A stretch of DNA of 20,000 nucleotides. It comes from an uncultured virus (IMG/VR IMGVR_UViG_3300046782_000572). Lineage: Duplodnaviria; Heunggongvirae; Uroviricota; Caudoviricetes. Both the position numbers and the translations under genes were made by a program. Numbering within the stretch: the stretch's first letter is position 1; each line of letters opens with the position of its first letter. Location: IMG/VR virus record IMGVR_UViG_3300046782_000572. The stretch is one strand, 5' to 3'. The notes beneath the pieces are model-generated. The model was not told the DNA's origin, made no database searches, and saw nothing but the letters and a program-made list of their open reading frames with translations. This document shows positions 1 to 20,000 of the stretch, one piece after another.

Positions 1-1
1 T

Positions 2-376
2 TTTTCGGTGCTCATCATTGCGACGTCTCCTCATGACGCGAACGGAAACCGGCACGGGTCTTCGGTGCAGTTCTCCGGGTTGAGGCGGCCACACGGGCAG
101 GTCAAGTCGCCCGACAGCACCTCGCGCGCCCGCTGGCGGCGGTGCGTTGTCGCGGATGACGGTTTCGAGGTGCTTGCTCACGACCTTGACGTGAAGACCC
201 GCGATCACGTACGTCGCCATCGAGCATTCCAGATGGTGTTCGTTCAGCACGTGCTCGCCGATCTTGCGGACCATGCCCAGTCCTTCGAGATATTCCGTGC
301 AGCCGCAACAGGTCTGGCGCGGCACTGGTTCGCCTTGCTCGTCGTCTAAGATCAGGAACAACATCACGGCCTTCAT
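2..376 (-). CDS. Hypothetical phage protein, runs off the window edge (MKAVMLFLILDDEQGEPVPRQTCCGC...)
   Basis: ATG at 374-376 immediately after the stop of 378-623; frame stays open to the window start; same orientation as the leftward block. Confidence 0.45.
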   Translation of the reverse strand, partial: MKAVMLFLILDDEQGEPVPRQTCCGCTEYLEGLGMVRKIGEHVLNEHHLECSMATYVIAGLHVKVVSKHLETVIRDNAPPPAGARGAVGRLDLPVWPPQPGELHRRPVPVSVRVMRRRRNDEHRK

Positions 377-377
377 G

Positions 378-623
378 TCAGTGACGCCCCTTTTTGAGAT
401 AGTCGCGAACCTCTTGCATCGTGCGCGGCGTGATCTCGAACTCGGTGTCGGGCTCGATCTGGGGCACCGCACATTGCCGGCACATCCTGCGGACCTTCGG
501 GGTGTGGGGGCGAAACTGCACCCGCCATCCGCATTCACAGCACTTGCCGAGCCTATTGTCAGGCAGGATCAGCGGCGTCGTGATCCGCTCGCACATCAAG
601 ATCACCTCCCGCGGCTTGGTCAT
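378..623 (-). CDS. Small Cys-rich (putative Zn-binding) phage protein, 81 aa
   Basis: MTKPREVILMCERITTPLILPDNRLGKCCECG...MCRQC; ATGA overlap with stop of 620-919. Confidence 0.65.
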   Translation of the reverse strand: MTKPREVILMCERITTPLILPDNRLGKCCECGWRVQFRPHTPKVRRMCRQCAVPQIEPDTEFEITPRTMQEVRDYLKKGRH

Positions 624-919
624 ATCCAGACCTCGACGATGCACGGATCGTCCTTCGGGTGACGCGCCATCCGCACCAAGCCGCATGGCACCGCGGCGCG
701 TGCTTCCGTGAGAGTTCTGGCGCAGAAGCAAAACTGATGGAGGATGATTTGCCCCCCAGGCCCCGGCTCCTGGCCGCGCACGACCCAATGGGCCAAGTGA
801 TCGAGCGGCTTCTCGTAGATGACCCATATGATCAGCCGGCCGTCATGATCAGCACAAAGCTGGGCCTCGCGAACGCGGGCGGCGAACTCCGTAGCGTCGC
901 TTGTCTCGGTCCAGCTCAT
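620..919 (-). CDS. Hypothetical phage protein, 99 aa
   Basis: ATGA overlaps at both ends; GGAGG RBS upstream; C-terminus ARHPKDDPCIVEVWI. Confidence 0.7.
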   Translation of the reverse strand: MSWTETSDATEFAARVREAQLCADHDGRLIIWVIYEKPLDHLAHWVVRGQEPGPGGQIILHQFCFCARTLTEARAAVPCGLVRMARHPKDDPCIVEVWI

Positions 920-1071
920 GGCGCCTCCTTCGCGGCTCGCCGGCGGCGGCCACCATTGACCCGGAGGTATTTCAGCGCAAAGCGGCCGATGCGCCCGACG
1001 AGCGGCGGCAGGATCAGCGGCGTCGTGATCCGCTCGCAGATCAAAACATACTCATCCCACTTGCGCGTCAC
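916..1071 (-). CDS. Short chimeric ORF (51 aa) whose N-terminus is paralogous to 378-623
   Basis: GTG start overlapping the TGA at 1068-1070; VLICERITTPLILP encoded by the 38-bp repeat shared with 562-599. Confidence 0.4.
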   Translation of the reverse strand: MTRKWDEYVLICERITTPLILPPLVGRIGRFALKYLRVNGGRRRRAAKEAP

Positions 1072-1218
1072 GGTTCTAACCGTTCTGAAGTCTTCGGCGC
1101 GCTGGTGTGGCCCAGGATAAATTCCACGTCGACCACGTCGCCGTCGCGCAGGTGCTCCCAATTGCGCCGGATGTAGTCGTGCGCAACCATGTGGGTGGAG
1201 GATGCGCCCCAGTCGTAT
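1068..1218 (-). pseudogene. C-terminal fragment of a conserved phage hypothetical protein (YDWGASSTHMVAHDYIRRNWEHLRDGDVVDVEFILGHTSAPKTSERLEP)
   Basis: Frame absent from the ORF track; protein-like and ends in a GTGA-coupled stop; upstream part of the frame is closed by a TGA near 1264 and occupied by an unrelated Zn-ribbon start (MREFKCSTCG). Confidence 0.5.
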
Positions 1219-1329
1219 AACGCATTCGATCGGCTTGTCGTCGGCGGCCGGCGCCTCGATCGTCAGGAGCTTGTATTCGGCCCCGCATGTCGAACACTTA
1301 AATTCGCGCATCGCCCCCCCCCCCCCAAA

Positions 1330-1584
1330 TCACCCCTCGACGAACTCGACGAGTTTGAGCCGCTGCGCAATCTGGCCGGCCGCGAATTCATCCTTGTGGG
1401 CATTCCAAAACCCACGGCAACAAACGCCGCTGCCGCGTTTTGCATGATGGCACTCGCGGTAGCCTTTGAAGCCGATGTGTTTGTCCCGCACCTCGTCTTC
1501 CAAATGTTCAAGATTCCAGCCGAGGTCCGCGCGGTAGATGCACGTTGCGCAAGGTGCAGCCATCACCTTGAAAGTGCCCTTCAT
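1330..1584 (-). CDS. Cys/His-rich hypothetical phage protein, 84 aa
   Basis: PCATCIYR...ECHH...CCRGF pattern; ATGA overlap with 1581-1940. Confidence 0.7.
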   Translation of the reverse strand: MKGTFKVMAAPCATCIYRADLGWNLEHLEDEVRDKHIGFKGYRECHHAKRGSGVCCRGFWNAHKDEFAAGQIAQRLKLVEFVEG

Positions 1585-1940
1585 AGCTCAGCCATCCATT
1601 CCTTGTCGCCGAACACCACCACGACCGGGCCGACGAGGTAGTCTGGCGAGGACGGCCGCCGCCCCAAGGGCGCCCCCTTGAATTCGGGTCGGCGCCTCAG
1701 AGCCGCATCCCAATGGGCGCAGGCAAGATCATTCAGGGCCAGTTTCTTGCGCTTGCCGTCTTCGTCGCAGAACGCGACGCAGCGCTGCAACGCACCGTTA
1801 ACCACGATCGTGTGGAAATATGGCACCACTTCGAGATAGCCGCCGACCGCCTGCTTTAGCGACGGCAGATCGATCGGCGCCGTGAAGTCGACCGTGTGCA
1901 CCGGGCCGTCCGGCGGGATCACCAGCATGGTGCCTTTCAT
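1581..1940 (-). CDS. DUF3846-like phage protein, 119 aa
   Basis: MKGTMLVIPPDG...LKQAVGGYLEVVP...FCDEDGK...LVGPVVVV; TGATG overlap at 1938-1942. Confidence 0.7.
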   Translation of the reverse strand: MKGTMLVIPPDGPVHTVDFTAPIDLPSLKQAVGGYLEVVPYFHTIVVNGALQRCVAFCDEDGKRKKLALNDLACAHWDAALRRRPEFKGAPLGRRPSSPDYLVGPVVVVFGDKEWMAEL

Positions 1941-2075
1941 CAGTACACCCGGATGTCGTCGGGGGTGATTTGGCCGCACGCAACTTGCTCGTCGATCCTC
2001 TGGACATGCGGGGAAATGAGGTCGCGAACAAGCTCGACGTGATGTTCGAGGATTTCGCGACGCAGCCTCACTTCG
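1940..2075 (-). pseudogene. 5'-truncated paralogue of 2457-2738
   Basis: LRREILEHHVELVRDLISPHVQRIDEQVACGQITPDDIRVY aligns with LRNGILESHVELVRSLIPMNVQMIDERVARGEITPDDIRVAEL; no independent start outside the upstream gene. Confidence 0.6.
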
Positions 2076-2460
2076 GCCTCGAATAGGTGACGACCGCGCG
2101 TGCACCGGTCGGCTCTTCGATCCACTCGGTTGTCGGCACGATGACGCCGAGCCATTCGATGGTCACCGTCAGAAGATCAATCGGGATGAACGGCGCGCGG
2201 ATGCGGCCTTCGTCGTCGGCGCCGATGATGATCGCGCGGCCGGCATATGGCGCATGCTGGACGGGCAATTTGAACGCGTGGACAGGCTCGCCCCGCGTGA
2301 GGCCGAATTCGTAGACCCAGATCGAATCGTGTTCGTCGCTGATGACGCTGTAATCCATGTCGCCGCCCACGATGCGCCTCATGGCCACGAGCATGCCATC
2401 GTTCGGCAGGTCGATCGCCTTGATGGTCCGCGCCTCGGGATCGATCAGGTAGGCTTTCAC
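2068..2460 (-). CDS. DUF3846-like phage protein, 130 aa
   Basis: GTG start overlapping stop of 2457-2738; MKAYLIDPEARTI...MRRIVGGD...YAGRAIIIGADDEG. Confidence 0.65.
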   Translation of the reverse strand: MKAYLIDPEARTIKAIDLPNDGMLVAMRRIVGGDMDYSVISDEHDSIWVYEFGLTRGEPVHAFKLPVQHAPYAGRAIIIGADDEGRIRAPFIPIDLLTVTIEWLGVIVPTTEWIEEPTGARAVVTYSRPK

Positions 2461-2738
2461 AGCTCGGCCACCCGGATGTCGTCGGGGGTGATTTCGCCGC
2501 GCGCGACGCGCTCGTCGATCATCTGCACATTCATGGGGATGAGGCTGCGAACAAGCTCGACGTGACTTTCGAGGATTCCGTTGCGCAGCCTCTCGGTTTC
2601 TGCCGGGGTGTCGGCGCGAAGCGCGGCCAACATCATCGAGGTCAGATCGGCGAGGGCTGCGCTGACGACCACGGGGTGATGGCCGCGCAGCATCGGGGCA
2701 ATGCTTGCGACTAGGCGTGCGATTTTCTCGGGAGTCAT
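2457..2738 (-). CDS. Hypothetical phage protein, 93 aa
   Basis: Start and stop overlap both neighbours; paralogous fragment at 1940-2075. Confidence 0.7.
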   Translation of the reverse strand: MTPEKIARLVASIAPMLRGHHPVVVSAALADLTSMMLAALRADTPAETERLRNGILESHVELVRSLIPMNVQMIDERVARGEITPDDIRVAEL

Positions 2739-3118
2739 GATGAAATCCCCGCAAGGCCCTCGGCGAGGGCCAGCAGTCGGTGGCGCACGCCTGTGTCGGC
2801 GATGCCCACATACGCGCGGAGCATCGCGGCAGCGCCGTGGACGGCCAACAGCTCGGTTTCGATCCGGTCGCCGCCGGCGGTGTTCAGCTCGCCGAAAAAA
2901 TAGGCCACATCGACATCGAGCACCTTGGCGAGGATCGCCAACCGTGACGGCGCCACGCGGTTGGCGCCGTTTTCGTATTTCTGCACCTGTTGAAAGGTGA
3001 CGCCGATAGTCTTGGCAAGCTCGGTTTGCGTTTTGTTGAGCAGCAGGCGACGTGCCCGGATGCGCAGCCCAACTTCAATGTCGACGTTTGCAGGCTTTCC
3101 TTTTCCACTGCTTGTCAT
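2735..3118 (-). CDS. XRE-family helix-turn-helix transcriptional regulator, 127 aa
   Basis: VGLRIRARRLLLNKTQTELAKTIGVTFQQVQKYENGANRV, the typical alphaproteobacterial XRE motif; GAGAGGGG RBS before ATG 3118. Confidence 0.9.
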   Translation of the reverse strand: MTSSGKGKPANVDIEVGLRIRARRLLLNKTQTELAKTIGVTFQQVQKYENGANRVAPSRLAILAKVLDVDVAYFFGELNTAGGDRIETELLAVHGAAAMLRAYVGIADTGVRHRLLALAEGLAGISS

Positions 3119-3293
3119 AATCGAACCCCTCTCTTGATTTGAGTAGCGGCCGACGAGCAACGCAAGTGATCGTGAGGGAGAGCGAGACGAGAGAAAGAAG
3201 GATTTGTCACAGGGACATATCACGGATTTCCAAATATGGAAACAGGCATACGAAACCAAGATCACGACTTCAAGCATTGCTATTCGGCCTCTC

Positions 3294-3470
3294 ATGGGGC
3301 GAAAGCTACGCTGGCCAGAGCGGATCATGGTGAAGTTGGCGGTCGGGACTCTCGCCCGCATCGCCGCGGTATTGCGGGCAAGGGAACGGCGAATGTCGTT
3401 CCTGCGGGACGCAATCGAGCGCGAAATCGCGCGCCGGCGGAAGCTAAAAAACAACCGCCCAGAGTCATAG
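3294..3470 (+). CDS. Small ribbon-helix-helix-like DNA-binding protein, 58 aa
   Basis: MGRKLRWPERIMVKLAVGTLARIAAVL...RMSFLRDAIEREIARR has a strand-helix-helix pattern; divergent from the XRE gene. Confidence 0.65.
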   Translation: MGRKLRWPERIMVKLAVGTLARIAAVLRARERRMSFLRDAIEREIARRRKLKNNRPES

Positions 3471-3830
3471 CTGCTTTGCGCGGCGCGCCCATCGCGCCAG
3501 ATGGCTTGGAAAGCTCGCGGCATCCAGCGACGGCTGCTCACCAAACAGGCATTCGGCAAACTCGACGAGTTCGAGGTACGTCATCTTGTCGACGATGCAG
3601 GCGACGGCGCGCTGGCGATGGCCGGCGGTTCCCATCAGAGCCATCATGCGGCGGTGATCATCGACCTGTTCACGCGCCTCGCGGGATATGGTCGTCAGCT
3701 CGACGATCGACGCCGACTCGTGGAGCGGGGCGATCGCGTTCGCGACTGCAGCCAGCCGGCGGCGACGGTCCTGGTCGTGCGCCTCTTCCTCTGATGCCTC
3801 TTGCGCCCAAGCTTCCTGATGATCGGTCAT
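3465..3830 (-). CDS. Hypothetical protein, 121 aa
   Basis: GGAGG RBS at 3841-3845; protein-like composition. Confidence 0.6.
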   Translation of the reverse strand: MTDHQEAWAQEASEEEAHDQDRRRRLAAVANAIAPLHESASIVELTTISREAREQVDDHRRMMALMGTAGHRQRAVACIVDKMTYLELVEFAECLFGEQPSLDAASFPSHLARWARRAKQL

Positions 3831-3994
3831 GACTTCGGTTCCTCCATGGGGGTTGCTGGTGCCACCTTCCGCGATTTCACGGTTTAGATGACCGGACCAC
3901 CCGCCGGCGGGGAGGACCGAATCGCGGCTTGATCTCGCCTCTCACGAGCGCCCGTTGATGGCGCGGCTGCGGGTAGAACTTCCTCCCCTTTTGG

Positions 3995-4010
3995 TGTTGC
4001 ACGTGAAACA
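3995..4010. promoter_or_regulatory. parS-like ParB-binding site TGTTGCACGTGAAACA
   Basis: 15/16 match to the palindrome TGTTTCACGTGAAACA and exact match to TGTTNCACGTGAAACA; lies in likely non-coding DNA. Confidence 0.65.
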
Positions 4011-4388
4011 TCCGGGTTGTGCGGAACGACCGCACACGCCGTGGTAAGCAGCCGCCCCCGGAGTCCGTGGCAGTCCCCGGGAGCGGCCGTCCCGCGCCGG
4101 CGCCGTTGACTCGCCAGCGTAGGAAGCCTGTGGGCGCGGTTTCTGGCGCCTGGCGCCCAGGTGCGGGCGCCGCATGGGCGGGGCCTTTGGCGAAGGTGGT
4201 TCGGGCGGGCGGCGGCATTGCCACCCGCCCGCCGCGCGCCGGCTCACTGCCCGGTTAACCGGCGCTTGGCTCTTATCGGGGTGCGGTTGACACGGCCGGC
4301 GGTTCCGCTTGGCACGCGAGTCGCCGGCGAGAACAGATGCGAACGCTGGCGCCGTGGCGCCGAGAACGGATGGGGAAGCATCGGAAGG

Positions 4389-4520
4389 AAAACCCTGTAA
4401 ATAACTGTGTAACCCATTGATCTTGCTGCTATGGCGCAAATTGCGGGCTTCCGTGATCCGCCTTTTGGGCCAATGGTTTACCGGGTTTTTTACAGGGTTT
4501 TTTTTCGACGCTGTAAAAAC
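4389..4520. mobile_element. Putative attP region with arm-type repeats
   Basis: AT-rich tract just downstream of the integrase; perfect 13-bp inverted repeat AAAACCCTGTAAA (4389-4401) / TTTACAGGGTTTT (4489-4501); variant TTTACCGGGTTTT (4477-4489); CTGTAAA (4511-4517). Confidence 0.6.
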
Positions 4521-4537
4521 CGCACTTAACGCGATTC

Positions 4538-5728
4538 TCACTTCACCCTCCTGATCGCGGCGCGCCGCGCTTTCGCCTGATCGGCAAAAGCCTGATCGAG
4601 CAGGTCGGCGGCCTGATCGGCGAGCGCACGTTGATTGGCGAGCCGCACGTAATAGCTCGCCATCTGATCGGTCTGGTGACCGAGCTGGGCGCGGATCAGC
4701 GGGATCGAGCCGCCGTTGAGCGCCAGCATGATGCCGGTGTTCTTGCGCAGCCCATGCACCGTGTAGTCGCCGGCGTCGATCTCGCGCAGCACCCGCTTGA
4801 TTTGATGCGAGAGCCCGGAACGCGTGTAGGGCTTTCCCCAATGGCTGAGCAGAAGGTGTTCGCCACGCCGCGGGGTGCGCTTCAAGATATCTTGAAGCAT
4901 CTTCGGCGCCCGGATGGTGAGCTGTGCCTTGGTTTTTTTCTGCACCACTTGAATGTGGGCGCCATCGTAGTCCGCCCATTTCATCTTGATCACGTCGGAC
5001 ACGCGCTGCCCGGTGCACAGCAACAGGTGAAAGGCGAGCGCGAGCTGGTCGGAGCACGCCGCTAAGAAACGCTGCTGCACGTCGGCGGGCCAATCCTTGT
5101 GCTCCTGGCGGACGCTGTAGGGCTCCGGCACGTCGCCATCGCGCATCGGATTCTTGACGGCGCCAATGTCGATCTCGGGGAGCGTCCTGGCGAACCTCCA
5201 CAGGTTCGACAGCAATGCCTTTTGCAACGACGCGCACGACGCCGAACGATGCTTCCGCTTGATGCGGTCGATGTAGAGCGTGGCATTGCGCGGATTGAGA
5301 TCGGTCAGCTTGACCGCCGCCATGCCCTCTTCGCGCATCAGGTCGAGCCCTTTGCGGTAGTTGTATTGGGTATCGGCGGCGTAGGGCTTTTCGATCAAGT
5401 CTGGCATGTCTGGCCGCGCAAAGAAATCCGAGCGCAGCCATTGCTCGATCACCCATCCGATTGCTGGCGGCCGATAGACGTCGCGGCCATCGATACGCTC
5501 GACCAGCTTGGCGGTGTCCGGCCTCGGCCGGATCATGAGCGATGGCCTGCCACCCGGCTTTGGGTTGCCGCCGTGCTTGCCGGCGCCAAGTTCGCTGATC
5601 AGGCGGTCGTATGCGCGAGCGAATTCGATTGAGGATTCGTCATCCGGCAAGCGCTCTATGGTCTTGCCGTTGGCGCGGAAGTAGAGGTGCCCCGTCTTCA
5701 GACGTTGGATGTATTTGCGCTTCGTCAC
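4538..5728 (-). CDS. int: Tyrosine recombinase / phage integrase, 396 aa
   Basis: Catalytic motifs TGQRVSD (R), QKKT (K), HGLRK (HxxR), LGH and C-terminal YY; GTGA-coupled to the excisionase. Confidence 0.95.
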   Translation of the reverse strand: MTKRKYIQRLKTGHLYFRANGKTIERLPDDESSIEFARAYDRLISELGAGKHGGNPKPGGRPSLMIRPRPDTAKLVERIDGRDVYRPPAIGWVIEQWLRSDFFARPDMPDLIEKPYAADTQYNYRKGLDLMREEGMAAVKLTDLNPRNATLYIDRIKRKHRSASCASLQKALLSNLWRFARTLPEIDIGAVKNPMRDGDVPEPYSVRQEHKDWPADVQQRFLAACSDQLALAFHLLLCTGQRVSDVIKMKWADYDGAHIQVVQKKTKAQLTIRAPKMLQDILKRTPRRGEHLLLSHWGKPYTRSGLSHQIKRVLREIDAGDYTVHGLRKNTGIMLALNGGSIPLIRAQLGHQTDQMASYYVRLANQRALADQAADLLDQAFADQAKARRAAIRRVK

Positions 5729-5982
5729 GTGTCCCTCGCTAACAGTTCATCGATCGTGTTGCGCGGCGTTTCCGGTTCCCCCTCGTAATTCTCGATGAAC
5801 GCATCGAGCGAGAGACGGTCCCAGAACACCAAGCCTTCGAGCCGCTTCGGCTTCGGCAACCGGCCTCTTTCCACGAGTCGCAGGAACGTGCTGGTTCCCA
5901 TGGAAAGGTAGGCTGCCGCTCGGTCGGCCCGCATGGCCCGCGGTGGGTAGGCAAGCGAATCCGCCAGTTTGTGGCCCACCAC
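5725..5982 (-). CDS. Excisionase / AlpA-like winged-helix protein, 85 aa
   Basis: PPRAMRADRAAAYLSMGTSTFLRLVERGRLPKP...FWDRLSLD; directly upstream of int. Confidence 0.85.
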   Translation of the reverse strand: MVGHKLADSLAYPPRAMRADRAAAYLSMGTSTFLRLVERGRLPKPKRLEGLVFWDRLSLDAFIENYEGEPETPRNTIDELLARDT

Positions 5983-6026
5983 GCGGCTCCGGTGTATTAG
6001 GTTATTCGTGCAACCCTGACAAGACT

Positions 6027-6209
6027 TTATTTCCGATCAAGGAAACCTGCGACCTCGAACAGCTTCTCTTCGGCGTCCGCAAAGCGCCGGCTGAGGTCGG
6101 CCGGAATGCCCTGGTCCTCATGCGGCGCGGCGTCGATGCACGCCAGGAACGCCGCGCGCGCGTCGCGCCATTCGATCGCGGCATCGAGGAGTCGTTCGAC
6201 TTGCGTCAC
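6027..6209 (-). CDS. Hypothetical protein, 60 aa
   Basis: GTGA-coupled to upstream gene; GGAG RBS. Confidence 0.55.
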   Translation of the reverse strand: MTQVERLLDAAIEWRDARAAFLACIDAAPHEDQGIPADLSRRFADAEEKLFEVAGFLDRK

Positions 6210-6613
6210 AGCGGGTGCTCCGTCTGCGTCTTTCCGTTCGCCTTGCCCCGCAGTCGCGCGAGCCGCGACGCGGAAATCCGGCTCACTGCCTTGAGTCGAG
6301 CGCGCAACTTAGCGTTCGTCTCAGTCAAATATTTTGCCTCCCGGCTCGCCCAAGTACCCCAAAGGAACTCCCGCAGACTTTCATGCTCTGTGCGGACAGC
6401 GTTTTCCCATTGACCGCAATAATGGCCGGTTGTGACCTCCAACCACGCCGGGTGAAAGGTACAGGTTGCAGCGATATGCCGTTCGGTCTCTCTGATGAGT
6501 CTTCTGGCATCGTAGCGATCGTATTCCTCACCTTCGAACGTTGGTTTCCAGTCCGCCGGTATCTTGAACCTGACGTGCTTGCAGGTCAGACAGGCTTTGC
6601 GTTGTTCAGTCAC
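6206..6613 (-). CDS. Cys-motif hypothetical phage protein, 135 aa
   Basis: GTG start overlapping stop of 6610-6798; CLTCKH...TCTFHP...HYCGQW. Confidence 0.6.
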   Translation of the reverse strand: MTEQRKACLTCKHVRFKIPADWKPTFEGEEYDRYDARRLIRETERHIAATCTFHPAWLEVTTGHYCGQWENAVRTEHESLREFLWGTWASREAKYLTETNAKLRARLKAVSRISASRLARLRGKANGKTQTEHPL

Positions 6614-6798
6614 AGCTTGCCGATCTTCTCGATGGCGGCGCGCGCAATCTCGCGGGCTTCGTATTTGGTCATTGGCGTCCACGTATGACCAAACGGGTCT
6701 GGATGCGCACCGCGAAAGCCCTCGACGATGGCCTCCAATGCCTCAAGCAGATCGGGTCCGGCCTTTCTGATGCGCTCAAGCTCTTCTAGGGTTTTCAT
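6610..6798 (-). CDS. Small phage protein, 62 aa
   Basis: AGPDLLEALE...ARAAIEK resembles the common phage AAPDLLEAL motif; abuts upstream stop. Confidence 0.7.
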   Translation of the reverse strand: MKTLEELERIRKAGPDLLEALEAIVEGFRGAHPDPFGHTWTPMTKYEAREIARAAIEKIGKL

Positions 6799-7293
6799 TC
6801 AAATCCCCATGTGCTCGCGCATCACGCGGACCCATTGGGCCGGCGTTGCTTCGTCCGGCATGCCGACTTTCGTCGCGTCGAGAGCCGCCGCCATCTTGCG
6901 TATCCCGTGCAGGACCGTGGTGTGGTCCCGGCCAAAGCGCCGGCCGATTTCCGGCAAGGTGCGCAACGTCAAATACTTGCACAGCGAAAACGCGATTTGG
7001 CGCGGGGCCACGACATCTTTAGTGCGGCGCACCGATAGCAGCTTGGCTCTTTTCACTTCGAATTCAGTGCAGACCGCCCGCACAATCTCCTCGACACGCA
7101 CCGGCAGCAGCGGCGGCTCGATCGGCTCGACAGGCGGCGGCTCAGGCTCGACGCGGCGCTTGACAGGCGGCGGCGGCGGAGTCGTTCCGACCTCGGAGCG
7201 GTGGGCAAAGAAATGGTTTCGGATCGTGGCGTAGCTCGCAATCATCTCTGCCGCGCTGTGGTAGTTCGACACGTGGGCAGGGGTGCATCTCAT
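6799..7293 (-). CDS. DnaA C-terminal (domain IV) HTH-containing protein, 164 aa
   Basis: [45 protein letters not shown] matches DnaA domain IV; GGAGG RBS and ATGA overlap at 7290-7293; no AAA+ domain. Confidence 0.9.
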
Positions 7294-7493
7294 TGCAGAA
7301 CCTCCCGTTCGCTTTCGATCTCGGCGACGCGCGCCATCAAGCTCGTCATCGCAGCATCTCGATCCGCGTCGTGATGATGGAGAAACCACGCGATCATGGT
7401 CGCAAGCATGCCCTCGCGGCCGTCATCGTTGAACGGTGCCAAGATATCGCGCATGACGTCGAGATCGCGATGGACACGGCGTTCCAATTTCAT
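7290..7493 (-). CDS. Hypothetical protein, 67 aa
   Basis: ATGA overlaps at both ends; AGGAG RBS. Confidence 0.65.
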
Positions 7494-8638
7494 GACGGCA
7501 TCTCCTTCAAAAACGCGAGCGCGGCCTGGACCTCCTTCGCCATCTCGTCAGTGTCAGCCGCGGTCATCTGAGCGCCGTTGCGCATCGTTCTCGCGTTCGC
7601 CCCGGTCCACCACGTGTCGAGCATCGCGGCATCCGCGGGTTTTGCGGCGGCGATGATCTGGCGCACCAGCAGCTTGAAAGTGTCGACATCCTTGGGCGGA
7701 CGCTTCTGCGCCATGCCGATCAGATCCCCGATGGTGGGTTCTGGCTCGGCCTGCGTATGCGACTCTTCGCCGGCGTCGTGTTCGACCACAGTGCCGTCGC
7801 CGGGCCGCGGGTCGCCGGGATCATCACCGCCGCCGGCGCCGAACTGCTCAAGCGCCGCCATCGCGCTGCGCGGCTGGCGTTTGGTGACCTCCTTGCCGCG
7901 CTCTTTCGCGCCCTCGAAATCATACAATTCATCGTCTCGGTGCAAGAGCGCGTCGAGATCACTCGATGATGGGAGTTGCTTTGCGTGCCGGCGAATGACC
8001 GTTTTCTTTGCCATCTCGCCGTAGGTAACGCGGTCGTGCCACGGCCCGCCCTTTTTTGCGCGAGAGAATTTTTGCCTGATCTCCTCGACCTGGCGGATCG
8101 TCATCACTTCGCGCGACAGCGTGCCATCCTTGTACTTGCAGATCGAATAGACGTGTGTGATAGGGCGCTCGGTGCCGCCGGTCAGCGCCGGCTTATGCAT
8201 GATATGCGGCTCGTCGCCGAGCTGATAATCGAACATGTCGCCGTCGCGCACCTCGCATGCCCACAGGTCGGCGATCTCGCCAGAGTTGCGTGCCTTCTTC
8301 CGAATGCCGGCGATCATCGGCATGTAGGTGGCTTGGTCGCTGCTTTTGCGTTGACCATCTTCGCCGCTTTCGCCGAAAGGCACGATCGCAGCCTCGCGGC
8401 CGTCAGGCAGCAAGCCGTCTTGTGCGCATTTCATGCAGGAATTGAAAATGCTCTGACGCGTGCAGGCGAGCAGCTTCGCGTTGTTTTGGATTGCAGTCAT
8501 CACCACGCGCATAAAACGCTCGACCGGAATGTGAGCGGGCAACGCATAAGAAAACTGCGGCCCCATCTTTTCAAGGTCGCGCCGGAATTGATCGAGGACG
8601 CTGAGCTGCTTGCCGGCCGGCTTGGTCTGTGTATCCAT
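7490..8638 (-). CDS. recT: RecT-family single-strand annealing recombinase, 382 aa
   Basis: ALPAHIPVERFMRV...CAQDGLLPDGREAAIVPF...ARNSGEI...GPW...MAKKTVIRR; AGGAGG RBS. Confidence 0.95.
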   Translation of the reverse strand: MDTQTKPAGKQLSVLDQFRRDLEKMGPQFSYALPAHIPVERFMRVVMTAIQNNAKLLACTRQSIFNSCMKCAQDGLLPDGREAAIVPFGESGEDGQRKSSDQATYMPMIAGIRKKARNSGEIADLWACEVRDGDMFDYQLGDEPHIMHKPALTGGTERPITHVYSICKYKDGTLSREVMTIRQVEEIRQKFSRAKKGGPWHDRVTYGEMAKKTVIRRHAKQLPSSSDLDALLHRDDELYDFEGAKERGKEVTKRQPRSAMAALEQFGAGGGDDPGDPRPGDGTVVEHDAGEESHTQAEPEPTIGDLIGMAQKRPPKDVDTFKLLVRQIIAAAKPADAAMLDTWWTGANARTMRNGAQMTAADTDEMAKEVQAALAFLKEMPS

Positions 8639-8662
8639 TTTTTCCCTCCTGTTTGAGTTTTC

Positions 8663-8694
8663 GACGGTCCAGGCGCATTTGCGCGCCCGCCGCC
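8663..8694 (-). other. GC-rich hairpin at the 3' end of the pentamer array
   Basis: Minus-strand RNA GGCGG-C-GGGCGCG-CAAA-UGCGCCU-GGA-CCGUC folds into a two-part stem; shares AGGCGCAT (plus strand) with the hairpin at 11601-11630. Confidence 0.55.
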
Positions 8695-8699
8695 TTCTC

Positions 8700-9995
8700 G
8701 CCTTGCCTGGACCCGCCTCAACTCGACTTGCCTCGACCCGACAAGCCGGGCCACGCCGGCCTCACCAGACCACGCCGCCCGCGCAGTGCCACGCCGTGCC
8801 ACGCCCCGCATTGCTGTGCCGAGCAACGCCGGCCACGCCATGCCTTGCAGTCCAAGCACTGCCTCGTCGCGCCTTGCCCGGCCGCGCCGGCCGTGCCCCG
8901 CCACGCGCGGCCACGCCATCCCAGGCCTCACCGCGCCGTTCCCCGCCAAGCCGCGCCCCGCCGGCCAAGACCGCCCCGCCCGGCCTTGCCGTGCCGCGCC
9001 GCGCCACCCCCGGCCTCGCCGGCCATGCCACGCCGGACCTTGCGTTGCCGCGACCAGCCAAGCACCGTCCCGCCTCGCCGGCCACGTCTTGCCGGACCTT
9101 GCCCAGCCTCGTCTCGCCACGCACAGCCGCCGACATGCCAAGCCCGCCCCGCCTCGCCTCTGCCGGCCCTCCATGACCCCCGGCCTCGCCGGCCGCGCCA
9201 GCCCACGCCCCGCATCGCCCTGCCGGGCCTTGCCCGGCCGCGCCGGCCAAGCCATGCACCGCCTTTGCCCGTCCCGCATCGCCATGCCCCGCCGCGCCGG
9301 CCCCGCACTGCACGGCCTGGACGCGCGAGGACGCCAAGCCGGCCGCGCCAAGCCCGGCCCCAACCGAGCCGCGCCGGCCTCGCACGCTCCGCCGGGACTG
9401 GCCCACCCCGGCCAAGCCTTGCCACGCCGGCCAAGCCCTGCCTGGGCACGCACTGTTCCGCCGCGCTGTGCCAGACCGTGCCAAGCCAAGCCGAGCCGGC
9501 CCAGCCGGTGCACTGCCGGCCTCGCCAGGACGTGACGGGCCATGCCAGGGTCGGCCGTGCCAGGGCATTTCCCGCCGTGCCTTGTCTGCCGCCGGCCTCG
9601 CCGGCCAAGCCAAGCCGAGCACTGGCAGGCACAGCATCGCGTAGCCGCGCCTCGCTCTGCCGCGCCGCGCCGGGCCGGCCACGCCCTGCCATGCCAGGAC
9701 AGGCCAACGCCATGCCATGACCCGCACGGTCACGCCGGCCTCGCGCGCCATGTCCGATCCGGTCTGGCCACGGCTCGCCCTGCCTCGGCTCGCCTCGCCT
9801 CGCCTGCCGAGCCAGCCCATCCCAGGCCCGGCCATGCCGAACCCGGCATCGCCCTGCCGGGCCACGGCTGGCCTCGCCCGGTCACGCCCGGTCAGACCAT
9901 GCCTGCCTTGCCACGCCGGCCATGCCTTGCACCGCCCAGCCTGGACTTGCTCTGCAGGGACCTGCCTCGCCTGCATTGCCTCGCTGGCCATGCTG
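8700..9995 (-). repeat. Non-coding array of 5-nt GGY-NN units in about 20 segments; putative guide-RNA array (VIPR-like)
   Basis: Plus strand parses as GCC-NN/ACC-NN pentamers; 20 exact GCCGGCC 4-nt slips at 8755, 8828, 8886, 8960, 9018, 9077, 9162, 9188, 9242, 9296, 9338, 9373, 9426, 9495, 9515, 9591, 9600, 9674, 9734, 9915; clean segments spaced 5n+4 (54, 59, 69, 74 nt); directly downstream of the RAMP-like and accessory genes. Confidence 0.9.
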
Positions 9996-10000
9996 CCTCT

Positions 10001-10534
10001 TCACACTGCTTTGCCGCTGGGTCTATCGCCCGGCGGTTTGCGCCGACCGCTGCCGGGAGGCGGCGGCCGTTTTCCACGATCCAGACGTTCCCGAATTGCG
10101 AGAACGTCCGAAAGCAAGGCTTCAAATTCCCTGCTAAGATCGAGCATGTGCGCGACCTGCCGCCCGCGATCGATGCCGGCCTCAAGGCGCACAAGCTCGT
10201 TTTCGATGATCTGGCGAGCATCCGCACGGCGTTGCGCTGCTTGTGTCAGCGCAACGTAGCCACCGCCGACCGGCGAACGGGGATCGTGAACGTAGTAGAT
10301 CGCCGTCGCTGGCCGCTCGTCGATTTCGACAACGACACGAACCTCGCGGATAAGTCGTCGCGCGGTGTCGAGACGGTGCTCGTGCGCCGCGCTGGCGTCA
10401 TTCCAGTCGAAATCATCGTGCAGAAGGTGCGATGGTTCGCGCGCCGCCTCGACGACGCGCTCAGGACGCACGACGCCGTCCTTGTCGGCCAGCTTGGTGA
10501 TGGCGTGCGCCTTGGAAGCTCGCGAGCGCATCAT
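10001..10534 (-). CDS. Conserved phage protein, accessory partner of the RAMP/Cas7-like gene, 177 aa
   Basis: GVVRPERVVEAAREPSHLLHDDFDWNDASAAHEHRLDTARRLIR motif; ATGA-coupled to 10531-11544; the array begins right after its stop. Confidence 0.85.
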   Translation of the reverse strand: MMRSRASKAHAITKLADKDGVVRPERVVEAAREPSHLLHDDFDWNDASAAHEHRLDTARRLIREVRVVVEIDERPATAIYYVHDPRSPVGGGYVALTQAAQRRADARQIIENELVRLEAGIDRGRQVAHMLDLSREFEALLSDVLAIRERLDRGKRPPPPGSGRRKPPGDRPSGKAV

Positions 10535-11544
10535 GCGAACTCACCAATGGCTGGTGGGCGGCGGCCGTTTGCCTTCGCCGCCAGGGCCGCGGTTTTGCGC
10601 GGCCGTCCGGGTTTGCGGCGCTCATTGGATTCGGCTGCGGCGACCAGCTCGGGGACCAGGGATCGCGGCTTCTTGCCTTTTCTCGCGTGCCCACTCGCAG
10701 ACGACGGAACCTCCATCTCGCGGCGCCGCGTCTCGGTTTCGAACCACGCCAACAGCTCTTCCGACTCTTCGTCGTAACATATCGGCGACGCCAGCGCCGC
10801 GTCCTGGGGCTTGCGGCCCATGGTGCGCATGACCTCGGCGAACTGCTTGTCGTGCTCGTTGACCAGCATAAATTGACCGTAAGAGCCGGCTCCCTTCTCA
10901 GGGCGCCAATCGCCGACCCCCATGATGATGCCGCCCGCGCCAGCGAGGTTGGCGACATCGCGTTCCTTGATGAGGCTGCTAACGAAGCGCACCGGCAGCA
11001 CTGCGCACCACTTTTCGATGATCGCGCGGGTGCGAATGTTCGGCGTCTTGTTGATGCCGCCTTCGCGCACCACCGACATGAACAGCTTCGGCACGCCATA
11101 GATCGGGATATCAACTTCGGGGATGCTGGTGAGCTGGCCCACCGCGGTCTTGGTGGCGCCCGGGATGCGCAGCGCCGCATCGGTGATTGCGCTCTTGAAC
11201 GCGCCGGCCGGCATATGCAGGCGCGCCGCGCGGCTGTCGTCGCGAGTGCGATAGACCGACGCCTGAAACTCGGCGACCGGATCATGCTTCAACGTCGATT
11301 GTTTTTCGGCGTCGTTCTTCTTGCGGTCCGGGAAAAGCAGTTGCTGCCGCGCCTTTTCCGACATGCGGTGCATAATCAGCGGCGTAGTGCCGAGCAGATA
11401 AAACTTAACAAGCCCCATTTTCAATTCCATGATCTCGATACTCTCGGGGAGGGGCTTTTTCCCGGTCGCGAAGGGTTTTCCCGACGACCAATCAATTGCA
11501 TCCGATGTCGATGTCTTCGTTTCAGTCTTTGGCTTGCGTCCCAT
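10531..11544 (-). CDS. RAMP/Cas7-like RNA-binding protein (putative Vipr-type effector), 337 aa
   Basis: First strand LLGTTPLIMH, MPAGAFKSAI helix, RTRAIIEKW strand, Gly-rich loop GVGDWRPEKGAGSYGQF; AGGAGG RBS at 11551-11556; no other cas genes in the window. Confidence 0.8.
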   Translation of the reverse strand: MGRKPKTETKTSTSDAIDWSSGKPFATGKKPLPESIEIMELKMGLVKFYLLGTTPLIMHRMSEKARQQLLFPDRKKNDAEKQSTLKHDPVAEFQASVYRTRDDSRAARLHMPAGAFKSAITDAALRIPGATKTAVGQLTSIPEVDIPIYGVPKLFMSVVREGGINKTPNIRTRAIIEKWCAVLPVRFVSSLIKERDVANLAGAGGIIMGVGDWRPEKGAGSYGQFMLVNEHDKQFAEVMRTMGRKPQDAALASPICYDEESEELLAWFETETRRREMEVPSSASGHARKGKKPRSLVPELVAAAESNERRKPGRPRKTAALAAKANGRRPPAIGEFA

Positions 11545-11600
11545 CTGGTTCCTCCTGTGGGGTGCGCGTGATCGAGTCGCCTCACGCTGGCGTTATTAGC

Positions 11601-11703
11601 GGGCAGAGGCGCATCACTGCGGCTCTGCCCAACGCGGGGCCTAGACATGTCAGGCCGTGACAGGCCAAGCCCCGCCCGGCACCGCCTAGCCTCGCCACGC
11701 ATT
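11601..11703 (-). ncRNA. Orphan GGY-NN unit (13 in-phase pentamers) plus 3' hairpin
   Basis: 11639-11703 reads gccTA gacAT gtcAG gccGT gacAG gccAA gccCC gccCG gcaCC gccTA gccTC gccAC gcaTT; hairpin GGGCAGAG-g-CGCA-tcac-TGCG-g-CTCTGCCC at 11601-11630. Confidence 0.75.
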
Positions 11704-12642
11704 TCATTCTGCATCCTCCTTAAGCCGCTGCGTTCTCAGCACGCGAAAACTAGTCGCGGCCTGCAGGCGTTCTTTTCTGTGAGCAGTTTTCAAACTGACG
11801 CGCCAACCGTGGATCAGTGCGGCTTCGAAATCGCCGATCTTGTCTTTCAACTCTGTTTCCGCCTCAACCTTGGCGGCTTCAGCCTCTCTGATGATGGCGG
11901 CCTGCCGTTCGCGTTCCTCGAGAAGGAAAGCCGCGCGATTGTCGCGTGTCAGATCGATGATCGAGCCCTCAACCTCGCGCGGGTAGATCAAGCGCAACAG
12001 ATCGCCGTCGCGGCTGAAATCGAGTGCTGGCACGACGCCGGCTGCAACAGCATCCCAGAATTGCTTAACGGCGACGCGAAGTTTGTGCTCGGTCGCCTTA
12101 TGCCGCGGAATCTCGGCGATGTACGTATCCCAAGCAAAGTCGCCGACGACGAGCACGGCGACAGCGCCGAAGGCAGCGTCCGCGAGCATCATCTCGGTGA
12201 GGTTTTGCAAAACGATCCAGAGCGGCGGCGTGGGCTCGTCGTCGTCTTCGCCGAGCCATTTCTTCGCAAACGCTCGCGGGTTCACGGTTTTGGTCTGCAG
12301 CACGCCCGGCCCGCGCGGATCGCCTTGGATGACGAAGTCTGGGGTGCAGCCAAGCCGTGCGTGCGGATCGCGTAGATATTCGGTGTTTTTGACGACGTTC
12401 CATTCGGGCCGCAGCTTCGCGACTTTGGCGCCGATGAAGTCTTCCAAATCGTTGCCGCGACGAACGACGCTCGACTCCGGGTTAGGTCCGGGCAGCTCCA
12501 AGCCGCACTTCTCGGCATGCAGACCGGCGATGGTCTGCCAGGGATGCACGCCGAACAGCGCGCCTACTACGGACGCCGTCACGTCATTGCGGCGCAAGCC
12601 GAGCCACTGTTCGCGTGAAGTGATTGGAATCCGCTCGATCAT
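11704..12642 (-). CDS. YqaJ-like viral recombinase exonuclease (lambda exonuclease family), 312 aa
   Basis: REQWLGLRRNDVTASVVGALFGVHPW...RRGNDLE...LGCTPDF...LQTKT; partner of RecT. Confidence 0.92.
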   Translation of the reverse strand: MIERIPITSREQWLGLRRNDVTASVVGALFGVHPWQTIAGLHAEKCGLELPGPNPESSVVRRGNDLEDFIGAKVAKLRPEWNVVKNTEYLRDPHARLGCTPDFVIQGDPRGPGVLQTKTVNPRAFAKKWLGEDDDEPTPPLWIVLQNLTEMMLADAAFGAVAVLVVGDFAWDTYIAEIPRHKATEHKLRVAVKQFWDAVAAGVVPALDFSRDGDLLRLIYPREVEGSIIDLTRDNRAAFLLEERERQAAIIREAEAAKVEAETELKDKIGDFEAALIHGWRVSLKTAHRKERLQAATSFRVLRTQRLKEDAE

Positions 12643-12663
12643 GGGGGAACCTGTAAAGACGCC

Positions 12664-12695
12664 TACAGGGTTTTCCTAAAACGGAAGCTTGTCAA
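12664..12695 (-). promoter_or_regulatory. Putative leftward early promoter
   Basis: TTGACA on the minus strand (12690-12695); weak -10 (AACCCT) at 17-bp spacing; overlaps the TACAGGGTTTT motif. Confidence 0.4.
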
Positions 12696-12863
12696 CTAAA
12701 AACCGGAATGTAAGCTATGGCTGCGCCGATAGATAACACTAGCGATACTAGAGTTTGTGAAATTTGCTTGTGCTCGCAGCGGCATAGATTTCTTTCTTCC
12801 AAATATGGAAACAACGACTGCGAGTAATATTAAAAACCTCGTCCCGGGAATAACTCAAAGCGC

Positions 12864-12895
12864 GCTTGCATTTCGAGGGACAGATGATGCAAGCT
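12864..12895 (+). promoter_or_regulatory. Putative rightward promoter and operator
   Basis: TTGCAT-N18-CAAGCT ending 8 nt before ATG 12904, overlapped by the inverted repeat GCTTGCAT (12864-12871) / ATGCAAGC (12887-12894). Confidence 0.45.
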
Positions 12896-12903
12896 TTCCC
12901 GCC

Positions 12904-13263
12904 ATGGAACAGTATCCTCGCGCGGCTGATCTGCGACGCCTTCTGCTAGAGCGTTGCGCGAGCTACAGCGAGGCGACAGGCATCGCGCTAACGGGCGTGT
13001 CGGTGCTGCTGGTTAACTCCCCAAAATATCTCGGCGGCCTCGCGAGCGGCAAAACCAAGCTGACCGACGTGGCCTATGACCGTTGCATGACACGGCTCGA
13101 CGAGCTGTTCAAAGAACTTGAAGGGGACAGATCCCATGACGACACTGAACAACGATCTCGCGACGAAAGCAGCGCCATTCCTGCAGCGGATCGAGGAAAT
13201 CGACGAGGAACTGGACTCCGAAAAAGGGGCGTACATGGCGACGTGCCGGACGCTGCGGAGTAG
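12904..13263 (+). CDS. Cro-like small transcriptional regulator
   Basis: LLLERCASYSEATGIALTGVSVLLVNSPKYLGGLASGK resembles alphaproteobacterial phage Cro-like proteins; first gene of the rightward block; start uncertain; tail overlaps next gene. Confidence 0.6.
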   Translation: MEQYPRAADLRRLLLERCASYSEATGIALTGVSVLLVNSPKYLGGLASGKTKLTDVAYDRCMTRLDELFKELEGDRSHDDTEQRSRDESSAIPAADRGNRRGTGLRKRGVHGDVPDAAE

Positions 13264-13507
13264 GCGCAAGGACGTTTTCGGCGACGCGAAGGGCGCCGGC
13301 ATTGCGGTAAAGCCGCTTAAGGCCGTCGTGAAGCGCCGCAAGCTCGAAAACAAGATCGCGGGGCTCCCGAGCGAGTTCGACATCGATGAAAGCGCGCAAT
13401 ATGAAGCTCTTGCAGCGGCCTTCGCCGGAACCCCGTTTGGCGATTTCGCCGCTGAGCGAGCGAACGGCCCGCGCAGCGACGACGCGGTAGATCAGCTCGG
13501 CGTCTAA
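13136..13507 (+). CDS. GapR/DUF2312-like DNA-binding protein, 123 aa
   Basis: FLQRIEEIDEE...RKDVFGDAKGAGIAVKPLKAVVKRRK aligns with the GapR pattern FIERIERLEEE...KDVYAEAKGxGFDVKALRxIVRLRK. Confidence 0.75.
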   Translation: MTTLNNDLATKAAPFLQRIEEIDEELDSEKGAYMATCRTLRSRRKDVFGDAKGAGIAVKPLKAVVKRRKLENKIAGLPSEFDIDESAQYEALAAAFAGTPFGDFAAERANGPRSDDAVDQLGV

Positions 13508-13556
13508 CAAAAACATCCGAACGACCCCGCAGGCGCAGCGGGGGAGGCTGCGCGCG

Positions 13557-14795
13557 ATGCCACCACGACCACTTGATCTTGTCGGCCAACGGTTCGGACG
13601 ACTGACCGCCATCGAATTGATGGCTGATCGGATTCGCGGTTCCGCAGCGTGGCGCTGTAAGTGTGACTGCGGCGGCGAGAAGATCATTCCGACCAATTCT
13701 TTGCGGTATGGCAATTCACGCTCGTGCGGATGTCTGCATGCCGCGGGTACACGAAGACAAGTGGATGCAGTAGGGCAGCGGTTTGGGAGGCTGGTTGTTT
13801 TACGGGAGGCTGCACGCGAGAAGGATCGTGTCGACCACAGAGCTCAGCGACGTCTATGGTGTCGCTGTGATTGCGGAAAGGAGATTTCGGTTTTGCATCG
13901 AAGTCTTCGGCGTGGTGTAACGACGAGTTGCGGTTGCAATATAGTGGCATTGGTGCGAGCGGCGCAAACAACGCACGGCGACGCCTCATTTTATCAGCCG
14001 ACTGCCGAATATCGTTGCTGGCAGACCATGAAACAACGGTGCGAAAATCCGAACCAAATCGCATGGGTTTATTATGGCGGGCGTGGCATCCGCGTTTGCG
14101 AGCGATGGCGGTGCAGCTTCGAGAATTTCCTTGCTGACATGGGCCGCAAACCTTCGGCTGCGCATTCGATAGATCGATACCCAGACAATGATGGTCACTA
14201 TGAGCCATCAAACTGTCGATGGGCGACTCCGCGAGAGCAGGCCCTCAACAAAGTGCGGAGAGAGCATATGATTTTCCCCAACTACAAAGGTGGACCGATC
14301 TTGGCGGTCGATCCGGCGACCGTCAGCGGTTTTGCTTTTGGCAGACCGGGTGAAACGCCTATTCTTGAGACGATCAAGTTTGGTCGTCCAGGAGACGATC
14401 ATCCAAATATCTTCGGCCGCGCTGTGCGCTGGATGGCCACACGCTTGGCTGATGGTGCAGTCAGGCCGGAAGCGGTCATCCTGGAGTCCTTGGTCGCAAA
14501 ATACGATAAATCTCTGCAATCTGGATTATGGGGTATTTTTACAGGCATTGCTCACACCAAAGGCATCCCTGTTTTTGAAGTCTCAGTGCAAACGTGGCGC
14601 GCCTTTGTTCTCGGCGACGGTAAATTAAAAAAGGATGTTGCCAAAGCCCGCGCTCTTCAGTTGTGCGGCCATTTGGGATGGGCAGCATCGGACCACAACG
14701 CCGCTGAGGCGGCTGGGATTTGGCTTTGGGCGTGCTCCCAGGTCGAGCCGAAGAGCGTGCCTCGCATTCCGCTATTCATGAGAGGTGCAGCATGA
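13557..14795 (+). CDS. HNH-type homing-endonuclease-like protein fused in frame to a RuvC-like resolvase, 412 aa
   Basis: Two GQRFGRL/CxCDCG/SCGC repeats and SIDRYPDNDGHYEPSNCRWAT, then from Met 14268 ILAVDPATVSGFA...VILES...DHNAAEAAGIW. Confidence 0.85.
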   Translation: MPPRPLDLVGQRFGRLTAIELMADRIRGSAAWRCKCDCGGEKIIPTNSLRYGNSRSCGCLHAAGTRRQVDAVGQRFGRLVVLREAAREKDRVDHRAQRRLWCRCDCGKEISVLHRSLRRGVTTSCGCNIVALVRAAQTTHGDASFYQPTAEYRCWQTMKQRCENPNQIAWVYYGGRGIRVCERWRCSFENFLADMGRKPSAAHSIDRYPDNDGHYEPSNCRWATPREQALNKVRREHMIFPNYKGGPILAVDPATVSGFAFGRPGETPILETIKFGRPGDDHPNIFGRAVRWMATRLADGAVRPEAVILESLVAKYDKSLQSGLWGIFTGIAHTKGIPVFEVSVQTWRAFVLGDGKLKKDVAKARALQLCGHLGWAASDHNAAEAAGIWLWACSQVEPKSVPRIPLFMRGAA

Positions 14796-15667
14796 ACGAC
14801 CTTTTCAATGACACCTATATCAAAGTGCATCCCGCTGCCGACATTTTCCCGATGGTGCCGGACGACCAATTGGCGAGCCTCGTCGAAAGCATCAAAGCGA
14901 ATGGCCTTCGATATTCGATCGTCATCCGCAAAGTCGAAAATGGTGGTGGCGAGGTCGAGGATGAATTGATCGATGGCCGCAATCGATTGCGCGCCTGCAA
15001 GATCGCTGGCGTCGAGCCGAACTTCACGGTGTTCGAGGGCGACGAAGATGCGGTGCGGGCGTTCATCGCCGATGTCAATCTTGAGCGCCGCGACCTCAAG
15101 AAGGGCCAGAAGGCCGCGTTATATGCGAGACTATATCCAGAACCTGCAAAACTCAGGCGAAAGGGCGCTGGTGGTTCCGAATCGGAACAACTAACAAAGT
15201 CAAAAATAAGCGAAGCCCGCGCCGTCCTTCGCCATTCGCTTGCGCTTCTAGATGAAGTGATTGCCGATCGAACGCCACTCGACAAGGCGCTGGCCCAGGT
15301 CAAGGACGAACAGGCGCGCGCCAGCTCGACCGAGGCGAAGACTGAACGATTGCGCGCCGACGCGCCAGACCTCGCCGATCTTGTGGTCGATGACCGCATA
15401 AAGCTCGACGAGGCAATAGCGGCGCTCGAAAAAAGACGAGCGCAGGAGCGCGAGCAGCGCGAAGCAACTTTGCGCGTAATGGCAAATGCCGCCGACGCAG
15501 TTTCTGCTTTCGATAGTCAAACATTTTGCGATGCGGTCGAGGCAATCATCGCTGACCCGGTAACGTCCGCTGAATTCACCAAGCGTCTCGGGAGCGATGT
15601 TGACGTCGAAAGGCTCGAACGCGGCTGTGCCAAATTGATCCGCTTTCTTGGGGAGTTGGAACGATGA
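14792..15667 (+). CDS. ParB N-terminal-domain protein, 291 aa
   Basis: HPAADIFPM...LVESIKANGL...LIDGRNRLRAC...NLERRDL; ATGA overlap; GAGG RBS. Confidence 0.85.
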   Translation: MNDLFNDTYIKVHPAADIFPMVPDDQLASLVESIKANGLRYSIVIRKVENGGGEVEDELIDGRNRLRACKIAGVEPNFTVFEGDEDAVRAFIADVNLERRDLKKGQKAALYARLYPEPAKLRRKGAGGSESEQLTKSKISEARAVLRHSLALLDEVIADRTPLDKALAQVKDEQARASSTEAKTERLRADAPDLADLVVDDRIKLDEAIAALEKRRAQEREQREATLRVMANAADAVSAFDSQTFCDAVEAIIADPVTSAEFTKRLGSDVDVERLERGCAKLIRFLGELER

Positions 15668-16182
15668 CGCCAGAAGCCAAACAACTAATTGCCCATTTAC
15701 GGCGCGAAACCAAACGCTCCTATCTGCTTGAAGCAGGTCTTGCTGGGGGCACCGAAGAGCAGTTTCTAACTCACGTCTGGAAAGATCACCTCGCCCACCC
15801 CGACGCTTATCCATTGCATTCATTGCTCGCAGTCTGTGCCCGTGCAGCGTGGCGGGCAGCATCACCATGGGATAAGCGGGAGGATGAGGAGGCCGACGAG
15901 CACGACTTGTTTAGCGTCGCAGGTTTCAAACTCGACCGCGAACTGACAATCCCCGATCCGGTTGCGCCGATTAGACAGCGCCAAGTGCTAACTGAGATTG
16001 CGCCTATCGCTTTTCAGCGCGAGGACGCAATTATCACGATGACGCAAGGTGCTCGCATTTCGCAACGGGGGCTCGAAGCTATGCGGGCGTACCAAGAATT
16101 ACTGAAAAGAGCGGACGGCGATCCGCAGCAACTGATCGTCAAATTTGCCGATCTTCGGCCCAAAAAATCGAAATCCGCATGA
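15664..16182 (+). CDS. Hypothetical protein, 172 aa
   Basis: ATGA overlaps at both ends. Confidence 0.75.
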   Translation: MTPEAKQLIAHLRRETKRSYLLEAGLAGGTEEQFLTHVWKDHLAHPDAYPLHSLLAVCARAAWRAASPWDKREDEEADEHDLFSVAGFKLDRELTIPDPVAPIRQRQVLTEIAPIAFQREDAIITMTQGARISQRGLEAMRAYQELLKRADGDPQQLIVKFADLRPKKSKSA

Positions 16183-16796
16183 TCCTTCCTTCGGACCATA
16201 TCTTTGCCGGTCTGCCGGCGCGGTCCGCCAGGGCAATCCTCGCGGACCCGCCGTGGTATTTCCGAAACTACACTGGGTTTGTGTCTGATCGCGATCCGCG
16301 CGGACATTACAACGTGCTGACGCGCGAGCAGATAATGGCGCTGCCGGTGCGCGATCTAGTGGCGCACGATTGCCATTTGTTTTTGTGGGTGACAGGCCCA
16401 TGTCTGCCGCAAGCTTTCGACATCATGAATGCATGGGGTTTCAAATACTCTGGCGTTGCCTTTACATGGGTGAAGCTTAAACCCGGTGTCGATCCCGCGC
16501 GATTTTACGCCGACGACTTTCATACCGGGCTTGGCTTTACGACACGCAAGAACAGCGAGCAATGTTTGCTTGCTCGACGCGGCAATGCAAAGCGCGTCAG
16601 CAAGAGCGTGCGCGAGCTGATCGTCTCGCCGCGGCGCGAGCACTCGCGCAAGCCCGACGAAATCCACGACCGCATCGAGGAGTATTGCGCCGGCCCTTAT
16701 GTGGAGCTGTTCGCGCGGTCCTCGCGCAAAGGCTGGCGCACTTGGGGCCAGGAGTGCACGAAGTTCGACGAGACTATGCGGGAGGCCGCCGAATGA
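16179..16796 (+). CDS. MT-A70 family N6-adenine DNA methyltransferase, 205 aa
   Basis: ILADPPW, LFLWVT, AWGFKY, REHSRKPDE, ELFAR, WGQE motifs. Confidence 0.95.
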   Translation: MILPSDHIFAGLPARSARAILADPPWYFRNYTGFVSDRDPRGHYNVLTREQIMALPVRDLVAHDCHLFLWVTGPCLPQAFDIMNAWGFKYSGVAFTWVKLKPGVDPARFYADDFHTGLGFTTRKNSEQCLLARRGNAKRVSKSVRELIVSPRREHSRKPDEIHDRIEEYCAGPYVELFARSSRKGWRTWGQECTKFDETMREAAE

Positions 16797-17086
16797 CTCA
16801 CTGGGCCTCTTCCACCTTGCGGATGCGATCGTTCATGCGGCTGATTTGCGAATGCAGCGCGCGAATTTCCTGCAGCAACGCCGTGTGCGAGCCGTCGAGC
16901 CGCAACACGATGGCGGTCAGAACGCCCATGTCATCGCGGAGACTGCCGATCTCGGTCAGTGTTCGCTCAATCTGCCGGGCAATGAAGCTCAGGTCTGGTT
17001 CGGCCATCGAATCCTCTTTTCCTAATTTGGAAGATAAAGCGAAACGAGATGCGCTGCAACCAGGGGTGCGGGAGGCCGCCGAATGA
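16777..17086. repeat. 20-bp direct repeat flanking a 270-bp insert
   Basis: TGCGGGAGGCCGCCGAATGA at 16777-16796 and 17067-17086. Confidence 0.9.
16798..17007 (-). CDS. Small coiled-coil protein, 69 aa (moron-like)
   Basis: AGAGGA RBS; heptad-like helix; opposite strand, between the 20-bp repeats. Confidence 0.7.
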   Translation of the reverse strand: MAEPDLSFIARQIERTLTEIGSLRDDMGVLTAIVLRLDGSHTALLQEIRALHSQISRMNDRIRKVEEAQ

Positions 17087-17421
17087 GGCGCGTCATTCTC
17101 GAAAGCCCGTATGCGGGCGGACTGTTAGCGCGCTGGCTCAACCTGCGTTTTGCGCGCGCCTGCATGCGCGATTGCCTGATGCGGGGCGAGGCGCCGATCG
17201 CATCGCATTTGCTCTACACGCAGCGCGGCGTTTTGAATGACGACGTGCCCGATGAGCGCCAGCTCGGCATCGACGCCGGCCACGCGTGGATTGGGAGCGC
17301 TGAGGCGATGGTGGTCTACATCCCGCGCAGCGGCCAGATCACGCAAGGCATGGACATCGGCATCAAGCGCGCCAAGGCGATCGGCATCCCGGTCGAATAT
17401 CGGCGGCTGGGGGATGTGTGA
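17083..17421 (+). CDS. Conserved phage protein, possibly nucleoside-deoxyribosyltransferase-like fold, 112 aa
   Basis: VILESPYAG...RGEAPIASHLLYTQ...ERQLGIDAG...ITQGM; GGAGG RBS. Confidence 0.75.
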   Translation: MRRVILESPYAGGLLARWLNLRFARACMRDCLMRGEAPIASHLLYTQRGVLNDDVPDERQLGIDAGHAWIGSAEAMVVYIPRSGQITQGMDIGIKRAKAIGIPVEYRRLGDV

Positions 17422-17521
17422 TGGCCCGCATCCGCAGCATCAATGAATGGACACGGCGCTATCGATTGGAGAGCCCGATCGGGTTCATGGAGGCACAAGG
17501 AACGCCGTTAGGTGGTGCGCC

Positions 17522-18334
17522 ATGAATCGCTGGTTTCGGGTTTACGAAAACCTTCTCGACGACCCGAAGGTGCAACGTCTGCCCGGAGAGCTGTTCAAAA
17601 TGCTGCTGAACTTATGGTGCCTGACTTCTCGAAACGACGGTTTTCTGCCACCGCTAGACGACATTGCCTTTGCCGTTCGGCTCGATCAAAGCGACTGCGA
17701 TAATGCTCTGAAAGAATTGCAAAAACGTGGATTGATCGACAACGCTTCGGGGCGGCTCAAGCCGCACAATTGGGAGGGACGCCAATTCAGAAGCGACGTT
17801 TCAACAGAGAGGGTTAAGAAGTTTCGGAAACGAAAACGAAACGGCAGCGAAACGGCGAGTGAAACGCCCCCAGAGAGAGATACAGATACAGATACAGATA
17901 CAGATACAGAATCAGAGGGAAGAGAAAGAGTCGCGCGCGCGACCCCCCCTGAAACGTTTCACTGGCCGAAAAACTATCGGAAGCAGTTCGAAGATGTGTA
18001 CCCGGTGCAGCGGGGAATGGCTGCTGGTTTGGCCGCCCTCGAAAAGGTCAAAGGGAAAGTATCGTTTGAATTTCTGCTTGGCCAAATACGCAAATACGAA
18101 GCAGCAAAGCCGCCAGACCGCGAATGGCTGAATCCAAAAACCTACCTCGAACAGGAGCGGTGGAATGACAAACCAGCACGCGCCAACGGCAAGCACGAGC
18201 GCCATGTCGCCGACGAACTCGCCGAGGAAGCTCGCCGATTTGAGAGCCAGAGTAGCGGCGCGGCTGTCCGTGTCGGAGGCGCTGAACTTGGTGGGGATCA
18301 TGCTCAAGTCGTACCCGGCAACAAACCAAGCTGA
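17522..18334 (+). CDS. Phage replication initiator protein, 270 aa
   Basis: WFRVYENLLDDPKV...STERVKKFRKRK...DTDTDTDT linker...YP...NPKTYLEQERWND; AGGTGG RBS. Confidence 0.8.
   Translation: MNRWFRVYENLLDDPKVQRLPGELFKMLLNLWCLTSRNDGFLPPLDDIAFAVRLDQSDCDNALKELQKRGLIDNASGRLKPHNWEGRQFRSDVSTERVKKFRKRKRNGSETASETPPERDTDTDTDTDTESEGRERVARATPPETFHWPKNYRKQFEDVYPVQRGMAAGLAALEKVKGKVSFEFLLGQIRKYEAAKPPDREWLNPKTYLEQERWNDKPARANGKHERHVADELAEEARRFESQSSGAAVRVGGAELGGDHAQVVPGNKPS
17795..17961. repeat. Putative origin iterons (GAAACG) and (GATACA)5 inside the initiator gene
   Basis: Clustered GAAACG copies at 17827-17866, TGAAACGTTTCA palindrome at 17950-17961, GATACA x5 at 17879-17908. Confidence 0.5.
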
Positions 18335-18851
18335 TACTCGCGAATATGTCGTCGCACTCGCCGGCGCGCTTGTGCTGCACCCTCGCGAAATCGCTGCAGC
18401 ATGCGTTCATCCGGTCATCGGCGTCGTGCGCGAGTGCATGTTCAAACCGACGATCGCCGACATCGCGCGGTGGTGCGGGCGAGAAGAAACGCCGCTGTTT
18501 GCGGCGTACAATGCCGCAGAGGCAGAGGCCCGCACAGCGAACGCGCTCGCCAATGCGCCGCGCATCGTCGATCGCAGCGGTCGACCGGACATCGACGAGC
18601 TGCGAGCCGCGTACGGCGCGACATGGGGAATCCAAACCATCGCCGATCTCGAACGCGACGAAGCGCGCGCTGCGGATGATCGGCGCCAGCGCGAAAAGCG
18701 CGACCGGCAAGTGCTCGCTGAGTATGCCGCGCTCGGCCTCGATCCGGTCTATGCGAGCGATGGCACGCTGGCGTCGCCGTCGCTGTTGCGCTCGATCAAT
18801 CGCATGCCGAGGAAGTCCGAAAATGCGCCTGTCGACCATAGCGATCGATAG
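18165..18851 (+). CDS. Hypothetical protein, possible helicase-loader-like partner of the initiator
   Basis: Follows the initiator; MLKSYP...FKPTIADI pattern; start uncertain (18165 or 18204). Confidence 0.6.
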   Translation: MTNQHAPTASTSAMSPTNSPRKLADLRARVAARLSVSEALNLVGIMLKSYPATNQADTREYVVALAGALVLHPREIAAACVHPVIGVVRECMFKPTIADIARWCGREETPLFAAYNAAEAEARTANALANAPRIVDRSGRPDIDELRAAYGATWGIQTIADLERDEARAADDRRQREKRDRQVLAEYAALGLDPVYASDGTLASPSLLRSINRMPRKSENAPVDHSDR

Positions 18852-19308
18852 CGACCTGCCGCTCGTCCCGGCGCAGTGGTCCGCCGCCTGGGTGCAGCGA
18901 AGACTGATCGAGGCCTACAGCGTCGAGCGCCGCTTGCCGCGGACGCGGCGACGCGCCATCACCAACGCATGGCCCTCGACGGTGGTCGAGTTCGCCGATG
19001 TGGTCGGACGCGCCGATGATGCCCGCGAGCAGATTCTACAATCCTGGGAGTACGCCGATTCGAGCGTGTCGTCCGAGGACATCACCCGGATGGAAGCTGC
19101 TCACGACTGGTTGTGCACGATCCTGGGTCCGCATCCCCAAGAACGGCTGTGCCTCGGCCAGTGGGCGACCGCGATCGCCTATCGCCGATCACTGCGCAGG
19201 CTGTTATCGCAACGCCGTTGGTCGCGAACCACGTTCTACCGCTACGTCACCGCCGGTGCGCATGTCATCGCGCTGGAGCTGCGGCAGCAGGGCGAACCTG
19301 TGACTTGA
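18823..19308 (+). CDS. DUF6362-like protein, putative late-gene regulator, 161 aa
   Basis: WSAAWVQRRLIEA...RRLP...AWP...ITRMEAAHDWL with C-terminal HTH-like SRTTFYR; sits at the antiterminator-Q position. Confidence 0.6.
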   Translation: MRLSTIAIDSDLPLVPAQWSAAWVQRRLIEAYSVERRLPRTRRRAITNAWPSTVVEFADVVGRADDAREQILQSWEYADSSVSSEDITRMEAAHDWLCTILGPHPQERLCLGQWATAIAYRRSLRRLLSQRRWSRTTFYRYVTAGAHVIALELRQQGEPVT

Positions 19309-19333
19309 CAGCAACAGTACCTATGGTACCAAT
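19305..19333 (+). promoter_or_regulatory. Putative late promoter
   Basis: TTGACA (19305-19310)-N17-ACCAAT overlapping the stop of the putative late regulator. Confidence 0.5.
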
Positions 19334-19508
19334 TGGGCCACCCTTACATGTTTGAGTGGAAACGCGCGCCAGGGCCTCGCCCATGCGTCTTTGCACTTCC
19401 CTATATCACCCTACATCTCACCTAAAAACAAAACGCACCAGCGGCCTTCTGGCGGCCCTGGCTGGCCTCACTTGGCTTGGCCTGTTCGCTGACCAGGGAC
19501 GTAGCATC

Positions 19509-19904
19509 ATGCCCGACATCGAGGTCGACACTTCGAAGATCGAAAAGCGCATCAGCGATATGATGCACAAGATCGATCACATGAAGCGCGTCGAGATCGG
19601 TCATGAGTTGAGCGAGTGGCAGACCGCGGACCTCGATCGCAAGAAACCGTTCACCATGCGCTTTCGTTCGCGTGGTCAAGCCAAGACTGTGATCCGACCG
19701 CATAGCTTGTTCGAAGTGAAGCGGTCGCGCTTGTATCAGAGCGGCATGAGGCGACGCATCAAGCGCGGCAGCAAGAGCAAGCGAACACTCGCCGCGCTGT
19801 CACATTACGAACCGAAGACGTCGACGCGTCCGATCCTGCGACAGGCAATGGAAGATCTGCTGTGGGCCCGTATGCGGGCGATGCTCGATAAACTCAAATG
19901 GTGA
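19509..19904 (+). CDS. Basic hypothetical phage protein, 131 aa
   Basis: MPDIEVDTSKIEKRISDMM...; AGGGA upstream; protein-like composition. Confidence 0.6.
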   Translation: MPDIEVDTSKIEKRISDMMHKIDHMKRVEIGHELSEWQTADLDRKKPFTMRFRSRGQAKTVIRPHSLFEVKRSRLYQSGMRRRIKRGSKSKRTLAALSHYEPKTSTRPILRQAMEDLLWARMRAMLDKLKW

Positions 19905-20000
19905 CCTCAAAGAAGGGCCCGGGGGGGAGGGTCCAAAGCTAGGATGGGCGCTGGGCCGCGGCGCGCACGCCGTCTCGTTTCAACGGCCGCAGGTTTTGGA

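Follow-up and report, generated by a model that had tools for sequence, protein, structure and literature searches.

A tract of degenerate five-base repeats lies between the recE-like and recT genes of an uncultured virus, raising two questions: which system does the tract belong to, and which DNA would its RNA be directed against? We analysed a stretch of 20,000 nucleotides (IMG/VR IMGVR_UViG_3300046782_000572), here called the window. It is a prophage, from soil, with a VIPR locus. VIPR (Viral Interference Programmable Repeat) combines a small RAMP protein, Vipr, with vrRNAs of 9–16 YNNGG repeats, and comprises seven types, including "staggered arrays" with a 1-nt overlap between vrRNAs. Double-stranded DNA is recognized through the variable NN, which pair with it while one target base is skipped, usually at the codon wobble position, and competing phages and satellites serve as natural targets (bioRxiv 10.64898/2026.04.26.720920, as given in those parts of the preprint considered here).

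Gene content of the window

The order of transcription on the minus strand was RecE/YqaJ-like exonuclease, vipr, vap, pentamer tract, RecT, a DnaA-C-like HTH, an excisionase-like HTH and the tyrosine integrase (Table 1). From position 12757 on, the plus strand encoded HNH/RuvC, ParB-like, methyltransferase and replication genes. Because the operon around it is on the minus strand, the pentamer tract is read on this strand, as NN-GGC. A repeat family linked the run ahead of vipr, at 11646–11700, to the main array. The hairpin following this run was read by eye and may be a tail or a terminator.

No tRNA genes were found within the window. In the Rfam scan nothing passed the threshold, the one row being sX9 with 26.2 bits at a gathering score of 44, and there was no hammerhead ribozyme. 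In the phage collection there was no DNA match to positions 7000–12700 and no protein match to Vap, and the RecT matches were distant only, all with <60% identity.

Table 1 Position of the VIPR locus components and selected neighbouring features in the window.
Feature	Position	Strand	Remarks
Phage's own tyrosine integrase	4538..5728	-	box II HGLRKNTG
RecT gene	7490..8638	-	same operon as the pentamer array, downstream of it
Staggered vrRNA array, degenerate NN-GGY pentamers	8690..10000	-	~1.3 kb; 18 GGCCGGC junctions
One vrRNA guide unit, 15 NN-GGC pentamers	9604..9678	-	GGCCGGC junction on both sides
vap, 177-aa accessory gene	10001..10534	-	phrog_15946; overlaps the end of vipr
vipr, 337 aa, predicted RAMP-fold protein	10531..11544	-	phrog_4652; G-loop GVGDWRPEKG
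Hairpin GGGCAGAG ... CTCTGCCC	11601..11630	-	directly after the upstream 12-pentamer run
Candidate single vrRNA ahead of vipr	11639..11698	-	12 pentamers, 8 canonical
RecE/YqaJ-like exonuclease gene	11704..12642	-	adjoins the VIPR locus on its upstream side

The pentamer array

The tract had a strong 5-base periodicity. Inside it, the fraction of bases equal to the base five positions further on was 0.43–0.61, with 0.61 reached at 9601–9700, versus 0.17–0.31 in the flanks outside 8700–10000. Tandem Repeats Finder reported many short arrays of period 5, 10 and 15. The G + C content was 69–83%, the plus strand being richer in C than in G. Along the tract the pentamer phase shifted by -1 at intervals of 20–180 bases. 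These slips are explained by the junction GGCCGGC, a 4-base step that occurred 18 times in the array.

Six in-phase units, of 11–15 pentamers each, contained 78 pentamers. All four bases were used at positions 1 and 2, while G stood at position 3 in 64 and at position 4 in 71 of them, and C at position 5 in 71. Read on the vipr strand, the tract therefore consists of YNNGG/GGY-NN pentamers with a conserved GGY and a variable NN, the feature by which VIPR is recognized. An invariant structured 3' tail was not found around the 18 junctions, which had only GGCCGGC G.GGC in common. The locus is thus not of the tailed type II architecture; this does not speak against VIPR as such. A tract punctuated by GGCCGGC fits the published "staggered arrays" with their 1-nt overlap, as far as these are characterized by the legend of fig. 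S18, the part of the preprint used for this comparison.

The locus was present in contigs from 24 soil and rhizosphere DNA runs, among which no RNA run was listed. Four runs were compared with respect to array indels. Three had 159 additional bases near 9688–9694, and one lacked 125 bases (9226–9350). Such unit-sized indels between runs are the behaviour expected for a guide array.

Several other ideas about the array were dropped: a G-quadruplex or R-loop tract, a TRAP-like RNA-binding site, a Chi-like decoy, a promoter array and a pentapeptide-repeat protein. The last would be a protein of G-x-A-[R/W]-x repeats, encoded by a minus-strand ORF of 409 aa (8762–9991). This ORF fits the spacing of the operon, with an ATG 10 bases after the vap stop, and three GGCNN pentamers make up a 5-residue repeat. 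However, both strands have long ORFs here (minus strand: 409, 347 and 261 aa; plus strand: 363, 249 and 188 aa), and so many overlapping ORFs are what a GC-rich repeat free of stop codons would give. No Pfam or PHROG match was obtained for the product, a coding sequence would make no sense of 18 shifts of phase by -1, the 125-base deletion in one run is not a multiple of three, and relatives have short arrays in intergenic positions. We consider a protein-coding tract extremely improbable.

Vipr and its accessory protein

The Vipr family comprised 1333 proteins at E ≤ 0.001, without a Pfam domain and mostly 253–300 aa long, versus 337 aa for the protein encoded here. An AlphaFold2 model built from a 42-sequence alignment had a pLDDT of 82.7. 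A Foldseek search of the PDB with this model returned 60 rows at E ≤ 0.001, the matches listed all being CRISPR RAMPs; the top rows were Csm3, Cmr, type VII Cas7 and Cas7-11 (best E 8.7e-6). The 337-aa protein is predicted to have a Cas7-like RAMP fold. In Vipr proteins this fold comprises an RRM core, a glycine-rich loop and a thumb.

In the Vipr alignment, G209, G211, D212 and R214 were invariant in the stretch "GVGDWR" (motif GxGD[W]R). The cryo-EM structure of a solved Vipr has a G-loop, D177-W178-R179, that holds both guanines, and its residues H17 and D177 read G1 (2026 VIPR preprints, in the parts considered here). The GVGDWR loop resembles this G-loop, and we infer that the two correspond.

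The model of the Vap protein had a pLDDT of 85.6. It gave no match in the PDB at E ≤ 0.001, and the weak rows were winged-helix DNA binders, which only hint at a DNA-binding fold.

Related loci

A scan of genome contigs with the single Vipr protein recovered no relative, and an alignment-based scan of genome contigs recovered 16 loci with a vipr homologue. Chains of at least five in-phase GGY pentamers were found on the same strand in 15 of the 16 loci and on the antisense strand in none (0/16). A vap homologue was located beside the vipr homologue in 13 of the 16. The pentamer arrays of the relatives were short and intergenic.

Two loci from IMG/VR, L006 and L007, were related to the window through RecT (58% identity). 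The L006 protein, of 213 aa and with a C-terminal loop rich in glycine, shared 27% identity over 190 residues with the Vipr of the window (E 1.3e-7). As in the window, the two loci had sense-strand NNGGC arrays adjoining a Vipr-related protein. Their arrays were clean, with 10–18 units, and distributed over at least six intergenic gaps, whereas the window had one degenerate tract. A conserved tail (AGGGATACTTT...GATT) closed each of their runs, as in the published type II systems, whose architecture is tailed.

The guide unit and its predicted target

An earlier note on this DNA had picked out 14 in-phase pentamers at 9604–9673, with NN = AA AA GA CT AG CA TC TA GC TC CT GC GC GG, as a guide against the catalytic box of a tyrosine integrase. 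The pentamers can be read directly from the plus strand: GCCAA GCCAA GCCGA GCACT GGCAG GCACA GCATC GCGTA GCCGC GCCTC GCTCT GCCGC GCCGC GCCGG. The natural unit has 15 pentamers and runs from 9678 to 9604, the additional one being CCGGC at 9674–9678. On the RNA strand its NN are CC CC GC GC AG GA GC TA GA TG CT AG TC TT TT, and the complementary target reads AAx AAx GAx CTx AGx CAx TCx TAx GCx TCx CTx GCx GCx GGx GG.

For the target search, the NN of each pentamer was paired with the target and one base was skipped between dinucleotides. The query was the 12-dinucleotide pattern of the earlier note (24 bases), and the full unit was scored over its 15 pentamers (30 bases). Two metagenome contigs had exact matches (12/12 dinucleotides, 24/24 bases). 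Both matches were in frame within integrase genes, where they encode HDLRHSYASLAAG, and the peptide in both was H-D-L-R-H-S-Y-A-S-L-A-A-G-R-G (as HDLRHSYASLAAGRG). Over the whole unit each scored 26/30, the pentamers that did not fit being the two at the 3' end (AA AA) and the first one. One of the genes encoded a protein of 418 aa with Arm-DNA-bind_3, SAM_3 (SAM-like) and Phage_integrase domains; the other appears frameshifted at the site. PF00589 was detected in L028 (E 1.4e-23) and in the integrases of L030 and L031, each together with Arm-DNA-bind_3.

The matched site encodes H-D-L-R-H at the HxxR motif, which we take to be the "box II" of tyrosine recombinases, with its catalytic roles. 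In the exact target, 32 codons separate it from the RYAHL tyrosine downstream. The bases passed over are those at the wobble positions, and all matches were in frame with the integrase codons. With a skip of one target base the score was 26/30; with skips of 0, 2 or 3 bases it was 18–19/30.

Near matches were searched in a sample of 401 genomes belonging to the same order as one genome with a Vipr gene (Anderseniella sp.). With up to 3 mismatches, the pattern was found in three of the 401 genomes, each time at an integrase box II with 21/24 bases. The box II peptides were RLHDLRHSYASIVASGG, RIHDLRHSFASVAAGAG and RIHDLRHSYASTAAAGG, scoring 24–25/30 each over the whole unit. Two of these integrases were scanned for domains and had Arm-DNA-bind_3, SAM-like and Phage_integrase domains. 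The two whose neighbourhoods were examined both lay at the edge of defence-gene islands, one with type I restriction-modification genes and the other with Druantia DruA and a kinase/ORC-like protein. This location suggests that the target, instead of a prophage, may be an island or satellite carrying defence genes.

In the viral collection, neither the exact 12-dinucleotide pattern nor its 10-dinucleotide part had a match. With up to 2 mismatches, there were no matches in 401 genomes sampled from the class, where the control pattern had none either, and with up to 3 mismatches there were none in the four genomes bearing L012, L018, L019 and L023.

The claim that the guide targets an integrase box II is supported by these results: two integrase genes carry 12/12 dinucleotides and encode exactly DLRHSYASLAAG, and three more agree at 21/24 bases. 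The note had set 10 of 12 dinucleotides as the least that an integrase gene should share with the guide. It had also stated that the integrase of this phage reads HGLRKNTG at box II, and we recovered YTVHGLRKNTG at this place. The guide is therefore not aimed at the phage itself. Outside the arrays, no self-target scoring at least 17/20 was found in the window for any window of the array. As a side observation, the reading in the note is the published VIPR code, applied knowingly or not.

Specificity of the match

The match could be a coincidence, in a genuine VIPR array, that was noticed since box II is famous. The array offers ~250 windows of 12 pentamers, the note chose freely among K/N, D/E, R/S and H/Q, and the A, S, L and G part of the motif comes cheaply with this array composition. 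At 21/24 bases, ~0.7 random matches are expected (calculated) in the 401 genomes. All three near matches nevertheless fell at box II, and the reversed pattern, searched in the same order sample at the same limit of 3 mismatches, gave 0/401 versus 3/401 for the true pattern. The two 24/24 matches were in frame at the same catalytic motif.

Shuffling did not reproduce the score. Among 2000 unit-permuted guides, 2000 base-permuted guides and 500 Markov surrogate targets, the maximum was 22/30, versus 26/30 observed for the two exact targets; the note had held that shuffled guides should not match equally often, and none of the 4000 did. The best score in 238 kb of decoy DNA was 19/30. From the dinucleotide frequencies of the array we estimated a chance of ~6e-15 that one window equals one given string of 12 dinucleotides. 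With ~250 array windows and as many as 1e7 integrase sites the estimate rises to ~1e-5, and allowing a thousand further recognisable motifs brings it to ~1%. We regard a chance resemblance as very unlikely, and the interpretation given in the note as supported.

The signal was confined to one unit. Of 52 ten-pentamer windows of the array, only those from 9604–9678 matched L028/L029. On L025–L027, the sites agreeing at 21/24 bases, five other in-phase units did no better than shuffles, and two other guide patterns had no matches in viral contigs or the three near-match genomes. With no target found for other units in these searches, the convergent targeting of the published systems was not seen here.

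Pentamer degeneracy within the unit

Nine of the 15 pentamers were canonical NNGGY (8 of the note's 14, on the minus strand). The six without a full GGY were AGAGC, TACGC, GATGC, TGTGC, CTGCC and AGTGC. In five of them xGC is left, with the second G and the C retained, and the sixth has GCC. It is these pentamers that supply the "LRHSY" part, the most informative stretch of the integrase match. In the type II VIPR that was studied, changes of GGY abolished silencing, and vrRNAs are often internally degenerate, with YNNNG-type repeats among the natural variants (bioRxiv 10.64898/2026.04.26.720920, parts considered here). Given this loss of silencing, the six relaxed pentamers could leave the unit inactive.

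The unit would then be a relic: a real match to box II, left in a former guide or a duplicate, in which the loss of GGY in six consecutive or neighbouring pentamers prevents Vipr assembly and nothing is silenced. The proportion of canonical pentamers points this way, as do an array far more degenerate than the clean ones of L006 and L007, other units for which no target was found, and the reading of G1 by H17 and D177 in the solved system, where altered GGY ended silencing (2026 VIPR preprints, parts considered here). Drift, however, would erode both NN and GGY, and the 12 dinucleotides are still perfect, also inside the degenerate pentamers. All but one of the six exceptions still have G2 and Y3, and so follow the YNNNG pattern that the preprint has among natural vrRNAs. 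In addition, the contigs of runs X11 and X15, the two further runs covering the unit, had no listed differences in it. On balance we find it unlikely that the unit is a relic.

Proposed mode of action

We consider it likely that the unit is a VIPR guide against box II of the Arm-DNA-bind_3 integrase family, which would block transcription of the integrase and thereby hold the rival element. In this way a competing mobile element is probably silenced by the phage. The first part of the proposal builds on the anatomy of the locus, on the match at the level of the code and on the predicted RAMP fold; the steps that follow are modelled on the published systems.

The minus strand of the VIPR locus, between recE-like and recT, would be transcribed within the early-left operon. 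By analogy with the VIPR preprints, Vipr protomers would assemble on this transcript, one per pentamer, so that each GGY is hidden and the NN dinucleotides are presented. The NN would pair with double-stranded DNA, every third base being skipped. Here the partner would be the coding strand of box II (H-D-L-R-H-S-Y-A-S-L-A-A-G, with the HxxR motif), and the bases skipped would be the wobble bases. The bound RNP would block integrase transcription upstream of the codon for the catalytic tyrosine. A competing island or satellite that shares the host would then stay integrated, unable to excise or spread during phage infection, and silent mutations would offer it no escape route.

A wider reading is possible, though we hold it only tentatively and lean against it. 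The unit would be a broad-spectrum weapon against genomic islands: as it ignores the third codon position of a near-universal box II, reading positions 1 and 2 alone, one guide could silence a whole Arm-type integrase family. The two members of this family with examined neighbourhoods carry anti-phage defence genes (type I RM; Druantia DruA), and the phage would freeze such defence islands or satellites during infection. The pentamers with a relaxed GGY would then show that this Vipr clade tolerates NNNGY.

For the narrower reading, a guide against box II, the locus offers a simple test, with one 75-nt guide and one 36-bp site. The unit also serves as a natural experiment on the tolerance of vrRNAs to GGY degeneracy.

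Comparison with known systems

The locus shares with published VIPR a phage-borne setting, a small RAMP-fold protein, an adjacent accessory gene, same-strand YNNGG arrays with variable NN, a 1-base skip on wobble positions and a target, predicted here, in another mobile element. The upstream 12-pentamer run and the hairpin ahead of vipr recall those published loci that have one upstream vrRNA, in the parts of the preprints considered here. Differences are the size of the protein, with ~20 kDa for the Vipr of SUSP1 versus 337 aa in the window, the continuous 1.3 kb tract, the 4-base GGCCGGC junctions, the lack of an invariant 3' tail around them and the high pentamer degeneracy.

With the backbone proteins of class 1 CRISPR systems (Cas7/Csm3/Cmr4), Vipr has in common its best fold match, which is predicted, and one protomer per short RNA period. 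The window differs in having no CRISPR repeat-spacer array and no cas genes, and the guide information is held in dinucleotides instead of a contiguous spacer.

The closest parallel is found in SUSP1. Its vrRNAs target active-site codons (residues 79–84) of the serine recombinase of an E. coli satellite, as tested experimentally (bioRxiv 10.64898/2026.10.15.759431, parts considered here). Like these vrRNAs, the guide in the window is aimed at catalytic-core codons of the recombinase of a rival element, so that escape needs amino-acid changes in the active site. The SUSP1 target is a serine recombinase and tested, whereas the target here is box II of an Arm-type tyrosine integrase, from a soil phage with a distant Vipr, and predicted. 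The natural targets of VIPR are known in E. coli and Pseudomonas phages, and database matches have identified them for two types of defence island (2026 preprints, parts considered here). A full-text search of the literature found "vrRNA" together with "integrase" only in the VIPR competition preprint. In the first VIPR preprint, integrases go unmentioned in the text and the supplement PDF, and recombinases in the supplement PDF (bioRxiv 10.64898/2026.04.26.720920).

VIPR, its code, the staggered arrays and the targeting of recombinase active sites are already known from the 2026 preprints. New, as far as we searched, is the predicted tyrosine-integrase box II target for a distant Vipr clade. 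It gives this clade, here represented by a soil phage, a predicted natural target: the catalytic motif of a tyrosine integrase, matched exactly over 12 codons. The targeting of recombinase active sites, so far described for one serine recombinase, would thereby be extended to the integrase family that is commonest among islands and satellites.

Variation and possible growth of the vrRNA array

The staggered vrRNA array on the minus strand differed in length between metagenome contigs. Contigs from three runs carried 159 additional bases at window positions 9688-9694, adjoining the 15-pentamer guide unit predicted to target box II of tyrosine integrases, and contigs from one run had a 125-base deletion (9226-9350). 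The pentamer triplet TCGGC TTGGC TTGGC was present twice in the array, with one copy at the 3' end of this guide unit (9604-9618) and the other close to the 5' end of unit 9499-9430 (9480-9494). This recurrence points to segmental duplication as the way in which the array grew.

The 1.3 kb array (8690-10000) held 18 copies of the junction GGCCGGC, which contains the palindrome GCCGGC, versus three copies in the other ~1.8 kb examined. A G.GGC following the junction was conserved. The junction may be the processing site of the staggered array.

Elsewhere in the window, a replication-initiator-like gene (17447-18334) contained a perfect AGATAC tandem repeat of 5.5 copies (17878-17916), potentially origin iterons. 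Two adjacent genes on the minus strand (1581-2811) each had a DUF3846 domain.

Integrases matching the guide

The near-match integrases of the genomic loci L030 (2669-5313) and L031 (1449-5456) lay on the borders of islands that carry anti-phage genes. One island had type I RM hsdS/hsdM genes, and the other encoded a Druantia DruA and a kinase/ORC-CDC6-like protein. In L029 (1267-1313), one of the two contigs with an exact match, the frame of the integrase gene was broken shortly before the target site, by either a frameshift in the gene or an assembly error.

Dispersed pentamer runs in related phages

L006, an IMG/VR phage related to that of the window, had 13 chains of in-phase GGC pentamers between 3921 and 8609, a region identical in L007. 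The chains were 4 to 18 units long (at least 10 units in 10 of them) and distributed among at least six intergenic gaps after RecT, with two runs in most gaps. A conserved tail, AGGGATACTTT(T)G..GATT, closed every run. Such a scatter of vrRNAs across an entire operon is unusual.

Table. Genes at the L029 target site and between the L006 pentamer runs.
Locus	Feature	Position	Remark
L029	Integrase ORF, first part	341-1285	Ends at frame break
L029	Integrase ORF holding target site	1267-1509	
L006	Vipr-like gene, 213 aa	5383-6024	Flanked by pentamer-bearing gaps
L006	ParB-like gene	–	Flanked by pentamer-bearing gaps

Follow-up and report, generated by a model that had tools for sequence, protein, structure and literature searches.

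A probable staggered VIPR guide-RNA array in a soil prophage, with one guide unit resembling an integrase motif and another matching capV genes

The window (the whole stretch of DNA that was analysed, 20 kb in length) matches the published description of VIPR systems point for point and is a further example of the system described in 2026 preprints. Segment 9497-9429 of its minus strand is very probably a genuine VIPR guide unit, part of a staggered guide-RNA array carried by a prophage. The complement of this unit resembles a motif of P4-type tyrosine integrases, and a second unit of the same array (9079-9021, also on the minus strand) matches, in natural sequences, capV genes of CBASS, an anti-phage system of bacteria.

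A VIPR system consists of a RAMP-fold protein (Vipr), an accessory vap gene and vrRNAs of 9-16 YNNGG repeats (bioRxiv 10.64898/2026.04.26.720920). The NN pairs of a vrRNA bind double-stranded DNA while every third base (usually the wobble) is skipped, and the sites lie on either DNA strand (bioRxiv 10.64898/2026.04.26.720920). In staggered arrays successive vrRNAs share one nucleotide, the end of one being the start of the next (bioRxiv 10.64898/2026.04.26.720920, fig. S18 legend). According to the same preprint, internal degeneracy of vrRNAs is frequent, and a match of 80% serves as the criterion for a target (bioRxiv 10.64898/2026.04.26.720920).

The vipr locus and its staggered array

All elements of the locus lie on the minus strand, in the order short vrRNA tract, vipr, vap-like gene and 1.3-kb array, between the genes for a YqaJ exonuclease and RecT. 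At the upstream side, the YqaJ-type exonuclease gene (11704..12642, minus) is followed by a short GGY/NN tract of ~12 units (11636..11700, minus) upstream of vipr, which was recognised by its parse and periodicity and is a candidate single vrRNA. The vipr gene (10531..11544, minus) encodes a protein of 337 aa with a predicted RAMP fold (Cas7/Csm3-like) that belongs to no Pfam family. Its stop is overlapped by a vap-like accessory gene (10001..10534, minus; 177 aa), identified through conserved adjacency, and the RecT gene (7490..8638, minus) is located directly downstream of the array. The prophage around the locus encodes an integrase, DnaA-C-like, GapR-like and ParB-like proteins and an MT-A70 methylase; according to the domain annotation, the resident integrase (4538..5728, minus) has a Phage_integrase domain only. 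No tRNA was found in the 20-kb window.

Based on the modelled RAMP fold together with the genomic context, the 337-aa gene is probably Vipr. The AlphaFold model of this protein (pLDDT 79.7, pTM 0.69) gave 29 matches at E <= 1e-3 when compared to the PDB with Foldseek, and the best 10 of these 29 are all CRISPR RAMPs. Csm3, type VII Cas7 and Cmr6 are the leading relatives; Cas7-11 follows further down. For the sequence itself 1333 homologues were found. Related genome loci show a consistent arrangement: GGY-rich tracts with a 5-nt period are present beside the Vipr homologue, on the same strand, in 16/16 loci from many phyla (Anaerolineae to Bifidobacterium and Paraburkholderia), and a homologue of the 177-aa partner adjoins it in 14 of the 16. 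Approached from the opposite side, a Vipr-HMM match is present in 56 of 81 viral loci found by repeat pattern alone (loci of at least 3 kb, picked solely by an eightfold GCCNN pattern).

The partner protein itself may consist of a winged helix followed by long helices, as judged from its model. Its fold has no PDB match at E <= 1e-3, with weak rows only for forkhead, PadR and MarR, and a word-based homologue search returned 2 proteins. The prophage DNA occurs in 24 soil and rhizosphere metagenome runs. Alignment of the 20-kb window to 401 genomes of one class gave short matches only (70-90% identity), and BLAST of the locus against phage records found only array-to-array similarity, with Mycobacterium phages.

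The array (8683..9975, minus), as delineated by its parse and periodicity, is a staggered VIPR vrRNA array of 1.3 kb with ~262 five-base units and 23 one-base-short junctions. Within 8660-10010 identity at lag 5 amounts to 0.51, compared to values of 0.26 and 0.25 for the remaining window, so the pentamer periodicity is well beyond chance and does not represent local noise. A lag-3 (coding) signal is absent and the array is therefore non-coding; that all six reading frames are open across the tract is due to base composition. Parsing of the minus strand by dynamic programming (9975-8690) yields 262 units, in which the fixed part is GGY in 172/262 and the third fixed position is a pyrimidine in 240/262. 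Steps of 5 nt occur 230 times in this parse and steps of 4 nt 23 times. Most of the latter are GGCC/GGC, a junction found 20 times on the minus strand of the array. The junctions divide the array into pieces, which are 54-74 nt long where the phase is clean. Most of the remaining pieces reach up to 85 nt, apart from some short fragments and a single longer stretch in which other junction types occur. There is no recurring non-pentamer tail between the array units. An Rfam scan of 8400-12000 gave no hammerhead or other ribozyme (only a sub-threshold sX9 match, E 0.067), and a scan for promoters and terminators remained at background level.

Contigs from four other runs cover the locus piecewise. 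One of these omits 9225-9351 (125 nt, roughly three units), and the sole substitutions reported within the array convert one NN pair from CT to TC (9780-9781) and leave its flanks unchanged. Loss of units and change restricted to NN is the behaviour expected of a guide array, for which these contigs are weak evidence.

A guide unit that matches capV genes

The unit at 9021..9079 (minus), bounded by the junction parse and supported by its target matches, contains 11 NN (GA GG GG TT TG GC AA AA CC GT AT). Read in the vrRNA sense it spells DGGLWANNPV[M/I], the catalytic Asp (DGG) block of CapV-like CBASS phospholipases; the orientation of this unit is sense. For its 22-base pattern, read with the 1-nt skip, exact matches number 1 in viral_contigs and 30 in metagenome_contigs, against 0 in both collections for an equally long 22-base pattern of the unit at 9497-9429. 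Of these 31 sites, 30 are in frame, the skipped base falling on the wobble position (27 distinct 32-mers), and the remaining one (L197) contains a stop. A single guide of 11 codons fits 30 genes in which the wobble bases differ freely, and the codon-phased code works for at least this one unit of the array.

The matched ORF is annotated by PADLOC as a CBASS 'Effector Phospholipase' in 29/30 metagenome matches. A cyclase, E2, E1-E2 or JAB gene is present on the same stretch in at least 23 of these 29 loci, which is a lower bound given that 88/109 same-strand ORFs were scanned. The matching viral contig (G803) carries a capV-like patatin, a DncV-like cyclase, an E1-E2 protein and a JAB protein beside an integrase. 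With up to one mismatch allowed, the unit was found in 5/381 genomes, from one alphaproteobacterial order, and the reversed control in 0. Matched capV genes occur in two CBASS layouts (cyclase-E2-capV and capV-cyclase-E1E2-JAB); since the peptide is invariant and the guide reads no more than the first two positions of its codons, the match is exact across both operon layouts, and synonymous changes would offer no escape.

The match reaches from junction to junction, by which the parse of the array is independently confirmed. Four of the 12 fixed trinucleotides in this unit are non-GGY (GAC, TGC, GTC, CGC), and yet it has 31 perfect natural sites. We are confident that capV is the sequence target of the unit. 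The combined claim, that capV is targeted and that the purpose is counter-defence (silencing the CBASS of either the host or a rival element), is more tentative and in our view falls just short of an even chance. No other units of the array converge on the CBASS contig or the CBASS loci.

Concerning the remaining units, no self-target above shuffles was found in the window for 15/16 parsed units; the only exception is unit 8830-8776, with 16/20 bases at 19199-19228 (uncorrected p about 0.005). The 10 NN of unit 8962-8889 gave 0 viral matches. Neither guide 9497-9429 nor guide 9079-9021 was found in 156 other loci. Unit 8757-8683 was considered as a guide for the VPFGE motif of RecT and rejected, as its 17/28 bases are no better than shuffles.

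The unit at 9429..9497 and its likeness to integrases

The plus strand at 9430-9494 reads GCCAA GCCCT GCCTG GGCAC GCACT GTTCC GCCGC GCTGT GCCAG ACCGT GCCAA GCCAA GCCGA, and the 13 in-phase pentamers with their NN (AA CT TG AC CT CC GC GT AG GT AA AA GA) are letter for letter those given in the preliminary description. The fixed part of these pentamers is GCC in 8/13. Read on the minus strand, the unit 9497-9429 is GGC-TC GGC-TT GGC-TT GGC-AC GGT-CT GGC-AC AGC-GC GGC-GG AAC-AG TGC-GT GCC-CA GGC-AG GGC-TT GGC-C. Its fixed trinucleotides are GGY in 10/14; the 4/14 that are non-GGY (AGC, AAC, TGC, GCC) are central, and the third fixed base is a pyrimidine in 14/14. The junction-bounded parse defines it as one complete vrRNA guide of 69 nt (9429..9497, minus) with 14 fixed trinucleotides and 13 variable NN. 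Both of its ends are the 4-nt junction GGCC/GGC (plus-strand positions 9495-9501 and 9426-9432), so the 13 pentamers form the whole unit and no arbitrary slice. A conserved 3' tail was not seen for this unit.

Decoding NN as codon bases 1-2 with the third base skipped, as had been done before, is legitimate and equals the 1-nt-skip rule published for VIPR. The complement of the unit then spells K-L-W-T-L-P-A-V-[R/S]-V-K-N-[D/E]. Judged by sequence, this peptide is a variant form of the lysine motif in the beta-hairpin of P4-type tyrosine integrases, and the likeness is genuine at the family level. The confidence that we place in the guide unit does not cover an integrase target.

In exact form, the earlier claim of an anti-integrase guide fails: with 11 NN held exact, the pattern of 9430-9494 gave 0 matches in viral_contigs, genome_contigs and metagenome_contigs, and hence no integrase match above background. 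In viral_contigs, 0 matches were also obtained for both 9-NN halves of the unit and for a 23-base form in which the positions of highest variability were freed. All 26 bases with up to 3 mismatches were found in 0/5 and 0/401 genomes. The 16-base core has 8 matches in viral_contigs, which are chance-like and none of them integrase-like. Within the 20-kb window no target scores above shuffles; the resident integrase does have HIQVVQKKT, as previously described (residue 258 of the 4538-5728 product), and this site matches the guide at only 4-10/26 read bases.

Two kinds of integrases were compared to the guide. Among 14 loci fetched via Arm-DNA-bind_3, without use of the guide, P4-type integrases at 2 carry VWTVPAARMKGK and IWTVPGERMKAK; these match the guide at 15-16/26 bases, where the background is 14-17. 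A relaxed pattern, in which the variable positions were wildcards and the Arg/Ser (AG) codon could begin with either A or C, was found with up to 2 mismatches in 1/401 and 2/401 genomes (3 sites in 802), and its reversed-pattern controls in 0. All three sites are in frame on K/Q-[LV]-W-T-I-P-A-x-R-M-K, namely QLWTIPASRMKMD, KVWTIPAERMKNG and KLWTIPASRMKTK (19, 20 and 19 of 26 guide bases, respectively), and in 3/3 the protein has Arm-DNA-bind_3, Phage_int_M and Phage_integrase, although the integrase nature of these matches is partly built in, as the relaxed pattern retains the motif letters. The best integrase match to the unit is 20/26 (77%, L219), with L218 and L220 at 19/26, all under the 80% criterion. 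The CT, AG and GT of the guide correspond in the three nearest integrases to AT (Ile), CG (Arg) and AT (Met), respectively. The shuffle result of 0.1% for the integrase match is circular, as L218 was found with the guide. Summarizing the earlier claim of integrase likeness, the motif holds at the family level in P4-type integrases and a gene match at 80% is not found.

As the target of the unit, the leading candidate is the integrase, as yet unsampled, of some co-resident integrative element. Since no gene was found that matches at 80% or more, we put this at about an even chance. For such a target a partial parallel is available: the SUSP1 vrRNA4 guide is directed at the catalytic core of the recombinase by which a satellite excises (bioRxiv 10.64898/2026.10.15.759431). 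In both cases a phage guide would address codon positions 1-2 of the catalytic region of a recombinase, and the proposed purpose, immobilising a competing integrative element, would be held in common. For SUSP1 vrRNA4, that preprint reports a target that is demonstrated in 119 satellites and has been put to an in vivo test, whereas the best natural match here is 77%; the family also differs, as it would be a P4-type tyrosine integrase in our case.

The preliminary description counted two guides against foreign integrases, both antisense, and deduced from these a selection against co-resident integrative elements such as satellites. A second anti-integrase guide was not found among 15 parsed units compared to 4 integrases, and the antisense orientation carries no weight, as VIPR binds either DNA strand and the CapV unit is sense. 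Selection against co-resident satellites is plausible by analogy only.

Alternatively, the unit may be a functional VIPR guide whose true target is an unsampled gene or a non-coding site, in which case the integrase likeness would be an after-the-fact coincidence. We give this an appreciable probability, though somewhat below an even one. It would account for the observations that no integrase attains 80%, that every exact search is empty and that the 16-base core, present 8 times in viral_contigs, never falls in an integrase. Integrases picked without the guide score at background, and the matches of the relaxed pattern were bound to be integrases given the motif letters it kept. Coincidence is more difficult to reconcile with the chance of finding W-T-[ILVM]-P-[AGS]-x-R-[MVTIL]-K anywhere in the array, in either reading, which is about 2e-5 for the whole array when calculated from its dinucleotide composition and leaving aside other motifs that a reader might recognise. 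Flanking residues outside the core also agree with the guide (K-L precedes W in L220, N follows K in L219), and anti-recombinase guides have a printed precedent (bioRxiv 10.64898/2026.10.15.759431). On the other hand, the only validated guide of the array targets a defence gene and no mobile-element gene.

It is improbable that the unit has decayed or lost its activity and is retained as array filler, its central AGC, AAC, TGC and GCC being poorly bound by Vipr. Such decay might be suspected from the 4/14 fixed trinucleotides off GGY and from the fact that no target was found, but the validated CapV unit, with 4/12 non-GGY, matches 31 natural sites perfectly, so the 4/14 are no sign of decay. 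In addition, the third fixed base is a pyrimidine throughout, and frequent degeneracy of vrRNAs is reported (bioRxiv 10.64898/2026.04.26.720920). A tract without any guide, being a DNA-level repeat (protein-binding iterons, an origin or a centromere-like site) or an odd coding region, might fit the six open frames and the position within a replication and recombination module, but is already contradicted by the absent lag-3 signal with open frames explained by base composition, by the strand-specific GGY tracts that accompany Vipr homologues in 16/16 genomes and by the one unit that spells a foreign protein motif, wobble bases free, in 30 genes, which is not the behaviour of a repeat that binds protein as DNA.

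Comparison with described systems and implications

Like the systems of the VIPR preprint, the locus combines a RAMP-fold Vipr gene and an adjoining accessory gene with same-strand GGY/NN pentamers in a prophage host, and successive units overlap by one base as in the staggered arrays described there. The 11 and 13 variable dinucleotides of the two units examined fit the published range of 9-16 repeats, and the 1-nt skip, as seen at the natural sites of the CapV unit, is as in published VIPR aligned to wobble positions without self-target. Differences are found as well. At 337 aa the Vipr protein exceeds the published type II exemplars (about 20 kD) in size, and compared to published VIPR the array is very long, with about 20 units in 1.3 kb and GGCC/GGC as junction. 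Type II VIPR, as published, has an invariable structured 3' tail, whereas our array has neither a tail nor a ribozyme. The missing 3' tail speaks against type II but not against VIPR, as we read staggered arrays as needing none. TRAP-like RNA binding, RecT loading sites and Rho utilisation sites were dropped as explanations after the VIPR preprint was found.

As modelled, the 337-aa protein has the fold of class 1 CRISPR RAMPs (Csm3, Cas7, Cmr6), for which Foldseek gave E values from 3.6e-5 to 1e-3 and TM values, normalised to the target, of up to 0.55. In contrast to class 1 CRISPR, the locus has no CRISPR repeats or other cas genes, and the guide information resides in dinucleotides of a 5-nt repeat whereas CRISPR uses a contiguous spacer.

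Following the 2026 preprints, the array would be transcribed together with vipr and vap and the RNA cut at the one-base-short GGCC/GGC junctions. Vipr protomers would then polymerise along each RNA, gripping every GGY and exposing the NN pairs. These pairs would bind double-stranded DNA, two bases being read and the third skipped, and transcription of the bound gene would be blocked. Our own observations comprise the modelled fold of the 337-aa product, the conserved pairing of its gene with the 177-aa gene, the strand specificity and punctuation of the array, and the perfect codon-phased natural targets of one unit.

The VIPR system, its staggered layout and the tactic of guides on recombinase codons are already in print. 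A phage VIPR guide on a CBASS effector was not found in print, in a search that covered main texts. No literature was found that contains both 'vrRNA' and 'CBASS', on which supplementary target tables may bear. Likewise, 'CBASS' is absent from the main text of the VIPR-related preprints that were searched for it, and neither 'phospholipase' nor 'anti-defense' occurs in the main text of those searched for these words. The array demonstrates the gapped code cleanly in natural sequences, in a setting other than Enterobacteria and Pseudomonas.

The data on the CapV unit suggest a counter-defence role, in which the 9079-9021 guide would bind capV at the catalytic DGG motif and silence the CBASS operon. 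The proposed outcome, a phage that neutralises CBASS, is the same as for the protein anti-CBASS factors of phages; these sequester or degrade the signal, whereas the CapV guide would silence the effector gene by RNA. Under a counter-defence role, temperate phages would use VIPR arrays against host defence besides rival phages and satellites, and unit 9497-9429 would be a second 'catalytic-motif' guide of the same arsenal, aimed at integrases. If it is true that phages silence immune genes by programmable RNA guides, this would constitute a new class of anti-defence, and the proposed role of VIPR would widen from inter-virus conflict to virus-host conflict.

Probable VIPR in mycobacteriophages

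Mycobacterium phage DRBy19 (NC_051650.1) holds a GCCNN array of 260 bp located 5' of gene 52, and the ORF containing this gene is matched by the profile built for the RAMP-fold Vipr protein (profile search, E 2.6e-23). The array and gene 52 region covers positions 2990-3260 and 2262-3260 of the DRBy19 locus (L001), around genes 51-52; gene 51 itself is a hypothetical-protein annotation laid over part of the GCCNN array. The array of the window is also matched by the Cheoctovirus relatives Philus, Saal and Gorge. Given the GCCNN array, the profile match at gene 52 and these matching relatives, VIPR appears, as judged from sequence, to be carried by DRBy19 and its Cheoctovirus relatives.

The array and other genes of the window

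Contigs from metagenome runs covering the array locus differ from the window at two places. In run X22 a single contig fuses 9225 to 9351, by which 125 nt (roughly three guide units) are missing; this suggests array-length polymorphism, or else collapsing of repeats in the assembly. The NN pair at 9780-9781 changes from CT to TC in three runs (the sole substitutions reported within the array), with identical fixed bases on either side. Also within the array, at 9717-9794, Rfam gives a sub-threshold match to the Xanthomonas sRNA sX9. It scores 26 bits where the gathering score is 44, and an artefact of composition is its most probable explanation. Of the 20 read bases of guide unit 8776-8830, 16 (80%) agree with 19199-19228 (minus strand). 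Shuffled sequences reach this level in 0.5% of cases, before any correction for the 16 units compared; region 19199-19228 could be a near-self site for this unit, or a chance match.

Outside the array, a 412-aa ORF at 13557-14795 matches HNH-endonuclease PHROGs (residues 66-240) and a RuvC-like resolvase (residues 248-397), and by these matches may represent an HNH/RuvC-like fusion. A perfect (AGATAC)x5.5 repeat at 17878-17910, coding for a TDTDTD run, lies within the replication-initiator-like gene 17447-18334. Two DUF3846 proteins are encoded side by side at 1581-2811, left of the integrase gene, in DNA that may belong to the host or to a different element.

Surroundings of the matched capV genes

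Some of the capV genes matched by the CapV guide (unit 9079-9021) have a defence-island context: the matched gene adjoins a WYL regulator gene at two loci (L201 and L208) and the gene for the BREX protein BrxL at a third (L203). Viral record G803, a 21-kb contig, contains a full type II CBASS operon (L179 4206-10226; capV-like patatin, DncV-like cyclase, E1-E2 and JAB) beside an integrase. Since operon and integrase adjoin on a viral contig, the target of the CapV guide can itself travel on a mobile element.

Follow-up and report, generated by a model that had tools for sequence, protein, structure and literature searches.

Class 1 CRISPR systems assemble a RAMP filament, the Cas7-Csm3 backbone, on a guide, and their modular guides are gained and lost. 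VIPR, a gene silencer related to CRISPR, was first described in 2026, and a 'staggered' layout has been reported for it (Yoon et al., 2026). In the published family, each GGY-NN pentamer is bound by one Vipr protomer, and the NN dinucleotides read the DNA while skipping one base, resulting in silencing. According to passages of the structure paper, a thumb arginine and G-loop residues grip the GGY bases (10.64898/2026.04.26.720927). Each guide of type II VIPR ends in a structured 3' tail or pseudoknot (passages of 10.64898/2026.04.26.720927 and 10.64898/2026.10.15.759431). In staggered arrays, vrRNAs are placed at positions overlapping by 1 nt, the end of one being the start of the next (10.64898/2026.04.26.720920, legend of fig. 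S18), and such an overlap of consecutive vrRNAs implies a 4-nt step within a 5-nt repeat.

In this study, we describe a locus in a window of 20,000 nt, meaning the whole stretch of DNA that was analysed, from an uncultured virus of the Caudoviricetes (IMG/VR IMGVR_UViG_3300046782_000572). We estimate a probability of about 0.85 that it is a temperate phage VIPR locus composed of vipr, an accessory gene and a staggered minus-strand vrRNA array, the mechanistic steps proposed below included. Since the VIPR system and the staggered layout are already published, the locus itself is not a discovery. What appears to be new is the rare GGCC delimiter, together with comparative support for its boundary role and for recombination. 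Array turnover, chimeric segments and internal 4-nt units that are read were not found in the text of 10.64898/2026.04.26.720920, whose figures and supplements may bear on this novelty.

The locus and its genes

The predicted components of the locus and the two genes that flank it are as follows:

10531..11544, minus strand: vipr gene, 337 aa, RAMP/Cas7-like, with a core of about 250 aa and basic tails (ORF analysis)
10001..10534, minus strand: accessory (vap-like) gene, 177 aa, whose ORF overlaps the stop codon of vipr; match to phrog_15946, of unknown function, at E 1e-18
8690..9990, minus strand: proposed staggered vrRNA array, about 260 GGY-NN-type pentamers with a GGCC-slip core at 8755-9921 (phase parses)
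7490..8638, minus strand: gene for a RecT annealase, immediately downstream of the array; Pfam RecT, E 2e-39
11704..12642, minus strand: YqaJ/RecE-like exonuclease gene, directly upstream of vipr; Pfam YqaJ, E 2e-12; phrog_434

The minimal content of a VIPR locus, a phage-borne vipr gene with one accessory gene, is found here, and integrase, RecT, YqaJ and replication initiator genes near the array (ORF, phrog and Pfam assignments) give the phage context. Only its position suggests that the 177-aa gene is a vap: a Pfam scan of the protein returned no match, and it was not matched to a named vap family. A promoter and terminator scan of the locus found none on the minus strand. The VIPR locus splits a recombination pair, the YqaJ/RecE-like and RecT genes (window 7490-12642). 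Elsewhere in the window, a GapR-like DNA-binding gene (13118-13507, Pfam E 7e-6) presumably suggests an alphaproteobacterial host; a 412-aa ORF (13557-14795) is one that we take, from motifs recognised by eye, to carry AP2/HNH-like repeats and a RuvC-like tail; and the replication initiator gene contains a 6-nt tandem repeat of 5.5 copies (17878-17916), which encodes a DT repeat.

SUSP1 Vipr was the sole PDB sequence match of the 337-aa protein at E up to 1 (E 0.75). A profile built from 120 sequences of the Vipr family matched SUSP1 Vipr at E 3.3e-6 over a region covering the thumb arginine and the G-loop, and counterparts of SUSP1 R138, D177, W178 and R179 are invariant or aligned in the family of the window protein. 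The top Foldseek matches of an AF2 model (pLDDT 85) were CRISPR type III/VII RAMP complexes. With a RAMP fold, a thumb and a G-loop encoded outside a CRISPR locus, the gene product is, as judged from sequence and predicted structure, Vipr, and the locus a VIPR system. Two homologues of the window Vipr (P0002 and P0003) show 80% and 95% identity, the arrays of both lying outside our comparison; a metagenome scan for close relatives found none, its 23 loci reaching at most 51% identity.

A pentamer array interrupted by four-base slips

The informative strand of the array is the minus strand, on which it forms a run of adjacent GGY-NN pentamers as in VIPR. GGC or GGT begins 138 of 205 pentamers, TGC, GAC and GTC are common variants, and NN is variable. 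The plus-strand motif GCCGGCC corresponds to a 4-nt unit, GGCC, followed by GGC. It occurs 20 times in the array (at 8755, 8828, 8886, 8960, 9018, 9077, 9162, 9188, 9242, 9296, 9338, 9373, 9426, 9495, 9515, 9591, 9600, 9674, 9734 and 9915) and the remaining 18,833 nt of the window contain 8 copies; 300 dinucleotide shuffles yielded a mean of 1.8 and a maximum of 7. Two features summarize this punctuation:

8755..9921, minus strand: GGCC four-base slips, n = 20 (GCCGGCC on the plus strand), putative guide boundaries
9741..9917, minus strand: 36-unit interval without a GGCC slip, containing the four-base units GGCA (9907, 9808) and GGCG (9749)

An earlier note on this DNA had counted GCCGGCC as 20 breaks of the 5-nt phase. 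The 20 copies are real, but an unbiased phase parse accepts 19 of them as slips (9162-9168 keeps the phase) and detects another 17 irregular units within 8690-10000. Among four-base steps from GGY to GGY, 20 of 27 are GGCC, and the phase is undisturbed for 4 units on each side of 12 of the 20 sites, the other 8 being without clean flanks. The clean segments of 10-14 pentamers described in the same note account for 6 of the 19 inter-slip intervals; 5 others have 10-14 units including one internal irregular unit, which makes 11 of 19 guide-sized, and 8 are short or irregular. All four irregular zones that it listed were recovered, but the 36-unit interval 9917-9741 had been overlooked. The NN composition in the window fits codon positions 1-2 best (rho 0.75) and is weak evidence, because antisense positions 2-3 fit nearly equally (rho 0.70).

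Slips as guide boundaries in related arrays

The comparison set comprised 157 loci of relatives, with 149 unique arrays. GGY-NN-type arrays lie near Vipr homologues in 132 of the 158 sequences examined, duplicates included. A GGC-N slip is present in 138 of the 149 arrays, the dominant form being GGCA in 95, GGCG in 31, GGCT in 9 and GGCC in 3. Clean inner segments hold 8-12 pentamers in 384 of 536 cases, with a mode of 9-11, and 195 more segments carry an internal irregular unit. Of the blocks common to related arrays, 23 of 39 have their start at a slip and 18 of 38 their end, against an expected 17%, in pairs that are not independent. The spacing mode, these block ends and target matches that run from slip to slip (see below) support the role of segment boundary that the earlier note had proposed for the slip, as far as sequence comparison can tell, and the slips delimit units that match targets. 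Guide-sized slip spacing with slip-to-slip targets is the pattern of consecutive guides offset by 1 nt, in keeping with published staggered arrays.

The fourth base of the slip tends to be uniform within a locus (purity 0.88 vs 0.64 when shuffled, 80 loci). On the Vipr tree it undergoes 7 changes vs 21.9 when shuffled (79 rows), a clustering that kinship alone gives. Five GGCA loci form a supported group with the window, whose GGCC is therefore probably derived. Two loci, L047 and L057, have Vipr proteins that are 94% identical and dominant slips of GGCA and GGCC, respectively, and the L109 array mixes 18 GGCA with 10 GGCC slips; the slip base can therefore switch quickly. Loci with a distant Vipr (L152-L157, 23-34% identity) are punctuated differently: four-base slips are scarce in their arrays and irregular units of other kinds prevail, as in L154, with 0 four-base and 8 other irregular units.

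Guide targets

A total of 531 slip-bounded segments were decoded and searched against 146 array-masked loci (3.45 Mb, both strands). Under a 1-nt skip, 5 of the 531 guides match foreign genes at E<1e-3, compared with 0 for skips of 0, 2 and 3 and for shuffled guides; the remaining 526 had no match at this threshold in the 146 loci. In the six best matches the segment is filled, 11 of 12 flanking dinucleotides mismatch, and the 3' slip matches in none. Among the identified targets are a prohead protease gene (L058, Pfam) and, in other vipr genes, the thumb region; the sixth-best match is to a methyltransferase gene. The 1-nt skip on the wobble base, as in VIPR, is found in the family and in one probable match among the four window guides scanned.

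Two of the five significant matches contain an internal 4- or 6-nt unit that is read by its last two bases, and when internal irregular units were dropped before decoding, 0 of 111 guides were left at E<0.1. These two cases, both in relatives, suggest a second rule, by which recurring slips would delimit guides and sporadic internal 4- or 6-nt units would be read; scans of window guides against IMG/VR did not confirm the reading of internal units.

Guides of the L034:10817 array and of the L091/L103 arrays match vipr of other phages (thumb in L086, L109 and L080), and a weaker guide match to a vipr gene was noted in L098 (E 0.05). The L085 and L113 arrays converge on one methyltransferase site in L076/L112, and 8 dinucleotides of an L076 guide match a gene in L085, L113 and L112, of which L112 has the same array as L076. 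From these matches, mutual and self targeting among the four loci is possible.

In the window, one guide has a candidate target:

8893..8962, minus strand: clean guide of 14 pentamers; its probable target is a DUF2800 gene (PD-(D/E)XK nuclease) in an integrase/PolA element

A 9-dinucleotide pattern from this guide, chosen after a weaker local match to a nuclease gene, was run against IMG/VR and found three loci, two of them near-identical (L158/L159) and the third with 9 mismatches. At L158/L159, the guide agrees with the gene at 25 of its 28 NN bases, in codon frame, and the skipped base is the wobble base. The pattern itself fixed 18 of the 25 matched bases; of the 10 others 7 match, with a probability of about 0.006 (binomial, before allowing for four scans). 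The matched gene belongs to DUF2800 (Pfam) and lies in an element that also encodes an integrase, PolA and a DUF5906 protein. When the whole array was aligned to the target blind to boundaries, the alignment began with the pentamer that follows the slip (8962) and stopped one unit short of the next slip; its score of 23.5, against shuffled maxima of 12-18, is inflated by the selection of the target. The guide therefore has a probable, sequence-predicted target in the nuclease gene of a competing mobile element.

Three other window segments were scanned against IMG/VR by pattern. Segment 9298 had 0 matches; segment 8830 had 32, the best with 5 of 12 outside bases, and segment 9676 had 6, the best with 4 of 12, none of which extends. 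The other window guides had no match in L161-L164, and against the 146 Vipr-neighbourhood loci the best matches of clean guides carry 4-9 mismatches.

Array turnover and the origin of guides

Exact repeats in the window array include two pairs on which the earlier note had commented:

8871..8892: 22-bp exact repeat, copy 1, comprising the slip and the first 3 pentamers
9227..9248: 22-bp exact repeat, copy 2, comprising the slip and the first 3 pentamers
9006..9024: 19-bp exact repeat, copy 1 (sequence comparison)
9176..9194: 19-bp exact repeat, copy 2, heading a 26-nt truncated segment

These pairs had been described as spanning boundaries. They are exact and correctly placed, but on the minus strand they begin at the slip rather than straddle it, and 5 of the 7 exact repeats of at least 15 nt begin at a slip or 1 nt before. 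The 7 repeats compare with 1.4-2.8 expected, those of at least 17 nt number 5 vs 0.5-0.75 (P at most 0.003), and the longest, of 22 nt, has a P of 0.01-0.03 (300 shuffles and three nulls in each case). As no self-similar block in the window exceeds chance at the level of the variable dinucleotides (0 vs 0.05), the exact repeats are modest evidence for recombination. Recombination is shown better by a 159-nt indel between strains and by chimeras in relatives than by the two exact repeats. The differences between strains map as follows:

9688..9694: 159-nt length polymorphism with a 7-nt overlap, located two pentamers to the 5' side of the 9680 slip
9449..9473: four strain substitutions clustered in one guide (run X20), three at NN and one in the scaffold
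9780..9781: both NN bases of one pentamer changed (runs X10 and X20)

Contigs of runs X10 and X20 carry the additional 159 nt at 9688-9694, and a contig of run X19 (spanning 9384-10280) has the window form. The breakpoint of this strain difference is inside a segment and not at a slip; lying two pentamers before the slip, it would fuse two guides. All 6 listed strain substitutions are in the array, 5 of them at NN, and one more difference per contig is unplaced. A search for donors found none for the 9449-9473 cluster and, for the 9780-9781 variant, a 17-nt neighbour match, which is weak in such repetitive sequence. A join of 8962 to 9675 in run X10 was rejected as a deletion and taken as another array, because the contig has 316 nt, sides of 21 nt and unlike flanks. 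Window positions 8972-9005 recur (34 nt, 2 differences) in a different array-bearing contig of runs X10, X20 and X22, also with unlike flanks, either as a shared guide fragment or by chance.

In relatives, three loci (L073, L074 and L077) have a Vipr identical over 250 columns, yet only 5-8 of their 11-18 segments are common. The 83 segments of a clade of seven loci (seven phages) fall into 44 families, with changes of order, and 7 end-anchored chimeric segment pairs were found vs 0.05 expected. Among the 44 families, 26 are singletons and 19 are without a recognisable parent (no end-anchored partner). Substitutions in shared segments are distributed over the five positions as 10, 10, 14, 8 and 9, with 17 of 51 at NN and no enrichment. 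Over 102 arrays there are 9 self-similar blocks vs 0.6, and new segments have a weak 5' bias (mean position 0.40 vs 0.55, P 0.035). The arrays show a turnover much faster than that of the protein, in which whole segments are evidently gained, lost and reordered at slips, and fused at internal scaffold microhomology.

New guides may arise only from duplications, deletions, chimeras and point mutations inside existing arrays, followed by selection, plus exchange with unsampled arrays, an explanation to which we give slightly less than even odds. It draws on the excess of chimeras and self-similar blocks, on the excess of exact repeats, on the 159-nt indel and on the position of 5 of the 6 listed substitutions between strains, which fall at NN; against it stand the 26 singleton families and the 19 without an end-anchored partner, the even spread of shared-segment substitutions over the five positions, and perfect matches of 8-11 dinucleotides to foreign genes, which are hard to reach by drift. 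The earlier note had attributed guide evolution to duplication, deletion and mutation. Indels and recombination are supported by the 159-nt polymorphism and the chimeras, but as a full account the proposal is weakened by the parentless families (19 of 44) and by NN changes that are not enriched (17 of 51).

A more speculative idea, which we regard as improbable, is that a whole new guide is written from its target between slips, with scaffold triplets interleaved and every third base dropped. Such templated writing would fit parentless families among near-identical Vipr proteins, perfect matches of 8-11 dinucleotides and slip-ended blocks; no enzyme that could do the writing was identified, and exchange with an unsampled pool of arrays accounts for the same data. 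If templated writing is true, the slip would be both an insertion site and a guide boundary, and the array would serve as an adaptive memory in which no spacer is captured. No description of how guides originate was found in the text of 10.64898/2026.04.26.720920 or in passages of 10.64898/2026.04.26.720927, 10.64898/2026.10.15.759431 and 10.64898/2026.10.21.760802.

Proposed mechanism and alternatives

In the preferred reading, GGCC (GGCA, GGCG or GGCT in relatives) is, as the sequences show, not read and separates guides that comprise about 9-14 pentamers and have different targets, and sporadic internal 4- or 6-nt units would keep the codon register and be read by their last two bases. The 4-nt slip would break the register of the filament, so that one transcript would yield separate guide complexes, and this transcript is most likely cut or trimmed at the slip. 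For at least one window guide, that at 8893-8962, silencing of the DUF2800 nuclease gene in a competing mobile element is probable, and the flanking RecE/RecT-type genes could drive the reshuffling of the array. A hairpin signal at the slip was rejected, since folding is -10.7 at slips vs -11.7 kcal/mol at mid-segment in 326 segments of relatives; in 6 window segments the two are equal.

Alternatively, slips may bound guides on an RNA that stays uncut, a long transcript on which several Vipr filaments would stop at register breaks (a multiplexed RNP). We consider this rather unlikely. It is compatible with all present sequence evidence, including the absence of a tail, ribozyme or hairpin at slips in the folding comparison, and the sRNA-seq confirmation given in the text of 10.64898/2026.04.26.720920 covers only ribozyme and single-guide layouts. 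However, the legend of fig. S18 of the same paper speaks of 'individual processed vrRNAs', and the lineage-specific fourth base of the slip fits recognition of a sequence, a pattern that kinship alone would also cluster.

A more distant reading, disfavoured and very improbable, takes the slips as neutral scars of slippage or recombination in a pentamer repeat, with guides arbitrary in length. Copying could homogenise slip bases, and the 17 other irregular units in the window array and a 1-nt deletion polymorphism within a segment (L073 vs L074) are of the kind that this reading predicts, but spacing has a narrow mode at 9-11 pentamers, target matches fill the interval from slip to slip, shared blocks end at slips, and internal irregular units are read where slips are not. 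That the region is a low-complexity protein-coding ORF or a plain tandem repeat can practically be dismissed, given a 5-nt period with frequent frame-breaking slips, such arrays near Vipr homologues in 132 of 158 sequences and decoded matches to foreign genes, the long open frames on both strands following from high G+C.

If slips delimit guides, as in the preferred reading, RNA ends can be predicted from the slip positions. With a target predicted for one guide, and with strains of the phage that differ by 159 nt and by clusters of changes in guides, the questions of RNA ends and guide origin are testable at this locus.

Comparison with described systems

The window Vipr is linked to Cas7-Csm3 by its predicted RAMP fold (Foldseek). 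Unlike class 1 CRISPR arrays, the window has no repeat-spacer layout, its code is non-contiguous, and cas1-cas2 were not seen within it; the 5' bias of new segments in relatives is also weak.

With type II VIPR, as represented by SUSP1 and P. fulva in passages of 10.64898/2026.04.26.720927 and 10.64898/2026.10.15.759431, the locus shares the thumb Arg and the Asp-Trp-Arg of the G-loop, and the targets of its family are likewise competing elements and vipr genes. Unlike in type II, the window segments abut directly, with no tail between them and no folding signal at slips; the conserved structured 3' tail of type II is absent here.

The closest likeness is to staggered VIPR as described in the text and legends of 10.64898/2026.04.26.720920: a phage-borne vipr with one accessory gene, an array of GGY/NN pentamers, a 1-nt offset between guides of 9-16 repeats, and a skip of the wobble base. 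The Vipr described there has 202 aa, whereas that of the window has 337 aa. The window array is further distinguished by its GGCC slip (dominant in 3 of 138 arrays, GGCA being usual) and by about 19 segments, many of them irregular. If a 4-nt delimiter divides a single transcript into many guides, this would be a compact form of guide multiplexing in VIPR.
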